From NCBI GenBank assembly GCA_016432465.1, contig CP066690.1, positions 186,702 to 250,701 of the forward strand: a stretch of DNA of 64,000 nucleotides, written 5' to 3'. Of the stretch, positions 1-64,000 are shown in pieces (position 1 is the stretch's first letter; each line of letters opens with the position of its first letter). Below the pieces are notes generated by a model that did not search any database, was not told where the DNA came from, and saw nothing but the letters and a program-made list of their open reading frames with translations. A program made the position numbers and the translations under genes. Origin of the DNA: Candidatus Sungiibacteriota bacterium (GTDB lineage: Bacteria > Patescibacteriota > Minisyncoccia > Sungbacterales > HO2-52-23).

Positions 1-504
1 CGCGGATAAAAGATACCAATTCTTGTTTTTCCAGCCCCGTATAAATCCCCAGAGTCCAAAAATCATAGCGGCCGAGAGCGGAACGTCAAGACGCAGCTGC
101 CTTGCGGCCGCGGGAAAAATTCCGGAAAAAAGCAGAATAAACCCTGACAGGACAGCCACTGTAAAATTATTGGTAAGCGTACGGGTCAGAAGATACACGC
201 CGTAGACTGCCGCAACCCCAAAGAGGGCAGAAGGCAGACGCATAGCAAACTCATTCTCGCCGAGAACCTTTACGCTGCCGGCCGTCAGCCAAAAAAGAAG
301 CGGCGGCTTATCAATCCAATCCTCGCCAAACCTTTTAAGAGACCAGAAATCGCCCCCCCGGATGGTATCCTTTACTACAATGGCATATTGCGCCTCGTCA
401 TAATCATAAAGAGGCAACGTACCAAGCTGCCAAAGGTGAAAAAAAAGAGAAAAAGTTATAAGGGCAAGAAGTATACTCTTTTGGCCCCAAGTAGTAGTAG
501 ACAC
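1..504 (-). CDS. Glycosyltransferase family 39 (ArnT/PMT-like) membrane protein, partial; the 5' part is in-window, GTG start near 504, and the gene runs off the window edge
   Basis: Minus-strand translation from ~504 reads VSTTTWGQKSILLALITFSLFFHLWQLGTLPLYDYDEAQYAIVVKDTIRGGDFWSL...DKPPLLFWL, the N-terminal signature of ArnT/PMT_2 glycosyltransferases. No in-frame ATG is present, so a GTG start is assumed. Confidence 0.45.
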   Translation of the reverse strand, partial: MSTTTWGQKSILLALITFSLFFHLWQLGTLPLYDYDEAQYAIVVKDTIRGGDFWSLKRFGEDWIDKPPLLFWLTAGSVKVLGENEFAMRLPSALFGVAAVYGVYLLTRTLTNNFTVAVLSGFILLFSGIFPAAARQLRLDVPLSAAMIFGLWGFIRGWKNKNWYLLSA

Positions 505-570
505 GTTCTTAGTTTACTGCAACCCACCCTACTTGGTCTAGGTTCTTGTTGTAGTTATGAAATGGGGGAA

Positions 571-607
571 AATCTCAAAACCCCGCGTAACGCGGGGTTT
601 TGAGATT
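571..607. terminator. Perfect 17-bp stem hairpin (AATCTCAAAACCCCGCG taa CGCGGGGTTTTGAGATT); likely intrinsic terminator downstream of the 779..1465 gene
   Basis: Palindrome read directly in the sequence, followed by T/C-rich sequence on the minus strand. Confidence 0.5.
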
Positions 608-625
608 CGCAAAATATAAAGTTTA

Positions 626-777
626 CCCCCCCACCTTCCCGAATACTCTGTGGTCGAGTCTGACTCGACTGCGGTCTCTTACCCTCCCACCAAAATTTGG
701 CGGGAGAGTGAACCGCAGGATGAAGGGGGTTTTCAAATCCTTCCGCTGGGTCCAATACCCCGCGGAAGGTGGGGGGG
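626..777. repeat. Long GC-rich inverted-repeat structure (CCCCCCCACCTTCCC ... GGAAGGTGGGGGGG) with ~120 bp of internal palindromes; member of the CCCCCCACCTTCCCAG hairpin family
   Basis: Arms at 626-640 and 763-777; internal hairpins GGTCGAGTCTGACTCGAC and CTCCCACCAAAATTTGGCGGGAG. Confidence 0.5.
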
Positions 778-778
778 T

Positions 779-1465
779 TTATCTCTTTAGCTGCTGAATT
801 TTATCAGTAACGGCTTTAATCTGGGTCTGCAAAAGTTTAAGCTGGGCTTTTTCAATTTGCTCCTTAATTACCTTAAGTTGAACGTCCGTTGGCGTCTGCA
901 CAGCCGCCTCAACTTTTGGTTTGGCTACGGGGCGCGGCAGAAGACGAATTCTCTCCTCCAATCTTAAGACCTGCTCCCGAAGCAAAACGGCTTGGCGCGC
1001 TTTTAATGATTCCTCCAAAAGCTCGCGGGTTTGCGCCTCTACCCTTGCTTGATCCTCCAGAAGCAAAACAAGCTCTTTTTGAAGTTCCTGAAGTCGCCCG
1101 CCTCCTGCCGTGTCTAACTCTGTCCTCATTTCTTTCAATCGTTTATCAATGCGGTTGGCCTCGTCTTCAATTGCTTTGGGACGCAAAGAGGCAACTGCCT
1201 GCTCCAGAAGCTTTTTTTGCTGCTCCAGTGTTTTTAGCATCTCCTCGGGCGGAGGTGTGGGTGCGGGTTTGGGCGCCGGTGCCGGTGGTTGCTCAACCTT
1301 TAACTTCAGGGTTTGCTCCTGAATTAATTTAAGTCTTTCCTTAATTAGTTTTAACTGAATAACCCGAAGCTGATCCTGAATTGCGCTCACACTGGCAAAA
1401 CCAGAACTTGTGCCTAAGAAAAAGGCAAGCAGAAGAACGGCTAAAATAAGCTGGGGACGATTCAT
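779..1465 (-). CDS. Secreted coiled-coil protein (signal peptide, heptad-repeat region, PAPAPKPAPTPPP linker)
   Basis: N-terminal MNRPQLILAVLLLAFFLGTSSGFA signal; extensive IQ..L..E..KL heptads. Confidence 0.6.
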   Translation of the reverse strand: MNRPQLILAVLLLAFFLGTSSGFASVSAIQDQLRVIQLKLIKERLKLIQEQTLKLKVEQPPAPAPKPAPTPPPEEMLKTLEQQKKLLEQAVASLRPKAIEDEANRIDKRLKEMRTELDTAGGGRLQELQKELVLLLEDQARVEAQTRELLEESLKARQAVLLREQVLRLEERIRLLPRPVAKPKVEAAVQTPTDVQLKVIKEQIEKAQLKLLQTQIKAVTDKIQQLKR

Positions 1466-1469
1466 AGAA

Positions 1470-2729
1470 TTATTTCTTCAAGGCGTTTATTTTCTCCTGA
1501 ATAAGCTTAATCTGTTCCTGAATCAGACGCGCTTGAATAGCTTTAATTTGATCCTGAATAGCTTTCATTTGAGCTGCGCTGGCTTGCGGGGTTGGTGCGG
1601 GTGCCGGAGCAGGTGCGGGCGCTGGGGCCGGCACAGGAGTTGACTGACCCTTTTTTAAACCCTCAATTTTGGCCTGAATCTCTTTAATTTTTTCCAAAAT
1701 GGATTGTGGTGTCACAGGAGCCGGAGATGGCGCTGGTGCAGGAACAGCTTGTCCCTTTTTTAACCCCTCAATTTTGGACTGAATCTCTTTAATTTTTTCC
1801 AAAATTGACTGGGCCGTAGGAGCGGCTGGCGCTAAAACAGCTTCCGGCGCCGGCGCAGTTCCAAACAGTTCATTTAGTTTTTTACGCGTTTGGGGACCAA
1901 CGCGGCCCACCTGTGAAATCCCATATTTTGCCTGAAATCTCTTAACCGCTGCTGTAGTTGCCGGACCAAAATAACCCGTAACCAGTCCTTCCGGATAAAT
2001 ACTTTTATCACGCGACAGGAGATCTTGAAGCTGTTTTACGGCATCATCCCGCATTCCCGGGGCAAGATCACGGGCAAAAACCCCAAAAGCCGGCGGCACG
2101 GCCCCAAATTTGGGCGCACCCGGAGTCAGAGCAAGCTTCTGGGCAATCTTGGTTTGGAGTTCAGAAATCTGGGTCTTGAGTTGAGCGACTTTAGAAACGG
2201 TTTCTGTAGTAGGAGTTGGGGGGCCTGATGGAGCGCCGCCTCCTCCGCCACCTCCTCCGCCGCCGCCTCCACCTCCTCCTCCGCCGCCGCTGCCGGTTCC
2301 TGTTCCTCCACCAGAACTGCAGGTACCAGACGGAGTAACTGTTACCGTGGTCTGGCTGTTTGGATCCCGAATAGTTATAGTGGATTCGCTAGAAGTACAA
2401 GTTGTGGTTACGGTTATAGAGGTTGGCGCATCATGAGTGAATTTCTTCCTATCGCCGGATGAGAGCGTTACCCGCCCACCGGAAGACATGGTAAAGGAAA
2501 AGGTCGTGGAGTTAACATTAAAAGAATCAAGCAGGGTATCGCGCATGGTGTACTGCGAACCATCGTCTGGCAACTGTAAGGTTACGTCGCTTTCCAGCGA
2601 AACGTCTGCTGCCCAAACCGCAAAAGGAAAAAGCCACACCGCTAAGAAAAACCATATTGTAAGAACCGCAAGGATTCTTTTCATAAAAAGAGTAAAATTC
2701 TTAAGACCTTTTGCACAATTTGCAGCCAA
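1470..2729 (-). CDS. Secreted protein with a peptidoglycan-binding (PG_binding_1-like) domain, an 18-residue poly-Gly run, (PA)n linkers and a C-terminal coiled coil
   Basis: Signal/TM ILAVLTIWFFLAVWLFPFAVWA; PG-binding-like DDAVKQLQDLLSRDKSIYPEGLVTGYFGPATTAAVKRFQAKYGISQVGRVGPQT; duplicated SILEKIKEIQ(S/A)KIEGLKKGQ. Confidence 0.65.
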   Translation of the reverse strand: MAANCAKGLKNFTLFMKRILAVLTIWFFLAVWLFPFAVWAADVSLESDVTLQLPDDGSQYTMRDTLLDSFNVNSTTFSFTMSSGGRVTLSSGDRKKFTHDAPTSITVTTTCTSSESTITIRDPNSQTTVTVTPSGTCSSGGGTGTGSGGGGGGGGGGGGGGGGGGAPSGPPTPTTETVSKVAQLKTQISELQTKIAQKLALTPGAPKFGAVPPAFGVFARDLAPGMRDDAVKQLQDLLSRDKSIYPEGLVTGYFGPATTAAVKRFQAKYGISQVGRVGPQTRKKLNELFGTAPAPEAVLAPAAPTAQSILEKIKEIQSKIEGLKKGQAVPAPAPSPAPVTPQSILEKIKEIQAKIEGLKKGQSTPVPAPAPAPAPAPAPTPQASAAQMKAIQDQIKAIQARLIQEQIKLIQEKINALKK

Positions 2730-2786
2730 AATTCTGGAATTGCAGTAGTATTGTTATTGTGCAAGAGATCTTTAAGTGCTAATTAC

Positions 2787-3785
2787 CTAGCGGCAAGCCG
2801 CACCCTGCCACACGGCAGGACCATTAGTAGTTGTGGCGACCAGACTGAAAACATTGCCATCCACATCTTCCATTTCAATGCACCCTCCTTTTCCGTTTGC
2901 TCCTGTAGCCGGACTGGACGAGTAAATGCGCAGAGTAGCGGTGGCTGCCTGACTGCTAATAAGGACAAGGCCGTCACCATCTACAGACAATTTTGCTCCC
3001 GGAGTTGAAGTGCCAATACCTATTCGTGCTTGGGAATCAACTACAAAGGTTGAACTCGCGCTTGAGGAACCAATTACCAAAGCATTTAAACCCCCAAAAG
3101 AGTTGACAGCAAACATGGCACTGGGGGTAGAGGTGGCAATACCAACTCTTGCGGGACGACCGGCGCTCTGTGACCCAACAGCCAGAAGAGGAAGACCATA
3201 ACTAGCGGTAGAGGTAGCAAAACTAAAGCCGTTTAATACGTTGGTATTAACAGTGGCCGTGGCGGAGTTGGAAAAAGTAACGGAGTTTGAGGTAACAGTA
3301 AGGGTATCAGCGGCAGCATCTCCTATGGTTACGTTGCCGTAAAATGTTGCGGCCGCGCCCACTAGCAGGGTGCTGGATGCATGCAGTGTTCCGTCAAACC
3401 ACACAATACCGTCAAACTCCGCTTGCCCCTCTACAAAGAAACTATCATCTGCCAAGGACGTGATGTGGCCGGGGTCGGAGTCCGCTCCAATACGGGCGCC
3501 AGATGTTACACTAAGGTCGGCGTTGGCCGAGACATTGCCCGTTGAGGTAAGGGTTCCGCCCACGGATACGTTGTTGCCAATAGTAGTTGCCCAGACGCTT
3601 ACTCCTACAGCAAGAGTTGCGCCTAAAACCAAGGCAAAAATAAATGAAGTCGTACTTTTTAAACGCGGCGTCCTGAAATTTGCGCGGCGAGTCGTCTTTT
3701 TAGATAAGATATGACGAGACGAAGTGTGCTTTCGCATAGTTTTATATAATGAGGCCCCAAAAAGAGGCGCATAGAATTGTCGCAT
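2787..3785 (-). CDS. Secreted Ser/Thr/Gly-rich beta-rich protein with tail-fibre-like RIGIGTSTPGAKLSV motifs
   Basis: Hydrophobic segment FIFALVLGATLAVGVSVWA after a basic N-terminus (true start may be the internal MRKH Met); repeated (V/I)GI(A/G)TSTP motifs. Confidence 0.55.
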   Translation of the reverse strand: MRQFYAPLFGASLYKTMRKHTSSRHILSKKTTRRANFRTPRLKSTTSFIFALVLGATLAVGVSVWATTIGNNVSVGGTLTSTGNVSANADLSVTSGARIGADSDPGHITSLADDSFFVEGQAEFDGIVWFDGTLHASSTLLVGAAATFYGNVTIGDAAADTLTVTSNSVTFSNSATATVNTNVLNGFSFATSTASYGLPLLAVGSQSAGRPARVGIATSTPSAMFAVNSFGGLNALVIGSSSASSTFVVDSQARIGIGTSTPGAKLSVDGDGLVLISSQAATATLRIYSSSPATGANGKGGCIEMEDVDGNVFSLVATTTNGPAVWQGAACR

Positions 3786-3894
3786 CTTTGCGGGACAAAA
3801 AATTAAATTAATAAATCCACGAGTTTTAATAATTTGACCTACTTTTCTTATTTTACCCCCTACATATAGGGTGTAAATAGCAAAACCTGTGGAT

Positions 3895-3928
3895 AACTCA
3901 AAGCCCGCTTTTAGGCGGGCTTTGAGTT
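3895..3928. terminator. 14-bp stem hairpin AACTCAAAGCCCGC ttttag GCGGGCTTTGAGTT between two surface-protein genes
   Basis: Perfect palindrome read in sequence. Confidence 0.4.
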
Positions 3929-3954
3929 ATTTAAGTGGTGGTGCAGACAAAAAA

Positions 3955-4024
3955 CCCCGTTAGAGATAAGTCCCGACGTGACGTCGGGACTGCCGATACC
4001 CAAGGCATCGGATCTCTAACGGGG
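3955..4024. mobile_element. MITE-like element (~70 bp) with 13-bp terminal inverted repeats CCCCGTTAGAGAT / ATCTCTAACGGGG and the internal hairpin GTCCCGACGTGACGTCGGGAC
   Basis: Terminal inverted repeats read directly; the same core recurs at 33032-33133, 56867-56968 and 58365-58554. Confidence 0.55.
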
Positions 4025-4045
4025 CAAGCAAGATTCCGTAAAAGT

Positions 4046-4069
4046 AAAGACCCCTTTGAGGGGGTCTTT
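4046..4069 (-). terminator. Intrinsic terminator hairpin AAAGACCCC tttgag GGGGTCTTT, 40 bp downstream of the 1221-aa gene stop
   Basis: 9-bp GC stem followed by ACTTTTAC on the minus strand. Confidence 0.5.
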
Positions 4070-4110
4070 ACCGCTAGCACAAGGATCTAGCTTAGGAAGT
4101 CAAACTTCCC

Positions 4111-7100
4111 TTAGTTTGAGAAGACGTTGGAAGACAGGTTGGTAGATGGAAGTCCTGGTACAAGGAAGCCGTTAGTCCAGTCAGTGGTTGAGGTTGCGGT
4201 TGAAATCGTGGTAGAGGTTGACATCGCTGACCACACAAAGTCGTTGTGAATGGCTGCGTTGCCCGAATCAATACCAAGCGCAACCGTAGCTGCTGTACAA
4301 AGCTTACCTCGCCCGGAATCGTGACAGCCTGTATTACCAAGCGCTTGGTCAGCCGTTGTGCTGGGGTTGGCTACGTGAGCAGGACGAGCGGCATCACCTT
4401 CAAGTTGTACGGTAATGGAGTTACCAGTTCCGGATCCGGGGTTAGTAATGTCTCCACGAAGCTCAAAGTATCGGGTTGCTCCGGCAGGAACAACGATTGC
4501 TTCGGTTGTGGAGGCAAGATTAGCCACCGGGCCAAAGAACCATACTACTTCACCAGTACCGCCACCTGCGGTTGAAGGAGCTGCCGGTGTGTTGGACGCA
4601 GTTGAGGTTACAGCCGTAGTAGCTACGTTACAACCGTTGGTGTCATTGTCTAAGTTAGACGAACCAGCACAATCAACATTGGAGCTATGAAGCGGGTTAT
4701 TGTCATACGCCTTAACCGAGAATCCAGAGTCAGTGTAGCCGTAAACGTTGAAGTTAGAAGATGTTGCCGAAACCGTAGAAGACGATACCAAGAAGGTGAA
4801 TTTGTAGAGCGCAATTGGTCCTGCCGCATCTGCCGTTACCTTAAAGCGATACATTACGGCAGCGGTTTGCGGAAGCGTAGTTGAAGGAACGGCAATTTTC
4901 TCAATTGTGGGTATAGATTTCATGATCTGCATGCCATTTCCCTGAACGCTGGGGCCGCTGGCCTGACCCAATCTCGCGCCTGACGACACACCAGTACCGG
5001 TTGAAGAACTGTTGGTGTCGTAGTTAATTGAGAGAATCCGACCGGCAGTGGTAGATGCTGTTACGCTGATGGTTCCTACGTCCGCCTTAACAGTAAGTAT
5101 CTTATCTCCATCTTTTGGCACTACGAAAGGAGCAGAAAGGGTGGAGGTTGCAAACTGCGCAGTTCCTGCCCAAACCGCTTCACCAATCTTAGTGGCGCCG
5201 TCCCACAACGAAACTTTCGTAAAGTCAGAGCTGGATGCTGTGGTGGAGGCGAAAGTAAGGGTGACATCCGTAATATTTACCGCTTCATCAACCGCCGAGT
5301 ACTTCAAGGCAAGCATAGGAACATCGGTCTTTCCTGAAAGAACCAGCGCTGCGGAAGGAGTGGCTCCATCCTTGGTTACGCTGAAAGAACCGGCAGATTT
5401 AATGGTCATAAGCGATCCGGTTCCCGTAGTAATGCTCTCGGTGATGCTTACACCTGTCTTTGCTCCGGAAGAACCAATGTTGGATGCGCCGGCATTAGTG
5501 CCCCAAGAATGGGTGCTATTGGCCGTTGCCGAGGAAGAAATGTTGCACTTAAGGTCAACTTTCTTAATGGTTCCTTTGGGAACAACAAGGTTGGTGGTAA
5601 GCGTGAAGGTGGTGTCATCAGTGGTTCCGGTTGAAGGATCGTCCGGGTTAACTACGTCGGATCCGCTGTTCAATTGCGTTGCGCCGTCATAGAGAATACA
5701 GCTATTCAACTCATCAAAAACACCGTTGGCTGATGCTGTATCTCGCAACTGGATGGAAGTAACCCGTACATCTTCACCTGATGCTACCGCATCAAAGATG
5801 TAGGTTGCGAAGTGGTATCCGTTAACTCCTTTTACTACGTTTTGCGCAAACGGCGTGTCGTTCACTGAAACTTTCAGCGCCGCCGGCTTTACGGTCTGAC
5901 CATTGGCTTGCACCAAGGTGCTAGCCGGAGTTGCGCTAATCGTAAGCCCGGTTATCGTGCCTTTGGCAGTGGTGTTGGACGGGTTAACACCGACTCTAAT
6001 AGTGTCATCCGCAACAAAGGAGGAATCAAGTTTGGCTTTTACAATATAAACATTGGCTCCTACTGGTGCGGTCCAGGTGTCTGTCCAAGCTACCTTACCA
6101 CTGGCTGGGTCTTTAGGACCAGCAACAATTCCGCCCTTGCTATCATACAGGGATACGCTCGTAACATCAGTTGATGTTCCGTTACCGGTAAAGGTGAAGT
6201 TTAAATCTATGGCCGTGAACTGAATGGGCTCGCCTTTTACGTCAAAAGTAAGGGCGCCAATCTCAATGTCAGACACCTCAACCGGAATGTTTCCGGAAGC
6301 AATCTTGTTAGAGCTTGAGAGAAGCACTGATCCTTTATCAATTGTTCCGGCATAAGCGTTGAAGAATGGCTCCTGATTAGAGGAGAATGCTCCCGCGCCA
6401 GCCGTACCGGATGATCCGCCGCCTACCACAATGTGGTAGCCGTAAAGTCTGCCTTGTACCACAATGTCTGCCTTCTTAAGAATGTCAAAGTCAAAGGTTC
6501 TGCCCGAACCGTCAACAACATCAATTTTTACAGATAAATCAATGTTGCCTCCCTTAATAACTTTTATGGGTTCGGTAAATTTGACAATGTAGTATTTGCC
6601 GTCAGAAGAAAGCTCTGTTGGGTACTCTTTATCTCCGGCTTTTACCACTACGTTCTTAAGGTCGGATTTGGCTGCAGATCCGGCTTGGTTGAAGCGAATC
6701 TGCCTAAAGTCAACATCTTCTGCCGAACCAACCGATGCTTTAACAGATGCCGCGTAGTAACCAACTGTTCCTACGTTTTTGGTGTTGGCAGCACCGGGAT
6801 CAAGCGAACCAATAGTCATGGTTACGCTTCCAATAGTCAGGGTGTTGTTGAAGGTCATTCCATTTCCGTCAATGGGGAACGTGCCGTTTACTTTAGAAGT
6901 ACCGGCGTCTATGGAAAGAACAGTCAACCGTCCTACCTGACCGGTTTGGTTGGTTAGGGAAGAAGCCGAGTTTACTGCAATAGTAACTGTCTTGGAAGTA
7001 CCTGCCTTAACCACCAAGCCATCCGTAAGGGTTGCTTTATGCTCCGAAGTTAAGGTCTTGGAGTTCCCAATCTGCGTTCCGTCCTCATCAAGGAGGAGAA

Positions 7101-7776
7101 TCCCGTCAAAAGCTGCGTCGTCGGCAAGTCCGCGGCGCTCAACAACAACGTTTTTCACTGTTACGTCGCCGTCGGCGCTCGCCGTAAGAATCATTTTGAC
7201 AAAAGGAACGCGTGAAGCAGACTGCGGAACCAATGTTGCCACTGGTTGTTCAGCCGGCGAAGTTACCGTAAGTCCGGAACCAACTGCTACTGAAACAGCT
7301 GGCGCTGCCGGAGCTCCGGGCGCTGCAGGAACTGCAGGCGCTGCCGCTACCACAGAATCATATTTGGCTCGTGAAATTGGACCAAAGTATCCTACGGCAG
7401 GCGATACGCCATTGGCTGCCTGCCATGCGGCTACTGCCGCTTTAGTTACACCACCGAAGTATCCGGTCGCGCCGCCAGAATAGGTGAAGTGGCCAGTACC
7501 GGTGAGATAGTTCTGTAGACATGTCACATCATCACCACGGGACCCCACCGTAAGGGCTCTGGTGAAAGAACACTTTGCTCCCGCACCTGCGGCTGGCGCT
7601 GCTGGCGCGCCGGAAAGTGCAAGAAGTTGTGCTTGGAGAGCTGCAATTTGCGCTGATAATTGCTCAATGGTGTGGGCCGTGGTGTGGTCCGCCACTGCGG
7701 CAATTGGCACTAAAACAGCTGCTCCGGAAATGGCAATAGTGCTTAGCACTGTTACCACTCTAAATTTTATACTCAT
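4111..7776 (-). CDS. Giant (1221 aa) cell-surface protein: signal peptide, coiled coil, PG-binding-like domain, long Ig-like/beta-sandwich repeat region
   Basis: MSIKFRVVTVLSTIAISGAAVLVPIAAVA signal; IEQLSAQIAALQAQLLAL coiled coil; CSFTRALTVGSRGDDVTCLQNYL...GYFGGVTKAAVAAWQAANGV (PG_binding_1-like); Thr/Ser/Val/Gly-rich beta repeats. Confidence 0.75.
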   Translation of the reverse strand: MSIKFRVVTVLSTIAISGAAVLVPIAAVADHTTAHTIEQLSAQIAALQAQLLALSGAPAAPAAGAGAKCSFTRALTVGSRGDDVTCLQNYLTGTGHFTYSGGATGYFGGVTKAAVAAWQAANGVSPAVGYFGPISRAKYDSVVAAAPAVPAAPGAPAAPAVSVAVGSGLTVTSPAEQPVATLVPQSASRVPFVKMILTASADGDVTVKNVVVERRGLADDAAFDGILLLDEDGTQIGNSKTLTSEHKATLTDGLVVKAGTSKTVTIAVNSASSLTNQTGQVGRLTVLSIDAGTSKVNGTFPIDGNGMTFNNTLTIGSVTMTIGSLDPGAANTKNVGTVGYYAASVKASVGSAEDVDFRQIRFNQAGSAAKSDLKNVVVKAGDKEYPTELSSDGKYYIVKFTEPIKVIKGGNIDLSVKIDVVDGSGRTFDFDILKKADIVVQGRLYGYHIVVGGGSSGTAGAGAFSSNQEPFFNAYAGTIDKGSVLLSSSNKIASGNIPVEVSDIEIGALTFDVKGEPIQFTAIDLNFTFTGNGTSTDVTSVSLYDSKGGIVAGPKDPASGKVAWTDTWTAPVGANVYIVKAKLDSSFVADDTIRVGVNPSNTTAKGTITGLTISATPASTLVQANGQTVKPAALKVSVNDTPFAQNVVKGVNGYHFATYIFDAVASGEDVRVTSIQLRDTASANGVFDELNSCILYDGATQLNSGSDVVNPDDPSTGTTDDTTFTLTTNLVVPKGTIKKVDLKCNISSSATANSTHSWGTNAGASNIGSSGAKTGVSITESITTGTGSLMTIKSAGSFSVTKDGATPSAALVLSGKTDVPMLALKYSAVDEAVNITDVTLTFASTTASSSDFTKVSLWDGATKIGEAVWAGTAQFATSTLSAPFVVPKDGDKILTVKADVGTISVTASTTAGRILSINYDTNSSSTGTGVSSGARLGQASGPSVQGNGMQIMKSIPTIEKIAVPSTTLPQTAAVMYRFKVTADAAGPIALYKFTFLVSSSTVSATSSNFNVYGYTDSGFSVKAYDNNPLHSSNVDCAGSSNLDNDTNGCNVATTAVTSTASNTPAAPSTAGGGTGEVVWFFGPVANLASTTEAIVVPAGATRYFELRGDITNPGSGTGNSITVQLEGDAARPAHVANPSTTADQALGNTGCHDSGRGKLCTAATVALGIDSGNAAIHNDFVWSAMSTSTTISTATSTTDWTNGFLVPGLPSTNLSSNVFSN

Positions 7777-8359
7777 AGGTTTATAAGTTCTATTTAATCT
7801 GGAAACCTATTCCTGCCTTCTGTAGTTACAGATTGCAGGAGGGCTTCCTGTGGACGAAGCGCTCATTTTTTATGTGTCGACGAATTGCACATAAACTAGG
7901 GGCGCTTTTTAATTTATTAATTGATAAACAAATAAATGTGGAGTCAAGCCTGCACCCGCGCTTCTTGCGAAGCACGAGATCGACCGGACCTTGAATCTCC
8001 AGACGATCAAATTTCTAAGTTATAAGATTTTTGCCTTTTAAGTTGTCAAGGTTCCCTCCGTTCAACCGTAAATCATTCTTGCAAGCCACATATCAAGCAA
8101 GTCTATCTTTTTAAGTATACCGGCCTGATATATGATTTGCAAACAAGCCCCTGTGGATATTGTAAACCAGCCCAAAAATGGCTTTCTTGCCGAAAATTAT
8201 GAAAGGTAAAACATGCTAGTAACTTAATTATAAGTCCGGTGGGGAACCGCGCAAGCTGCATTTATCCACAGGCTTTTTTGATGATTTATATAAGCTATTA
8301 CAGCAGTCAAAATCCGTCAATATTGTCAGATTTAAAGATTTGTTGTCTAGAGTATCAAG

Positions 8360-9226
8360 TTATCTGACAGTCTTTAAATACCTCCTAAACTCTTTGCCAA
8401 CTTCGGAGTGTTTAAGCCCAAAATCTATTACTGCCCGTAGATAACCAAGCTTATCGCCGCAATCATACCACTCCCCTTTTACCTCGTAGGCGTAAAAACG
8501 GCCACCATCCTTTATATATTTATCAAGGGCTGGTGGGATGTAGATTTCTCCATTTGAGGCTGGTTTAACCTTGGCTAGGTACTCAAAAATCTCGGGGGTA
8601 AAAATATATTTAACAAATATGGCGAGGTTTGAGGGCGCTGTGCCCGGTTTTGGCTTCTCAATGGTGCCGGTAACCCGCCAAGTACGGGGCGCTATCTTTT
8701 TTCCTGCGATAACTCCGTATTTATGTATTTCGCTGTCAGATACTCTGGCTACTCCGACTACCGGCGCCCGATATTTTTTAAAAATACGTACTAGTTGTTT
8801 TAAGGCAGGGGGCTTGGCATCAATAATATCATCCCCTGACATAATCGCGACCGGCTCTTTACCCAGAAGAGGACGCGCCTGTAAAACCGCATCCCCAATA
8901 CCGCGTGGCTCTTTTTGGCGCACAAAAGAAAAAAAGGCCATTGAGGATATTTTTCTAACGGTCCGGGCAAGCTCTGATTTGCCCTTTGCCTCAAGATATG
9001 ATTCAAGCTCTGACGCATGGTCAAAGTGATCCTCAATCGCGCGTTTACCGCGCCCGGTAATTAAAATAACCTCTTTCATGCCTGAAGCCACTGCTTCTTC
9101 AACAAGGTACTGGATCACTGGCTTATCCACAATAGGCAACATTTCTTTGGGTTGGGCTTTAGTAGCGGGAAGAAATCTAGTCCCAAAGCCGCCCACCGGA
9201 ATAATAACCTTTTTTATATCGGTCAT
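8360..9226 (-). CDS. galU: UTP--glucose-1-phosphate uridylyltransferase
   Basis: KVIIPVGGFGTRFLPATKAQPKEMLPIVDKPVIQYLVEEA... is the canonical GalU N-terminus; length 288 aa. Confidence 0.9.
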   Translation of the reverse strand: MTDIKKVIIPVGGFGTRFLPATKAQPKEMLPIVDKPVIQYLVEEAVASGMKEVILITGRGKRAIEDHFDHASELESYLEAKGKSELARTVRKISSMAFFSFVRQKEPRGIGDAVLQARPLLGKEPVAIMSGDDIIDAKPPALKQLVRIFKKYRAPVVGVARVSDSEIHKYGVIAGKKIAPRTWRVTGTIEKPKPGTAPSNLAIFVKYIFTPEIFEYLAKVKPASNGEIYIPPALDKYIKDGGRFYAYEVKGEWYDCGDKLGYLRAVIDFGLKHSEVGKEFRRYLKTVR

Positions 9227-9254
9227 TGGCTTGATGTCCTATAGTCCTTTGGTG

Positions 9255-9980
9255 CTATTGGACATTTTTATTAATTGAGTAGGTGGTCCAGCGTTTTTCT
9301 CCTTCTTTCCGGAGGATATCTTTTATAACCAAGTCCTGCAAGTCGCGCTGGATTGTTTTAGTGCTTATCCCAGCGAAATGCGGCACAAAATCGCTGATTT
9401 TTGCTTGTTGGGATTGCTTAAGATGCTCAAGAATCTTATGCTGCCGTTCGTTAATTGATTCGGAGATTGGTGTAAGTCCTTTGTCTTCTTTTGTTGCAAA
9501 TTCCTCCCATGTAGGGAGTTCTTCTTTTTCTGATTCTCGGACAGGTTGCGATTCATTATTAGTAGTCTGGGTTGGGGTTATGATTTCTTCTTGTTTATTT
9601 TCGGTTGCCTTTTTTACCACATCCAGCTCACGATTAAAAAAATCAGCGAGAAAATCATATTCTCGCTCCAAAACCGTAATGTTTATAGGCTTCACAAAAC
9701 GCAGGGAACGCGCAAGGCCTAGATATCCTTTTATGGTATGGATTTTAGCAATTATTGATGTTGCTTCTCGCTCAAAATCAGGCGAATAACCATATTCTGT
9801 GACGCCCCCAAAAATCTCGTTTGCTTTCTCCCGCAGGTTTTTTCGCAATACTTCCCCTTGCGGGAAAAAATCAGTAACGCGATAAAGAGCGAGAGTGAGT
9901 TCAAAAATTCTTCTGTGTAATTCTTTGGTTATTTTGGACTCCAACATACTTTTCAAGTCTACCTGTAAGCCAGAAAACAT
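9255..9980 (-). CDS. Four-helix-bundle (23S rRNA intervening-sequence protein-like) domain fused to a C-terminal DeoR-type winged HTH
   Basis: ELTLALYRVTDFFPQGE...L.RA motif; C-terminal ERQHKILEHLKQSQQAKISDFVPHFAGISTKTIQRDLQDL HTH. Confidence 0.55.
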   Translation of the reverse strand: MFSGLQVDLKSMLESKITKELHRRIFELTLALYRVTDFFPQGEVLRKNLREKANEIFGGVTEYGYSPDFEREATSIIAKIHTIKGYLGLARSLRFVKPINITVLEREYDFLADFFNRELDVVKKATENKQEEIITPTQTTNNESQPVRESEKEELPTWEEFATKEDKGLTPISESINERQHKILEHLKQSQQAKISDFVPHFAGISTKTIQRDLQDLVIKDILRKEGEKRWTTYSINKNVQ

Positions 9981-9997
9981 GTCAAATCACCACTTGA

Positions 9998-10020
9998 CTA
10001 TAGAGGTCGGACCTCTATAG
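9998..10020. repeat. REP palindrome CTATAGAGGTCgGACCTCTATAG (copy 1, 10 bp upstream of the RAYT start)
   Basis: 23-bp unit with perfect 11-bp arms; four copies in the window. Confidence 0.8.
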
Positions 10021-10030
10021 AGTAAAAGAT

Positions 10031-10711
10031 ATGCACAACCAACAGGTACCAGAAGACAAATACTATCATGTTTATAACAGGGGCGTAGAGAAGAGAGATG
10101 TTTTTCTGAATAACTCAGATTACCATAGATTCTTATATCTTCTTTTTGCGTGCAATGATACTGCCCAACTTCTAAATTCCCAATTTCACTATAGAGGTCC
10201 GACCTCTATAGTAAATAAAGAACGAGATCAGCTTGTTGATATTATTTGTTTTTGTCTTATGCCGAATCACTATCATTTAATACTAAAACCAAGAAAAGAG
10301 AACGGTATGCCATTATTTATGCAAAAAATTGGCACCGGTTACACGATGTATTTTAATACAAAAAGGCAAAGAAGCGGTGTCTTATTTCAAGGCGGCTACA
10401 AATCTATATTAATTGATAATGAAGGCTATCTTTCCCATCTGACTCGCTACATCCATCTCAATCCAGCCGAGCTTATTGAACCAAAATGGAAAAAAGTAGG
10501 TATACTTAAAGCCAAAGAAACACACAAATTTGTAAAAGAGTATAAGTGGTCAAGTTACCGTGACTATCTGAATACACCACATTTTCCTCATTTGCTAAAC
10601 GTGGAACTTATCAAAGAACTATTCCTGCCAAAACAAGAATACGAGTCTTTTGTCCACGAGTGGTTAGTTGATAATATAAATCTGTTGGGGCGATATACCC
10701 TTGAAGATTAA
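10031..10711 (+). CDS. REP-associated tyrosine transposase (RAYT, IS200/Y1 transposase family)
   Basis: YHVYNRG, HuH motif MPNHYHLIL, catalytic Tyr motif RYIHLNP, and the RAYT-specific KWSSYRDY (W.WSS) motif; flanked by REP copies. Confidence 0.8.
   Translation: MHNQQVPEDKYYHVYNRGVEKRDVFLNNSDYHRFLYLLFACNDTAQLLNSQFHYRGPTSIVNKERDQLVDIICFCLMPNHYHLILKPRKENGMPLFMQKIGTGYTMYFNTKRQRSGVLFQGGYKSILIDNEGYLSHLTRYIHLNPAELIEPKWKKVGILKAKETHKFVKEYKWSSYRDYLNTPHFPHLLNVELIKELFLPKQEYESFVHEWLVDNINLLGRYTLED
10189..10211. repeat. REP palindrome copy 2 (centre base inverted), in-frame inside the RAYT CDS, encoding HYRGPTSIV
   Basis: CTATAGAGGTCcGACCTCTATAG inside the 10031..10711 ORF. Confidence 0.75.
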
Positions 10712-10734
10712 CTATAGAGGTCGGACCTCTATAG
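10712..10734. repeat. REP palindrome copy 3, immediately after the RAYT stop
   Basis: CTATAGAGGTCgGACCTCTATAG. Confidence 0.8.
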
Positions 10735-10780
10735 AGATGGGGGACTTGACGTACGAAGGTCCTACTGATAGCATGCGGGT

Positions 10781-11248
10781 ATGTTTAAAAGCCTCTTAAG
10801 ATTTCTGGTGCCTGTGTTGGGAATTATTTTGATTGGGGGCGGGGTTTGGTACGGAATTCAGTACTGGCGGTATATAAATAGCGAGGAGTATCAGGCGATT
10901 AAATATACAAAGGAAATTACGAAAAAATATGCCGAAGATACTTTTGGCGGTGATACGCCGGAAGAAACTCTTCGGCTTTTTATTGATGCTTTGAAAAAGG
11001 GAGATACTGACCTTGCGGCTCGGTATTTTATTTTGGATAAACAGGAGGAGTGGAAAGAGGATTTGGCAAAGATTAAGGAGAAAGGGTTGCTAAAGGATAT
11101 GATAAGAGATTTGGAGAGATTAGAAAAATCAAAAGAAGAGCCAGAAGAGGTCTTCTATGTTACAACCAACGAGGCAAATGTTGTCTCTGTTCAGTTGATA
11201 GTCGGTAAAAATCCGTATAGTAAGAAATGGAAAATTTACGAACTTTAA
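10781..11248 (+). CDS. Membrane-anchored hypothetical protein (N-terminal TM segment, charged C-terminal domain)
   Basis: FLVPVLGIILIGGGVWYGIQYW TM segment; no recognisable domain. Confidence 0.45.
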   Translation: MFKSLLRFLVPVLGIILIGGGVWYGIQYWRYINSEEYQAIKYTKEITKKYAEDTFGGDTPEETLRLFIDALKKGDTDLAARYFILDKQEEWKEDLAKIKEKGLLKDMIRDLERLEKSKEEPEEVFYVTTNEANVVSVQLIVGKNPYSKKWKIYEL

Positions 11249-14200
11249 AATTGATAATGTATTACCTATTGGGAGGGACACTTTTTGTGCTCCCTCTTTT
11301 TGGATTTGCCTATGATGAAAAAACAACGCATCCAGCGCTTACTCAAGAAATAGTCAAGTTCTTTAATTTAAAATCTAAAGATTTAAAGATTTCGGATGAG
11401 GACACGGAATATATTATTCAGGGAAGTATTGACGAGGACGCCGGAGCAAGATGGATGTATCACTTTTATGACCCCGTTTATAATCGCGGTTTATCGCTAG
11501 TACGACAATGGCGAAGCTCAAAAGATTGGGGACAGAATACGCTCGCGCAAGCAAAATATGATGTGGGTTTTGAGGCAAAAAGTCTTGGTGGAACACTTGG
11601 GCCACTTTTTGGTTCAAAAACCGATTATTCTTGGGAACGAGGGATTTATGAATATGCATGGGGAAATAAAAAATGGGGTCTTCTTTCGCTTGGACATATC
11701 CTGCATCTGATTGAAGATGCAACTGTGCCGGATCACTCCAGAAATGATCCGCATCCACCGATTTTAGACTGGGGAAGCCCCTATGAGAACTGGACTAAAA
11801 AATTTGATAGACAAACAATAAATCCTGGAGAGATAGCCGACGAAAAACTTATTATTCTGAATAGTCTAGACGACTATTTTAATAAGTCAGCTTCCTATTC
11901 AAATAACTATTTTTTCAGTAAAGACACAATATTTTCAAAAGAGTACATTTCCCCTACTGTTATTGAAAAAGGAATAGAGAAATTAAGTGACGGCAGAAAC
12001 TACTCATTTGGTTATGGGGAAGATTCGAAAGGCAATAAATTTAGACTCATACAAATCAAGGAAAGTCCCTGGCAAGATCCTGAATATTCGTTAAAGGATC
12101 CGGACCTTAAAATCCTCTCCGACTACTGGTCCCTTCTCTCCAAACAAGCCGTGCTGAACGGCGCCGGAGTGGTAAAACTTTTCTTTGATGAGGTGGAGAA
12201 AGAAAAACAAACGCGGGCCCTATACAATAAAAATCGCTCGTGGCTGGGAAAACAAATTGACAAATTTAAGCGAGACTCGTTTAAAACCGCTAACGTACTT
12301 TACGGGATAACCCCCAAGCTGGAGGATTTGGAGGAAAAAGTAACTACCGAGGTCTCGCCTCCAAAAGGAGGAGAAACCTCAACCACCATTATAGAAACAC
12401 CATCAGTTCTTGAACCACCGAAAGTTAAACCCGCTGAGGTCTCGCCTCCTACAGTGACAGCAGTAGAAACCTCAAAACAAACACCCCCACCCGCAGAAAC
12501 TAAACAACCGCCGCTATCCCCTACTCAACCCAAGCCATCAGCAAACACCTCTTCCTTTCTTCCTATTGCCGGCGCCGGTGGAGGAAGAAAAGACGACGAA
12601 CCGCCGAGTCCCCCTCACATCATTACCGAACCCTCCCAAGATAACCTTATTTTTGCCACAACCACCATTACTTTCCGCGGCCGAGCAGAAAGAAAGACAA
12701 CCGTCATCAACAGCTTCTCTGCAAACACCGTCAAGGTGGCTGATGACGAAAACTGGTCATTAACTCTGGGTCCTCTGCCGCAGGGAACTACTACTATAGA
12801 CTTTTCTGCAAAGGACGAGGCGGGAAATAAATCCCAAAGCAAGTCGCGGACCGTATTTATAGACACCACCGGTCCCCAAATATCCCTTACTATAAATGAA
12901 TGCGGCCAGTCCCTCTCATCGTCATCCTGCCTCACCCCTAAAACAACCCTGAACCTGGAGTGGTCCTCCACCGACCCGGAGTTGAGTCACTTTTTACTGG
13001 AATGCGAAGCCAACGGCTCCGCATGCCAAAACTTCAATATCTCGCAAACCAACGCCACCACCACGACCTACAGCGTGCCCGGCGATAATACTATCTATAC
13101 GTTCAAGGCCCGCGCCGTGGATATACGAGGAAACGTAAGCCCAACCGAAACTAAAACCGTAGAAATAATCTCGCGGCCGTTGATTATTAACGAAATCGCC
13201 TGGATGGGAACATCAGCCACCCGATCTAGCGACGAATGGTTGGAGATCCACAACACAACGGATAAAACAATAAATCTTGCCAATTGGGTGCTGCGCTCCG
13301 AAACTGATCAGACACCCTATATACAACTCTCCGGCAGCATTGGCGCAAAAAGTTTCCTTATCCTTGAAAGAACCGACGATAACACCATCTCCGATATAAC
13401 TGCGCACCAAACCTACACCGGCGCCCTGGAAAATAGCGGCGAGGTAGTGGAGCTTCTTTATGCCTCAACCACTATTGATAAAACTCCGGAAATTTCAACC
13501 TGCGGCGGCTGGTGCGCGGGTGTGGCTGGCGGACAATACCTGACCATGGAGCGCTACGAACCCCTATCTTCCGGAACTGACGCGTCAAATTGGAATTCGT
13601 GGGGAGGATTTTTAGCCAATGGGAAAAACGCGGATAACGCGGCTATAAACGGCACGCCGGGCAAGCGCAACAGCATAAATTATTTAATTACCAAAGACGG
13701 CTCAACGCTCGCGCAAAATAAAACCCTCAAAAAATCCGGCGGCCCGTATCTTGTTACTACCGATTATATAGTTAATAGCGGCATAACCCTCACTATAGAT
13801 CCGGGCGTGGTCGTAAAATTTTATAACGGCGCATCGGCTCTTATTATAAACGGAACCCTAAAAGCCGAAGGAACCTCTACCGATAAAATTGTCTTTACTT
13901 CTTTCAAAGATGATAGCTACGGCGGCGACATGAATCAGGACGCCGCCGCGACCACGCCGCAATACGGAGACTGGGGAACAATAAAAATCGCGGGAAGCGG
14001 ATCATTTGATCAAACCCTTGTCCGCTACGGCGGCGTAAAAGACTCCTCCTCAAATTTCTGGGCCAATATAAGATCCAGCGCCGGATCAGTAGTGATTAAA
14101 AACTCAACTATTGAAGAGGCTGGAGTTTATGGCTTGTGGTTCAACAATGCTTCGGCCAGCATCCAATCAAGCACTATTAAAAATAATACGCATGATAATC

Positions 14201-14520
14201 AGGCATCCGGAATTGTGGTGGGCGGCGGCTCGCTCACAGAAATTAAAAACTCTGTTGTTGAAAATAATCTTTCGGCGGGCATCCTCCTTACCAACTCCAC
14301 CACCACAACCATCAGCGACTCTCTTGTCCAAAACCATCAAAGCTCGGCAAGTTCGCGGGGACTTTCTCTTGTCTCCTCCTCGCCATCTATTAAAAATACA
14401 ACTTTTAAAAACAATACCGTCGCTATTGAGGCAGACGGCAGCTCTTCAGTTTCCAACGGCGGAGGAATTATTTTTGAAGGCAATACCACCAATACCGTAC
14501 CAGCAAACCTGATTCCATAA
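11227..14520 (+). CDS. Large secreted protein: zinc-dependent phospholipase C-like domain, Pro/Thr linker, Ig-like domains, lamin-tail domain (LTD), right-handed beta-helix repeats
   Basis: HFYDP and LGHILHLIEDATVPDHS (PLC_Zn-like); LTD IINEIAWMGTSATRSSDEWLEIHNTTDKTINLANWVL; NSGITLTIDPGVVVKF beta-helix repeats. Confidence 0.75.
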   Translation: MENLRTLKLIMYYLLGGTLFVLPLFGFAYDEKTTHPALTQEIVKFFNLKSKDLKISDEDTEYIIQGSIDEDAGARWMYHFYDPVYNRGLSLVRQWRSSKDWGQNTLAQAKYDVGFEAKSLGGTLGPLFGSKTDYSWERGIYEYAWGNKKWGLLSLGHILHLIEDATVPDHSRNDPHPPILDWGSPYENWTKKFDRQTINPGEIADEKLIILNSLDDYFNKSASYSNNYFFSKDTIFSKEYISPTVIEKGIEKLSDGRNYSFGYGEDSKGNKFRLIQIKESPWQDPEYSLKDPDLKILSDYWSLLSKQAVLNGAGVVKLFFDEVEKEKQTRALYNKNRSWLGKQIDKFKRDSFKTANVLYGITPKLEDLEEKVTTEVSPPKGGETSTTIIETPSVLEPPKVKPAEVSPPTVTAVETSKQTPPPAETKQPPLSPTQPKPSANTSSFLPIAGAGGGRKDDEPPSPPHIITEPSQDNLIFATTTITFRGRAERKTTVINSFSANTVKVADDENWSLTLGPLPQGTTTIDFSAKDEAGNKSQSKSRTVFIDTTGPQISLTINECGQSLSSSSCLTPKTTLNLEWSSTDPELSHFLLECEANGSACQNFNISQTNATTTTYSVPGDNTIYTFKARAVDIRGNVSPTETKTVEIISRPLIINEIAWMGTSATRSSDEWLEIHNTTDKTINLANWVLRSETDQTPYIQLSGSIGAKSFLILERTDDNTISDITAHQTYTGALENSGEVVELLYASTTIDKTPEISTCGGWCAGVAGGQYLTMERYEPLSSGTDASNWNSWGGFLANGKNADNAAINGTPGKRNSINYLITKDGSTLAQNKTLKKSGGPYLVTTDYIVNSGITLTIDPGVVVKFYNGASALIINGTLKAEGTSTDKIVFTSFKDDSYGGDMNQDAAATTPQYGDWGTIKIAGSGSFDQTLVRYGGVKDSSSNFWANIRSSAGSVVIKNSTIEEAGVYGLWFNNASASIQSSTIKNNTHDNQASGIVVGGGSLTEIKNSVVENNLSAGILLTNSTTTTISDSLVQNHQSSASSRGLSLVSSSPSIKNTTFKNNTVAIEADGSSSVSNGGGIIFEGNTTNTVPANLIP

Positions 14521-14571
14521 AAATCCATTTATGGTATTATTAAGTATCTATTTAAAAATAAGTAAAAATAT

Positions 14572-15738
14572 ATGGCCAACTATAAAGCAATAACAAATTT
14601 TGAGTTTTTTAACAGCTGTCCCGATACCCCACCATGTCGTTGCCAACTCATCCCCACAAAAATTAAGCTGAGGTATAAAATTGCGGGCCAACCACCGGTT
14701 GACGTTGACAGGACCAGCGGCAGTGACGCAATCACCGATCTAACTGCCGAAGGCTGGACCTTTGTGCCTCCACCAACTATTGCCGAGCCGGAATCGGCCG
14801 CCAAAAGCGGCGACTTTGAATCGCTGGAACTGACCTATAGAGTATTCGCGTCTTGCACTTGTGAAATTACAGGTGAATGCCGTTCTAAAACCTTAGAACT
14901 TTCTGTTCACTACCAAAAGGGCAAGAGCACGCCCGATCCCACAATAACCGCCCACGAGGGCGCGCTTTTTGACTGTTCCGGGGACCTTAACCAACCAACG
15001 CCCACGCCACTTACCCCTTCAGCTTCTTCTGATAACGGAAGCCGCGCCGAAATAACTTTTAGTGTTTCTCTTCCCTGCGTAGGTTGCGGAGGCGGAGGGT
15101 GCGTTGTCAGATTTGGTGTAAAATACGACTACACCATGGAAAGCGATTGTTTTATTACTACCGCGGTGTATGGGACAGCTCTGCACCCTGAAGTCAAAAT
15201 GCTTCAGGGCCTACGAGACAATATCTTAAGAAAAACCCGCTGGGGTAACATGTTTTTTACGGAATACTTCAGGGCCTATGACAAATTTAGTCCGGAAATA
15301 GCCGAGAAAATAAAAACAAATCCTGATATTAAAGAGGCAGTGCTTTGGGGTATTGTCCAGCCTTGGGTAAATTACCTGAAACTGGCCTTGCGAAGACCAC
15401 AAAAATGGAATCTTGATAACTTAGACCATGAACTAAAAGAGTACCTTGAGACTATGAGACGGGAAATGGAAGAATGGCTTAGTGTTATCAAACCACCGGA
15501 GGACTTTTATAACATGAGTAACGCGGACATTGTCGACGAATTAAGTATTGCGCTTCTTGTTTTAAGAGGGGAGACAGACGCCTACCTTGAACGTCTAAGA
15601 AAACTGGGGGCCCTTCCGCTTTCTTTGTCAGCAGACCAACATAAAAACTTGTCGAAAAAGCTTATTAGTGGAGGATATAAACTTCCGCAGATAAACAAAA
15701 TAATCAGTTTAGCAACCCAACACCCCGAGTCGCCTTGA
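14572..15738 (+). CDS. Cys-rich hypothetical protein; the C-terminal half contains a CFITTAVYG...PEV..L..LRD motif
   Basis: Multiple CxC/CxxC motifs; DCFITTAVYGTALHPEVKMLQGLRDNIL resembles the CFIATAAYGS-type domain signature (family name not certain). Confidence 0.5.
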   Translation: MANYKAITNFEFFNSCPDTPPCRCQLIPTKIKLRYKIAGQPPVDVDRTSGSDAITDLTAEGWTFVPPPTIAEPESAAKSGDFESLELTYRVFASCTCEITGECRSKTLELSVHYQKGKSTPDPTITAHEGALFDCSGDLNQPTPTPLTPSASSDNGSRAEITFSVSLPCVGCGGGGCVVRFGVKYDYTMESDCFITTAVYGTALHPEVKMLQGLRDNILRKTRWGNMFFTEYFRAYDKFSPEIAEKIKTNPDIKEAVLWGIVQPWVNYLKLALRRPQKWNLDNLDHELKEYLETMRREMEEWLSVIKPPEDFYNMSNADIVDELSIALLVLRGETDAYLERLRKLGALPLSLSADQHKNLSKKLISGGYKLPQINKIISLATQHPESP

Positions 15739-15900
15739 TTTTTCGTCCAAAAGTTGTACTATTTGGAAAGATAGCAGTGGCTACACGGAGCCCTGAATCC
15801 GAACACTCACAGGAGTTGATAATTGTTTTTCCGTGCTTGAATTCGCGGCCATTTTAAAATATAATATAGTAGAGAGTCACCCCGACAAAGGATCAGTGCA

Positions 15901-16077
15901 GTGCGAAAATTTATAGTAAGACTGGCGCTGCTTATCTTACTTCTGGGCTATGTGGTATATGCTCTTGGCCTTTTTTCAACGGCAGTAGGATTTTTGGGAG
16001 GGATTAGCAATTTTGCGGAAAGAGACAACAAGGCCATACAGCGCTACAATCAAGAAAAATTTTATAAAAAAAGATAG
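15901..16077 (+). CDS. Possible small (58 aa, GTG start) membrane protein
   Basis: VRKFIVRLALLILLLGYVVYALGLFSTAVGFLGGISNF; AAAGGA 9 nt upstream; below the ORF-track cutoff. Confidence 0.25.
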   Translation: MRKFIVRLALLILLLGYVVYALGLFSTAVGFLGGISNFAERDNKAIQRYNQEKFYKKR

Positions 16078-16110
16078 CGACCCGTGGGGCCGCTATTACT
16101 TATTACTCCC

Positions 16111-16341
16111 TCAAAAGGGCTGCTCTTTTTTACCCCTTTTCTCCAAAATCCTACAGGCCAGTTCCCAACAGTCATACGAGCAGACCCATCTTTTGATGCC
16201 GGACAACTGACCAACGTCAGGATGCGCAGGACAACTATAATCATAACCATATTTAGGCCTCTTACGCTCACACGTCTTGGTGGGTTTGAGGCAAATCCAG
16301 CACTTGACCCATGGCGCTTTGGGGGCGACGCAACGCGGCAT
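16111..16341 (-). CDS. Small Cys-rich (zinc-ribbon-like) protein
   Basis: CWIC...C...CPAH...CSYDC...C pattern; AAGGAGA 4 nt upstream of the ATG. Confidence 0.4.
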   Translation of the reverse strand: MPRCVAPKAPWVKCWICLKPTKTCERKRPKYGYDYSCPAHPDVGQLSGIKRWVCSYDCWELACRILEKRGKKEQPF

Positions 16342-16408
16342 CTTTCTCCTTTATTCCTAAGCCGGACTTTACTTAATTTTAACTAGGTTACAAAAAAAGT
16401 CAAGGTGG

Positions 16409-16437
16409 TTGACTTTCTAATATACTAATTGTAGAAT
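16409..16437 (+). promoter_or_regulatory. Sigma70-like promoter (TTGACT - 17 nt - TAGAAT) overlapped by the palindrome GTCAAggtggTTGAC; GAGGAGG Shine-Dalgarno 6 nt before the ATG at 16464
   Basis: Hexamers and spacing read directly from the sequence. Confidence 0.45.
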
Positions 16438-16463
16438 TAAATTGTACTGTGAGGAGGCTGTAA

Positions 16464-17699
16464 ATGAACCTTGAAAAAGCACGAAAACGAGCTACACATC
16501 AACCCCCTGAATGGACCAACACTTTTTGGTTTAAGGGCCTGAAGGAATTTGAGGATACGCAAAAAGGCAAACCCCAGCTTCCTAACTATACCCGCGTTCC
16601 GCACTCGCATCCGGACAACGCGGAGCTGGAACGCGCGTTAACTCAACTTGAGGACGGTTCACACACTCTTGTTTTTTCTTCTGGTATGGCCGCCATCACC
16701 ACTACCCTTGACGCCTTGCTTCGCCCGGGCGACTCCCTAATCGCCGCCGAACCCTGTTATACCAGCACTTATCACAAACTGGAACAGCTAAAAAAAATAG
16801 GCATTGACGTACGATACCTTAATCTGCATAAACTGGGGGCATACTCGGATCGTCAGCTTCTGACTGCGGTTGAGGCTCTCACTGATAAAACCACGAAAAT
16901 TTTTATTGGGGAAACGCCTGCTAACCCCCAAGTTCCGGTTATTTTTCTTGCGCCCTTGGTCTTCCTTGCTCAAAAACTGGGCATAATCCTTGCCATTGAT
17001 AATACCTTTGCCTCGCCTTATAACCAAAGACCGCTGGAATGGGGCTGTGATATTTCGTTTGAATCTCTTACCAAATATTTTGATCGCGGACTTTTCTTGG
17101 GCGGTTCCACTAGTTGGCGTGAAGAAATTATTCAGCCCAAACTGCGCCGCTGGAAAGAATTCCGGGGACTTACCTTTGATATGCTCATTGGTTCTTATTA
17201 CATGACTTGCGGCGGAACTTTTTCGCCTCCACTGGCCAAACGAGCTCTGGCCAACATGGAAACTCTGGAAAAAGAGGTGCGTAAACAAAACCTAAATGCT
17301 CTTGCTCTGGCCCACCTTCTGGAAGATATGGGATTTACGACCCACTATCCGGGACTAATTTCACACCCCCAAAACCTTATTTCATATTTTCAAATGAAAA
17401 TGCGTGACGGCACTAATGGTTTTGGCTGCGTGGTGTCCTTTGACATCGGCAGTCTTGAGGCCGCCTTCCGCTTTTCTGAAGACATGGCCAAAGAGATTGC
17501 TCTGGCGGTAAGTCTGGGGTCAGCCAATACCACTTTTCAGCACCCGGCAGTAATGACGCACTCCACTATTCCCAGAAAAAAGCGTCTGGAGATGGGTATT
17601 ACTGACGGCCTGATCCGTGTGTCCTGCGGCATAGAAGACACAGACTGGATTCTTTCACTTTTTGAAAAAAAACTAAAATCATTTTGCTGCATTCGCTAG
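16464..17699 (+). CDS. PLP-dependent Cys/Met-metabolism enzyme (cystathionine gamma-synthase / beta-lyase / methionine gamma-lyase family)
   Basis: FSSGMAAITT...; PLP-lysine motif FESLTKYFDRG; ~410 aa. Confidence 0.75.
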   Translation: MNLEKARKRATHQPPEWTNTFWFKGLKEFEDTQKGKPQLPNYTRVPHSHPDNAELERALTQLEDGSHTLVFSSGMAAITTTLDALLRPGDSLIAAEPCYTSTYHKLEQLKKIGIDVRYLNLHKLGAYSDRQLLTAVEALTDKTTKIFIGETPANPQVPVIFLAPLVFLAQKLGIILAIDNTFASPYNQRPLEWGCDISFESLTKYFDRGLFLGGSTSWREEIIQPKLRRWKEFRGLTFDMLIGSYYMTCGGTFSPPLAKRALANMETLEKEVRKQNLNALALAHLLEDMGFTTHYPGLISHPQNLISYFQMKMRDGTNGFGCVVSFDIGSLEAAFRFSEDMAKEIALAVSLGSANTTFQHPAVMTHSTIPRKKRLEMGITDGLIRVSCGIEDTDWILSLFEKKLKSFCCIR

Positions 17700-17723
17700 C
17701 CCTATCGGGCTAGTATTTATATA

Positions 17724-18446
17724 ATGAAGTCGTCTATGGAAACTAATTTCAAAAAAGAGTCAGCAGAACGTAAAAAGAAACGTACTCAAGTAGTTATCCG
17801 GCGTCTTAAGAAAAAGTACCCTGACGCCAAAATAATTTTAAATTTTTCCAGCCCGTGGGAACTTTTGGTGGCCGTGATTTTATCTGCCCAGTGCACCGAT
17901 AAAAAGGTAAATGAAGTTACCGCGCGTCTTTTCAAGAAGTACCGGACACCGAACGACTATGTGAAGTCTAATTCGCGCGAATTAGAGAAGATAATCCGTC
18001 CTACGGGATTCTATCGCGCCAAGGCAAGAAACATTTTAGCCACCGCTAAAATCATTAAAGAAAAATTTAACGGAAAAGTTCCGCGCACGATGGCTGAAAT
18101 GTTAACGTTAAAAGGCGTGGCGCGAAAAACCGCTAATGTAGTTTTGGGCAATGCTTACGGAGTGGTGGAAGGAGTTGCGGTAGATACGCATGTGCGAAGA
18201 TTGGCGCAACGTCTCGGGCTTTCAGCAACAGACGATCCGGTAAAAATTGAGCAGGACTTAATGGCCCTCATTCCCAAAAAGGATTGGTTTAAAATCACTT
18301 ATCTTTTAATTGATCATGGCCGCGCAATTTGCACCGCCAAAGATCCGCGATGCGACTTATGCCCGTTAAATGATCGTTGCCCATCCGCATTTCAGTTTCC
18401 AAGATTCAAGAAAAATAAATCCCCACACCTTCCTACGAGATATTAA
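17724..18446 (+). CDS. nth: Endonuclease III (HhH-GPD DNA glycosylase with 4Fe-4S cluster)
   Basis: LVAVILSAQCTDKKVN, GVARKTANVV, C-x6-C-x2-C-x5-C (CTAKDPRCDLCPLNDRC). Confidence 0.85.
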   Translation: MKSSMETNFKKESAERKKKRTQVVIRRLKKKYPDAKIILNFSSPWELLVAVILSAQCTDKKVNEVTARLFKKYRTPNDYVKSNSRELEKIIRPTGFYRAKARNILATAKIIKEKFNGKVPRTMAEMLTLKGVARKTANVVLGNAYGVVEGVAVDTHVRRLAQRLGLSATDDPVKIEQDLMALIPKKDWFKITYLLIDHGRAICTAKDPRCDLCPLNDRCPSAFQFPRFKKNKSPHLPTRY

Positions 18447-18666
18447 ACCCGCCCCCACCACCTATTATATGGGTGTGGATAACCCCCTTTGACAAAACTT
18501 GCGTCGTTTGAAAAAATAAACAACGTGGGGATTGGCGCGAGTGTCTGACCACAACTCTAAAGGCCCGGCGACCTAATCGCCTCTGGTCCACACCGACGTC
18601 AATCTCCCCCCACTTAGTTCGTTAAAACAAAAAATAGCGCACCAAGCGCACATCATCATCACCTTC

Positions 18667-18690
18667 GCGGCTATCCTTCTGGATAGCCGC
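18667..18690 (-). terminator. Hairpin GCGGCTATCC ttct GGATAGCCGC immediately 3' of the clpB stop
   Basis: Palindrome read in sequence; no strong T tract. Confidence 0.3.
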
Positions 18691-18693
18691 CTA

Positions 18694-21375
18694 TTATTTT
18701 GCCCCTGCCGCAATTCGCGTGCGGTTGTTAGTTTTTTTAACGTTTTTTGAGAATGTAACCCCTCCATCTCTCACATCAACCAGCACAGAGTCGCCGCCGC
18801 TAATTTTCCCGCCGATAATCTCCTGCGCCATAGGATCAAGAATAAAAGTTTGGATGGCGCGTTTAAGCGGCCGTGCGCCATACTGAGGGTCGTATCCCTT
18901 ATCGGATACGAATTTTTTAAGCTCCGGGGTGAAAGAAACCGTAATTTCACGCATTCCCATCCTGTTTTTAACCCGCTCCAGCTGTATCTCCACAATTTTC
19001 TGAATTACAGCCGGAGTGAGCGAAGAGAAAATAATAATCTCGTCCAGCCGGTTCAGAAACTCCGGCCGGAAATGGCGCTCCAGGGCCTTACGGATTTTCT
19101 CCTTCATATCTCCTTCTTCTCTCTCCCGCGTGTCTTCGTCAGCCCCCATAAATCCGATTCGTCCAAGTTCCTGCGCATACTCGCCGCCAATGTTGGAAGT
19201 CATTATAATAATCGTATTTTTGAAGTTTATGGTGCGGCCCTTGGCATCAGTCAGACGGCCATTGTCCAGAATCTGCAGCAGGATATTGAAAACATCCGGA
19301 TGTGCTTTTTCAATTTCATCAAAAAGCACAACCGCATAAGGCCGATGTTTAATAAGTTCAGTCAGTTGTCCGCCCTCTTCATACCCAACGTAACCCGGGG
19401 GAGAACCAATAAATTTAGAAACAGTGTGGCGCTCCATATATTCGGACATATCCACGCGGATTAAAGACTTCTCATCCGAAAAAAGAGATTCGGCCAAGGC
19501 CTTGGCTAGTTCAGTTTTCCCTACGCCCGTAGGACCGAGAAATATAAAGGAACCGATCGGACGATTTTCCTCGGCAATCCCCGCGCGGGAGCGCCGGACG
19601 GCATTGGCAATTTTTTGTATGGCCTCATTCTGACCAATGACGCGTCTTTTGAGCTCTTCTTCAATTTTAAGAAGCCTAGATGCTTCAGATTCCAAAATTT
19701 TAGTAACCGGAATCCCGGTCCAGCGAGCCACAATTGTACCGATATCATCCTCCACCACCTCCCCACGCAAGAGGTGACGCGAATTCTGCAGTTTTATCAG
19801 TTGTTTTTCTGTATCATGAAGTTTTTTCTCAAGCTGAGGGATTTTACCATAACGAAGCTCGGCCACCTTTCCAAACTCTCCTGCACGCTCCGCAATATCA
19901 GATTCCTGACGTGTAGAGTCAAGGTCTTTTTTAAAAACGCGGACATTGGCAATGGTTTCTTTTTCTTCTTTCCATGATTTTTCAAAATCCTCGGTGCTCT
20001 TTTGAAGTCCGGTAATATCCGACTCAATTTTTTTAAGGCGCTCGCGGGATTTTTTATCGTGCTCTTTTTTTAAGGCTTCCTTTTCAATCTCCAGTTTCAT
20101 TATTTTGCGGCGGGAGTCATCAAGTTCTTTAGGAAGACTATCCATTTCCAGCCTCAAAGAAGAAGCCGCCTCATCCATCAGATCAACGGCCTTATCCGGC
20201 AAAAACCTATCCGTGATGTAGCGGGATGAAAGCTGGGCCGCGGCCACCAGTGCCCCATCTGTAATTTTTACTCCGTGGTGCGCCTCGTACTTTGGTTTTA
20301 GCCCACGCAAAATCGCAACGGTATCGTCCACGCTCGGCTCATCCACATAAACCGGCTGGAAACGCCGCGCCAGGGCCGGATCCCGCTCAATATGGCGCTG
20401 ATATTCTTTAAGGGTGGTTGCGCCAATAGCATGCAGTTCACCCCGCGCCAGAGCCGGTTTTAGCATATTGGAAGCATCAATCGCGCCCTCGGCTGCTCCT
20501 GCGCCAACCAAAGTATGCAGCTCGTCAATAAAAATTATGTATTTGCCCTGACTGCGCTCAATTTCGCGCAGAATTGCTTTTAGTCTGTCCTCAAATTCTC
20601 CGCGATATTTTGTTCCGGCAATTATGGCCGCAAGATCAATGGCTATCAACTCTTTATCTTTCAGTGTCTCTGGCACGTCTCCGGAAACAATGCGCTCGGC
20701 CAAACCCTCGGCAATCGCGGTTTTCCCCACTCCGGCCTCGCCAATTAACACCGGATTATTTTTGGTGCGGCGCGACAAGACCTGCATCACGCGCCTGATT
20801 TCTTCATCCCGGCCAATTACCGGATCAAGTTTTTCCTGACGAGCAAGACGGGTCAAGTTGCGCGCGTATTTTTCCACTACATTATATTTAGTCTCCGGTT
20901 CCATATCCGTAATCCTCTGCCCGCCTCTTAACTCGGCTAAGGCGCGCAAAACAATTTCTTTATTCAAACCCTCGCGATCCAAAATTTCTTTGGCGCGGGA
21001 AGGAACTTCAAGCAGGGAGAGAAAAAGATGCTCGGTGGAAATAAATTCGTCTTTTAACTGCGCGGCCTCACGATGAGCCTGCTCAATTATTTTGGCAAGG
21101 TCCTGCGTCAAATAAACCTGTCCCAAGGGGGTGGCAATCATGGCCCCTCGCGGCATGGCATCCAGCGTCTCCAAAAGCCTGTCAATAAAAGACGGTATAT
21201 CAATTTCAAGTTTTTCCAAAATGGCATCCACCGTGCCTTCTTCCTGAAGCACAAGCGCGGCAAACAAATGCAGCACATCAATTTGCTGATGTGATCTTTC
21301 CAGGGCCAAATCATGCGCTTTTTTAAGCGCCTCTTGGGCTTTAATGGTAAATTGTTGAAAAGGCGGCATATACAA
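18694..21375 (-). CDS. clpB: ATP-dependent chaperone ClpB
   Basis: Clp N-domain, two AAA+ modules ([15 protein letters not shown]; [15 protein letters not shown]), middle coiled coil; 893 aa. Confidence 0.95.
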
Positions 21376-21457
21376 GCTTTTAGCTTCCTAGCTTATAGGA
21401 AACTAGCGTAATTTAGCATTCATTGAATTTAACCTAGAAAGCTACAAGCTAAAAGCT
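21375..21457. repeat. Inverted repeat built from AGCTTTTAGCT-type motifs (AGCTTTTAGCTTCCTAGCTTATAGG ... CCTAGAAAGCTACAAGCTAAAAGCT) upstream of clpB
   Basis: Arms at 21375-21399 and 21433-21457; the same AGCTTTTAGCT motif is tandemly repeated at 41986-42013. Confidence 0.4.
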
Positions 21458-21499
21458 AAGAAGCTAGACATAGTATATCAAATTTTTTGTCAAAATCAA

Positions 21500-21518
21500 T
21501 AGCGGCCGGGGGCCGCTA
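21500..21518 (-). terminator. Hairpin TAGCGGCC ggg GGCCGCTA downstream of the DHH phosphoesterase gene
   Basis: GC stem followed by T-rich sequence on the minus strand. Confidence 0.4.
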
Positions 21519-21523
21519 AAATA

Positions 21524-22399
21524 CTACTTGTAACGGGGCGCGATCATGGTAAAGGGCAGAGGCGAGCCAGGGGGAAGCCGGAAACCTGCAGCATCTTTAT
21601 GCCCTCCGCCGCCAAAACGCTGGGCAAGTTCAGCCACATCAGCGGTTCCGTCGGAACGCAGACTAAACACCATTACATCTTTATTCCAATACCAAACTAT
21701 AGCCAGGGGCGGCAGCTTCTTAACCAAAAAGGACCCTAGACTTGAAGCCCAAATTGCAGAATTGACGGCAAGACACCGATATCCGCAAAACTCAACAAGT
21801 TGAGCATGGGCCGCGGTCTGCTCCACCAACATATTCCTATAACGAAGCAGGACTTCGCCCTCCTGAACGTATTGGGCAAGACCCGCCTCGGTTTGGGTAT
21901 CCTGTAGAAAACGCATCCAGCGCTCAAAATCTCTTGGGTAAGAATCAAGAAAAATCCCCAAGGCGCGTGTTTGCGGGAAACGAAATCGCCAGAGATCATA
22001 ATCTTCAATGTGCTGAAAGAGTCTGGGAAGCGGCTTTTCCGGGTGGAAATACATCCAAGCCAATACCGCTCCGGAGTGTTCAAGGTCAAAAAGATGCTGT
22101 GTAGCAAGTTCTACCGTTTCCTGATTAGTTTTATGGTGATCAACAATTGTTAAAGAACGGACCTGACCCAAAAGCTCCTGCACAATATCTTTGGGGTAAC
22201 TATAATCAAGGGTAAAAACATCCTTACCTGCAAGTCCCGCCGGAGGCGGAGTCTGATGATAAACCGGTATATATTCTGCGCTCTCCCCAAACTTTTTCCA
22301 AGCGGCAAAAGCAGCGCCAAAACCGTCATTACATTCGGCATGATAAAGTACTGCGATTTTTTTAGGTTCTTTTTCGGCCATAAAACCCTCTACGAGCAT
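21524..22399 (-). CDS. DHH/DHHA1-family phosphoesterase (NrnA-like oligoribonuclease / pAp phosphatase)
   Basis: IAVLYHAECNDGFGAAFAAW; DHH motif TIVDHHKTN; DHHA1 GGGGHKDAAGF. Confidence 0.7.
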   Translation of the reverse strand: MLVEGFMAEKEPKKIAVLYHAECNDGFGAAFAAWKKFGESAEYIPVYHQTPPPAGLAGKDVFTLDYSYPKDIVQELLGQVRSLTIVDHHKTNQETVELATQHLFDLEHSGAVLAWMYFHPEKPLPRLFQHIEDYDLWRFRFPQTRALGIFLDSYPRDFERWMRFLQDTQTEAGLAQYVQEGEVLLRYRNMLVEQTAAHAQLVEFCGYRCLAVNSAIWASSLGSFLVKKLPPLAIVWYWNKDVMVFSLRSDGTADVAELAQRFGGGGHKDAAGFRLPPGSPLPFTMIAPRYK

Positions 22400-22423
22400 T
22401 ATATCCTAATTTTAGCATAAATC

Positions 22424-22461
22424 CCCCCACCTTTCCAGCGGGGTATTCTGGGAAGGTGGGG
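22424..22461. repeat. GC-rich hairpin-family copy CCCCCCACCTTTCCAGcggggtattCTGGGAAGGTGGGGG between pgk and the DHH gene
   Basis: Same unit as 40119-40159 and 39171-39348. Confidence 0.6.
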
Positions 22462-22480
22462 GATAAAATATAAAGCAGCG

Positions 22481-23578
22481 CTAGTGAGCGCCGCTTTCTC
22501 TTACTGCTTCAATCCCGGGCAAAGTACCCTCAGCCAAAAATTCAAGCATGGCCCCTCCGCCCGTGGAAATAAAATTAAAATTCCCTTCAAGGCGGGACTT
22601 ATGGATCGCGGCAACCGTGTCACCCCCTCCGGCGATACGGTATGCTTGTACCCAACCCAGTCCTGCCATTAAGGCTAGCGTTCCCGCGTCGTAACCACCC
22701 TCGCACCAGCCCAAGGTTCCATTCCATAAAATAAAACTGCTGGTTTTAGCGACGGCAAGAAGCGCCTCTACGGTTTGCGGACCCACGTCATATATAATGT
22801 CGTTATCGGTTACTTCTTCCGGTTTGAGTACTTTTTTCTCCCGTTCCACTACCACGTCTTCGGACAATACTATTTTTTTACCCCAAAGAATCTCTTTGGG
22901 TAAGGAGATCGGCTCAACTCGGGAGCGACCCACCCTTAGGCCGCGTGCGGCCATAAAAGAATTGCCAATCGAGCCGCCGATAAACACAACGTCTGCTGTT
23001 TTGATTAAATTTTCCAGAAGCGGCGTTTTAGTATCAAACTTTTTCCCCCCTAGGATGAGAAGGAATGGATGCAGGGGGTCAAATGCCTTAGACAAATTAT
23101 TAACTTCGCGCTGAAACAAAGATCCAAATCCCGATGGCAAAAAACGCGGCACGCTCACAATAGAGGCGTGGGGACGATGTGACACCGAGAAAGCTTCGTT
23201 AATATAAAGTTCACCCCAAGAAGCAAGAAGTCTTGCAAATTCCAAGTCGTTTGCTTTTTCTCCCGGGTTAAGACGTAAATTGTCAAAGAGAACAACTCGT
23301 TCCTCCAAGTCATACGGCTCGCCAACCAAACCCGGTAAAAACCGCACCGGCTCCCCAAGCAAATCTTCAACCACTTTATGTACCGCTTCCAGATGTGGAA
23401 TTTCTTTATCTTGTTCCAGGTGTGTTGCTAAAAGCAACTGCGCTCCGCCTGCCAGAAACCCCTTAATGGTCGGGAGCGTAACCGCAATCCGAAAATCATC
23501 AACAACTCTGCCGCCTTCAAGGGGCACGTTAAAATCAACACGCATCAACACCCGTTTTCCATTAACATCGTTGGTCAT
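22481..23578 (-). CDS. pgk: Phosphoglycerate kinase
   Basis: RVDFNVPL signature; C-terminal ISTGGGAMLEFLAEG. Confidence 0.9.
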   Translation of the reverse strand: MTNDVNGKRVLMRVDFNVPLEGGRVVDDFRIAVTLPTIKGFLAGGAQLLLATHLEQDKEIPHLEAVHKVVEDLLGEPVRFLPGLVGEPYDLEERVVLFDNLRLNPGEKANDLEFARLLASWGELYINEAFSVSHRPHASIVSVPRFLPSGFGSLFQREVNNLSKAFDPLHPFLLILGGKKFDTKTPLLENLIKTADVVFIGGSIGNSFMAARGLRVGRSRVEPISLPKEILWGKKIVLSEDVVVEREKKVLKPEEVTDNDIIYDVGPQTVEALLAVAKTSSFILWNGTLGWCEGGYDAGTLALMAGLGWVQAYRIAGGGDTVAAIHKSRLEGNFNFISTGGGAMLEFLAEGTLPGIEAVRESGAH

Positions 23579-23639
23579 GGCTGAACCTAACTAAAGGAGT
23601 CAACCATAAGATAACATAATTACGGAAAAAGTGAAATGC

Positions 23640-23664
23640 AAACCCCGCCTTTGGGGCGGGGTTT
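23640..23664 (-). terminator. Intrinsic terminator AAACCCCGCC tttgg GGCGGGGTTT just after the htrA-like stop
   Basis: 10-bp GC stem plus T-rich tail on the minus strand. Confidence 0.55.
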
Positions 23665-23668
23665 TGAG

Positions 23669-24946
23669 TTATTTCCTCTCTTCCAACTTTATTTTTACCT
23701 CAAACTCTTTTCCTTCGCGAAAAACCTTAAGGGTGATCTCTGCTCCAACCTGATATTTTTGTATAAGAGAAGCCAGAGTTTGTTCTTGATCAATCCGCTC
23801 GCCATTTAACTCCAAAATAATGTCGCCGGCGCGTAATCCCGCGCGACCCGCAGGACTACCAGGTATAACCGCGTATTCGGTCTCGCTCCCCTTAAGAAGC
23901 GCGCCGTAGTCTCTACCCAGTTTTTCTTTTTCGGCCAAAGTCTTGGTGACCGCAATATAGCGCACTCCCAGAAACGGATAAATAATTTTTCCGTGCGTTC
24001 GGACATTTTCCAGCGCGCGTTTTACTTTATTGACCGGGATGGCAAAGCCGATGTTTTCCGCACCGCGGGCCACGGCCGTATTTATGCCGATAACCTCGCC
24101 CCTTAGGTTTAAAAGCGGACCGCCGGAATTTCCTGGATTTATAGCGGCATCCGTTTGGATTAACTCCTGGAGCATCTCGGGACCAGTGGGCGCGCCGGAT
24201 GCAACCACCGAGCGCTGCAAGCCAGATACAATTCCTACTGATACCGTGTTCCTAAACTCTCCCAAGGCGTTGCCGATCGCAATAACGCTTTGCCCAATTT
24301 TCACGCGTGACGAATCTCCAAATTTAAGCAAGGGGTGGTCGGTCCCATCAATTTTTAATACCGCTAGATCCTGCAGGGGATCCCGCGCCAGAACTTTGGC
24401 CGGAACCTTGCGTCCGTCATTCATCAAAGCGGTGTAGTCCGCATCTTTATCCGCAACAACATGTTTATTAGTGACTATAAATCCATCCGAAGACACGATA
24501 AAGCCGGTTCCGGAGGACACCTCTTCTCTTTTTGTCCCCTTTTGTCTGAACTGCGGAATACTAAAACCCGAACCGTCTCCAAAAAACTGACGGAAAAACG
24601 GATCATCGCCAAAAGGATCAATAAAAAATTGTTCTACCACCGGAACGTCTTTGGAGGCAACCACGCTAACCACGGCCGGGGATGATTCTTCCACCACCCG
24701 CACCACCAGCTCGTCTTGCCGCAAAATTTTTTCCTGAATCTCGGTATTGTTGCTTATTTTTTCTGTTATTTTTTCAAGAATTTTTTGCGGCCGGTTAAAA
24801 AAGAAAGGCTCCCCGCCGGGCATTTCCTGACTAAAAAGCGGCCCCACCGTACCTAAAGTGAGAATTGTACCTATAACAGCCACGATAAAACTTAAAACAA
24901 CGGTAAAAATTACAATTTGTCTGGTGGTAGGTTGATTTTCATCCAT
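23669..24946 (-). CDS. Trypsin-like serine protease with a PDZ domain (HtrA/DegP family)
   Basis: TNKHVV (His), GNSGGPLLN (Ser) catalytic motifs; C-terminal PDZ; N-terminal TM. Confidence 0.9.
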   Translation of the reverse strand: MDENQPTTRQIVIFTVVLSFIVAVIGTILTLGTVGPLFSQEMPGGEPFFFNRPQKILEKITEKISNNTEIQEKILRQDELVVRVVEESSPAVVSVVASKDVPVVEQFFIDPFGDDPFFRQFFGDGSGFSIPQFRQKGTKREEVSSGTGFIVSSDGFIVTNKHVVADKDADYTALMNDGRKVPAKVLARDPLQDLAVLKIDGTDHPLLKFGDSSRVKIGQSVIAIGNALGEFRNTVSVGIVSGLQRSVVASGAPTGPEMLQELIQTDAAINPGNSGGPLLNLRGEVIGINTAVARGAENIGFAIPVNKVKRALENVRTHGKIIYPFLGVRYIAVTKTLAEKEKLGRDYGALLKGSETEYAVIPGSPAGRAGLRAGDIILELNGERIDQEQTLASLIQKYQVGAEITLKVFREGKEFEVKIKLEERK

Positions 24947-25027
24947 ATGACAAATAATAACATATCATAACACTTATGTTAAATAGTACGGTGTCGTTTC
25001 CGGCACAAAAGAAACAAAGAACCCCGC

Positions 25028-26827
25028 CTAAGCGGAGTCTCTCATGAGCACCTGAACACGTGCCCCGTCTATTTCTTCTTTTTCCAGAAGTTCGCTGGCA
25101 ATACGTTTTAGGGCCGCTTTTTTTTCAACCAAAATACTGCTGACTCTTTCTCTCTGCTCTTTAAGCAACACGTCTATTCCCTCGTCAACTTTCTGCCACA
25201 GGGCTTCCGAAGCTTCAACTGTTTGCGACTGGGCAACCGGAAGGAATTTGGGCTGCTCCTCGGAAACCAATGTTCGCAACCCCAAAGAACCCATGCCAAA
25301 TTCTGTCACCATACGCCGCGCAAGATCAGTGGCCCTCTTGAGATCATCACTCGCGCCGGTTGATATCTCACTAAAAATAAGTTCCTCGGCCAAGCGTCCG
25401 CCCAAAAGCACAGCCAGCCGCGCCTTAAGTTCTTTTTCAGAAGCTATATAACGATCTGCCTCCGGCAACTGATGCGTGCTGCCAAGGGACATACCGCGCG
25501 GGACAATGGTTACTTTATGAATCGGGTCTGCGCCCTCTTCTTTTAGAAAAGCCGCTACCACAGTATGTCCTGCTTCGTGGTGCGCCACGACTTCTTTTTC
25601 TCTTCCCGATATTACCCGGTTTTTTAAAGCTGCGCCCATTATCAGCCTATCCTTGGCCTGCTCAAAATCAGCCATGGAAACCCGGTCTCTGTCGTTTCTT
25701 ACGGCAACAATAACAGCTTCATTAACCAAGTTAGCAAGGTCTGCTCCCACCCAGAGCGGCGTGCCGCGGGCAATGGTAACTAAGTCAACATCTTGGGCAA
25801 GGGTTACTTTCTGCGTATGAATTTTAAGAATTGCTTCTCGTCCTCTTAGGTCCGGAACCGGAATCTCTATTTTCCGATCAAACCTTCCGGGACGAAGAAG
25901 CGCAGGATCCAGTATTTCCGGCCGATTGGTTGCGGCCACAACGATAACGCCGCTATTGGGTTCAAAACCGTCCATCTCTACCAAAAGCTGGTTTAAAGTC
26001 TGTTCGCGCTCTTCGTGTCCTCCCATGATTCCAAAACTGCGCGCCTTTCCCACCGCATCCAGCTCATCAATAAATACAATACAAGGGGCAAGCTTTAAAG
26101 ACTCACTAAACAGATCCCGTACCCGTGCTGCCCCAAGTCCCACAAACATCTCAACAAAGTCAGACCCGGCTATGGAGATAAAAGGAACGCTGGCTTCGCC
26201 AGCCACGGCCTTGGCAAGAAGCGTCTTGCCGGTTCCGGGACGACCCACCAACAACACTCCTTTGGGAATTTTTGCTCCCAAGCGCTGGAATTTCTGGGGA
26301 TTGCGCAAAAACTCAATAACCTCCTCCAGTTCTTCCTTAGATTCGTCCACTCCAGCCACGTCGGCAAAACTAACTCCGGGACGTTTATCAATATAAATTT
26401 TAGCCCTGCTTTTACCTAAAGATGCCAATCCTCCACCCGGCTGCCCCAGCTTGCGCATCAGAAATTGCCATAGGATAAATAATGCCGCCATCGGCAGAAT
26501 CCATGCGAATAAAAGTCCTGTCAACCAAGAAGTTTCTTCCGACTGTATCCTTATATTTTTACTTTTGATTAGAGGAAAGAAATCTTTATCCTGCGCAGGC
26601 ACCACCACTGATTCCCATTGGCCGTCTTTGGTATAGGCCCTTACGCTTGGACTGTCTGCTTTTATCCTGATTTCAACAATCCCACCTGTCTCTATTTGTT
26701 TTAGAAAGTCGGTGTAAGAAATGCTCGGAGTTGTACCCTTGAAACTCTGTATAGCCATAAACATAAAAAGTGCGACCGCAACCCAAACGAGCCATGATGC
26801 GAAGTTGAAGGGAGGTTTTTTCTCCAC
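25028..26827 (-). CDS. ftsH: ATP-dependent zinc metalloprotease FtsH
   Basis: Two N-terminal TM segments; Walker [19 protein letters not shown]; HEAGH zinc site. Confidence 0.95.
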
Positions 26828-26932
26828 TGCGCCTACCCGCTTGCGTCAAAGAACTTATGGTCTATGATACTCTGTTTTGTCAAAAAAACAAGCCCGCGAG
26901 ATAGATATCTCACGGGTAAATATTGTTAAAAG

Positions 26933-27991
26933 TCAGAAAATCTTAACCAGATATTTATCTGGGACATCGGGCCAAGTTTGCAAAATTTCAACAAGATAAG
27001 GGAAAGAGGCGTTTATCAAAGACCTGCTGGATTCTTCCGGTCTGATAATGCCGGGGATATCAGGCAGATTGCATACGGTAATGCGTCTGGGCTTGGACCA
27101 AAGTAAACCGGTTATCCCGCGCACAACCGTATAAATGGGTTTATGTCCAAAGGTCAGCTGACAAAACTCCTCATCGTCAATGTTTCCACCCTCGTCAATG
27201 GACACCTGAAGAATAAATGCGTCATTGGGTAGAAACTCTAGGTGCGATCTTTTCAAAAATTTTGGAGCACCAAAACCCTTGGTAACTGCCGCGAGCACCA
27301 GTATCCCGCATTTTTTCAATGCCTTTTCAAGGGCCCCACTGTCTTCTGTACTTAAAGTCTCGTAAGTCGCCCCGCTTTCCGGATCCTTGAAAAGACCGGA
27401 AACAATATCAAAAGCGTGGATCTTGCTTGTGGGAACTCCAGCCTCAAGAGCCGCGGCAATCGCATGCCTGCACACGACGCCCCGTGCTCCTCCAAAAAAT
27501 ATGTGAGTATTGCGCCAAGTCCTGCCTTGGTGTTCGTTGAGAAGATCTACTATCCTGTGCCCCGCTTCCCTGCTCATTGTTGAAAGTATGTGCGGATCGT
27601 GACGAGTAGGATAGTACTCATAGGGCAGTATTTTAACTCCCTTTGCCAGAAGTTTACCTACAGTTTCTTTGTTGGCGTGAACATGAGGAAAACAAATTAG
27701 TCCTTGGCCTTCCCGATAAAACTCTATTTCTTCAGGAAATGGCTGCTTGACTTTAAGCACTATGTCGGCCGCGCGATACAAAATATCTTTATCCCTTGCT
27801 ACCATGGCCTCCGGTCGCCAGTATTGATATTTAATACCCAAAGACCTGCCAAGACCCTCCTCCACAACAAACTTGATCCTGCGTTCAGTAACTGCTTTTT
27901 TAAGCAGGGGGATGGTGTCTGGAAAAATAGGCACGCGTCCCTCGCAGGGCATAATTTCGCGAGGAACAGCAACAATAAGGGGTTCCGGCAT
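26933..27991 (-). CDS. Alanine dehydrogenase / PNT-family dehydrogenase (divergent)
   Basis: VAVPREI...GRVPIFP and IVLKVKQPFPEEIEFYREGQGLICF align with the AlaDH N-terminal motifs (IGVPKEI; MVMKVKEPLPEE); degenerate Rossmann motif FFGGARGVV. Confidence 0.6.
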   Translation of the reverse strand: MPEPLIVAVPREIMPCEGRVPIFPDTIPLLKKAVTERRIKFVVEEGLGRSLGIKYQYWRPEAMVARDKDILYRAADIVLKVKQPFPEEIEFYREGQGLICFPHVHANKETVGKLLAKGVKILPYEYYPTRHDPHILSTMSREAGHRIVDLLNEHQGRTWRNTHIFFGGARGVVCRHAIAAALEAGVPTSKIHAFDIVSGLFKDPESGATYETLSTEDSGALEKALKKCGILVLAAVTKGFGAPKFLKRSHLEFLPNDAFILQVSIDEGGNIDDEEFCQLTFGHKPIYTVVRGITGLLWSKPRRITVCNLPDIPGIIRPEESSRSLINASFPYLVEILQTWPDVPDKYLVKIF

Positions 27992-28057
27992 TTTCTAACC
28001 TTTTTGTTAAGGGCCTAATCCAATGTAATTTTACATCAAATTGTACTGTACGTCAAG

Positions 28058-28279
28058 CTATAATACTGCCTCTACCTTTCTTACCTCTTTAATCTTTGAT
28101 TTCAGAAGTTCTTCTACGCCGCCTTTCAGGGTAAGCTGCGATAAAGGACAGCCCTGACAAGTTCCAAGGAGACGCACATAAACCACTCCGTCTTCAAACT
28201 TTACAAATTCAATATCGCCGCGGTGCCACGCGAGCATGGGACGAATTTCATTAAGTACTGCTTCAATTTTTTGATCCAT
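28058..28279 (-). CDS. NifU-like (Nfu C-terminal domain) Fe-S cluster carrier protein
   Basis: IRPMLAWHRGDIEFVKFEDGVVYVRLLGTCQGCPLSQLTL. Confidence 0.75.
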   Translation of the reverse strand: MDQKIEAVLNEIRPMLAWHRGDIEFVKFEDGVVYVRLLGTCQGCPLSQLTLKGGVEELLKSKIKEVRKVEAVL

Positions 28280-28296
28280 AATAATTAATTTTCTTT

Positions 28297-28977
28297 TTAT
28301 AAAAATTGCGACACAAAAGAATCCGGGTCCTCAACGCTTAAAGAAAGTTCTGGAATTTTTTCAACGTATTCCGGCGCGCCAACGACAAAGTCCGGGCTGC
28401 CAAGTATTAAACCAAGTTTTTTAACTTCTTTATCTACACACTCCTCAAAGTACTCACCAAAACAACTAATCGGGGTGCGGGGCGGAATTTCAATTGATTT
28501 AGCTTCCAAGATTTTTTTCAATCTTTCTCTTTGCTTATCAAACCACGGGTCGTTTCTTTGGTCCTGTGTAAAAAGAAGGATTAACCGCCGACCCAGTTTT
28601 TTCTTGGCTTCTAGTATACGCGTAAGGTCACGCTCAACATCCTTGATAAATACGGCCCACTTCTCTGCTGCACCCGCGATAACCTCACCCCTTTTTACTT
28701 TGGCGCGCACTTGAAAAGCTTCAATCGGAAAGGCAGAAACATAAAAAAGTATAGAGTCTGGTTCTCGTACAATTTGATTGATTTTCTCCTCCCAAAGACT
28801 GCGTAAATTTTTGTGACGGGGGTTACTTGCACCCTGACCGTAATAGCCCACATCGAAATCGGGGTGGATAAGCTGATAGATTTTGCTTACAACTAACTTT
28901 TCCCGGGTTTCTTTTGAACCTTTTGAGCCATCCCCTGTTTCCGGCGTCAACTCCATTTTTCCTGCTTCTCTCAACAT
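28297..28977 (-). CDS. Hypothetical protein
   Basis: Co-oriented ORF between nfu and sod; no recognisable motif. Confidence 0.4.
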   Translation of the reverse strand: MLREAGKMELTPETGDGSKGSKETREKLVVSKIYQLIHPDFDVGYYGQGASNPRHKNLRSLWEEKINQIVREPDSILFYVSAFPIEAFQVRAKVKRGEVIAGAAEKWAVFIKDVERDLTRILEAKKKLGRRLILLFTQDQRNDPWFDKQRERLKKILEAKSIEIPPRTPISCFGEYFEECVDKEVKKLGLILGSPDFVVGAPEYVEKIPELSLSVEDPDSFVSQFL

Positions 28978-28984
28978 ACGGAAA

Positions 28985-29566
28985 CTACCTAAATCTCTCC
29001 ATAGTTACCTTCCAGTCAATCGCCTTAAAAAATGCCTCGATGTAGTCAGTTTTCTTAAGACCGTAATCCAGCATATAGGCGTGCTCAAAAACGTCTAAAA
29101 TTAGAAGGGGTTTTGCCCCTACAAGGTGTCCGAAATCATGCTCATTAACCCAGACGTTAAACATGCGGTTAGCCTCCGAGTCGTAGTAAAGAATTGTCCA
29201 GCCAATACCGCGCATGGTACCAGTTCCCTTAAAATCTTTTTCCCAGTTCTCGTAACTTCCGAAGTCTTCAACGAGCCTTTTATAAAAATCGGAGCTCTGG
29301 TCAGCGGTGCCGCCGCCTTTGGTCATATTTCCAAAATATAATTCATGCAGCCGCATACCGTTAAACTCCCAGCCAAAACGTCGTTTGAGTTCCGCATATG
29401 CCGGCGTACCGGTCTTGCCGGATGCTGTTAATTCGCTTAGTTCCTCAAGCAGTTTATTGGTATTGGCAACATACCCTTGATAAAGAGTGAAGTGATTTTT
29501 CAATAATTGGTCGCTAAAGCCGGCCGTGCCGAGAAGGTGATCGTAATTTTTTGGTTCGTAAGACAT
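28985..29566 (-). CDS. Fe/Mn superoxide dismutase
   Basis: HHTLYQ-like N-terminus; DVFEHAYMLDY; W.VNEHDFG metal-ligand motifs. Confidence 0.9.
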   Translation of the reverse strand: MSYEPKNYDHLLGTAGFSDQLLKNHFTLYQGYVANTNKLLEELSELTASGKTGTPAYAELKRRFGWEFNGMRLHELYFGNMTKGGGTADQSSDFYKRLVEDFGSYENWEKDFKGTGTMRGIGWTILYYDSEANRMFNVWVNEHDFGHLVGAKPLLILDVFEHAYMLDYGLKKTDYIEAFFKAIDWKVTMERFR

Positions 29567-29769
29567 AGCTTTGGTTTGATTATGTTGACAATTTCACGAT
29601 GAACAGATTATGCCCACGCACTAATTTCGACCTGAGTACTTCTTTATTGCTGCAACACTCGCGGGTACGCCTTCGGCTCGATTATCTATCTTGTGGGCAT
29701 GTATTCAAATTAGTGCGGGGCGTAGGTTTTGTAACCAAAATTTTGATTCTCAAAATTTTGGACAAAGCC

Positions 29770-30036
29770 CTACGGAAAAATCTGGTTTCCCTCCTCGTCA
29801 AAAATTAAAATCGCCTGCGTGGGACAAGATTTGGCCGCCAAAAGTATGGTTTCATCGTCCGCTCCTTTATCATTATAAACCACCGCTTTATTTTCGGAAT
29901 CCAATTCAAAAACTCCCGGCGCAACCGCAATACAAGATGCCGCCCCAATACAAAGATTGCGATCAACGACGATCTTGCCGATTTTGAGAAGTTTCTTTTC
30001 TGGCGCTGACTGATTTTTTACAGAGTCTTGACTCAT
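29770..30036 (-). CDS. Single-cluster ferredoxin
   Basis: CIGAASCIAVAP ... CPTQAI pattern. Confidence 0.65.
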   Translation of the reverse strand: MSQDSVKNQSAPEKKLLKIGKIVVDRNLCIGAASCIAVAPGVFELDSENKAVVYNDKGADDETILLAAKSCPTQAILIFDEEGNQIFP

Positions 30037-30038
30037 TA

Positions 30039-30302
30039 TTGATTTTTGTTATACTTTCTTTAGTACTGAAGCGGGGTGCAGAGATGGAAAAATACCCCTT
30101 TATAATGCTTCTTTGCATACTACTTGCCTCGTTGCCGTTTTATATTGACCTACACGGCGTCCATCCCTATTTTTTGGTAGTTTGGTACTCTCTTCTTGGA
30201 TTAGCAATAACGTGGGCGAGCATAGCGTGGGCAATCAAAGCTTTCCAAAGGTATACACTGAGAAAAAATAACCAAAGTGGTTCCGCTACAGACGACCGTT
30301 GA
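30039..30302 (+). CDS. Small membrane protein (hypothetical)
   Basis: Two hydrophobic segments. Confidence 0.3.
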   Translation: MIFVILSLVLKRGAEMEKYPFIMLLCILLASLPFYIDLHGVHPYFLVVWYSLLGLAITWASIAWAIKAFQRYTLRKNNQSGSATDDR

Positions 30303-30460
30303 AAACGTAGATGAACCACCAGTTAGGTGACAAATCATGGCCCTTCGGTAACTAATGCCGGAGGGTCTTTAAATTGCAAATCACCATAAATTATAAATAC
30401 TGACCGAGGTGAGACCAATCTTCTTGGGGGTACTTTTTTCAGGAGTTGATTTATCCATTA

Positions 30461-30652
30461 TTATAAATATCCCGCTGCGCCGCCTGGTTCTGCTTTCTTT
30501 TGTGTTTTCAACTGCCCTATTAATTCCTTAAGCCGTGAAGATTCGGAAGGAGAAAGTGCCTTACCCCTAGACGCCTTTTCTTGCAGTTGTTTAAGCTCCT
30601 CATCAAAAGAAACCCACCCCTCGCCCGGTTTAAAAGTTTCTCTAAGTCCCAT
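30461..30652 (-). CDS. Small hypothetical protein immediately downstream of nifU
   Basis: 3-nt gap to the upstream gene; charged and helical. Confidence 0.3.
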   Translation of the reverse strand: MGLRETFKPGEGWVSFDEELKQLQEKASRGKALSPSESSRLKELIGQLKTQKKAEPGGAAGYL

Positions 30653-30655
30653 AAA

Positions 30656-31321
30656 CTATCCGTAATATTTTTCTTTATAGAAACGAATTAGCTGTTCGAC
30701 CTCGGTGATGATTTCCGGCGAACCAACACCTACTTTTAATTTTTTCTGCACGCCGTCAAGATCCACCGCCCCTTCCAGCACCGCCTCCTCAATGTCTTTA
30801 TCGGTAATATTTAACTTGGGGTCAATCACGCGCGCTCCTTCTATTATAATACGCTTATGCTGCCCTGTCCTGCGGAAGTAATCGTTGACAGCTTTGCGGA
30901 AGGCCTTATCAGCAAGGACCGAGCAGTGGATTTTTCTATTCGGCAATCCGCCGAGCCGCTCCATAATATGCTGGGGCTTGATTTTCAACGCTTCATCCAT
31001 TGGCACCCCCCCTTTTTCAGTCACCATCACGGAAAACATAGAGGTTGCGGCAATGGCCGAGCCGCACCCAAACGTACGCCATTTCATTTCTTTTATTTTT
31101 TCAGTTTCCGGTTCAATTTTCAACCACATCTTCATCAGATCTCCGCATGCTGGGCTTCCCACCATTCCCACCGCATCATACTGCGACTCATCCGGGTCCT
31201 CCAGCATCAAATTCCGGGGATTGAAAAAGTGATCCTTGACAATGTCGGTGTAGTACCATTTTTCTCCGGTGAACTGATTCACAACATCGGCGCTGGTATC
31301 AACTTTAGGTTTTGATTCCAT
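30656..31321 (-). CDS. nifU: NifU/IscU-type Fe-S cluster assembly scaffold with a C-terminal extension
   Basis: GSPACGD...FGCGSAIA...HCSVLA three-Cys IscU motif. Confidence 0.85.
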   Translation of the reverse strand: MESKPKVDTSADVVNQFTGEKWYYTDIVKDHFFNPRNLMLEDPDESQYDAVGMVGSPACGDLMKMWLKIEPETEKIKEMKWRTFGCGSAIAATSMFSVMVTEKGGVPMDEALKIKPQHIMERLGGLPNRKIHCSVLADKAFRKAVNDYFRRTGQHKRIIIEGARVIDPKLNITDKDIEEAVLEGAVDLDGVQKKLKVGVGSPEIITEVEQLIRFYKEKYYG

Positions 31322-32655
31322 TATTTATAATTTTTACCGCCGACTTTGATTTTTGATCCTTGTCCCGCAAAGGCCTCCGGATGACTTACGGTTTTTTGCC
31401 CGATTTCCAGCCGCACTGGAGAAATTTTTCGCAGTTTCTCCACTATTCCCGGGAAAACTTCCAAAACATAATCCAAATCTTCTTTGGTGGTTCGCCTGCC
31501 TAAAGTAAACCGCAACGAGCCATGTGCGTATTCGTATGGCCGACCTATGGCCAAAATCACATGTGAGGGGTCAAGCGTAGTTGAGGTGCAGGCAGATCCG
31601 GTGGAAATATAAATTCCTTTAGCGTCAAGATATAAAATCACGGCTTCACCCTCAATATCCAGAACCGAAATATTTATATTATTGGGGAGACGTTTTTTCG
31701 GGTGCCCGTTCAAAACAATTTTGGGAACGCGCTTCATAACTTCGCTGATAAAATAATCGCGAAGTTTTAGGAGCCGAGCGTTTTCTTTTTCGCGCTCTTC
31801 TTGCGCCAGCTCAAACGCCTTGGCAAACCCTATAATTCCCGGGATATTTTCCGTGCCGGAGCGCAGATTATTTTCCTGCCCTCCGCCATAAATCAAGGGC
31901 CTTAAACGGATGCCGCGCCGGATATATAGACACCCAACTCCTTTGGGCCCGTAAATTTTTGACCCGTTCATGGCCAGTAAATCAACTCCTAGTTTTTGAA
32001 CATCCATATCCAATGCACCGGCCGCCTGACAGGCATCGGTATGGAAAAAGATCGGAGTCGGATTACCTGCGACTTTTCGTTCCTCGCGTATCTCTTTTAT
32101 TATTTTCCCAATTTCCTCAATCGGCTCAATGGTCCCAATTTCGTTATTAGCATACATTATTGAAACCAAAATCGTATACGGGCGAATAGCTTTTTTTATT
32201 TCTTCCTGACGAACAAGACCGTATTCGTCCACATCAAGATAAGTTACTTCCCAGCCAGAGGCTGGTCCGCCCCCGGCGGAAAATCCTTCTTTTTCCAACG
32301 CTTCCAGAGAATGCAATACGGCATGATGTTCAATTTTGGAAGTAATTATGTGCCTCCCTTGATCCTTATACATTCGGGCAACCCCAAAAATGGCAAGATT
32401 TATTGCTTCTGTGCCTCCTCCGGTAAACACAAGCTCTTCGGATTTGCAATTCAAAAGCCGCGCGACGACTGAACGCGCACTATCCAACGACTCTTTAGCT
32501 CGGCGCCCGGGACGATATAAACTTGAAGGATTACCATATTCTTCTTCCCAATACGGTTCCATTGCCTCGGCGACCCGAGGATCAAGATACGTTGTTGCCG
32601 CGTGATCAAGATATACCCCGTTAGAGATATATTTTGGAGCTTCCTTTTCAGTCAT
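31321..32655 (-). CDS. nifS: Cysteine desulfurase (NifS/IscS), start taken at the internal Met MTEKEAP
   Basis: YLDHAATT; PLP-Lys region SGSKIYGPKG; active-site loop STGSACTS. Confidence 0.85.
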   Translation of the reverse strand: MTEKEAPKYISNGVYLDHAATTYLDPRVAEAMEPYWEEEYGNPSSLYRPGRRAKESLDSARSVVARLLNCKSEELVFTGGGTEAINLAIFGVARMYKDQGRHIITSKIEHHAVLHSLEALEKEGFSAGGGPASGWEVTYLDVDEYGLVRQEEIKKAIRPYTILVSIMYANNEIGTIEPIEEIGKIIKEIREERKVAGNPTPIFFHTDACQAAGALDMDVQKLGVDLLAMNGSKIYGPKGVGCLYIRRGIRLRPLIYGGGQENNLRSGTENIPGIIGFAKAFELAQEEREKENARLLKLRDYFISEVMKRVPKIVLNGHPKKRLPNNINISVLDIEGEAVILYLDAKGIYISTGSACTSTTLDPSHVILAIGRPYEYAHGSLRFTLGRRTTKEDLDYVLEVFPGIVEKLRKISPVRLEIGQKTVSHPEAFAGQGSKIKVGGKNYK

Positions 32656-32703
32656 GTTCTTAACTGTGGAGAATATCACCCCCTTAGATGATTTGTTGAA
32701 CAA

Positions 32704-32716
32704 ATCTCTAACGGGG
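32704..32716. mobile_element. Solo MITE terminal-repeat remnant ATCTCTAACGGGG between the Rrf2 gene and nifS
   Basis: Matches the right-hand terminal repeat of the MITE family; imperfect partner CCCCTTAGATGA 20 bp upstream. Confidence 0.4.
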
Positions 32717-32726
32717 TAAACTTCCC

Positions 32727-33017
32727 TCATAATTTTTTAATAGTCCTTAACACCGGACAAAGTGAATAAATCGGCGCGTAAAAATCAATCAGGTTTCCAA
32801 CGGAAGCCGCCCGGCGACTTTCTGCAAGTCTATAACCACCACCCGCGCCCCTGCGAGACTCTAACCAACCGGCGTGTTTAAGTTCCTGCGCAACCTTCTC
32901 AAGATACGCTCGGGGGAGATGGAACTCCCCGGCTACGGTCCGTACGTCCGCGAACGTTTCTTTCTTCTGCTTCAAGTATTCAATTAATATTAATGCGTAA
33001 TCAAAACGCTTTTTCAT
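32727..33017 (-). CDS. Rrf2-family transcriptional regulator (IscR-like), apparently C-terminally truncated
   Basis: HTH region plus RRGAGGGYRL signature; only 96 aa; lacks the Cys-ligand region of IscR. Confidence 0.6.
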   Translation of the reverse strand: MKKRFDYALILIEYLKQKKETFADVRTVAGEFHLPRAYLEKVAQELKHAGWLESRRGAGGGYRLAESRRAASVGNLIDFYAPIYSLCPVLRTIKKL

Positions 33018-33018
33018 C

Positions 33019-33227
33019 CCGATAGTGATTTATCCCGTTAGAGATTTATTACGTATGGAAACATGCAGTAAGACGCGTTCCGCATACATTGATATCCTAC
33101 AAACCGCATTTAGTTCCATATCTCTAACGGGATTTACGGTTAGACTTGATAAATAACTTACTCCCATAGTAATTATACATATTATAACCCCGGCAGGTAT
33201 GAACTTTATCACTATCGGGATTCATAA
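33019..33227. mobile_element. Nested MITE-like element: outer inverted repeat TCCCGATAGTGAT / ATCACTATCGGGA enclosing an inner element (33032-33133) with ATCCCGTTAGAGAT / ATCTCTAACGGGAT terminal repeats
   Basis: Both inverted-repeat pairs read directly. Confidence 0.5.
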
Positions 33228-33275
33228 TTTCGGATACTTTTAGTCCGATTATATCTAAAAATATATAAGCCTTTT

Positions 33276-33298
33276 CTATAGAGGTCGGACCTCTATAG
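33276..33298. repeat. REP palindrome copy 4 (CTATAGAGGTCgGACCTCTATAG) just downstream of the peroxiredoxin gene
   Basis: Identical to the REPs flanking the RAYT. Confidence 0.8.
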
Positions 33299-33302
33299 AA
33301 AC

Positions 33303-33887
33303 TTACCTTAACTCTTGATAAACCCTACCGGCTTTTTTGATAGAGGGTTTAATCGTTGCCTCCCCTTCTTCCCAACTGGCGGGACAAACATTGCCGGGAT
33401 GACTCTTAACATATTGCAAAGCTTTTAGTTTTCTAAGAATCTCGGCAGTATTGCGTCCAATGACGTCAGTCACAATTTCTACGGCCCGCAAAGCTCCCTC
33501 TGGGTCAACTATAAACACAGCGCGCTGCGCCATGCCTTTTTCCTCATTGTAAATCCCAAGCTCGCGGGAAAATTTACCATTGTGATCCGCGGCCATAAGA
33601 AATGGCAGACCCTTCAGAAGCCCCTCGGTTTCAACCCAGGCCTTGTGAGTATAAACCGTATCCGTGCTTGCTACCACCACCTCGGTCTTTAATTTTTTAA
33701 ACTCGGACTGAAATTTTTTAAGATCACGCAATTCCGTGGGGCAGACAAAAGTAAAATCCGCCGGATAGAAAAATAAAATGAGCCAGCGCTTGGCAAAATT
33801 TTTATTGTCAATACGCTCAATCGCCTCTTTCTCCGGATTATAAACCTCAAGGGAAAAATGAGGGAATTTTTTATCTACTGTAAACAT
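33303..33887 (-). CDS. Peroxiredoxin (AhpC/TSA family)
   Basis: FFYPADFTFVCPTEL peroxidatic-Cys motif. Confidence 0.9.
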   Translation of the reverse strand: MFTVDKKFPHFSLEVYNPEKEAIERIDNKNFAKRWLILFFYPADFTFVCPTELRDLKKFQSEFKKLKTEVVVASTDTVYTHKAWVETEGLLKGLPFLMAADHNGKFSRELGIYNEEKGMAQRAVFIVDPEGALRAVEIVTDVIGRNTAEILRKLKALQYVKSHPGNVCPASWEEGEATIKPSIKKAGRVYQELR

Positions 33888-33898
33888 AATAATTAATC

Positions 33899-35122
33899 TT
33901 AAACGCTCTCTTGGCGAGTGTCAACGCCCTCGTGATGACTATTTTTCATACGTAAAAACAGAAAAATTATAAAAGCCACAACGCCTAATATCGCGCCGTA
34001 TTGAAACGACACGGCGGGGCCAAACTTGTCCCAAAGAAATCCAAAAACTAAACTCGCGGGAAGAAGGGCAAAGCCGGTGAAGGCATTATACATTCCGTAG
34101 GCGGTCGCGCGCCATTTCTCTTCCACTAAGTCCGCCACAATCGCGCGCCCCACGCCCTCTATAAAAGCAGCAGCCAGTCCATACATCGCAAAAAGCAGCC
34201 AAACGGTAGAGACCGAGGATACGCCGGCAAAAAGAAAATAAGTTGCGGCAAAAATCAGCATCCCGATCATAAAAGTATTGCGGTGGCCGATTTTATCGGA
34301 AAGCATGCCGGCCGGCGTGGAAAAAATTGCCAGCGTAATATTATAGACAAAATAAATAATGGGGAGAAGTGCCAAAGCGACTCCCACGTTTTGCGCACGC
34401 AGAAGTAAAAACGCCTCCGAGGCTCTTCCCAAAGAAAAAATCGTTGCGGCAATAAGAAATACAACAAAAGGCAGTCCCAAGTATTTAAACTCAAATTTGG
34501 GCCGCTCAGTTTGCTCCACGTGGTTGCCGACTTCCCGTACCGTAAGCTTTAGTATCAGCACCGCAAAAAAACTTGCCACAAAAGATAACAAAAAGAGCGT
34601 TCTTAGATTATTGCCAATAAGGGGTAAGAGCAAAAAGGCTAAAAGCGGCCCGGCCGCAGCGCCCAGCGTATCCGCGGTCCGGTGAAATCCAAAGGCGCGG
34701 CCAACATCTTTTTTATCCGTTGAAAAACTCAAGAGCGCGTCGCGCGGCGCATCGCGTGTACCCTTGCCTACGCGGTCCAAAAAGCGGACCGCCAATACAT
34801 GCCACGGAGCAACGGCCACAGCCAGAATGGGCTTGGCCAAAGCAGAAAGACTGTAGCCAAACACCACAAAAGGCTTGCGTCTGCGTACTTTATCAGACAA
34901 GCGGCCTGATATAATTTTCAGGATACTGGCCGTTGCGTCGGCCACACCCTCCACTAATCCCACAAAAGTGGCTGTCGCTCCAAGAACAGAAGTAAGAAAA
35001 ATCGGGATAAACGGAAAAACCATATCCGAAGATAAATCATTCAGGAAACTAACAACACCCATAGAAACTACGTTTCTGGAAAGGCCGAATATTTTGGTTG
35101 GCTTTTGAACGTTTTGTTCCAT
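33899..35122 (-). CDS. MFS transporter
   Basis: 12 predicted TM segments; GRLSDKVRRRKP MFS motif. Confidence 0.85.
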   Translation of the reverse strand: MEQNVQKPTKIFGLSRNVVSMGVVSFLNDLSSDMVFPFIPIFLTSVLGATATFVGLVEGVADATASILKIISGRLSDKVRRRKPFVVFGYSLSALAKPILAVAVAPWHVLAVRFLDRVGKGTRDAPRDALLSFSTDKKDVGRAFGFHRTADTLGAAAGPLLAFLLLPLIGNNLRTLFLLSFVASFFAVLILKLTVREVGNHVEQTERPKFEFKYLGLPFVVFLIAATIFSLGRASEAFLLLRAQNVGVALALLPIIYFVYNITLAIFSTPAGMLSDKIGHRNTFMIGMLIFAATYFLFAGVSSVSTVWLLFAMYGLAAAFIEGVGRAIVADLVEEKWRATAYGMYNAFTGFALLPASLVFGFLWDKFGPAVSFQYGAILGVVAFIIFLFLRMKNSHHEGVDTRQESV

Positions 35123-35731
35123 TTACAACGTGGGGCGCTCACCCCGAACAAGATGGATAATAGCGGGTAATACAGATAAAAAGACAATAAATCCAATAAT
35201 GGGTAATAAATATCTGTCCACTTCCGGCATAACACTCCCCAGATAAAAACCAAGAAGCGTAAGTCCAACAGCCCAGAAGAAACCTCCTATTATATTGTAG
35301 AAGAGAAAAGTTCTATAACGCATCTCGCCAACTCCGGCCAGAATCGGCGCAAAAGTTCTAACCAGGGGCATAAAACGAGCTAAAATAATGGCCGCCCCCC
35401 CATATCTTTCATAAAATCTCCGGGCTCGTTCCAGGTGGGCCCTGCGAAAGAGGAATGACTCTTCTTTGACAAAAATTTTTGGACCGACTTTTTTACCGAA
35501 AGCATAACCAAAACTATCCCCCAAAACCGCTCCGGCAAAACAAATTATTATCAAGGTAAAAATATTTAAAAATCCCTGTGAGGCCAAAAGTCCGGCGGTG
35601 AAAAGAAGCGAATCCCCGGGCAAAAAAAAGCCAAGCAAAAGCCCGGATTCGGCAAAAACAATCCCAAAAAGCCCGAGATAGCCGACCGTTCGAATCAATA
35701 AAGCAAGGTCAAATCCCACTAAAAAGTCCAT
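35123..35731 (-). CDS. DedA/VTT-family membrane protein
   Basis: FLPGDSLLFTAG and FMPLVRTFAPILAG motifs. Confidence 0.85.
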   Translation of the reverse strand: MDFLVGFDLALLIRTVGYLGLFGIVFAESGLLLGFFLPGDSLLFTAGLLASQGFLNIFTLIIICFAGAVLGDSFGYAFGKKVGPKIFVKEESFLFRRAHLERARRFYERYGGAAIILARFMPLVRTFAPILAGVGEMRYRTFLFYNIIGGFFWAVGLTLLGFYLGSVMPEVDRYLLPIIGFIVFLSVLPAIIHLVRGERPTL

Positions 35732-35947
35732 GACAGATATATTATCATGGTTTGAAAATAAGGGGAAGAAACCGACTAAAAATTAGAAAACCGAAGCGTA
35801 AAAACCGTCCCTCTGCCATTGGCAGAGGGACGGTTTTATTATTTCTGGCAGAATACACCGCGGGCTCTGCGATCAAGACGCGAGAGCTTCCTGCGAAACG
35901 GAAGCTCTCGTCTCCGGGGTCGGTTACTCAAAGAACACCGCTTGCAT

Positions 35948-38900
35948 CTACTTCAAACCTTTCAGCAAACTTCTTAACCTTTCCAGAATCGCGTTTAGCG
36001 ACTCGGTAATGGAGGCGATGAGTTTATTGGTTGAAACCGCGGGTAATTCTGCAACCGCAAGATTCCCGGTGCTGGAATCAAGTTTGGCTAAAAAGATATC
36101 TGTTGCCCCGCCAAAACTTAAGTTATTCAAAGAGCCCTCCACATATCCGGTTATAAAAGGATTTCCCGAATTGTCCAAAGCTATCGCGCTACCCGTGTCT
36201 AACTGCGAAGTACCCAGAAGGTACGACCATAATTTATTGCCGCTCGCATCATATCTTAGTGTAAAGATGTCGCGACTGCCGCTATTGGTTTTGCCGTCCA
36301 GCGGCCCATCAGTGCCCCCGACAATAAAGGAACCGCCTGATCCCGAAACCGCAAGACCATTCGGCCAGTCATTGCCGTAACTTCCAAACTGTCGAAGCCA
36401 GACTAGAGTCCCTGAACTATTGTATTTTGCAAGAAAAACGTCAACGGCTCCGGCAGAAGTCTGACCTGTTAACGCACTAGCGGTCTCACCAGCAACATAA
36501 ATGTTACCGGAGGAATCCGTACCCACCCCGTTCCCCGCGTCAGTCCCCGAAGCCCCCAAGAGTCTTGTCCAAATACGATTGCCGTTAGCGTCATACTTCG
36601 TAAGAAACATGTCATTACCACCCGCAAAAGTTTGTCCATCAATTGCGCTGCCAGTATTACCGGTAACATAGACATTGCCGGAACTATCAGAATTAACTGC
36701 TCTGGCTCGCTCGGCTGTAGAGCCACCCCAAAGCCGTGACCAAAGTTTGGTTCCGTTACTGTCGTATTTCACCAGCAGAATATCCAAATCCCCTCCAAAG
36801 GATTGTCCATCTATGGATCCCGAAGCATCACCAGCGGCATAAATGCTTCCATCAACGGGGCTTACAGAAACGCCCCAGAAGCGGTCTAGCCCCGACGTAC
36901 CTATCAGACGAGTCCATAATCTTGTCCCGTTGCCGTCATATTTTACAAGCAACGCATCACTGCTTCCAACATAAGTTTGCCCATCTATGGATCCTGCCGC
37001 ATGGCCTGCCGCATAGATATTCCCCTGACCGTCTGATTTAACGCTGGTAAAATTGTCTCCGCCGGTTGATGATCCTACCAGACGGACCCAGATTTTATTC
37101 CCGCTACTGTCGTATTTAGCTACTAAAGCATCGTAGTCAAATGCGACTGAGCCTACCGGCGCTTGTCCATCTATGGCCCCATCAGTGGTACCGGCAATAT
37201 AAATAGCTCCGCTAGAGTTATCAGCCGTCACCCCTGCGGCTGAATCAAAACCCGAGCCCCCTAAAAGTTTCAACCAAGAAGCCGCTGCGGATAAAGTGAC
37301 AAAAGTAAAATCATCAGACGTGGCGCTTATACCCAACGAGCCTTTGGATAATACACGGTAGTGGTACGTTGTACCGGCCTGCAGGCCGGGAATCGTAACC
37401 GAGTGAGAAGTGACAAGTTCTGAATAAGAAACCGAGTAGCCATAGATAGCGGTTTGTCCGTGTTCCACCTTACTGTCTGACGCCCCATCCGTAGTCCAGG
37501 TTACGGTGACGGAATTTTGAGTGATGTTTGTTGCCTGAACGTTAGAAATTTGGGGCGGCGCCGGATCGGTAGTAAACAAACCGGTGGAGGTGGCCATATT
37601 GCCAGCCGCATCTTTAGATTTAACGCGGAAATAATAAGTGGTGCTTGGCTGCAATTGTGAAAGCGTAACCGCATGTGAATTTACCATGCTAGTATTCAGG
37701 GACGTATTACTGCCGTAAGAAGTTGTAAGGCCGTACTCAGCTTGTGAATCAGCTACTTCATTCGTGAACCAAATTATAGATACGCTCGTGGAAGCGGAAT
37801 CAGTACTTCCCGTGGTGTAGAGATTTGAAATCGTTGGCGGCGTGACATCAGAAGGAGCAGTAGTGGAGGAACCGTAGATCACTGAATTTGACTCTGTGCC
37901 CGTAGCACCCGCGCACGTATAATTACCGCTACACCCAAAGACCTTGTATTTGTAGGAATAGCCGCTGACAAAAGCCTCATCCCCAACTGAACCCCAGACA
38001 TGCGTATCATTATAGGTATATGTAGAGCCGCTCCTTAACGTAGAACCGATCCAAACACCGCAGGCGCCGGTTGGAAAAGAGCCCCCATTGACACTTCTGT
38101 AAACACAGTATAATGGCGCCCCAGAATCTGGCCAGCTTAAGGTGATTTTTCCAGCGCCCGGAGTGGCGGTTACCGAAGTGGGTGGAGTATAAGCGGCAGT
38201 TGTTGTAGTGGTAGTGGTCGTGGTCGTAGATACGAATGTGGTTGCCGGCGTTGCAGAAGTTGCCGGCGTTGCTGAAGTAGTAATACCACCACCGCTTACG
38301 GGCTGGGCGGGTAAGGCCGGAGTTGCAGGGACTGCGGGAATTGTCCCGGATGTGGTAGTGGTTGTCGCTGAAGTTGATGGCGGAAGAGCAATCAAGGTAG
38401 TTGTTGCAGAAAGAGTTGGGGTGGTCGTGGCAAGTTTCTTCTCAATTCCGGGAGCAGTCAGAAGTCCCGGAGGAATAACACCTGATGCTCCGGCTCCCCG
38501 TTCTAAAAGTCCTTGGATAACTCCCCTGCCTAGTTCTTGGAATTTGGCAATGGTCCTGGGTCCCACAATCCCCACTGATTCAATCCCTTGTTTTTCCTGC
38601 CATTTTTTTACTGCAGTTTCGGTGAGGGGGCCGAAAAAGCCGGTAATTAGGCCTTCCGGATAAATTTCTTTGTCTTTGGCTAGAAATTCCTGGAGGCGAC
38701 GAACATCGTCTCCGGATGATCCCCGAGATAAGGAGCGGGTGAGTTCCGGAGGAGCGGTTTCTGGTTGAGACAATGGTATTTCTGCTGCAGAAGACGGAGC
38801 GGGTTCGGCTACGCTTGTTGCCGGAACAACAGGGGGTTCCGGAGTTTTACCCAGTTCCTGCTGAAGGGTTCTTACTTGCGCTTGGAGTGTTTGGATTTGG

Positions 38901-39022
38901 GCTTGAAGTTCACGAATTAAAGCTTGGAGGTCGGAGGATGGAGGGTTTTGAGCAAATACAAAATTGGCGGCAAGAAGCGCCGCAAAAAGAGTTAAAACAA
39001 ACAAGCAGTATTTAAAACCCAT
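35948..39022 (-). CDS. Giant (1024 aa) surface protein: signal, coiled coil, PG-binding-like domain, Thr-rich linker, FN3-like domains, ~8 SBBP beta-propeller repeats
   Basis: LQALIRELQAQIQTLQAQVRTLQQEL; SRGSSGDDVRRLQEFLAKDKEIYPEGLITGFFGPLTETAVKKWQ; repeated SGN.Y.AG...G..D.FL.KYD.SG..LW. Confidence 0.8.
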   Translation of the reverse strand: MGFKYCLFVLTLFAALLAANFVFAQNPPSSDLQALIRELQAQIQTLQAQVRTLQQELGKTPEPPVVPATSVAEPAPSSAAEIPLSQPETAPPELTRSLSRGSSGDDVRRLQEFLAKDKEIYPEGLITGFFGPLTETAVKKWQEKQGIESVGIVGPRTIAKFQELGRGVIQGLLERGAGASGVIPPGLLTAPGIEKKLATTTPTLSATTTLIALPPSTSATTTTTSGTIPAVPATPALPAQPVSGGGITTSATPATSATPATTFVSTTTTTTTTTTAAYTPPTSVTATPGAGKITLSWPDSGAPLYCVYRSVNGGSFPTGACGVWIGSTLRSGSTYTYNDTHVWGSVGDEAFVSGYSYKYKVFGCSGNYTCAGATGTESNSVIYGSSTTAPSDVTPPTISNLYTTGSTDSASTSVSIIWFTNEVADSQAEYGLTTSYGSNTSLNTSMVNSHAVTLSQLQPSTTYYFRVKSKDAAGNMATSTGLFTTDPAPPQISNVQATNITQNSVTVTWTTDGASDSKVEHGQTAIYGYSVSYSELVTSHSVTIPGLQAGTTYHYRVLSKGSLGISATSDDFTFVTLSAAASWLKLLGGSGFDSAAGVTADNSSGAIYIAGTTDGAIDGQAPVGSVAFDYDALVAKYDSSGNKIWVRLVGSSTGGDNFTSVKSDGQGNIYAAGHAAGSIDGQTYVGSSDALLVKYDGNGTRLWTRLIGTSGLDRFWGVSVSPVDGSIYAAGDASGSIDGQSFGGDLDILLVKYDSNGTKLWSRLWGGSTAERARAVNSDSSGNVYVTGNTGSAIDGQTFAGGNDMFLTKYDANGNRIWTRLLGASGTDAGNGVGTDSSGNIYVAGETASALTGQTSAGAVDVFLAKYNSSGTLVWLRQFGSYGNDWPNGLAVSGSGGSFIVGGTDGPLDGKTNSGSRDIFTLRYDASGNKLWSYLLGTSQLDTGSAIALDNSGNPFITGYVEGSLNNLSFGGATDIFLAKLDSSTGNLAVAELPAVSTNKLIASITESLNAILERLRSLLKGLK

Positions 39023-39170
39023 ACCCTAAACGTAAAACAATGCTAAATCTGCAACAAGTGTACTTTTCCACACGATACTTCTCCGGTGCACACCCACATT
39101 AAAATTTGGTTTGGAGACGAGCGTCCATGACTTTCTAGGTGTGGGGTGATAAAAAAAGAAATCCATAAAT

Positions 39171-39348
39171 CCCCCCACCTTCCCAGCGGGGTATTGGACC
39201 CCGCGGGAAGGATTTCTACGGCACCCATTCATCCCCGCAGTCCAGCCTTCGTCCCGCTTCTAGCGGGACTACGGTCGCACGCCGCTATAGCTTTGGCGAC
39301 GGCGCGCGGAGTAGGCCAAGCTGCGGGGTATTCTGGGAAGGTGGGGGG
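39171..39348. repeat. Composite copy of the GC-rich hairpin family: the CCCCCCACCTTCCCAGCGGGGTATT hairpin interrupted by ~110 bp carrying the sub-hairpin GTCCCGCttctaGCGGGAC
   Basis: Half-sites at 39171-39211 and 39321-39348. Confidence 0.5.
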
Positions 39349-39602
39349 ATAAAAGATACTACACCACGTTTCGCTGTGTTATAATAAGAAGAGACGATGC
39401 AAAAATTGCACGCCTATAAGGTTTTTATCACTGGGGCACCTGAAAAACCTGGATCATAAAAAAGCTGTCAAGCACTTTGACAACCCCCACTTACTCACAA
39501 GTGGGGGTTGGTTGTTTACAAGGTGTGGGTAACTGCTGGAAATAGTATGGATAAGATCGGGACACCGCGCTGTACTTTGGCTGGTTTGGAGGCGGCCAAG
39601 GT

Positions 39603-40085
39603 ATGGCTTGGTGGGCACACTTACTATTTTTAGAAGATACTACTGACAGTAACGAACTTCCTCAAAAACGGGAACCGCTTCTCGCTACTTTATATCGTGT
39701 CACAAAAGACTATGTACGCGAAAATATTATTGGCATTCTTTCGTCCCTACTCACTCTCGTTACTTATCTTTATCTTGGCACAACAGCCGCAGTTTTCTTC
39801 CTAGAAAAAAATGTGCCGGATGTTCTGCCGCATATCATTGAAGCTCTCTCCGAGCCCTATCTTGGAATACTTGGTATTTATATAGTAGTAAAAGAAATTG
39901 AGCGACGCCGCGGAAATACAGCGCCCAAACGCTGGCGAGACGCATTTGCTTTTCTTTGGCTAATTCTTCTGGTGGTCACAACCGTATTTACGATCGCCGA
40001 ACATCAATTTACTCCTCTTTATAAAACTGTGGTTACCAATGCTCTGGCCGCACTCATAATTCGCATCGGCACAATGCTGCGATAA
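39603..40085 (+). CDS. Hypothetical membrane protein (4 TM segments)
   Basis: Hydrophobic segments; no motif recognised. Confidence 0.45.
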   Translation: MAWWAHLLFLEDTTDSNELPQKREPLLATLYRVTKDYVRENIIGILSSLLTLVTYLYLGTTAAVFFLEKNVPDVLPHIIEALSEPYLGILGIYIVVKEIERRRGNTAPKRWRDAFAFLWLILLVVTTVFTIAEHQFTPLYKTVVTNALAALIIRIGTMLR

Positions 40086-40118
40086 GATTGACGTTGGTAA
40101 ACCCCCACACTCATAAAT

Positions 40119-40159
40119 CCCCCCACCTTCCCAGCGGGGTATTCTGGGAAGGTGGGGGG
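40119..40159. repeat. Canonical GC-rich hairpin CCCCCCACCTTCCCAG cggggtatt CTGGGAAGGTGGGGGG (perfect 16-bp stem), 9 nt 3' of tRNA-Gln
   Basis: Perfect palindrome; family recurs at 626-777, 22424-22461 and 39171-39348. Confidence 0.7.
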
Positions 40160-40167
40160 ATAAATTT

Positions 40168-40238
40168 CTCGGGGACAGGGAATCGAACCCCAATTTCGAG
40201 GTTCAGAGCCTCGCGTCCTACCTTTAGACGACCCCCGA
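40168..40238 (-). tRNA. tRNA-Gln (anticodon CTG)
   Basis: Hand-folded cloverleaf: acceptor UCGGGGG/UCCCCGA with the U1-A72 pair typical of bacterial tRNA-Gln; anticodon stem CGAGG/CCTCG, loop CTCTGAA; T-loop TTCGATT. Confidence 0.7.
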
Positions 40239-40248
40239 ACGTTTGAGT

Positions 40249-40310
40249 GTGGGGGCGGGCCAAGATAACATGCTTCAGAGGCATGTGGCCTACCATTAGC
40301 CGACCCCGCA
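40249..40310 (-). pseudogene. tRNA-Gln-like fragment (acceptor 5' strand, D-arm and CTG anticodon arm intact; T-arm and 3' acceptor missing)
   Basis: TGCGGGGTCGGCTAATGGTAGGCCACATGCCTCTGAAGCATG folds like the 5' two-thirds of a tRNA-Gln; no TTCGA T-loop follows. Confidence 0.35.
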
Positions 40311-40385
40311 GTGTTGGAAAGAAATTTTTTAAAACGCCTATCAAGGCGTTTTAAATTATAACGCAAAATGTGTAAATCTCAAAAT

Positions 40386-41294
40386 TTAGATCTGAAGGTA
40401 GCGCCGTATTGCAATGAAACTTGAGGTGACACCCAATAGAATTCCCGCAAAAAGCATAATCAGGAAAAACTCAAAAAAGTTGGAAAGAAAATACTGAAAG
40501 AGGTCAAAACTAGGAACAAGCAGAGAAATCTTGGGCGATGCCAACCATATCAAAGGGAAAAAAACAAGCGTGGTGGCGGCAGCGGCGACTACGCCGTATA
40601 AAACTCCACCCACCAAAAACGGCCCTCGGATAAACCATTGGGTTGCGCCAACCAAGCGCATAATGCCGATCTCTTCACGCATGGTGTAAATCGCAAGACG
40701 AACGGTATTGAAAGCAACGAGCACCGCCACAAAAGCAAGAAAAATCGCAAGCATAGCCCCTCCTCCCCGCACGGTCCCCAAAATTGCGCCGAGCCTCTCA
40801 ATCACTTTTTGGTTTTCAAAATAATTCACCTTGTCTACGGTGGGATAATTTTTTTTCAGGAGAAAATCGCTCACCAATACGTAGTTGGAGGGGTCGCGGG
40901 CTTTTATGTTCAAGCTCGCCTGCAAAGGATTGTCGCCAAGCTCATCCAATGCTCCGGCAATAAGGGCGTTATTTTTGTGTCTTTCACGAAATTCCTCAAG
41001 GGCCCTGTCACGCGACACATAGGATACTTCGGAGACATCGGACAACGACTCAATATCGCGCTTTACTGCCAGAATATTTTGTTCCGGAGCATCGGTCGTA
41101 AAATAAACGCTGATGTCTATCTTGGACTCAAGCGACGACAACACGGTATTGGCAAGGGCACCCACAAAAATCAGATTGCCCAAGACAAACAAAACAAGCG
41201 ACAACACCAAAACTGTTGCCGTAGAAAGCCAACCGTTGCGTCGGAAACTCAAGTACCCGGATCTAAAAATGCGCCGCAGTGTCACTTTAAACAT
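40386..41294 (-). CDS. ftsX: Cell-division ABC transporter permease FtsX
   Basis: 4-TM FtsX topology with a large periplasmic loop, downstream of ftsE. Confidence 0.85.
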   Translation of the reverse strand: MFKVTLRRIFRSGYLSFRRNGWLSTATVLVLSLVLFVLGNLIFVGALANTVLSSLESKIDISVYFTTDAPEQNILAVKRDIESLSDVSEVSYVSRDRALEEFRERHKNNALIAGALDELGDNPLQASLNIKARDPSNYVLVSDFLLKKNYPTVDKVNYFENQKVIERLGAILGTVRGGGAMLAIFLAFVAVLVAFNTVRLAIYTMREEIGIMRLVGATQWFIRGPFLVGGVLYGVVAAAATTLVFFPLIWLASPKISLLVPSFDLFQYFLSNFFEFFLIMLFAGILLGVTSSFIAIRRYLQI

Positions 41295-41297
41295 AAT

Positions 41298-41978
41298 TTA
41301 TACCAGATATTTACCCTTTTCCTGATCGCTAATAACTTCCCCCTTATCTAATACTATCACTCTTTTATCAATGGCGTTAATTATTTCTTTATCGTGCGAG
41401 GCCAAAATTACCGTAGTGCCAAGGTCGTTGATTTTTTGTAAAAGTTTTATGATCTCCCAAGTATTTATGGGATCAAGGTTGCCGGTGGGCTCGTCTGCCA
41501 GTAAAACTTCGGGCCGGTTAATAAGCGCGCGGGCAATGGCCACCCGCTGTTTCTCACCGCCCGAAAGCTGATAGGGGAAATTATTCATTTTATCTTTTAA
41601 GCCTACAAGTTCCAGCACCTGCGGCACGTCTTCATCAATTTCCTCGTCATGCTTGGCCGCTGCCTCCATGGCAAAAGCCACGTTCTCGTGGGCAGTCTTG
41701 GATGTCAGAAGTTTATAATCCTGAAACACGGTGCCGATGCGCCGACGCACGTGATGCAGATCTTCTCTGGGCACCGAAGTAACTTCAAGGCCGTCCAGAA
41801 AAATTTTCCCCTCGGTCGGCTCTTCTTCGCGTATCAAAAGCTTAAGAAGCGTGGTCTTTCCGGCGCCGGAGGATCCGACAATAGAAATAAATTCTTTGGG
41901 CTGAATCCGAAGAGTTACGTTTTTCAACGCAACGGAGTTGTGATTATAGATTTTGGAGATGTTGTCAAAAAAAATCAA
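41298..41978 (-). CDS. ftsE: Cell-division ATP-binding protein FtsE
   Basis: Walker [13 protein letters not shown] signature LSGGEKQR, Walker [13 protein letters not shown]. Confidence 0.9.
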
Positions 41979-41985
41979 TATTAAC

Positions 41986-42052
41986 AGCTTTTAGCTGCTA
42001 GCTTTTAGCTGCTAGGAATTCCCTATAAGCTATAAGCTATAAGCTATAAGCT
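41986..42052. repeat. Tandem repeats: 2x AGCTTTTAGCTGCT followed by 4x ATAAGCT; the heptamer tract overlaps the prfB stop codon
   Basis: Direct repeats read in sequence. Confidence 0.8.
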
Positions 42053-43130
42053 ACTCACTTCTGCTTCAATAAATTCACCCAACCCACCGTCCAATACCGC
42101 ATCAATGTTTGAAGTCTCAACCCCTGTCCTGTGGTCCTTCACCATCTGATACGGATGCATAACATAAGAACGGATCTGGCTACCCCATTCCACTGCTACC
42201 TTTTCCTGACGAATTCCTTGCCGTTCTTTTTCCTGACGCTGCAGCTCAAATTGATACAGCCGCGAACGCAAAAGCCCAAGCGCCAGCTCCCGGTTTCGTT
42301 CCTGCGTTCGCTCAACTTGCGAAGCAACTTGTATTCCGGTTGGCAAATGCGTGACCCGCACCGCAGTCTCTCTTTTATTTACATTCTGCCCGCCCGGTCC
42401 GGAGGAACGGAAAAAATCAATTTTCAAATCTTCCGGTTTAATTTCAACTTCTTCCGGGGCGACAAATTCCGGCATAACGTCAGCCAAGGCAAAAGAAGTG
42501 TGGCGGAGCGATTGCGCCGAAAAAGGCGAAATACGCACCAGCCGATGCACTCCGGACTCCTTTTTCAGATACCCGTAAGCGTGGGGAGCTACTATTAATA
42601 TAGTAGCATTTTTTATGCCCCAGCCCCCAGGCCCTTGATTCTCACCCCAATGCTCATGTATGGTCTTTGTTTTCCAGCCGCGTTTCTCACCAAAACGCCG
42701 GTACATCCGTAAAAGCAAAGCTGCCCAGTCTTCGGCGTCCTTACCTCCTGCTCCGGAATAAATTGACAGTACGGCATTGCCCTTATCATACTTCCCGGAA
42801 AAATAAAGCTCTGTTTCCGCTTCTTTTACTTTCTTATCAAGAGCTGCAACCTCTTCCGCTAATTTTGCCTCTCCTTCGCCAACTTCCAGGAGCTCTTTGA
42901 GCATAGCGGCTTCGGCTGCCATCTTTTCAATCCGTTCAGACTCGCGCTTTAATGCCGCCAATTCCTGACTTTGCTCTGCTGCCCGTTTTTTGTCTGCCCA
43001 GAAGTCTGGGCGCTGCATCTCCTGTTCAATTTTCAAAATTTCCTCTTGTTTTCCGGCAATGTCAAAGCCGGTCCGCCAATTGGCGGATCTTAACTTCCAG
43101 TTCGTTAACTTTTTCTTTCTGGTCTTCCAT
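42044..43130 (-). CDS. prfB: Peptide chain release factor 2 with a programmed +1 ribosomal frameshift
   Basis: Frame 0 MEDQKEKVNELEVKIRQLADRL then CTT TGA C at 43062-43067; the +1 frame continues DIAGKQEEILKIEQEM...SGPGGQNVNKRETAVRVTHLPTG (GGQ motif). Confidence 0.9.
43062..43067 (-). other. prfB autoregulatory +1 frameshift site CTT TGA C
   Basis: Identical to the canonical RF2 recoding heptamer; the in-frame TGA follows Leu22. Confidence 0.85.
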
Positions 43131-43179
43131 AACATACAGTATACCATAATCCCAAAATTTAAAAAGCGCGACCGACGGG

Positions 43180-43836
43180 TCACGCCTCTTTTGCTTGGGG
43201 TACAGTACTTGATTTACCCTCCTCCCAAAAACCAAAAATGATGCCTCCGATTTCAAGTTGATATACCATAACAAAGTGCGGGTCACCAGCAAAACGTTCC
43301 TCTGCTTTATACACGTCACTCACAAAGAAATGTATACGATCCTCACTTTGATCAGAAAAGTTTTTCTTAAGACTTGCTATAGTTCTAAGATCAATTAGCG
43401 GTATTTCTCTCGCATAAGGATTAAAACTACTATAAAAACCACCATACTGATAGGAGAAAGATTCCCCGCCAAACTTAAACCCATCAATCTTATCTCTGGG
43501 CCGTAATGCTTTCCAAACCCACTCACGATAAATAGACGCGTCTTCTGGTGAATCATCCGGAATCACTTTGTCGGGTACTTCTTTGCGCGGCCTAAGGTTA
43601 AGAAAACCAAAAACCTCTTGCGGATTATAAATGAGGATCTTTTGTGTCTTCAGAAAGAACAATATCGCTCTCCGCAAAACCGTAGGCAAGTGACACCCAA
43701 CAGCTTGTATAAGTTGGGTGTATTCCTCTAGCTCCTCCGGGCTCATTCCAATATCAGCATCGGTTACCTCACGCGGCTCCGGCTTTTTAATTGCCGGTCT
43801 TGGCAGCGATAGTTGCCTGCGCTTTTCCCAGAACAT
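43180..43836 (-). CDS. Hypothetical protein, paralogue A of a tandem pair
   Basis: Shares KKPEPREV / VIPDD / W.ALRP.D / FFVS / IIFG.W blocks with the next gene. Confidence 0.55.
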   Translation of the reverse strand: MFWEKRRQLSLPRPAIKKPEPREVTDADIGMSPEELEEYTQLIQAVGCHLPTVLRRAILFFLKTQKILIYNPQEVFGFLNLRPRKEVPDKVIPDDSPEDASIYREWVWKALRPRDKIDGFKFGGESFSYQYGGFYSSFNPYAREIPLIDLRTIASLKKNFSDQSEDRIHFFVSDVYKAEERFAGDPHFVMVYQLEIGGIIFGFWEEGKSSTVPQAKEA

Positions 43837-43861
43837 TGGTGCTCCTTTCCTGGTCTTGGTT

Positions 43862-44566
43862 TTAGGCTACTTCTTCCGACGGAATTTCAGCAAAATCCGG
43901 TCCGTTCCAGTGGCCGAAAATTATCGGCTGCATATTGTCACCACGGACTATAATAAACGCCGGGTCATCAATGGTTCTACGGCTGATATACAGGCTAACA
44001 AAGAAGTTTATTCTGATATCAAATTTTTTAGCAAGAAGCACTGCCGTCTCCAGCACCTTACGGGGGACAATATCAGAATAGTGTGGGGAGCCAGCACCAG
44101 AAAAGTAACCATGCGAATATGTTCTATTATGTGTGTGCTCATCTGGAAAAGAAAAGGTGCGTGCGTTTAGGTCTTTTGGGCGTAGCGCCATCCAACCCCA
44201 ACCTCTCCAAGAAACAGGTTGTTTCTTTTGGACTCCGTCGTCAGGAATAATTTTCCTTGGCTCGGGTTGAGAAACCAAAAAGTCACAGGCCTGAAGGTAT
44301 AAAAACACAGCTTCTTTTTCGTAGATTTTAATGCCCGAACTTTTAAGCAGTAGCAGCAATTCTGCCCTCAATGCCGCCGCGGGCTGAAAATCAATGCTGG
44401 CGCCAAGCCGGCAATACTCTAACCACGTTTTCTCGTCAAAATCACCGTAAAGTTCTGGTATTTCTTGGGGTTCTGGCCTTTTGACCATTATTAATTTTGA
44501 AGGTGCAGGAGTAATTCCATCTGCTTTTTTAACCGGGAGTTTGCTTCTTGATGTAAAAAGAGACAT
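43862..44566 (-). CDS. Hypothetical protein, paralogue B of the tandem pair
   Basis: KRPEPQEI, IIPDD, WMALRPKD, FFVS, IIFGHW. Confidence 0.55.
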   Translation of the reverse strand: MSLFTSRSKLPVKKADGITPAPSKLIMVKRPEPQEIPELYGDFDEKTWLEYCRLGASIDFQPAAALRAELLLLLKSSGIKIYEKEAVFLYLQACDFLVSQPEPRKIIPDDGVQKKQPVSWRGWGWMALRPKDLNARTFSFPDEHTHNRTYSHGYFSGAGSPHYSDIVPRKVLETAVLLAKKFDIRINFFVSLYISRRTIDDPAFIIVRGDNMQPIIFGHWNGPDFAEIPSEEVA

Positions 44567-44656
44567 CCTTTAATCCCCCATCAAGCTAGCATCTAGTATT
44601 GCATAACTATATAACTTTGTCAAGTGACAGCAAAAAAACGGCGTTGAACGCCGTCT

Positions 44657-45322
44657 TCAGCCATGAAACCGATCAACCCTGTTGGACAGACTGTAGAAAC
44701 TTAATAGCGGGGTTTGGTGAGCTGTAGCTTCCCCTGTACCCGCTTCATGCGGTTGTTCATCCAGAATTTCTTTGGTTTTGCTAAGCTTTGTAAACCGTCT
44801 TTGCAGGAACAAAAATTTTATTCTCTTGAAAAGCCCAAAGTCAAAAATTCCCCGAATTCCCATAATAATCTCTTCAAGGGTTATCGTAACAGTTCCGGCT
44901 AATAGGAAGGTGGCGACAGAACGAGCCACTGGTTCTACTGTATTATCCATAACTCCCCAATAAGAAGTTGCGGCCGAAATTATCAAAGTAAGAAAGCCGA
45001 CTGCGGCAATATTGCGTTTGACCGAGCGCACAACTATTTTTTCCAATTCCTTCCTTTCGTGATCAGGCAACCCGCACAGCTCAAGCGTATCATCAAACAT
45101 GTATCTTCTGACGTATCGCTCCAGAAGCCTATGGTACTCTAACGAGTCCCTAGTCAGTCTTTGTTTACGAAACTCCAAGGCTTCTTTTCTGGCTGTCTCT
45201 TGGGCCTCAACCCTCTGCTTTTGAGCAAGACGCTCAAGCTCATGATGCCGTTCTATGCGCCTTGTCTGAATACGTTCACGTGCATTTTGCATGATCACCG
45301 GATCCATTTTTTCACCTCGCAC
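44657..45322 (-). CDS. Hypothetical protein with a central TM segment
   Basis: Charged N-terminal coiled region; AAVGFLTLIISAATSYWGV TM. Confidence 0.45.
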   Translation of the reverse strand: MRGEKMDPVIMQNARERIQTRRIERHHELERLAQKQRVEAQETARKEALEFRKQRLTRDSLEYHRLLERYVRRYMFDDTLELCGLPDHERKELEKIVVRSVKRNIAAVGFLTLIISAATSYWGVMDNTVEPVARSVATFLLAGTVTITLEEIIMGIRGIFDFGLFKRIKFLFLQRRFTKLSKTKEILDEQPHEAGTGEATAHQTPLLSFYSLSNRVDRFHG

Positions 45323-46149
45323 TGGTTCTCTTCCAAAACGACAAGTAACTCCTTATGAAATAAGGTACGGGCAAACTCTTCCTCCTCGTCTGCGCCCTCA
45401 TTTCTTACCAAAGTTAGGTTGAAAATACCCCCATTCAGCGTCAGCACGACATCTGTAAAAGACACGGCAACCATATTTTTATTAATTTTTTCTGTTTTTC
45501 CGCTGCCCTCGTAGTGCGCCAAGTGACCAAGACGGTCACAATAAACTGCCGCAGCACCCCGAAAAAGTAAGGTTTGGTCGCTAGCTAGTCCGAGATTGTG
45601 ACGCACCAAAATAGAATTTGTGTCTTCCTTAAGTTCTTTTTCCCCCGCGTCATCCCTTCTAAACTTTCTAATTCTTCTGCAGTCACACCTAACTTTTTCC
45701 TCTCTCCAAAAACTCCAGTTACCAAAAGATTGTAAAAGGGCGCTAATCTTCCCCTGCTTTGTTCCACCCAGCCATGCGGCGTCCGCAAGCAAAGTTCCTT
45801 CTGAAGGAAACCCTGTTTTTTCGTTCCACACCACACTGCATATTTGTGGCGCGTCTTTCTGATGTTCCAGAACCTCGGCGTGAGCCGCAAGAGCAAGGAG
45901 AAACATTTTGTGCAAGACGGCCATCGCATAGAAGTCGGGGCCAGACTTTTTTATTTCAAATTTAGAGACCGTATCCAGCCGTTCTTGAATACGCGCCAGT
46001 GATTCCTCGGGCGTAAGGATGTTTGCCCATGGCTCTTTCTGTATAGAAGAAGCCTGTTCCTGCTGTCCAAAGACAAAATCTCCAGAAAGTTCGCCCAAGG
46101 GAACAGAAAGTAACCCACCACCGTCAACAGCTCCCATAAGTCTCCCCAA
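45295..46149 (-). CDS. Hypothetical protein
   Basis: Co-oriented ORF; no motif recognised. Confidence 0.45.
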   Translation of the reverse strand: MGRLMGAVDGGGLLSVPLGELSGDFVFGQQEQASSIQKEPWANILTPEESLARIQERLDTVSKFEIKKSGPDFYAMAVLHKMFLLALAAHAEVLEHQKDAPQICSVVWNEKTGFPSEGTLLADAAWLGGTKQGKISALLQSFGNWSFWREEKVRCDCRRIRKFRRDDAGEKELKEDTNSILVRHNLGLASDQTLLFRGAAAVYCDRLGHLAHYEGSGKTEKINKNMVAVSFTDVVLTLNGGIFNLTLVRNEGADEEEEFARTLFHKELLVVLEENQCEVKKWIR

Positions 46150-46283
46150 ACAAGTAGTAAAAAGCTGTATCTATTATAATCATGAAACGACCCATGAGTC
46201 AAGTCCTTCGTAATGGTTCAATAGCTTGTAACCACCCCGTATAAATTAAAAACAGGTTCCCCTATGGAAACCCGTTCTTCTTT

Positions 46284-46538
46284 CTATTTTTTATCTGCTG
46301 CCTTCTTGCGTCCGGAGCGTTCCTGTTTTTTTGCGTCAGCCCTACCCTTTTCAAACTGACCCACAATGGTTCCTGCACCGTAAACAGTCCTTTTGGTCAA
46401 TTCTCCTGCTGCTTCGGCGGCATTTCCCATCAGTCTTTTTCCGCGCTCCCAAAGATAACTTCCCACTACTCTAGTCTGCCCCTTCAGGAACTCAAGCTCT
46501 GGACTAAACTTCCGGTGGTCGTTTTTGTCTTTAGCCAC
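46284..46538 (-). CDS. Small hypothetical protein (84 aa)
   Basis: Co-oriented ORF; basic C-terminus. Confidence 0.4.
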   Translation of the reverse strand: MAKDKNDHRKFSPELEFLKGQTRVVGSYLWERGKRLMGNAAEAAGELTKRTVYGAGTIVGQFEKGRADAKKQERSGRKKAADKK

Positions 46539-46543
46539 GACTA

Positions 46544-46765
46544 CTACTCCCTATCCCTATTTTCTCTTCGTCTTGCTTTAGAAACAAGCCAAACTAACCC
46601 CAACACACCCGCAACTGGCACCGCTAATGCCGTTACAGTAGTAATCGCCATACTGCCAACCCCGAGTGAAAAACCAAGCACTTTCCATAAAGCCGCTCCT
46701 CCTGCTCCAGCAACTACTATCGGTCCTACCAAATTCCCCACACTGCGTGCACTACTCCTTGCCAT
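46544..46765 (-). CDS. Small glycine-zipper membrane protein (start probably at the internal Met MARSSARS)
   Basis: GPIVVAGAGGAALWKVLGFSLGVGSMAITTVTALAVPVAGVLGLVWLV. Confidence 0.45.
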   Translation of the reverse strand: MARSSARSVGNLVGPIVVAGAGGAALWKVLGFSLGVGSMAITTVTALAVPVAGVLGLVWLVSKARRRENRDRE

Positions 46766-47789
46766 CGGCCGCCTCCCCTTGCTGAACGGCACCTTCTGCC
46801 GTCTGTTCCCCACCAGCTTTTGCTGCGGGACCAACCGCCCTGCTTCTTACCCGCGCCTCAAGTTGCAGGCGCCCGGAAGACGCGGGCCCCAAGACGCGGG
46901 CACATTTTTCACGCAACTCTGTATCCGCCAACTCAAGACGTTCTACAAGTTCACGACCTGCTACAGGACGCTTATTTAAAACCTCCATCACGTCAACTGC
47001 GGCCATCAGGGATTGATGCGAACTCTCAACCGTCTTTATCAGCAACTCACCCGCAACAAAAACGCCTCTACCTGCCCCAAGCGCGGCCCTAGCAGCCTCG
47101 CGATGCGCGGTGATACTTGGCTTCAAGGTGGCAAACTCAACGTACATCGCTATCACCATATGTATGATGCCTAGAATCTCATTGCTTACCGAACTTAATT
47201 TCCGGCTTGCCTTCTCCAGAGCGGTTTTTCTTCTTTGCAGACTAGCAAGAATCATTTGAGCAAAGATGTCTTTTTCTTCTTGGTCCATGTTTTCGCCGCG
47301 AAGTCTAAGAAGTTCAACCACTTCCGGATCAATTGCCAAACCCATTTTATTTGATTCATCAAGACTGTACTTAAAAAGCTCTTCCTCGTCCCAACCACCT
47401 TCTGTGGCATCTTGAATGACTCCAGCAAGACGTTCCTTTTCTTCTGCATTATTCATTTCTACATACTTAATATCCAAGGCGCTCTCCTGAAGACTGTTGG
47501 CCCACTCTCTTATCACCTGCTCTGCCCCCACCAGCGGATCAAATCTGTTATCCATAAAACCAAACAACAATTTTTGAACCTTTTTGATGGGTATCAAAGC
47601 CACCACACCTTCCATCACGCCCCTTAAAAAGTCCTCGGCCGAAGACGGCTCTGATTCCATCATCTCTTCCAGACGCTCTGGCAACTTCTCTCTTTGTTCG
47701 TTAGCTGCTCTTACCTTCCTAATTATTGCTTCAATGCTGCGTCCGCCTTCTAAACGATCTCGTGTTTCAACAACTCCGCTGACTGCCAT
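46752..47789 (-). CDS. Coiled-coil hypothetical protein (345 aa) in a GC-richer segment
   Basis: Long helical/charged regions; a TelA-like assignment was considered but not supported. Confidence 0.5.
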   Translation of the reverse strand: MAVSGVVETRDRLEGGRSIEAIIRKVRAANEQREKLPERLEEMMESEPSSAEDFLRGVMEGVVALIPIKKVQKLLFGFMDNRFDPLVGAEQVIREWANSLQESALDIKYVEMNNAEEKERLAGVIQDATEGGWDEEELFKYSLDESNKMGLAIDPEVVELLRLRGENMDQEEKDIFAQMILASLQRRKTALEKASRKLSSVSNEILGIIHMVIAMYVEFATLKPSITAHREAARAALGAGRGVFVAGELLIKTVESSHQSLMAAVDVMEVLNKRPVAGRELVERLELADTELREKCARVLGPASSGRLQLEARVRSRAVGPAAKAGGEQTAEGAVQQGEAADGKE

Positions 47790-47979
47790 CTTTGCCTCCG
47801 TACGGCTTGAAGCCAGTGTAGACTATGCTGTTTAGAGTATACAACCTCTACAAATCTATGTCAAGTTTAGCGTGGGGGTTTATCAAAAATTCCGCCACGC
47901 CCTCGCTTGCCTGCCCGTCCGAATCCGTCAGCTGGCAGAGAAGGCTGGACGGCAAATCCTTTGAAAAGTTAAAAATGGA

Positions 47980-48005
47980 AACGGAGCACCATAGGGTGCT
48001 CCGTT
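47980..48005 (-). terminator. Intrinsic terminator AACGGAGCACC atag GGTGCTCCGTT downstream of the GC-rich secreted-protein gene
   Basis: 11-bp stem followed by TTCCATTTTTAACTTTT on the minus strand. Confidence 0.55.
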
Positions 48006-48018
48006 GGAACTGCTCCGT

Positions 48019-48450
48019 CTAATAACTGCAGTAACGCTTCTCGCCGAAGCGTTCCTGCGGATAACTCCGCAGGCACTTCAGGGTCATCAGGTTCCTCTGG
48101 AAGACTGCCAGCACCGCCGACACGGAGTCCACGTCTTCGAAGTTGAAAACGAGGTCCGTGTCATCAAGACAGGCACCAGTGATGCGACGCCCGGTCGTGC
48201 CTGCCTGCCGGGACATCTCGAGCGCCCGCTTGAGCGCCCGAATCCCGACCCTGTTTTCGGCGATCAGCTTGGAGAGGGGCTGATCGCCATTCGGGACGAC
48301 GTACCCGAAGGCATTCCGCCCTCTCTTCACGTCCCTGCAAAGCGAGTCGGCGGTCGCCGCCTCGCTCGGGTGGTGGGCGAAAACCGGGGTGGCGAGGGCC
48401 ATCACGGCGAGGAACACCACAGCGAGAACGACGATGAACTTCAACCTCAT
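48019..48450 (-). CDS. Secreted Cys-containing small protein encoded in a GC-rich islet
   Basis: Signal peptide MRLKFIVVLAVVFLAVMALATPVFAHHP; AGAGGAGG Shine-Dalgarno 7 nt upstream; local GC content visibly higher than the flanking sequence. Confidence 0.6.
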   Translation of the reverse strand: MRLKFIVVLAVVFLAVMALATPVFAHHPSEAATADSLCRDVKRGRNAFGYVVPNGDQPLSKLIAENRVGIRALKRALEMSRQAGTTGRRITGACLDDTDLVFNFEDVDSVSAVLAVFQRNLMTLKCLRSYPQERFGEKRYCSY

Positions 48451-48612
48451 GGGAACCTCCTCTCGTTTGATTGCCGCAGCGGTATGCTACGGCAACAAAG
48501 AAAAAACTAACCTCTTAACTCCCTCTTTGTTGCCGTAGAATATAGCCTATTTTAAGATACTTAGTAGCTAACTCAATAGTAACATAAATGTAGAAAAAAG
48601 TCAAATAAATTA

Positions 48613-48777
48613 GCCTACCCCGGGACTTGAACCCGAAACCCATTTACCCCGTTAGATGTGCCAATGAGCCGGTGGTCGGATTTGAACCGACGACCCACGC
48701 TTTACGAAAGCGTTGCTCTACCACTGAGCTACACCGGCACATCTAACGGGGTTGCTCTGCCATTGAGCTAGGTCGGC
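48613..48777 (-). other. Split tRNA-like sequence whose 5' half (acceptor and D-arm) and 3' half (T-arm and acceptor) are separated by an insertion bounded by a perfect 16-bp inverted repeat (CCCCGTTAGATGTGCC) that contains tRNA-Thr
   Basis: 5' half GCCGACCTAGCTCAATGGCAGAGCAACCCC; 3' half GGGGTAAATGGGTTTCGGGTTCAAGTCCCGGGGTAGGCT; inverted repeats at 48647-48662 and 48736-48751. Confidence 0.35.
48667..48738 (-). tRNA. tRNA-Thr (anticodon CGT)
   Basis: GCCGGTGTAGCTCAGTGGTAGAGCAACGCTTTCGTAAAGCGTGGGTCGTCGGTTCAAATCCGACCACCGGCT; anticodon stem ACGCT/AGCGT, loop TTCGTAA. Confidence 0.75.
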
Positions 48778-48840
48778 ATTTCTAACGTTCCTGCTAAACT
48801 GTCAAACATCGAACATGTCAAACATTGAATGTCTGACATA

Positions 48841-50172
48841 TCAATTGTGATTAAGGGCTCCTTCAGTATAAATATTAGCGGCGTTCCAAAGGAGCCACCC
48901 GTGCGGCTCTGCTTTTTCTGCGGCTTCAACTTGTTTACGAATTTTCTCAACGCCCCATGGCCTACCAGCGACCCTATCTTCTTCATGGAAAAAATCTTCA
49001 AGCCACGGACGGAGACGCGCCCGGGAACGGGGAGTAGAACTTGCGGCTAGAGTTATTGCGGAAGTGGCCGGAGAAAAACCGTTAAAGGTGCTCGTGCTGA
49101 TTTTTCCATCAAGAAAATCTCTGGCAAACTGCAGCGAACGATATACCACAACGTCGGGATTTTTGCGGGCCTGCGACACACTAAAATTAACGACCGGTAA
49201 ATTCTTGTCCGGGTCGGCCTGAAGATAAAGTCCGCTGTAGTAGTGTGAAGGGTAAACCATAAATGATACGTAGTCAAAATTGTCGCCGATGTCATCTAGC
49301 CGCTGACCAATGCCCACGTCTCCGGCCCGAATCGCGGCGTACCCAAAAAGATCTGCCGAAAGTATTATATCCGGTTTGTGGGCCTTAAGATTTTTATTTA
49401 AATACTCAAAAAAACTTTTCATAACCGAGTACTTGGGGGCTTTTCCGTCCCAAGCAGGATAAATAGCATTCTCTACATCGCCGTCCGAAGGAAACCTTAA
49501 ATAGTCAAACTGCAATTCATCAAAACCCAAATCAATTATTTTTTTAGAAAAGTCCGCAATATACTCGCGCGCGCCCTGATGAGCAGGATCCAACCAATAG
49601 CCCCCGCGTTTATCGCGCCAAAAAACCACATCCGGTTTTTTACCCTCCGGACTTTTAGCGCGGAGATATTTTTTTCTGCCGCACTCATCGCCAACCGCTT
49701 TAGGACTTTTTCTGGTCAGGTACCAGTCGGGGTGCGTTTCAATCTGCGAGGCATCTTTGAAAGCAACAATCCGCGCAATAACCCAAATCTTTTTTTGATG
49801 AAGCTCCGCAATCAATTTTTTTAAACTTTCGGCGTTATAGTCAGGCCCGCAGACTTCTTTAACGTCAATCACAAGACCGTTGATCTCTGTCTCGTCAGCA
49901 AGCTCAATAATTTTCTTGCGAAGCCGTGTACCCGCAACACCCTGATCATTGGCCACGTCTGCTGTCATATAAAGTCCCTTGACGGTTTGGGACTTTTTAA
50001 GGGCTTCGGCCAGTAATTCTGCGGAGGTTTTTTCTTTAGCGGGCTGCATACCGGACGTCAAAATCCCACCAGCCAAATTGCCTATAAATATTTTTGGTGC
50101 GGCCCAGTAAATAGTTAAGGCGGCGGCACCAACTATGATTCCCGTGCCAAGACCCATCAAAAACCTATTCAT
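48841..50172 (-). CDS. Membrane-anchored putative glycoside-hydrolase-like TIM-barrel protein (GHL10/DUF4015-like)
   Basis: N-terminal TM; GYWLDPAHQGAREYI and FDELQFDYLRFP motifs. Confidence 0.55.
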   Translation of the reverse strand: MNRFLMGLGTGIIVGAAALTIYWAAPKIFIGNLAGGILTSGMQPAKEKTSAELLAEALKKSQTVKGLYMTADVANDQGVAGTRLRKKIIELADETEINGLVIDVKEVCGPDYNAESLKKLIAELHQKKIWVIARIVAFKDASQIETHPDWYLTRKSPKAVGDECGRKKYLRAKSPEGKKPDVVFWRDKRGGYWLDPAHQGAREYIADFSKKIIDLGFDELQFDYLRFPSDGDVENAIYPAWDGKAPKYSVMKSFFEYLNKNLKAHKPDIILSADLFGYAAIRAGDVGIGQRLDDIGDNFDYVSFMVYPSHYYSGLYLQADPDKNLPVVNFSVSQARKNPDVVVYRSLQFARDFLDGKISTSTFNGFSPATSAITLAASSTPRSRARLRPWLEDFFHEEDRVAGRPWGVEKIRKQVEAAEKAEPHGWLLWNAANIYTEGALNHN

Positions 50173-50207
50173 GGCTTAAGTATACTTAAAGGAAACAAAT
50201 TTAAAAA

Positions 50208-50232
50208 CAGCCCCGACGTTACGTCGGGGCTG
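50208..50232 (-). terminator. Intrinsic terminator CAGCCCCGACGT t ACGTCGGGGCTG 22 nt after the pafA-like stop
   Basis: 12-bp stem followed by TTTTTAAATTTGTTTCC on the minus strand; shares its core with the 3970-3990 hairpin. Confidence 0.6.
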
Positions 50233-50253
50233 TTGATCATATCAAACGTCGGG

Positions 50254-51732
50254 TCAACCAAGATCGCCCTGCAGTCTTTTTAACCTCTTGATGTCTCTTG
50301 CTACGAGCTTATGGCTGCCCCGCAAAGAACTGGACACCGGTATGCTCCTACCTTTTACGCTAAATAAACCCCAATCATAGTAACCAGAGAGTCCGCTTCT
50401 GACCAAGGCCGTAATGTGACGTTTACGAAGCTCGGCTCTCGGAGCAGCCCTGTGCTCCCATAACACTTCACGCATCTCCTCATCCGAGAAAGGATCACGG
50501 CCGCCCAGACGCGCCTGCCACATATTATAAATACCGACCGGACTTATATCATGGTAGGCAAAATCAAACATACGCGCCCGGAAATCTGAATAATCAGACC
50601 TTTCCTTGCGACAATAATTATCCAGTAGCAGACGCTTTAAAGACCAGTCAGTATCATTAGCATACGCCTCCGGGTCGGTTCCTGTCCTAATAAGGTTGTG
50701 GGCATGTCTAAGAGTTCCCCTGATCTTATCGGACGTGTCTGTCGTTTCTCCTTCATAAAATTTGCGTAAAATCTCCAGCCACTCCAAAAGAACTTCCCGC
50801 ATACACCACTGGCCGCGTCCTTTAACAACTGTTTTTGCTCCAAGTGACGGGTCTAAAGAAAACGTCCGCAGGGCGTCATAAGGATCCTCTAAAAGCGGCA
50901 GGCTTGATCCTACGGGTCCTTTTTCAAAAAGAGAAAGAAAGACGTGCATAAGTGTCACCCGTAAACGAAGCGCTTGAGGCAACATGTTAGGGTCCCCAAG
51001 AGAAAGATGCAAACGCGTCCTGCCTTGAGGACAGTCTTCCCTTTCATTTTTAAAGTCAATAGATGGATGTCCACTCATCTCACCGTGCCAATAAACAAAT
51101 GGCTGGCGCATAAGTGCACGGGGAGAGATAACGTACTGCCACCCCAATCCGTCAAGATTCACTAAACCCCCTCCTCCAGCTAACAGCTGTCTTGAAACCA
51201 GAAGAGAAATCAAGGCTTCAAAAAATAATGGATGTTTCTGGTGGATCGTCAAATCATATCTGGTTTCGTAATTCTCATGCGAGCCGCGGAAATGGATTTT
51301 TTTGGACTTACCCCTGACAGCGTCAGAGTTATTCTTTGCAATAACCAGTGTTTTAAATTGCGGATTTTGTGAACGGAGGACTGGTTCTATGGCCTCACGC
51401 AGCAGATTAATAACCCGCTCGCCGCCCTTATCTGCCCGTACAAGCTGCTCCACGCTGCAGCACTCCGGCGTAGCGTACTCAACGTTGCCGGCATCAAGAT
51501 AAAGCGCGCCGCCGGTTGAACCTAACCAAAAGTCTTTTCCGGCGTCCCCCATCAAAAAAAGTTTCTTGACTGCGGGTGGACAGCCATCGTCTGCAAGAGA
51601 GATAATCTGATGTACTGGTTTAAAAAAATACATGTCCACCTTTACCATACTTGAAAACCTGTTCTTGTTGTTTTTTGTACGTACTGCGGTCAGGCTATAC
51701 TCGGTCTCAATACCCATGGGGCGACGTTTCAT
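50254..51732 (-). CDS. PafA/Dop-family carboxylate-amine ligase (Pup--protein ligase / depupylase homologue)
   Basis: MKRRPMGIETEYS, GGALYLDAGNVEYATPEC, KNNSDAVRGKS...GSHENY and DFAYHDI match PafA MQRRIMGIETEF, ARLYLDVGSHPEYATAEC, KNNTDSAG..GCHENY, DLAYHDI. Confidence 0.8.
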   Translation of the reverse strand: MKRRPMGIETEYSLTAVRTKNNKNRFSSMVKVDMYFFKPVHQIISLADDGCPPAVKKLFLMGDAGKDFWLGSTGGALYLDAGNVEYATPECCSVEQLVRADKGGERVINLLREAIEPVLRSQNPQFKTLVIAKNNSDAVRGKSKKIHFRGSHENYETRYDLTIHQKHPLFFEALISLLVSRQLLAGGGGLVNLDGLGWQYVISPRALMRQPFVYWHGEMSGHPSIDFKNEREDCPQGRTRLHLSLGDPNMLPQALRLRVTLMHVFLSLFEKGPVGSSLPLLEDPYDALRTFSLDPSLGAKTVVKGRGQWCMREVLLEWLEILRKFYEGETTDTSDKIRGTLRHAHNLIRTGTDPEAYANDTDWSLKRLLLDNYCRKERSDYSDFRARMFDFAYHDISPVGIYNMWQARLGGRDPFSDEEMREVLWEHRAAPRAELRKRHITALVRSGLSGYYDWGLFSVKGRSIPVSSSLRGSHKLVARDIKRLKRLQGDLG

Positions 51733-51862
51733 CCATAACCCTAACTTAAAGATCTACGACAACTATAACAGGTCTATGCAGAAAATTAACGTTGACTTGG
51801 GAGAGAAAACGGGTTATGCTGATTTCAAACCAGCTCTTTAAATTTAGACGGACGGAGGTCGT

Positions 51863-54049
51863 GTGGCTCGGTGGCTAAAAAAAATATTTCTGGGGATAGG
51901 CGGTATAACTATTCTGTTTTTTCTGGGCTTAGGTGTGATCACACTGCTTCTTTATCTAAAGGGGTTTTTTGAATCGCCTAACCTCTCACGCCTTCAAGAT
52001 ACGCGTGGCGCCAGCATTGTTTATGACTCGGAGGGCAACGCTCTAAAAGAATTTTGCTTGTATTGTCGCGAAGTAATACCGCTGGAGGATATGGGGCTTT
52101 TTCCAAAACTTGCGGTGGCGGTTGAGGACCGACATTTTTGGAGTTTCTGGAGAGAAATTTCGCCCTTTGATTTTTTGGCGGTCCTGCGCGCGTTTTGGCA
52201 TAACCTGAAAGAGGGCGGCATAACCCAAGGCGGATCTACTATTACCCAACAACTGGCACGCATTCTTTTTGCAGAAGAGGAGCTGGAACGTGAATGGGAG
52301 AGCGGAAAGTTATCCGACAAACTTTGGCGCAAGGCCCGCGAAGCGTATCTTGCCACCATTCTGCAGTGGCGCATAGACAGGAAAAAAATTCTTGAGACCT
52401 ACCTGAACACCGTATATTGCGGCAACAGCAGATACGGCGTAAAGTCATGCAGCCGGTTTTATTTTGATAAAGACCCCAAAGATTTACAACTCATTGAGGC
52501 CTTAACCGTTGCCGGTCTTTGGAGGAATCCCAACGCGTCGCCATTCCACGATGAAGAAAAAGCACTTAAACTTAGAAACCGCGCGCTGCAGCAAATCGCT
52601 AACCAAGACCTCATCAGCGAAGAAGAAAAACTAAGACTGGAGCGGGAGAAACTTCCTACTAAAAAAACCAAAGATCCGTGCTGGAGCGCTCCGCACTTCA
52701 CGGAATTTATCAGACGCCAGATTATAGAAGAACAAAAATTTGTTGATCAGGGAATAAGGGTTTACTCTACTCTGGAAAACGGATGGCAAAAAGCGGCTTG
52801 CGAGGCGTTGGAAGCGTCGCTGGAGGCCATGAAGCAAAGAAACCCGGAATTAAAAAACGATCTCTGGGGATCCGCCTTTCTTATAGATGTGAGAACGGGG
52901 GCAATTGAAGTCTGGGCACAATATCCTACGTTCAAAGAAAATGAATTTCTACTGAACCAAAGTGCACGGCAAACCGGTTCTGCTTTCAAGCCCTTTTTTT
53001 ATGCCGCCTGGATTGCGCTGCGAGGAGGAAGACTTAGCCATCAAGATGAGGGGGAAGGACCGGCAGAGTTGGATGACTCCTATATGTCTCACGACGGAAA
53101 ATCAGCTATTTATATACCAATGGGCAGGAAAAAACCTCCGCATTTTCTGCAAAACTTCCCCTATGAGGGTCTTCCGCGTTATATAGGCATTACCGAACCA
53201 ATAAACTGTATTGCCCAATCCCGAAACGTATGCACCTTGAGCGGCATACGGGGTGTCCGGGGCTCAAGAGTTTTGTTTCGGCATCGCATCACCAAGGAAG
53301 AGTTAATAGAATTTTCTTTGGGGTTGGGAATAAATTTCCCGGTGATATCACCAGAGACAGCTATTCAGCAAGGGATAGCAACCGTTGATCCGGAACTGAC
53401 CAAACATCTTGGAATCTCCCCCTACACCATTGACCCGGGTCTTACTCTGCCCATTGGGTCAGTAGAGGTATCGCTTTGGGATATGGTTAAGGCCATGGCG
53501 GCTCTTGGTGGAAACATGGTTGAACCCTATGCAGTTGGAAGCGCTTACGACGCCTCCGGCAAACTTATTTTTGAGAAAGAACTGGAAGCGCCGTATCAAC
53601 CACTGGACGATGAGACAACTTATGCCATAATACGGGGCTTACGTTCCACTGTTGAACTTCCTCACGGGACCGGAAAAAAGGCCAAGGAAGAACTTAATTT
53701 TCAGATAATGGGAAAAACAGGAACGGCTAACCGCGTAAATCCCGAAACCGGTGAGGTGGAAACAACAGATAACTGGTTTATCGGCTGCACTCCTCAAAAG
53801 TGTATGGGGATCTGGATCGGCCGTGAAAAAAAGTTGCCCCTGAAAACTACTTTTCAGAACGGCCAGAAAATTCAGGAGACTGGCGGACGCAATGCTCTAC
53901 CCATATTCATCAAAACGATGGGGACTGTGTACGAGACAGAACCTATAGAGAATTTCCCGGAAGCAACCGATCCGCTTAAACCGTTTCGTCCTTCGGAATA
54001 TAAATACACTTATGAAAATGGGGCTATGCCCGAAAACAATGATTATTAA
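51863..54049 (+). CDS. Class A penicillin-binding protein (glycosyltransferase + transpeptidase)
   Basis: GT51 motifs EDRHFW and QGGSTITQQ; transpeptidase SAFKPF (SxxK) and KTGTA. Confidence 0.9.
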   Translation: MARWLKKIFLGIGGITILFFLGLGVITLLLYLKGFFESPNLSRLQDTRGASIVYDSEGNALKEFCLYCREVIPLEDMGLFPKLAVAVEDRHFWSFWREISPFDFLAVLRAFWHNLKEGGITQGGSTITQQLARILFAEEELEREWESGKLSDKLWRKAREAYLATILQWRIDRKKILETYLNTVYCGNSRYGVKSCSRFYFDKDPKDLQLIEALTVAGLWRNPNASPFHDEEKALKLRNRALQQIANQDLISEEEKLRLEREKLPTKKTKDPCWSAPHFTEFIRRQIIEEQKFVDQGIRVYSTLENGWQKAACEALEASLEAMKQRNPELKNDLWGSAFLIDVRTGAIEVWAQYPTFKENEFLLNQSARQTGSAFKPFFYAAWIALRGGRLSHQDEGEGPAELDDSYMSHDGKSAIYIPMGRKKPPHFLQNFPYEGLPRYIGITEPINCIAQSRNVCTLSGIRGVRGSRVLFRHRITKEELIEFSLGLGINFPVISPETAIQQGIATVDPELTKHLGISPYTIDPGLTLPIGSVEVSLWDMVKAMAALGGNMVEPYAVGSAYDASGKLIFEKELEAPYQPLDDETTYAIIRGLRSTVELPHGTGKKAKEELNFQIMGKTGTANRVNPETGEVETTDNWFIGCTPQKCMGIWIGREKKLPLKTTFQNGQKIQETGGRNALPIFIKTMGTVYETEPIENFPEATDPLKPFRPSEYKYTYENGAMPENNDY

Positions 54050-54106
54050 AAGGTCTGGGTTGCCAGACCTTTTTATACTGATATAGTATATGGAAAGCTT
54101 GAGAAC

Positions 54107-55378
54107 TTGGGGTGGCCAAAGATGTTCGGAGCACTATGGGTAAAACTTCTTCTGTCGCTCGTTTTTGTTTTGTCCGTGGCCACCGATTTACAGGCCTCAA
54201 CTTATTCGGTCCTTGAAAAAGTTAAAGAAGCCAAGAACGTGCTCGCTCCCTATCAACCGAGATTTAAACTTTTATATACCAACGCCCCAAAAACAAAAAA
54301 GAAACGTACCCAAAAGAAAATTCCTTATGCGCTGGAAAGAGAAGTTGCCCTGATTGGTCTTAATATGAAAGACGGAACTCTGCGTAGATTTGATTTTAGC
54401 GAAACCGTAACGCTTGACCCCAAAAAACGACCAAAAGTGACACCGCCGCAAGTCATTGCCAGCAACGACGAGTGCGCAGTTATCTGGCGCGGGGGTTCAC
54501 GGTGGGGATACAAAAGAAATCTACTGCTTGACTGCCAAGGCCAATATTTTGTGGTTCTCCGTATAATGATGCCTTCTTACCGCTCCGAGCCAACAATAAT
54601 AACTGGTCAAAAAAGCGGAAAAAGGAAATGCGTTTCTGGCCCAAAGCAAATTATAACTGGCGCCTACAGTCCTTATGCGCCAGAACTTTATCAAAAAGAT
54701 CTGGTTCGTGAAGGACGGCTATACCTTGAATCAGTTATTCTGAAAGCCCTGCAACAGCTTTCTGCGGCATACGTTCGTTCCAAAACACCGCAGGAAGAAT
54801 ACTTGAGTGAAACCGCATCGTTAGAACTTCTGCAAGCCCTGTTAATCAACGAGCATATGGACAGTGAAGAATTTTTAGCGGCCCTAAGCGTGAAGCCGCT
54901 GGTAGAAAGTTATTGGGTGGAAATCGCACTTAATAAAGAAGGAACGCATGGCTTAAGCGTCTCGCCTGCTGACGCTGTAGGCATTGCACAGTTTATTTGC
55001 CCAAGCTATGCGGAAGACCTTACCGCTTTCCCCGAAGCAAAACTTGATGCCGCATTTCTTCGGGGGATGCGCGATCACGTAAACGCAATAAAGGCCATGG
55101 TGGTGCATATGGACTTGGACGCGGCACTGCGCTGGAGCCTCAAAACAAGATCTTTTTGCGGCATGCTGGCGGAACGCATGGAAGAATGCAAGGCGGTTTC
55201 TTATTTTGCCGGCCCCAAAAAACTTCATGCAGTGGTGGATGCGCGGAGCCAACTCTGGGATACGCGTGGAGTAATAACAAAGGGTAAACGTAAATTTTTC
55301 CCCCCGCAACTTGGGGAACAAGCCCTTATTTATCTTCAAAAATTCCGCAAAATCAGAGAATATCTTTTAGAGACTTAA
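54107..55378 (+). CDS. Secreted hypothetical protein; the C-terminal region weakly resembles a lytic transglycosylase (SLT) fold
   Basis: Signal peptide; GIAQFICPSYAE resembles the GLMQ..P.TA SLT motif (weak). Confidence 0.45.
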   Translation: MGWPKMFGALWVKLLLSLVFVLSVATDLQASTYSVLEKVKEAKNVLAPYQPRFKLLYTNAPKTKKKRTQKKIPYALEREVALIGLNMKDGTLRRFDFSETVTLDPKKRPKVTPPQVIASNDECAVIWRGGSRWGYKRNLLLDCQGQYFVVLRIMMPSYRSEPTIITGQKSGKRKCVSGPKQIITGAYSPYAPELYQKDLVREGRLYLESVILKALQQLSAAYVRSKTPQEEYLSETASLELLQALLINEHMDSEEFLAALSVKPLVESYWVEIALNKEGTHGLSVSPADAVGIAQFICPSYAEDLTAFPEAKLDAAFLRGMRDHVNAIKAMVVHMDLDAALRWSLKTRSFCGMLAERMEECKAVSYFAGPKKLHAVVDARSQLWDTRGVITKGKRKFFPPQLGEQALIYLQKFRKIREYLLET

Positions 55379-55390
55379 CACAAAAAGCCC

Positions 55391-56389
55391 TTAACGACGG
55401 GGCTTTTTCTTTTTGATTTTCTTCTTGGAAATTTTTGGAACCTGTTTCTTGTTAGAATTTTTATCTAAAGACACCAACTCTATTGTCCACGCTTCAGCGT
55501 TGTACCACGGAAATACCATAATATGGAAGGCGTTATTTAACATCTCTTCCGTGGCTTCAATCACTCCCAGTTCTTCTTCAAGCGCAACCAGAACGCGCCG
55601 CAGCCATCTGACTTCCCCCTCGCTCATGGGAAGTTTGGAGATGTCGAAAGCAGCGCCGGTGGTATGAACCGAGCGCCGTTCCGGCGTTTTACCGTCAGCA
55701 TCTGATATTTTACGCCGCAGGAGGCGTACCTGATCCTTCTCAGTTCTGACGATAGACGTTATTTTCAGCGACTTGCCGGAAGATTCAGCAAAAAAGCGTC
55801 CTGCTAAATCGTCCATAAAAGCCTTGGTAAAAGGCAGCGCAAACGGCCGCAGCGTCTTTCCTTCAAGGTAAAAACCGCGGTCCCACAACGGTATGCGTAT
55901 AAAGACGCCTTTTTGCACAAGAGCAGCAAGCATTTTAAGATCTTTAACCCGCGGCAGTTCATAAAAATCAGCAACCTCGTTCTGCCAAGCCAGCGATTTG
56001 TCTGATCCGCAAAGTATCTGCGGCTGCCCTCTGCATTCTTCTTTAGCATGTAGTACTCCTAAAAACAGGCTGAATAGCGCTAAAACGGCAAGGGCGACAA
56101 TGCTTATAAACGGCGCGGCGCCGTCCCTTTTCCCCAACTGCAGGAAAAATTTTTTTATGCGCGGCCACAGAGTGGACTGCTCGTTGTCTTTTTGTTTGGT
56201 GCCCGTTTTTAACCTTATCATTCTCCCCACCTCGTTGTCTCCCCGGCAGTGTTTGCAATAAGCGCGGCTCGCATACGGGTAGTGACATACGCAATAACAC
56301 CCCCATTCGGTCTTACTGCGTTTTTTGGTTAAATATCTCAGGGCGGCATAAGCAATCAGGGATGAAACCAGCAACGCCAGCCATCTCAA
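55391..56389 (-). CDS. Membrane protein with a peptidase M15 (VanY / D,D- or L,D-carboxypeptidase-like) domain; start set at the TTG after AAAGGAGG (the ORF track extends to 56458 through the upstream hairpin)
   Basis: SIVRTEKDQVRLL...SVHTTGAAFDIS fits the S.R....Q..L...S.H..G.A.D M15 pattern; N-terminal TM. Confidence 0.5.
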   Translation of the reverse strand: MRWLALLVSSLIAYAALRYLTKKRSKTEWGCYCVCHYPYASRAYCKHCRGDNEVGRMIRLKTGTKQKDNEQSTLWPRIKKFFLQLGKRDGAAPFISIVALAVLALFSLFLGVLHAKEECRGQPQILCGSDKSLAWQNEVADFYELPRVKDLKMLAALVQKGVFIRIPLWDRGFYLEGKTLRPFALPFTKAFMDDLAGRFFAESSGKSLKITSIVRTEKDQVRLLRRKISDADGKTPERRSVHTTGAAFDISKLPMSEGEVRWLRRVLVALEEELGVIEATEEMLNNAFHIMVFPWYNAEAWTIELVSLDKNSNKKQVPKISKKKIKKKKPRR

Positions 56390-56427
56390 TATACCCACCC
56401 TCCTTTCTTCGCCGCATGGAACTGAAA

Positions 56428-56450
56428 TAAAAAATAGCACACTAGTGCTA
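56428..56450 (-). terminator. Hairpin AAAATAGCACA cta GTGCTATTTT (terminator/operator-like); a near-identical copy lies at 57739-57761
   Basis: Palindrome followed by TTTATTTCAGTT on the minus strand. Confidence 0.4.
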
Positions 56451-56464
56451 TTTTGCAATATGGT

Positions 56465-56701
56465 TTATGTTTCGTCTCGGGGGTAATAATCTTTCAGCTT
56501 TAACTTGTACTGATCACATTTTCTTTGCCATGCGCCAGCCAGTTTTCCAAGAGCCGAAACATTTATCAGCAGCACCTTGCCTAGTTTAGGAACGTGAACC
56601 TTAACGTAACTTGGGCAAACGTTGATAATAACTATGTCTTCCTCCGTAAGATTTTCGTAGGGGAGTTCGTCAAAATCGGGCTGTTTCGGCCTTTCCGGCA
56701 T
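56465..56701 (-). CDS. Small hypothetical protein (78 aa from the internal Met MPERPKQ)
   Basis: GGAGAAGGA Shine-Dalgarno 4 nt upstream of that Met. Confidence 0.4.
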   Translation of the reverse strand: MPERPKQPDFDELPYENLTEEDIVIINVCPSYVKVHVPKLGKVLLINVSALGKLAGAWQRKCDQYKLKLKDYYPRDET

Positions 56702-56866
56702 ATTCCTTCTCCTCTCGTGAGCTAAAATAGACGTAGCACACCCGTGCGACTTTTGCAAATTTCGGTTTTCTTTCTTCTGACAAGCGGGCCGCCCGCCCAT
56801 CTTTGATGGGCGGGGCGAGCCTCGCTCAACTTGCAAAGTAAATTGAGCGGGCCGAGTTTTGGATAA

Positions 56867-56968
56867 ATCCCGTTAGAGATGCGGAACGTAATGTTCTTTG
56901 TGACATCAATAAGAATGGCGGAGTGCTTGTATCAACCGTTTCAGTACTGCATAAATCTCTAACGGGAT
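56867..56968. mobile_element. MITE-like element copy (102 bp), terminal repeats ATCCCGTTAGAGAT / ATCTCTAACGGGAT
   Basis: Terminal repeats read directly; internal sequence is the reverse complement of unit 2 of the 58365-58554 copy. Confidence 0.6.
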
Positions 56969-57004
56969 AAATAAATACCGCTGGCAGAGCCAGGCGGCAC
57001 AAAT

Positions 57005-57715
57005 TTAGTACATGACCCACGAACTGGCATAGTCCTTAATGTATTTTTCTTGCGCTGGTGTCCATGGTATGATCTCTGCCGTGCCCAGAGGAGTTTGAGG
57101 ATTTTTTTGGAAGGCTGCATGATAAAGATGCCAATCGTCACTATTGATTAGTCTACCGCATTGCTTTATTAACTTTAGCCGACCTTCTGCGATGAGTTCC
57201 TTTTCAATTCGCTCCATTATGCTCAATGCATAACATGGAGTTAGCTGGATGATGACGATAAGCACTCCTCTATTTTTCAAAACTCGGAATGCTTCTTTGG
57301 TTATCTCCCACTTTGTTAGTTCACTTATACAAATTTCTTGTGGATACGGCTCACTACGCGGAGTAGTACCGGGGGGTGGAGCAGAAAAAACACCAGAAAT
57401 GATTACAATATCAACGGACTGATTGGGAAGACACAATTTTCTACCATCGCCAAGGACGAAGTTGATACAGACCGACTTGGGGGTCGAGCCGATTTCGGTC
57501 AACTGTTTTAGCCGTTCAATGGCCCTCTGGATTGAGTCTGCATTTTTGTCCAAACAGATAAATCGATTCTCTGACGACAAATCCACATATTCGTCTATAA
57601 TTGGGGTTATAACTGGAGCATACTTATCCGGGTTGGAAAGGCAAAATGAACGGACGATTGGCCAGGGATTGGCACCACAGCCTATATCGAGAATAAGCTT
57701 TTTTTGTTGAGTCAT
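57005..57715 (-). CDS. Class I SAM-dependent methyltransferase
   Basis: Motif I LILDIGCGANPWP; acidic loop; motif IV region. Confidence 0.8.
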   Translation of the reverse strand: MTQQKKLILDIGCGANPWPIVRSFCLSNPDKYAPVITPIIDEYVDLSSENRFICLDKNADSIQRAIERLKQLTEIGSTPKSVCINFVLGDGRKLCLPNQSVDIVIISGVFSAPPPGTTPRSEPYPQEICISELTKWEITKEAFRVLKNRGVLIVIIQLTPCYALSIMERIEKELIAEGRLKLIKQCGRLINSDDWHLYHAAFQKNPQTPLGTAEIIPWTPAQEKYIKDYASSWVMY

Positions 57716-57738
57716 ATCCCCACCTATAAATGATACTC

Positions 57739-57761
57739 AAACTAAAATAGCACAGATGTGC
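57739..57761 (-). terminator. Hairpin AAAATAGCACA gat GTGCTATTTA between hicA and the methyltransferase gene
   Basis: Second copy of the 56428-56450 palindrome. Confidence 0.4.
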
Positions 57762-57826
57762 TATTTAGTCAAACGGCACAAGCGGGAACCTGTTTTGCAG
57801 AAACAAATGGTTGGTTGGTGCCGAGT

Positions 57827-58045
57827 TTATAGGAAATCTAGGAACTGTTTTAACTCCAAACCCGATTGTGTAATGATATGTTTTAATGTCTTCCGTTTCA
57901 AATCTTTGTTATGATACGGAACTGTCACGCCGACCCTACCTTTAATGTAAATCCGATGGCTCCCTTTTTGACGCTCAAATACAAAACCCGCTCTTTCCAG
58001 AGCGACTATAACCTCTCTTGGTTTAAGAACGGGCGATTTAGGCAT
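57827..58045 (-). CDS. hicA: HicA-family toxin (mRNA interferase)
   Basis: ALERAGFVFERQKGSHRIY...VPYHNKDLKRKTLKHIITQSGL. Confidence 0.8.
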   Translation of the reverse strand: MPKSPVLKPREVIVALERAGFVFERQKGSHRIYIKGRVGVTVPYHNKDLKRKTLKHIITQSGLELKQFLDFL

Positions 58046-58306
58046 CTATACCTTAACTTCAATCGGAGCAATAACCGCGCCTCTGGTTTCTAGCGGAATT
58101 TCTGTGTTCTTTTTCTCCATAACTTCAATGTATAAACTGGCAGCCTCTTTTATATTTTCTGCCGCTTCCTCAAAAGTATCCCCTTCCGAAATGCAACCAG
58201 GTAATGCGGGAATGGTTGCAGTAAAACCGCCAGCTTTTTCGTCCGGCTCAAAAACGGCTGTATATTGATATACTTTTTTAATTATTTTTCGCTTCATTAA
58301 ATTCAT
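58046..58306 (-). CDS. hicB: HicB-family antitoxin (UPF0150)
   Basis: YTAVFEPDEKAGGFTATIPALPGCISEGDTFEEAAENIKEA; abuts hicA. Confidence 0.75.
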   Translation of the reverse strand: MNLMKRKIIKKVYQYTAVFEPDEKAGGFTATIPALPGCISEGDTFEEAAENIKEAASLYIEVMEKKNTEIPLETRGAVIAPIEVKV

Positions 58307-58364
58307 TATACCCGGATTTGGTGTGGTGTCAACAACTTATTTTTTTGTACCGAGTTTTGGATTT

Positions 58365-58554
58365 ATCCCGTTAGAGATGCAGGTCATATCCTTAATGCGA
58401 GCTTAGCGTGAAAAGCTATTTACCACTTGGTAATTTTCGGATTTGCACTTAATTCTCTAACGGGATTTATGCAGTACTGAAACGATTGATACACACACTC
58501 CGCCATTCTTACTGATGTCGCAAAAAACACTGCATTCCGCGTCTCTAACGGGAC
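58365..58554. mobile_element. Composite MITE-like element: terminal repeat - unit 1 - terminal repeat - unit 2 (inverted copy of the 56867-56968 core) - terminal repeat
   Basis: ATCCCGTTAGAGAT at 58365-58378; ATTCTCTAACGGGAT at 58452-58466; GTCTCTAACGGGAC at 58541-58554. Confidence 0.6.
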
Positions 58555-58579
58555 AATAAAAAAGACCCCCCAAAGGAGG

Positions 58580-58852
58580 TCATTGACAATTGATGATTAT
58601 TACAGGTATGGGGGGCGGGTTTTTCGCTATTTCTTCCCGTATCTCTCTACAAAGTTGTTTCCTTTCCTCTGGAGTCATTTGTTTCATCAAGTCATTCAGT
58701 TGGTTCATCATAATATGCAATGTCGCCAACCTATTCGCCAAGTCTTCAACAAATGCCTCATAATTTTTATCTTGATCCGCAAAAGGATATACATATGCAG
58801 GACCCAGAAGAATTGTCGACAAAAGTAGTATGGCTAATAGTTTTCTGAACAT
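58580..58852 (-). CDS. Small secreted hypothetical protein
   Basis: Signal peptide MFRKLLAILLLSTILLGPAYVYP. Confidence 0.4.
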   Translation of the reverse strand: MFRKLLAILLLSTILLGPAYVYPFADQDKNYEAFVEDLANRLATLHIMMNQLNDLMKQMTPEERKQLCREIREEIAKNPPPIPVIIINCQ

Positions 58853-59042
58853 TTTTCCTGCCTCCGTAGGAACACGCGTTAATTATTGCATATCCATGAA
58901 TTTATGTCAAGCGGTTCCGCACATTGACCGCCTATAAATAGAAACACCGCATCTATGCAGTGTTTCTCACTTTCTATATTCATTCTGTTTTCTTTCTAAT
59001 AATAATGTAGCTTTTCGTTTCCGTTTATATACTTTAATGAAA

Positions 59043-59093
59043 GGGAAGTCAGACTTCCCCTCGTCTTCACTCGGTGAACCGAGTTTGACTCGG
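59043..59093 (-). terminator. Cluster of three small hairpins (GGGAAGTC a GACTTCCC; ACTCGG tgaa CCGAGT) downstream of tRNA-Gly
   Basis: Palindromes read directly; GGGAAGTCAGACTTCCC recurs at 63105-63121. Confidence 0.4.
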
Positions 59094-59164
59094 AGCGGGA
59101 TACCAGAATCGAACTGGCGCCCTTTCCTTGGGAAGGAAATGTACTACCACTATACCAATCCCGC
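59094..59164 (-). tRNA. tRNA-Gly (anticodon CCC)
   Basis: GCGGGATTGGTATAGTGGTAGTACATTTCCTTCCCAAGGAAAGGGCGCCAGTTCGATTCTGGTATCCCGCT; anticodon stem TTTCC/GGAAA, loop TTCCCAA. Confidence 0.75.
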
Positions 59165-59764
59165 ATTTTTGTTGTTTTTGATAAACCGTATGACAGCGTA
59201 AAAAATTATTATAAGACCAATAATTGCAAAAACCGCATGCTTTATCTCGCGAACTTCGGTAATCAAATCAAGGCCCGAGCCCAAGAAGTAACTCACGGAA
59301 ACAACTGCGCCCACCCATACAATTGAAATCAGTACGTCATAAAACAAAAACTTGGCGAGATTCATGCGAAAGTGTCCGGCCATCATGGGAACTATCATCC
59401 GGATAGAAAGCAGGGGCCGGCTGAAAAGCACCACCCGTTCTCCGTAGCGATCAAAATAGTGTTTTGCTTTTCCCAGAAGATGCGCCGCAAAGGGGACACG
59501 ATTTATAATATTTTGCGAGAGCCAGTCGCCAAAATACCGGCCCAAAAAATACCCCACTATATCGCCCGCTATAACTCCCAAAAACATAACCACCAGCACG
59601 GCCCAAAAATTTACAAAACCAAGATAGGCAAGATATCCGGCAATAAGCAAGGCCACCTCCTCCGGAACCGGCAAAAAAACAGATGATAAAACCGGCAGCA
59701 AAAAAAGCACCACATAAAGCGCGGAGATGGACTCCAAAGGCAAAAATGCAAGCGCAAAATTCAT
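59150..59764 (-). CDS. DedA/VTT-family membrane protein (the 3' end overlaps tRNA-Gly by ~13 nt)
   Basis: DedA motifs; GVIAGDIVGYFLGRYFG. Confidence 0.8.
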   Translation of the reverse strand: MNFALAFLPLESISALYVVLFLLPVLSSVFLPVPEEVALLIAGYLAYLGFVNFWAVLVVMFLGVIAGDIVGYFLGRYFGDWLSQNIINRVPFAAHLLGKAKHYFDRYGERVVLFSRPLLSIRMIVPMMAGHFRMNLAKFLFYDVLISIVWVGAVVSVSYFLGSGLDLITEVREIKHAVFAIIGLIIIFYAVIRFIKNNKNAGLV

Positions 59765-61233
59765 AAAAGTTTTTTCAGAACTTCCTGAACTATTTTAGGA
59801 TTTGCTTTTCCGCGCGATTCCCGCATTACCTGTCCTACCAGAAACTGAAGCGAGGCCCCTGTTCCTTTTTTATAATCTTCCACTGCTTGGGGATTTTCTT
59901 CAAGAATATGACGCGCGATATCTTCAAGATCGGATACGGCCGAGAGCTGCCAAAGGCCTAATTTTTCAATAATATCCGAGGGATCTTCACCCGAACTAAA
60001 CATCTCTTCCAAAACTTGCTTAGCCGCAAGATTGGAAATTTTATCTTCGGCAACATAACTAACAAGTTCAGCAAAATTTTCCGGACTTATTCTTGTATCA
60101 AAAACCGAGGCCGCGCTCTTCCGCAATATCCGCAAAAAATCGCCGGTTAGAAAAGCGGCCGCCAGCTTCTCCAAATTTTTCCTTGGTTTCTCCGGGGTTT
60201 CAACGTCGTGCTGCCGCAATTCGCTAATCACCTCTTCAAGGTAGTCGGCAAACGCCTTGTCGCGCGTCAAAATCTCTATCATGTCTCTCTCCAAACCATA
60301 TTCTTTGGCAAAACGCTCTCGCCTAGCCGCGGGAAGTTCAGGAAGCAATAAGCGCAGCTTTTCTATTTCCCCTGATGATATTTTAAGAGGCGGGAGGTCC
60401 GGCTCCGGGAAATAGCGATAATCGTGCGCTTCTTCTTTGGAGCGCTGGGGAAAAGTCTCATGCTTATTTTCATTCCACCCCCGAGTTTCCTGTTTTATTT
60501 TTTCTCCTTTTTCCAAAAATTCGGTCTGCCGTTCTATTTCATAATCAACCGCATCGGCCGCAAATTTAAAAGAGTTTATATTTTTAATTTCAACTTTGAT
60601 CCCGAGTTCGGCATCTTGCTGATGCATGGAGATATTTACCTCAACCCGCATCTGCCCTTTTTCCATATCTGCGTCCGATACGCCAAGATAGCGCAAAATT
60701 CTTTGCAGTTCCTCGCCAAATTTCCTGACCTCCTCACCCGAACGAAAATCGGGCTCTGTGACCAACTCCATAAGCGGCACCCCAGCGCGATTAAAATCAA
60801 CAAGCGACGAGCCGGTTTTTGTGTCATGGATTAAACGGCCCGTGTCTTCTTCAAGATGTACGCGACGAATCCGAAACTTTTTTCCATCAATTTCAAGATG
60901 CCCCCCGGTCACCAACGGATATTGGTATTGGCTGATTTGATAGCCCTTGGGTAAATCCGGATAAAAGTAATTTTTACGGTCAAACTGGGAAAACTCCGGA
61001 GTATCTCCGCCCAAAGCCAAGCCAACCGTACGTACTTTCTTTACCGCCTCCTCGTTTATCACCGGCAGAGTCCCCGGATGCCCCATACAAATCGGGCATA
61101 TATTTATATTGGGGTGTTTCTCGTTCGGGTCATTCAGCGAATAACAAAACATCTTGGTTTTGGTCTTCAACTCCGCATGGATTTCCAGACCGATTACCGC
61201 TTCATATTTCATATACTTAAAGTTATCACACAC
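59761..61233 (-). CDS. gatB: Asp-tRNA(Asn)/Glu-tRNA(Gln) amidotransferase subunit B
   Basis: YEAVIGLEIHAEL..., GatB/YqeY C-terminal domain. Confidence 0.95.
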   Translation of the reverse strand: MCDNFKYMKYEAVIGLEIHAELKTKTKMFCYSLNDPNEKHPNINICPICMGHPGTLPVINEEAVKKVRTVGLALGGDTPEFSQFDRKNYFYPDLPKGYQISQYQYPLVTGGHLEIDGKKFRIRRVHLEEDTGRLIHDTKTGSSLVDFNRAGVPLMELVTEPDFRSGEEVRKFGEELQRILRYLGVSDADMEKGQMRVEVNISMHQQDAELGIKVEIKNINSFKFAADAVDYEIERQTEFLEKGEKIKQETRGWNENKHETFPQRSKEEAHDYRYFPEPDLPPLKISSGEIEKLRLLLPELPAARRERFAKEYGLERDMIEILTRDKAFADYLEEVISELRQHDVETPEKPRKNLEKLAAAFLTGDFLRILRKSAASVFDTRISPENFAELVSYVAEDKISNLAAKQVLEEMFSSGEDPSDIIEKLGLWQLSAVSDLEDIARHILEENPQAVEDYKKGTGASLQFLVGQVMRESRGKANPKIVQEVLKKLL

Positions 61234-61272
61234 TTGCGGTTTGAAAAAGACCGCTGAGCGGTCTTTAAAATT

Positions 61273-62592
61273 CTAATGCTTACCCAGTTCTTCACGCAGA
61301 TATTCCAAGGCCTTCTCAAAAACAAGGTCTGGTTTCTTGACTCCCTTAACCGCCGCCCCGCTGGCTGTCTCTTCCCGCACCACTTCTACGTCTGGCCCAA
61401 TTCCTACTCCTTCTGGTGTTTCGCCGTCTTCAAAATAATAATGCGCAATAGTAAAATGTAGAGCTCCACCATCTGATAAGGACTGAACTGTCTGTACACT
61501 TCCCTTACCATAAGTTTCTGTGCCAAAAACCATGGCGCCCCAACGCTGAAGTACGCCGGCCACAATTTCAGAGGCCGATGCGGATCGCTCATCAACCAAA
61601 ATCGCAATTTTCCAATCAGCATATTTTCCATATCCATCTGCACCGTATCTGAAAATTACTTTATCATCGCGATCTCGTCCTTCCAACAGGAAACTGAAAG
61701 ATAAAGGAGAGAAAAGTTCTAAAAACTGAAACGTTACTCCTAGATTGCCGCCCGGATTACGGCGGAGATCAACGATAATGGCCCCAATGTTGCGGCGCGC
61801 AAATTCCTCAAGAACCGGCACAACCTCTTTAGTTACTAGCGGCACGCTTTGAAAAGAAGTAATTTTAATATAGCCTATACCAGATTCTACTTCACGCGAC
61901 TCAACTTCTTTTGTCACCACTTCTCCTCGTACTATAACAACGGGCGGCAGTTTTTTATTGCCCCGGATCACCTGCAGCGTCACTGGCGTATCTTTTTTGC
62001 CGCGAATAAGGTTAACTATTTCCTGAGTGGATTTGCCCGAAAGCGGCTCTAGAGCATTGATGTTCTCCCCCACTGCCACAATTATGTCGCCCTCTTCCAA
62101 GACGCCGCTTTTCTCCGCCGGACCCCCAGGAATTATGTCGTTCACAAAAACACCACTTCCGTCTTGGGTCAAAGAAAACTGAATTCCTATTCCGTAAAAA
62201 GGATCTCCGCGCATTTGTCTTATGCTTTCTTTATACTCGCTGGGGGTTTCATAACGCGCGTGTCGGTCAAACTTAAAACAGCTCTCAACCACAAAGTTCT
62301 CTTTTAGTCCCGTACCCTTTGGAATTTCATAACGTTCAAAGGCCTTCTTTAACACACATTCGCGGAACTCCTTTAAATCCTCCGCACTCGGTTTATAAAA
62401 TGATTGCGTTCTAATCAGGTCAGTAATTTCTCCCAGAAGTCCTCCCCCGATTTTTTCAGGTGCCTCTTGAGCAAAAGTGCTGCGATATCTGGGGGAGAGA
62501 GATAACCCAGAAACTAAAGTCGCATAAAGGAGAAAAATTACGCCAACCAGCAAAACTTTCATTACCAAATGTCTAGGCTTGCTTATTAACAT
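61273..62592 (-). CDS. Carboxyl-terminal processing protease (peptidase S41) with a PDZ domain
   Basis: PDZ GGPAEKSGVLEEGDIIVAV; S41 catalytic region RSASASEIVAGVLQ. Confidence 0.9.
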   Translation of the reverse strand: MLISKPRHLVMKVLLVGVIFLLYATLVSGLSLSPRYRSTFAQEAPEKIGGGLLGEITDLIRTQSFYKPSAEDLKEFRECVLKKAFERYEIPKGTGLKENFVVESCFKFDRHARYETPSEYKESIRQMRGDPFYGIGIQFSLTQDGSGVFVNDIIPGGPAEKSGVLEEGDIIVAVGENINALEPLSGKSTQEIVNLIRGKKDTPVTLQVIRGNKKLPPVVIVRGEVVTKEVESREVESGIGYIKITSFQSVPLVTKEVVPVLEEFARRNIGAIIVDLRRNPGGNLGVTFQFLELFSPLSFSFLLEGRDRDDKVIFRYGADGYGKYADWKIAILVDERSASASEIVAGVLQRWGAMVFGTETYGKGSVQTVQSLSDGGALHFTIAHYYFEDGETPEGVGIGPDVEVVREETASGAAVKGVKKPDLVFEKALEYLREELGKH

Positions 62593-62959
62593 CGGGGCAC
62601 CTTTCGCGTTTCAAACATCCGTTTCTACCTTATTATTTTCAGTCCCATTATGTCAACTGTTTACGGGGGTCTTCAATCTGTGGTATAAATTTCTTGTGTC
62701 TTACTTGCCCGGAAGCGACCAGTGCCACGGGAAGAGATCAAAGCAATCGTAGCCATGGTTGCCGACGACTTAGCCAGAGTCACTAAAAACTTCACGCAAT
62801 CAGGAACCATAACTCTTTCGTTTTCCCAAAGACAGACGCTTCAAATAAACAGGGAAGGGTTTTGGGCCATACTGCGAAGTGAAATCCGCCAACGAAACTC
62901 TCGTTTACATAAGACACTCCAACTACGTTATCGCTGCGGAAAAATATTATTTTTGGGCA

Positions 62960-63180
62960 GTAAAGACACATGAGCCGCCGTCTTCGGCGGTTTTTAGATA
63001 CATGAAGCTTCACGGGCAAGCCCGTGGTATCCACGATGTCACGGTCAAGCCTGCGAGCTTGCCCGTGAAGCGAAATCCCGCACCGAAGACCACCATTCAT
63101 CCACGGGAAGTCAGACTTCCCACGGGTAAGTCCGTGGTCTTCTGGTGCGTGGATAAAAATCTTAGAAGCGCTTTTTGTTA
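62960..63180. repeat. Dense cluster of GC-rich hairpins (GCCGCCGtcttCGGCGGT; CACGGGCaaGCCCGTG; CAAGCctgcgaGCTTG; GAAGACCAC...GGGAAGTCAGACTTCCC...GTGGTCTTC) upstream of tRNA-Glu; possible structured RNA or REP cluster
   Basis: Palindromes read directly; no convincing ORF. Confidence 0.35.
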
Positions 63181-63231
63181 AGATCAGGGTTGGGTTGAAA
63201 TTTCTGCTCAAATAAGTAAAATTAGCCTGTA

Positions 63232-63306
63232 GGCCTCATCGTCTAGCTTGGTTTAGGACACGGGCTTTTCAAGCCCGGTACCCGGGTTCAAATCCCGGTG
63301 AGGCCG
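63232..63306 (+). tRNA. tRNA-Glu (anticodon TTC)
   Basis: GGCCTCATCGTCTAGCTTGGTTTAGGACACGGGCTTTTCAAGCCCGGTACCCGGGTTCAAATCCCGGTGAGGCCG; anticodon stem CGGGC/GCCCG, loop TTTTCAA. Confidence 0.8.
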
Positions 63307-63307
63307 T

Positions 63308-63616
63308 ATGAAAAAGGAAATTCCATCGGGTGAGAAATTGTATGAAAAGTATATAGAACACCAAAAATGGGCGCGCCAACGGGCCGCCGAATTGGACGTG
63401 AATTTAGACGACACAAACGCACCGCAACATTTTGTAGTTATCATCAGAGATGCGCAGGGAAAAGAAATTCAAAAAGTATTCTTGCCGCTCCGGGAAAATA
63501 TTACTATAGAAAAAGAACCGGCTCCTGTGCCGCTAGAAAAAGTAGTTGAGGCTATCAAAAAATATCCTAATCTTCCACTAAAAGAAGCGGTGCAAAAAAT
63601 CAAGGCGGACAAATAG
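63308..63616 (+). CDS. Hypothetical protein (102 aa)
   Basis: ORF begins 2 nt after tRNA-Glu; no motif. Confidence 0.35.
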   Translation: MKKEIPSGEKLYEKYIEHQKWARQRAAELDVNLDDTNAPQHFVVIIRDAQGKEIQKVFLPLRENITIEKEPAPVPLEKVVEAIKKYPNLPLKEAVQKIKADK

Positions 63617-63775
63617 CTGAAGGTGGGGGGATTTTGGGCGCATAGCTCAATGGCATAATTTTTTCCTTGACATAGATATAATAATGTATTAAAATGTAAA
63701 CATGCTGTGCAGGGGGTAACTTCATGAAGCTCATTTTTTGCTTGGTCTGTTCCGATACGGAAGGGTAATGGCAAA

Positions 63776-64000
63776 TGAAAATTCTCCGGATCTGCTGGGG
63801 GTTGATGTTAACATTGATAGGAATTTTGGGATGGGTAGCCCCGGGACTTCCCGGATGGCCTTTTGTCATCATGGGTCTTTCCACGCTTTCGCGCGAAGTG
63901 CCGCTAGTGCGCCGACTCATGCGAAGAAGTATTGTCTTTTTTGGACGCAATTTCCCCGGGCTTTACAAATTCGGCCAGAACGCAAAATCCAAAATAATAA
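63776..64000 (+). CDS. YbaN/DUF454-like inner-membrane protein, partial (runs off the window end)
   Basis: MKILRICWGLMLTLIGILGWVAPGLPGWPFVIMGLSTLSREVP resembles the YbaN G..G..LPG.P...F motif. Confidence 0.3.

Follow-up and report, generated by a model that had tools for sequence, protein, structure and literature searches.

The locus comprises exactly three ORFs, a methyltransferase gene, hicA and hicB, all on the minus strand and bracketed by two copies (A and B) of a short repeat element (Table 1; positions are those of the window, i.e., the whole 64-kb stretch of DNA that was analysed). An earlier note on this DNA had reported the three co-oriented genes along with the repeat copies, their terminal repeats and their positions, and all of these statements about the sequence hold. 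The only Pfam matches of the methyltransferase are to Methyltransf_11/25/31 (E 1e-5 to 2e-4), its sole NCBIfam match is weak and ArsM-like, and the profile search gave no match to the DNA methyltransferase families N6_Mtase, N6_N4_Mtase or C5; the suggestion that it could be an orphan modification enzyme is thus not borne out, as all matches are of the small-molecule class I type. The adjacent HicA and HicB domains identify the other two genes as a HicAB toxin-antitoxin pair, in which hicB, the antitoxin gene, comes first and hicA, the toxin gene, follows without a gap. The true start of hicB is probably the second ATG (58297). The -10 box of the hicBA promoter ends 7 nt before this codon, which suggests a leaderless or near-leaderless mRNA. 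The methyltransferase gene and hicBA have separate promoters, and promoters and terminators together divide the units. The operator-like palindrome in the methyltransferase promoter has an exact core copy before a following gene (56431-56453) and an imperfect copy at 56730-56752 (70% identity across 23 nt of repeat; the 16-nt core pattern is matched with 1 mismatch), so that the two copies precede the next two genes after the methyltransferase. Detectable homologs of the methyltransferase amount to only 4 proteins (46–53% identity). The same cassette was not seen elsewhere: in the two contexts examined, the homologs with 50% and 53% identity lie beside a DUF2914 gene, with neither hicAB nor these repeats. 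We found no tie between hicAB and the neighboring methyltransferase. All three genes at the locus are ordinary resident ones, organized in at least two transcription units, and not cargo.

Table 1 Features of the methyltransferase-hicAB locus and related features elsewhere in the window.
Feature	Position	Strand	Description
Short canonical copy	3955-4024	.	44-nt core consisting of two GC-rich hairpins; without matching duplication
RAYT-like gene	10031-10711		Flanked by a different palindrome, CTATAGAGGTCGGACCTCTATAG; without CCCGTTAGAGAT termini
Canonical copy in iscS	32616-32716	.	After codon 5, in frame (105 nt, 35 codons); flanks TTTA / TATA
Variant element	33018-33219	.	Termini CCCGATAGTGAT / ATCACTATCGGG, compensated; duplication TTCA; flush with the iscR start codon
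Canonical copy nested in the variant element	33034-33131		Duplication TTTA
Flank CCGAGTTTTGGAT (13 nt), left of A	56852-56864	+	Outer part of the 31-nt direct repeat
Element A	56868-56967	.	Complete non-coding copy, 74-nt core
Termini of A	56869-56880; 56955-56966		T + CCCGTTAGAGAT; ATCTCTAACGGG + A
Target duplication of A	56864-56867; 56968-56971		TAAA, perfect
Methyltransferase terminator-like hairpin	56993-56981
Methyltransferase gene	57005-57715	-	Class I SAM-dependent, small-molecule type; Methyltransf_11/25/31, weak matches
Palindrome AAAATAGCACAGATGTGCTATTT	57744-57766	.	Between -35 and -10 of the methyltransferase promoter; operator-like
Methyltransferase promoter-like site	57772-57744		Overlaps the palindrome
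hicA toxin gene	57827-58045	-	PF07927, E 3e-19
hicB-like antitoxin gene	58046-58306	-	PF15919, E 1e-12
hicBA promoter	58305-58332	-	Perfect TTGACA-16-TATAAT sigma-70-type match; between B and hicB
Second CCGAGTTTTGGAT flank, left of B	58350-58362	+	31-nt direct repeat
Element B	58366-58465	.	Complete copy; 74-nt core unrelated to the A core
Termini of B	58367-58378; 58453-58464		T + CCCGTTAGAGAT; TTCTCTAACGGG + A
Target duplication of B	58362-58365; 58466-58469		TTTA, perfect
Element A'	58466-58553	.	Truncated inverted copy of the A core; abuts B
Terminus of A'	58541-58552		GTCTCTAACGGG + A; third terminus, right of B
Intrinsic-terminator-like hairpin + T run	58564-58581	-	Upstream 90-aa gene

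Each full copy at the locus bears the marks of its own insertion. The 14-nt arms of A (56867-56880 and 56955-56968) are 100% complementary. Since A and B each have a perfect duplication of their own, they were inserted separately, into two neutral intergenic spots: A lies after the methyltransferase terminator, and B, together with A', separates the hicBA promoter from the terminator of the 90-aa gene upstream. The composite structure of the right-hand copy was likewise described correctly, with three termini and a second core that is the inverted duplicate of the left one: 58464-58553 is a 90-nt inverted copy of 56868-56957 (89% identity). This segment, A', lacks its own left terminus and represents an A-type element, inverted and truncated, that directly adjoins B; the B/A' junction may reflect nested insertion or recombination at a terminus. 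The 4 bases after A' are CAAT, so there is no duplication matching the left side of A (TAAA). Target duplications are therefore present around each full copy (TAAA and TTTA) and absent around the putative composite. As single strands, full copies fold far better than shuffled sequences (z -4.5 to -10).

The extended left flank that A and B were said to have in common is real. Their left ends form a 31-nt direct repeat, CCGAGTTTTGGAT(AA/TT)ATCCCGTTAGAGATGC (56852-56882 and 58350-58380, 94% identical), and the 13-mer CCGAGTTTTGGAT has no further occurrence in the 64-kb window. This common 13-nt flank counts against an explanation by independent insertion. Its interpretation as the degenerate terminus of an older element was unconvincing, as only ~7–8 of 12 positions match.

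The same termini recur across the window. The 11-mer CCCGTTAGAGA occurs 11 times, compared to 0.96 expected (0/100 shuffles reach 11), and there are 6 terminus pairs, among which only A and A' have a core in common. At iscS, the insertion can be read directly from an empty site. Orthologs of iscS (80–82% identity) begin MREVYLDHAATT and the L214 ortholog reads ATGCGAGAAGTTTATTTGGATCAC, while the window reads ...GAAG TTTA C-element-G TATA TCTTGATCAC; the NCBI start of iscS (P0125) is a codon inside the element. As a result of this copy, within the first codons of iscS, and of the variant element, iscR is bracketed by two elements in the same window. Because iscR-iscS is a housekeeping operon, bracketing by elements is uninformative about cargo. 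For the element at 48647-48751, removal was considered as a way to rebuild a tRNA, and no junction that we tried yields one. An Rfam scan at gathering thresholds returned only 4 tRNAs, an E-value scan of 56700-58700 returned chance-level matches only, and a look-up of the 1221-aa protein found nothing on record.

Beyond the window, we defined the element by 13-nt terminal inverted repeats, (C/T)CCCGTTAGAGAT ... ATCTCTAACGGG(G/A), around a core of 44–90 nt (unit length 68–114 bp), with a 4-bp TNNA duplication outside. An exact 24-nt search, which favors copies with perfect termini, yielded at least 120 loci, from MAGs that span many phyla (Patescibacteria, Omnitrophota, Planctomycetota, Nitrospirota and others), compared to ~0.07 expected by our own estimate; two scans of viral contigs gave 0 matches. 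The exact 12-nt arms are extended by one more complementary base (-1/+1) in 94% of elements. Identical 4-mers at -5..-2 and +2..+5 flank 78/129 elements (permutation mean 11.4, maximum 22 in 1000). The description of the repeats as MITE-like is apt: they are short, mostly non-coding and without a transposase gene, have 13-nt inverted termini, a 4-bp target duplication and an empty site, are present in many copies and have a gene-carrying relative. However, their cores are mostly unrelated (131 elements fall into 108 clusters, with one subfamily that has a common subterminal sequence), unlike the burst pattern of ordinary MITEs. Literature searches with the terminus sequence matched only unrelated primers, and those combining MITE or attC with Patescibacteria returned nothing relevant.

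Three observations suggest that insertions have been under selection. Of 129 elements, 45 (35%) sit flush with a start codon, counting ORFs of 80 aa or more. All 4 clear in-gene copies, with the frame open on both sides, have cores divisible by 3, and two other stop-free cases have cores that are not. The 5' end of tRNA-Pro is rebuilt by three copies. Real tRNA genes are enclosed by two elements, and some elements adjoin mature tRNA 5' ends. Nested copies exist, and in two Nitrospirota genomes elements part arrays of small genes in a restriction-modification island, with differing neighbors. Several explanations of the elements were set aside. As decayed tRNAs, the ~75-nt cores would be poor candidates, since ARAGORN, even with relaxed settings, predicted a tRNA in only 1/131. 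RNA introns or splicing were rejected because the 4/4 clear in-gene copies are divisible by 3 and translated through. Against an invertible promoter switch, only one orientation is present among contigs of at least 4 samples, and the direct duplications point to insertion. In practice, short-read assemblies are interrupted at the elements, as at one copy within which two contigs end. The elements also displace or lengthen predicted gene starts and add peptides to proteins, both in Patescibacteria and in other uncultured phyla, and annotation pipelines would benefit from recognizing them.

A longer unit with the same termini (~279 bp, which is also the modal length) carries one ORF, encoding an 86-aa single-domain GIY-YIG nuclease. 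The right terminus supplies the last codons of this ORF, and the stop codon usually comes from the flanking TGAA/TAAA. In 76/80 metagenome loci, the ORF lies between the arms of a 12-nt inverted repeat with no more than 1 mismatch. Several loci have compensated terminus variants, and GIY-YIG ORFs with 68–70% identity from Nitrospirota, a deltaproteobacterium and Saccharibacteria lie within 30 nt of elements. The protein matches Pfam GIY-YIG (PF01541, E 3e-16) with invariant catalytic-motif columns, and its nearest solved structure is UPF0213 BH0048 (1zg2, E 1e-8). A length of 86 aa is kept in almost all of the 120 listed relatives, among at least 7,943 relatives. Identical flanking 4-mers were observed for 13/74 nuclease-carrying units (3.9 expected, maximum 10), and many of these units have flanks that are inverted, not direct. 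The 64-kb window contains no GIY-YIG ORF. One locus, L009:3774-4159, consists of terminus, ORF and terminus plus a nested copy, and in another, L081:439-562, the ORF is reduced to its first 23 codons. Origin of the short cores by deletion from the nuclease ORF is documented for L081 alone, plus one weak match among 131 cores, and was not adopted as a general account.

From the sequence comparisons, we consider it probable that the repeats are widespread hairpin insertion elements, that A and B arrived independently, that the genes between them are not cargo and that a GIY-YIG relative, as we infer, mobilizes the elements in trans. In this proposal, the 86-aa nuclease would recognize the termini, probably as a single-strand hairpin (a step modelled on the recognition of ssDNA by the Ssn nucleases, see below), and would cut at the stem base beside TNNA, after which host repair or ligation would finish excision and insertion. 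Because a covalent intermediate is not formed by GIY-YIG hydrolases, the strands would have to be joined by host functions. The terminal purine and the TG of a TGAA target would rebuild an ATG or GTG, so that insertions at start codons may be tolerated and accumulate. A more ambitious reading, which we advance only tentatively and hold to be somewhat doubtful, is that the ~279-bp unit might be an autonomous transposon, the smallest known and the first with a GIY-YIG transposase, that A, B and the other copies described at the locus would be non-coding satellites of this unit, and that the family could have spread across phyla via TNNA sites and start codons. The known classes of bacterial transposases are DDE, HUH, serine, tyrosine and DEDD. 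Mobilization by the 86-aa protein, if real, would add a catalytic class to these, would lower the minimum size known for autonomous elements and would give the recently described Ssn ssDNA nucleases an evolutionary origin as selfish elements. As for the locus, the outcome is sobering: three unexceptional genes happen to be flanked by copies of a common repeat that inserted independently.

The earlier note had instead proposed a composite transposon, with two MITE copies as arms that carry the methyltransferase and hicAB as an addiction or defence cassette. The three genes are indeed bracketed by the inverted A and A' (90 nt, 89%), recombination at the 31-nt direct repeat to the left of A and B could in principle allow a circle to integrate or be excised, and toxin-antitoxin genes are typical mobile cargo. 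Nevertheless, we judge this proposal very unlikely, as the outer 4-mers disagree (TAAA vs CAAT), a separate duplication surrounds each of A and B, A' is missing one terminus, a housekeeping gene, iscR, is bracketed by the same elements, and the supposed cargo is split between transcription units with separate promoters. In addition, the methyltransferase homologs (50% and 53%) do without both hicAB and the repeats, and the contigs recovered from several samples are all identical, with no variant lacking the segment. The flanking copies turned out to be generic repeats that occur irrespective of cargo, and target duplications do exist, for single copies. Gene cassettes could also be exchanged if the repeats were integron attC or other tyrosine-recombinase sites that delimit them; GTTAGAG / CTCTAAC resemble the core motifs GTTRRRY / RYYYAAC, and the Nitrospirota small-gene arrays, with their restriction-modification setting and differing neighbors in two genomes, look the part. 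However, the motif order is reversed (GTT outer left, AAC outer right), the stems are perfect, with no extrahelical bases, it is the short element and not the genes that the 4-bp direct duplication surrounds, and Pfam scans found no integrase in the window; the probability of this explanation is close to negligible.

Two further alternatives concern what maintains or moves the elements. They could be structural or regulatory hairpins domesticated by the host, comparable to REP/BIME, Neisseria dRS3/NIME or NTS, with roles in mRNA processing or stability, in termination or in the control of incoming single-stranded DNA, and with the GIY-YIG protein as a site-specific ssDNA nuclease, not a mobilizer. 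Perfectly conserved termini around cores that are almost all different would fit selection in place on the termini, the enclosed tRNA genes and adjoined mature tRNA 5' ends would fit an RNA-processing stem, and Ssn/NTS modulates transformation in Neisseria (Chenal et al, 2025; PMC11893778). We nonetheless regard domestication as an unlikely account of the family, against which stand the clear 4-bp duplications, the empty site in an ortholog, the nested copies and the in-frame insertions inside coding sequence. These mark real insertions. Since elements could still become domesticated once inserted, the two views are compatible. Mobilization by a DDE transposase of the IS1380/piggyBac type, with the GIY-YIG ORF as a passenger, is suggested by the CCC...GGG ends and TNNA duplication, which resemble those of piggyBac (TTAA-CCC...GGG-TTAA), and there are papers that mention IS1380 and piggyBac as linked. 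We think this highly improbable, given that Pfam scans of ~50 window proteins found no DDE transposase, that ~0.9 Mb of loci contain no long terminus-bounded unit except the GIY-YIG one, and that the ~279-bp unit can accommodate nothing but the GIY-YIG ORF, the end of which is overlapped by the termini.

Among known systems, IS1380 and piggyBac have CC(C)...GG(G) ends and a 4–5-bp duplication, the TTAA of piggyBac being one form of TNNA. The CCC...GGG ends and 4-bp T..A duplication are a resemblance only, and differ in setting: no DDE transposase was found here, and the ~279-bp unit encodes a GIY-YIG nuclease. The Rickettsia palindromic elements (RPE) are ~100 bp, form hairpins, have inverted termini and in some cases lie in frame inside protein genes, and Neisseria NIME/dRS3 are variable 50–150-bp blocks, each with a conserved inverted repeat on its flanks. 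Compared to both, the elements described here have the same 12–13-nt termini across many phyla with cores nearly all unrelated, a 4-bp TNNA duplication, a strong start-codon excess (35%) and, as candidate parent, a 279-bp GIY-YIG unit in place of a DDE insertion sequence. REP/REPIN-RAYT systems (Y1 HUH) are similar in that spread hairpin repeats are tied to a small single-copy nuclease-type gene flanked by the repeat, but target duplications are not reported for REPINs, whereas the elements here have them. The RAYT-like gene in the window was rejected as the mobilizer, as its own flanking palindrome differs. As a type II toxin-antitoxin system, the HicAB pair is nothing unusual, with its own promoter and strong Pfam matches.

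The closest published system is the Ssn family of nucleases with its NTS/SRM hairpin repeats (Chenal et al, 2025, Nat Commun; PMC11893778). Ssn nucleases cleave ssDNA beside their own flanking hairpin repeats, and the likeness extends to a single-domain GIY-YIG protein of ~90 aa, a gene bracketed by a genome-scattered multicopy repeat that forms a hairpin, and a wide distribution across phyla in both systems (PMC11893778). The gene here is bracketed by the halves of one 13-nt inverted repeat, whereas Ssn genes have complete 20–50-nt hairpins on each side, and the protein has 86 aa compared to 94 aa for Ssn. Neither the window nor the nuclease loci (191,083 nt) contain a match to the published SRM pattern (HGTCWYN0-2YYVSBRHN0-5WNVSBRGN0-2RNCYNB). 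The Ssn paper makes no mention of target duplications, of insertion at start codons or of short derivatives that are non-coding, all three of which are present here; its authors do liken the repeat-gene-repeat layout to an insertion sequence (PMC11893778).

All of the sequence features that the earlier note had described around the methyltransferase and hicAB genes were present, including the repeat copies and their termini, the inverted A-type core, the shared left flank and the three enclosed minus-strand genes (a class I methyltransferase, hicA and hicB). A 31-nt direct repeat spans the left boundary of both elements A and B, and within the window the outer 13 nt of this repeat (CCGAGTTTTGGAT) are confined to these two sites; the two cores are unrelated. 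Comparison of repeats in the window identified 58464-58553 as an inverted copy of A (90 nt, 89%), referred to here as A', in which the left terminus is missing. The window contains 11 terminus motifs versus about 1 expected, and single-strand folding of complete copies far exceeds that of shuffled sequence. Several runs of a single sequencing project (SRR121134xx) yielded contigs that are identical over the locus.

Coordinates and properties of the elements, genes and regulatory sites discussed.
Feature	Position	Strand	Details
Element A	56868-56967		Left terminus CCCGTTAGAGAT (56869-56880), right terminus ATCTCTAACGGG (56955-56966), core 74 nt; flanks TAAA (56864-56867) and TAAA (56968-56971)
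Element B	58366-58465		Left terminus CCCGTTAGAGAT (58367-58378), right terminus TTCTCTAACGGG (58453-58464), core 74 nt; flanks TTTA (58362-58365) and TTTA (58466-58469)
A'	58466-58553		Closed by a third terminus, GTCTCTAACGGG (58541-58552)
Methyltransferase terminator-like hairpin	56993-56981
Terminator of upstream 90-aa gene	58581-58564
hicBA promoter	58332-58305	-	Perfect TTGACA-16-TATAAT match, 12/12 sigma-70 consensus
Palindrome AAAATAGCAC-N4-GTGCTATTT	57744-57766, 56730-56752, 56431-56453		Middle copy imperfect
iscS copy	32616-32716		Inside iscS; window protein MREVY + 35 residues + LDHAATT
Variant element at iscR	33018-33219		Compensated termini CCCGATAGTGAT / ATCACTATCGGG, duplication TTCA; flush with iscR start codon
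Variant element CCCCGTTAGATGT ... ACATCTAACGGGG	48647-48751		Core is a complete tRNA-Thr(CGT) gene
Second hairpin-element family	627-776, 22424-22462, 39171-39348, 40119-40159		Termini CCCCCCACCTTCC / GGAAGGTGGGGGG
tRNA-Gln(CTG)	40102-40255		Enclosed by a different inverted repeat, CCCCCACACTCAT / TGAGTGTGGGGG
RAYT-like gene	10031-10711	+	Y1_Tnp/IS200-like PF01797, E 1.5e-9; HUH motif NHYHL
Palindrome CTATAGAGGTCGGACCTCTATAG	9998-10734, 33276-33298		On both sides of the RAYT-like gene, third copy inside its ORF, fourth near ahpC
Pup-ligase family protein	50254-51732		PF03136; adjoins DUF4015 protein

The label "MITE-like" fits these short inverted-terminus units with 4-bp target duplications, but the proposal of a composite, MITE-mobilised cassette is not supported. 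Target-site duplications surround A and B singly, each with its own matching 4 bp, which indicates two separate insertions; around the A-to-A' composite the outer flanks differ (TAAA left, CAAT right). The methyltransferase gene is followed by a terminator-like hairpin, and A sits beyond it. The space that B and A' occupy is bounded by the upstream 90-aa gene's terminator and by the hicBA promoter match. The methyltransferase has a separate promoter-like site with the palindrome TAGCAC-N4-GTGCTA inside it. The methyltransferase is rare (4 proteins among 5.8 billion); two homologues whose contexts were checked (50% and 53% identity) adjoin a DUF2914 gene, with no hicAB, palindrome or repeats beside them. 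Two elements also bracket iscR, so bracketing is no marker of cargo. The cassette reading is thus unsupported, and the methyltransferase-hicAB locus is ordinary. The enzyme matched only small-molecule-type families, not those of DNA methyltransferases. As for regulation, the hicBA -10 box overlaps the first hicB ATG, and 7 nt separate its end from the second ATG (region 58295-58332), a spacing that suggests a leaderless hicB mRNA. Three consecutive minus-strand genes, those for the methyltransferase, the 78-aa ORF and the DUF5715 protein, each carry the palindrome 30-45 nt upstream, and it looks like the operator of one putative regulator common to all three.

The repeat family itself is widespread. 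A search of a MAG collection for exact matches to both 12-mers, 50-80 nt apart, returned at least 120 loci, against a chance expectation of about 0.07 by our own estimate; hosts among the matches listed include many classes of Patescibacteria, Omnitrophota, Planctomycetota, Elusimicrobiota, Nitrospirota, proteobacteria and others. Among these matches, C or T precedes CCCG and the complementary base follows CGGG in 94% of 129 copies, extending the inverted terminus to 13 nt. The outer 4-mers are the same on both sides in 78/129 listed copies (permutation mean 11, maximum 22 in 1000 trials), with a TNNA spectrum (TGAA/TTCA 36, TAAA/TTTA 10, TCAA 9, TCCA 8). Core length ranges from 44 to 90 nt and peaks near 53 and 75, and 131 cores from the listed loci formed 108 clusters, nearly all unrelated; one subfamily, with A, A' and the copy at 33034 among its members, has subterminal sequence in common with copies in other Patescibacteria.

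The copies are real insertions, filtered by selection. Orthologues of iscS (80-82% identity) begin MREVYLDHAATT, and the DNA of one of them (L214) is the empty site, GAAG TTTA TTTGGATCAC, where the filled window DNA reads GAAG TTTA C[element]G TATA TCTTGATCAC. All 4/4 clear in-gene copies, in which the open frame continues on both sides, have a core length that is a multiple of 3; the cores of two other stop-free cases measure 52 and 53 nt. In 45/129 listed copies the element is flush with the start codon of an ORF 80 aa or longer; the element's terminal purine and the TG of a TGAA target together rebuild ATG or GTG (at L022, the retained start is GTG and the duplicated copy is still ATG). In three copies the 5' CGGG of tRNA-Pro is rebuilt, and complete tRNA genes are enclosed by one canonical copy (L039) and by the window variant with the tRNA-Thr core; a tRNA scan rejected the idea that cores are tRNAs in general. 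The sequences on either side of that variant resemble the two halves, 5' and 3', of another tRNA (region 48610-48790), and in silico removal of the element at any nearby junction restored no detectable tRNA. The iscR variant has a canonical copy nested within it, and two independent short-read contigs (L005/L006) end inside this nested element (window ~33107), which suggests that elements break assemblies or that the population is not uniform at this site.

When all ORFs over the 120 listed loci were clustered, one unexpected family recurred. It is a small GIY-YIG protein, found at 68-70% identity in Nitrospirota, deltaproteobacterial and Saccharibacteria MAGs and at 51% in another Patescibacterium, at most 30 nt from an element in each. 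In an Omnitrophota locus (L009) the ORF lies between both termini and is interrupted by a nested short copy, and in L081 all that a 124-nt element retains of the ORF is its first 23 codons. Metagenomes were scanned with an alignment of five of these proteins, and 549 of 600 candidates were confirmed as relatives; in 76 of the 80 best loci the ORF is bracketed by an inverted repeat of 12 nt with at most 1 mismatch. The unit (modal length 279 bp) runs from terminus through 5-9 nt to ATG and 84-86 codons; the right terminus doubles as the last few of these codons (F-L-S-L-T-G), and the flank supplies the TGA or TAA stop in 48/74 units. Several nuclease loci have compensated terminus variants (CACG...CGTG, GCCG...CGGC, CCCGTTAAAG, CCCGTACAAA). 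The protein database searched contains at least 7,943 relatives; the 120 listed are nearly all 86 aa and carry no more specific name than 'GIY-YIG nuclease family protein' or 'putative endonuclease', and the alignment has invariant Y5, Y16, G18, R26, H30 and E62. At right ends in AT-rich hosts (L210, L202, L207, L186, L174), the nuclease stop and host-gene start overlap as ATGA (…ACG GGA TGA A…), which could couple their translation. In two Nitrospirota MAGs (L115:5350-6880, L095:5150-6300), several elements alternate with small genes beside a type I restriction-modification system and an Mrr-type nuclease. The GIY-YIG unit is common to both MAGs (87% DNA identity), the neighbours differ, and one position is occupied by a minimal element whose core is 5 nt long.

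What the sequences document is the build of the element, its target duplication, the empty site and the link to the nuclease ORF. One plausible reading is that the family is a GIY-YIG-based mini-transposon with this nuclease as candidate enzyme. The putative nuclease would act on the termini, possibly on a hairpin formed by the two arms in single-stranded DNA, by analogy with Ssn nucleases, which recognise their repeats in this way and cleave a few bases upstream (PMC11893778). Host ligation or repair would complete the reaction, and short copies would be mobilised in trans. However, matching duplications are much rarer at coding units (13/74), cores are mostly unique and the 64-kb window has no nuclease ORF, all of which weigh against this mechanism. 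In the window, 3/4 copies of the second hairpin-element family have the flank pattern of the main family (ATAAAT...ATAAAT, GTTTAC...GTTTAT), so the CCC...GGG/TNNA insertion rule may span elements with quite different termini. A 41-nt hairpin of this family is nested beside the tRNA-Gln(CTG) repeat. The Pup-ligase family protein was a separate observation in this Patescibacteria genome.

Among published systems, Ssn with its NTS/SRM repeats comes closest, and its insertion-sequence-like layout is remarked on in the Ssn paper (PMC11893778). That paper makes no mention of target-site duplications or Patescibacteria, and we found in it no account of terminal inverted repeats 13 nt long, of insertion at start codons or of short derivatives (PMC11893778); our literature search on the repeat and nuclease found nothing else relevant. 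The published SRM pattern had 0 matches in the window and nuclease loci. The elements are not attC sites, as the motif order is reversed, and they were rejected as repeats of the window's RAYT-like gene (42 bits against NCBIfam REP_Tyr_transpos, under cut-off), which is flanked by a different palindrome. In structure the elements fit the definition of a MITE, and they resemble the Rickettsia RPEs, with their in-frame insertions, and the Neisseria NIMEs.
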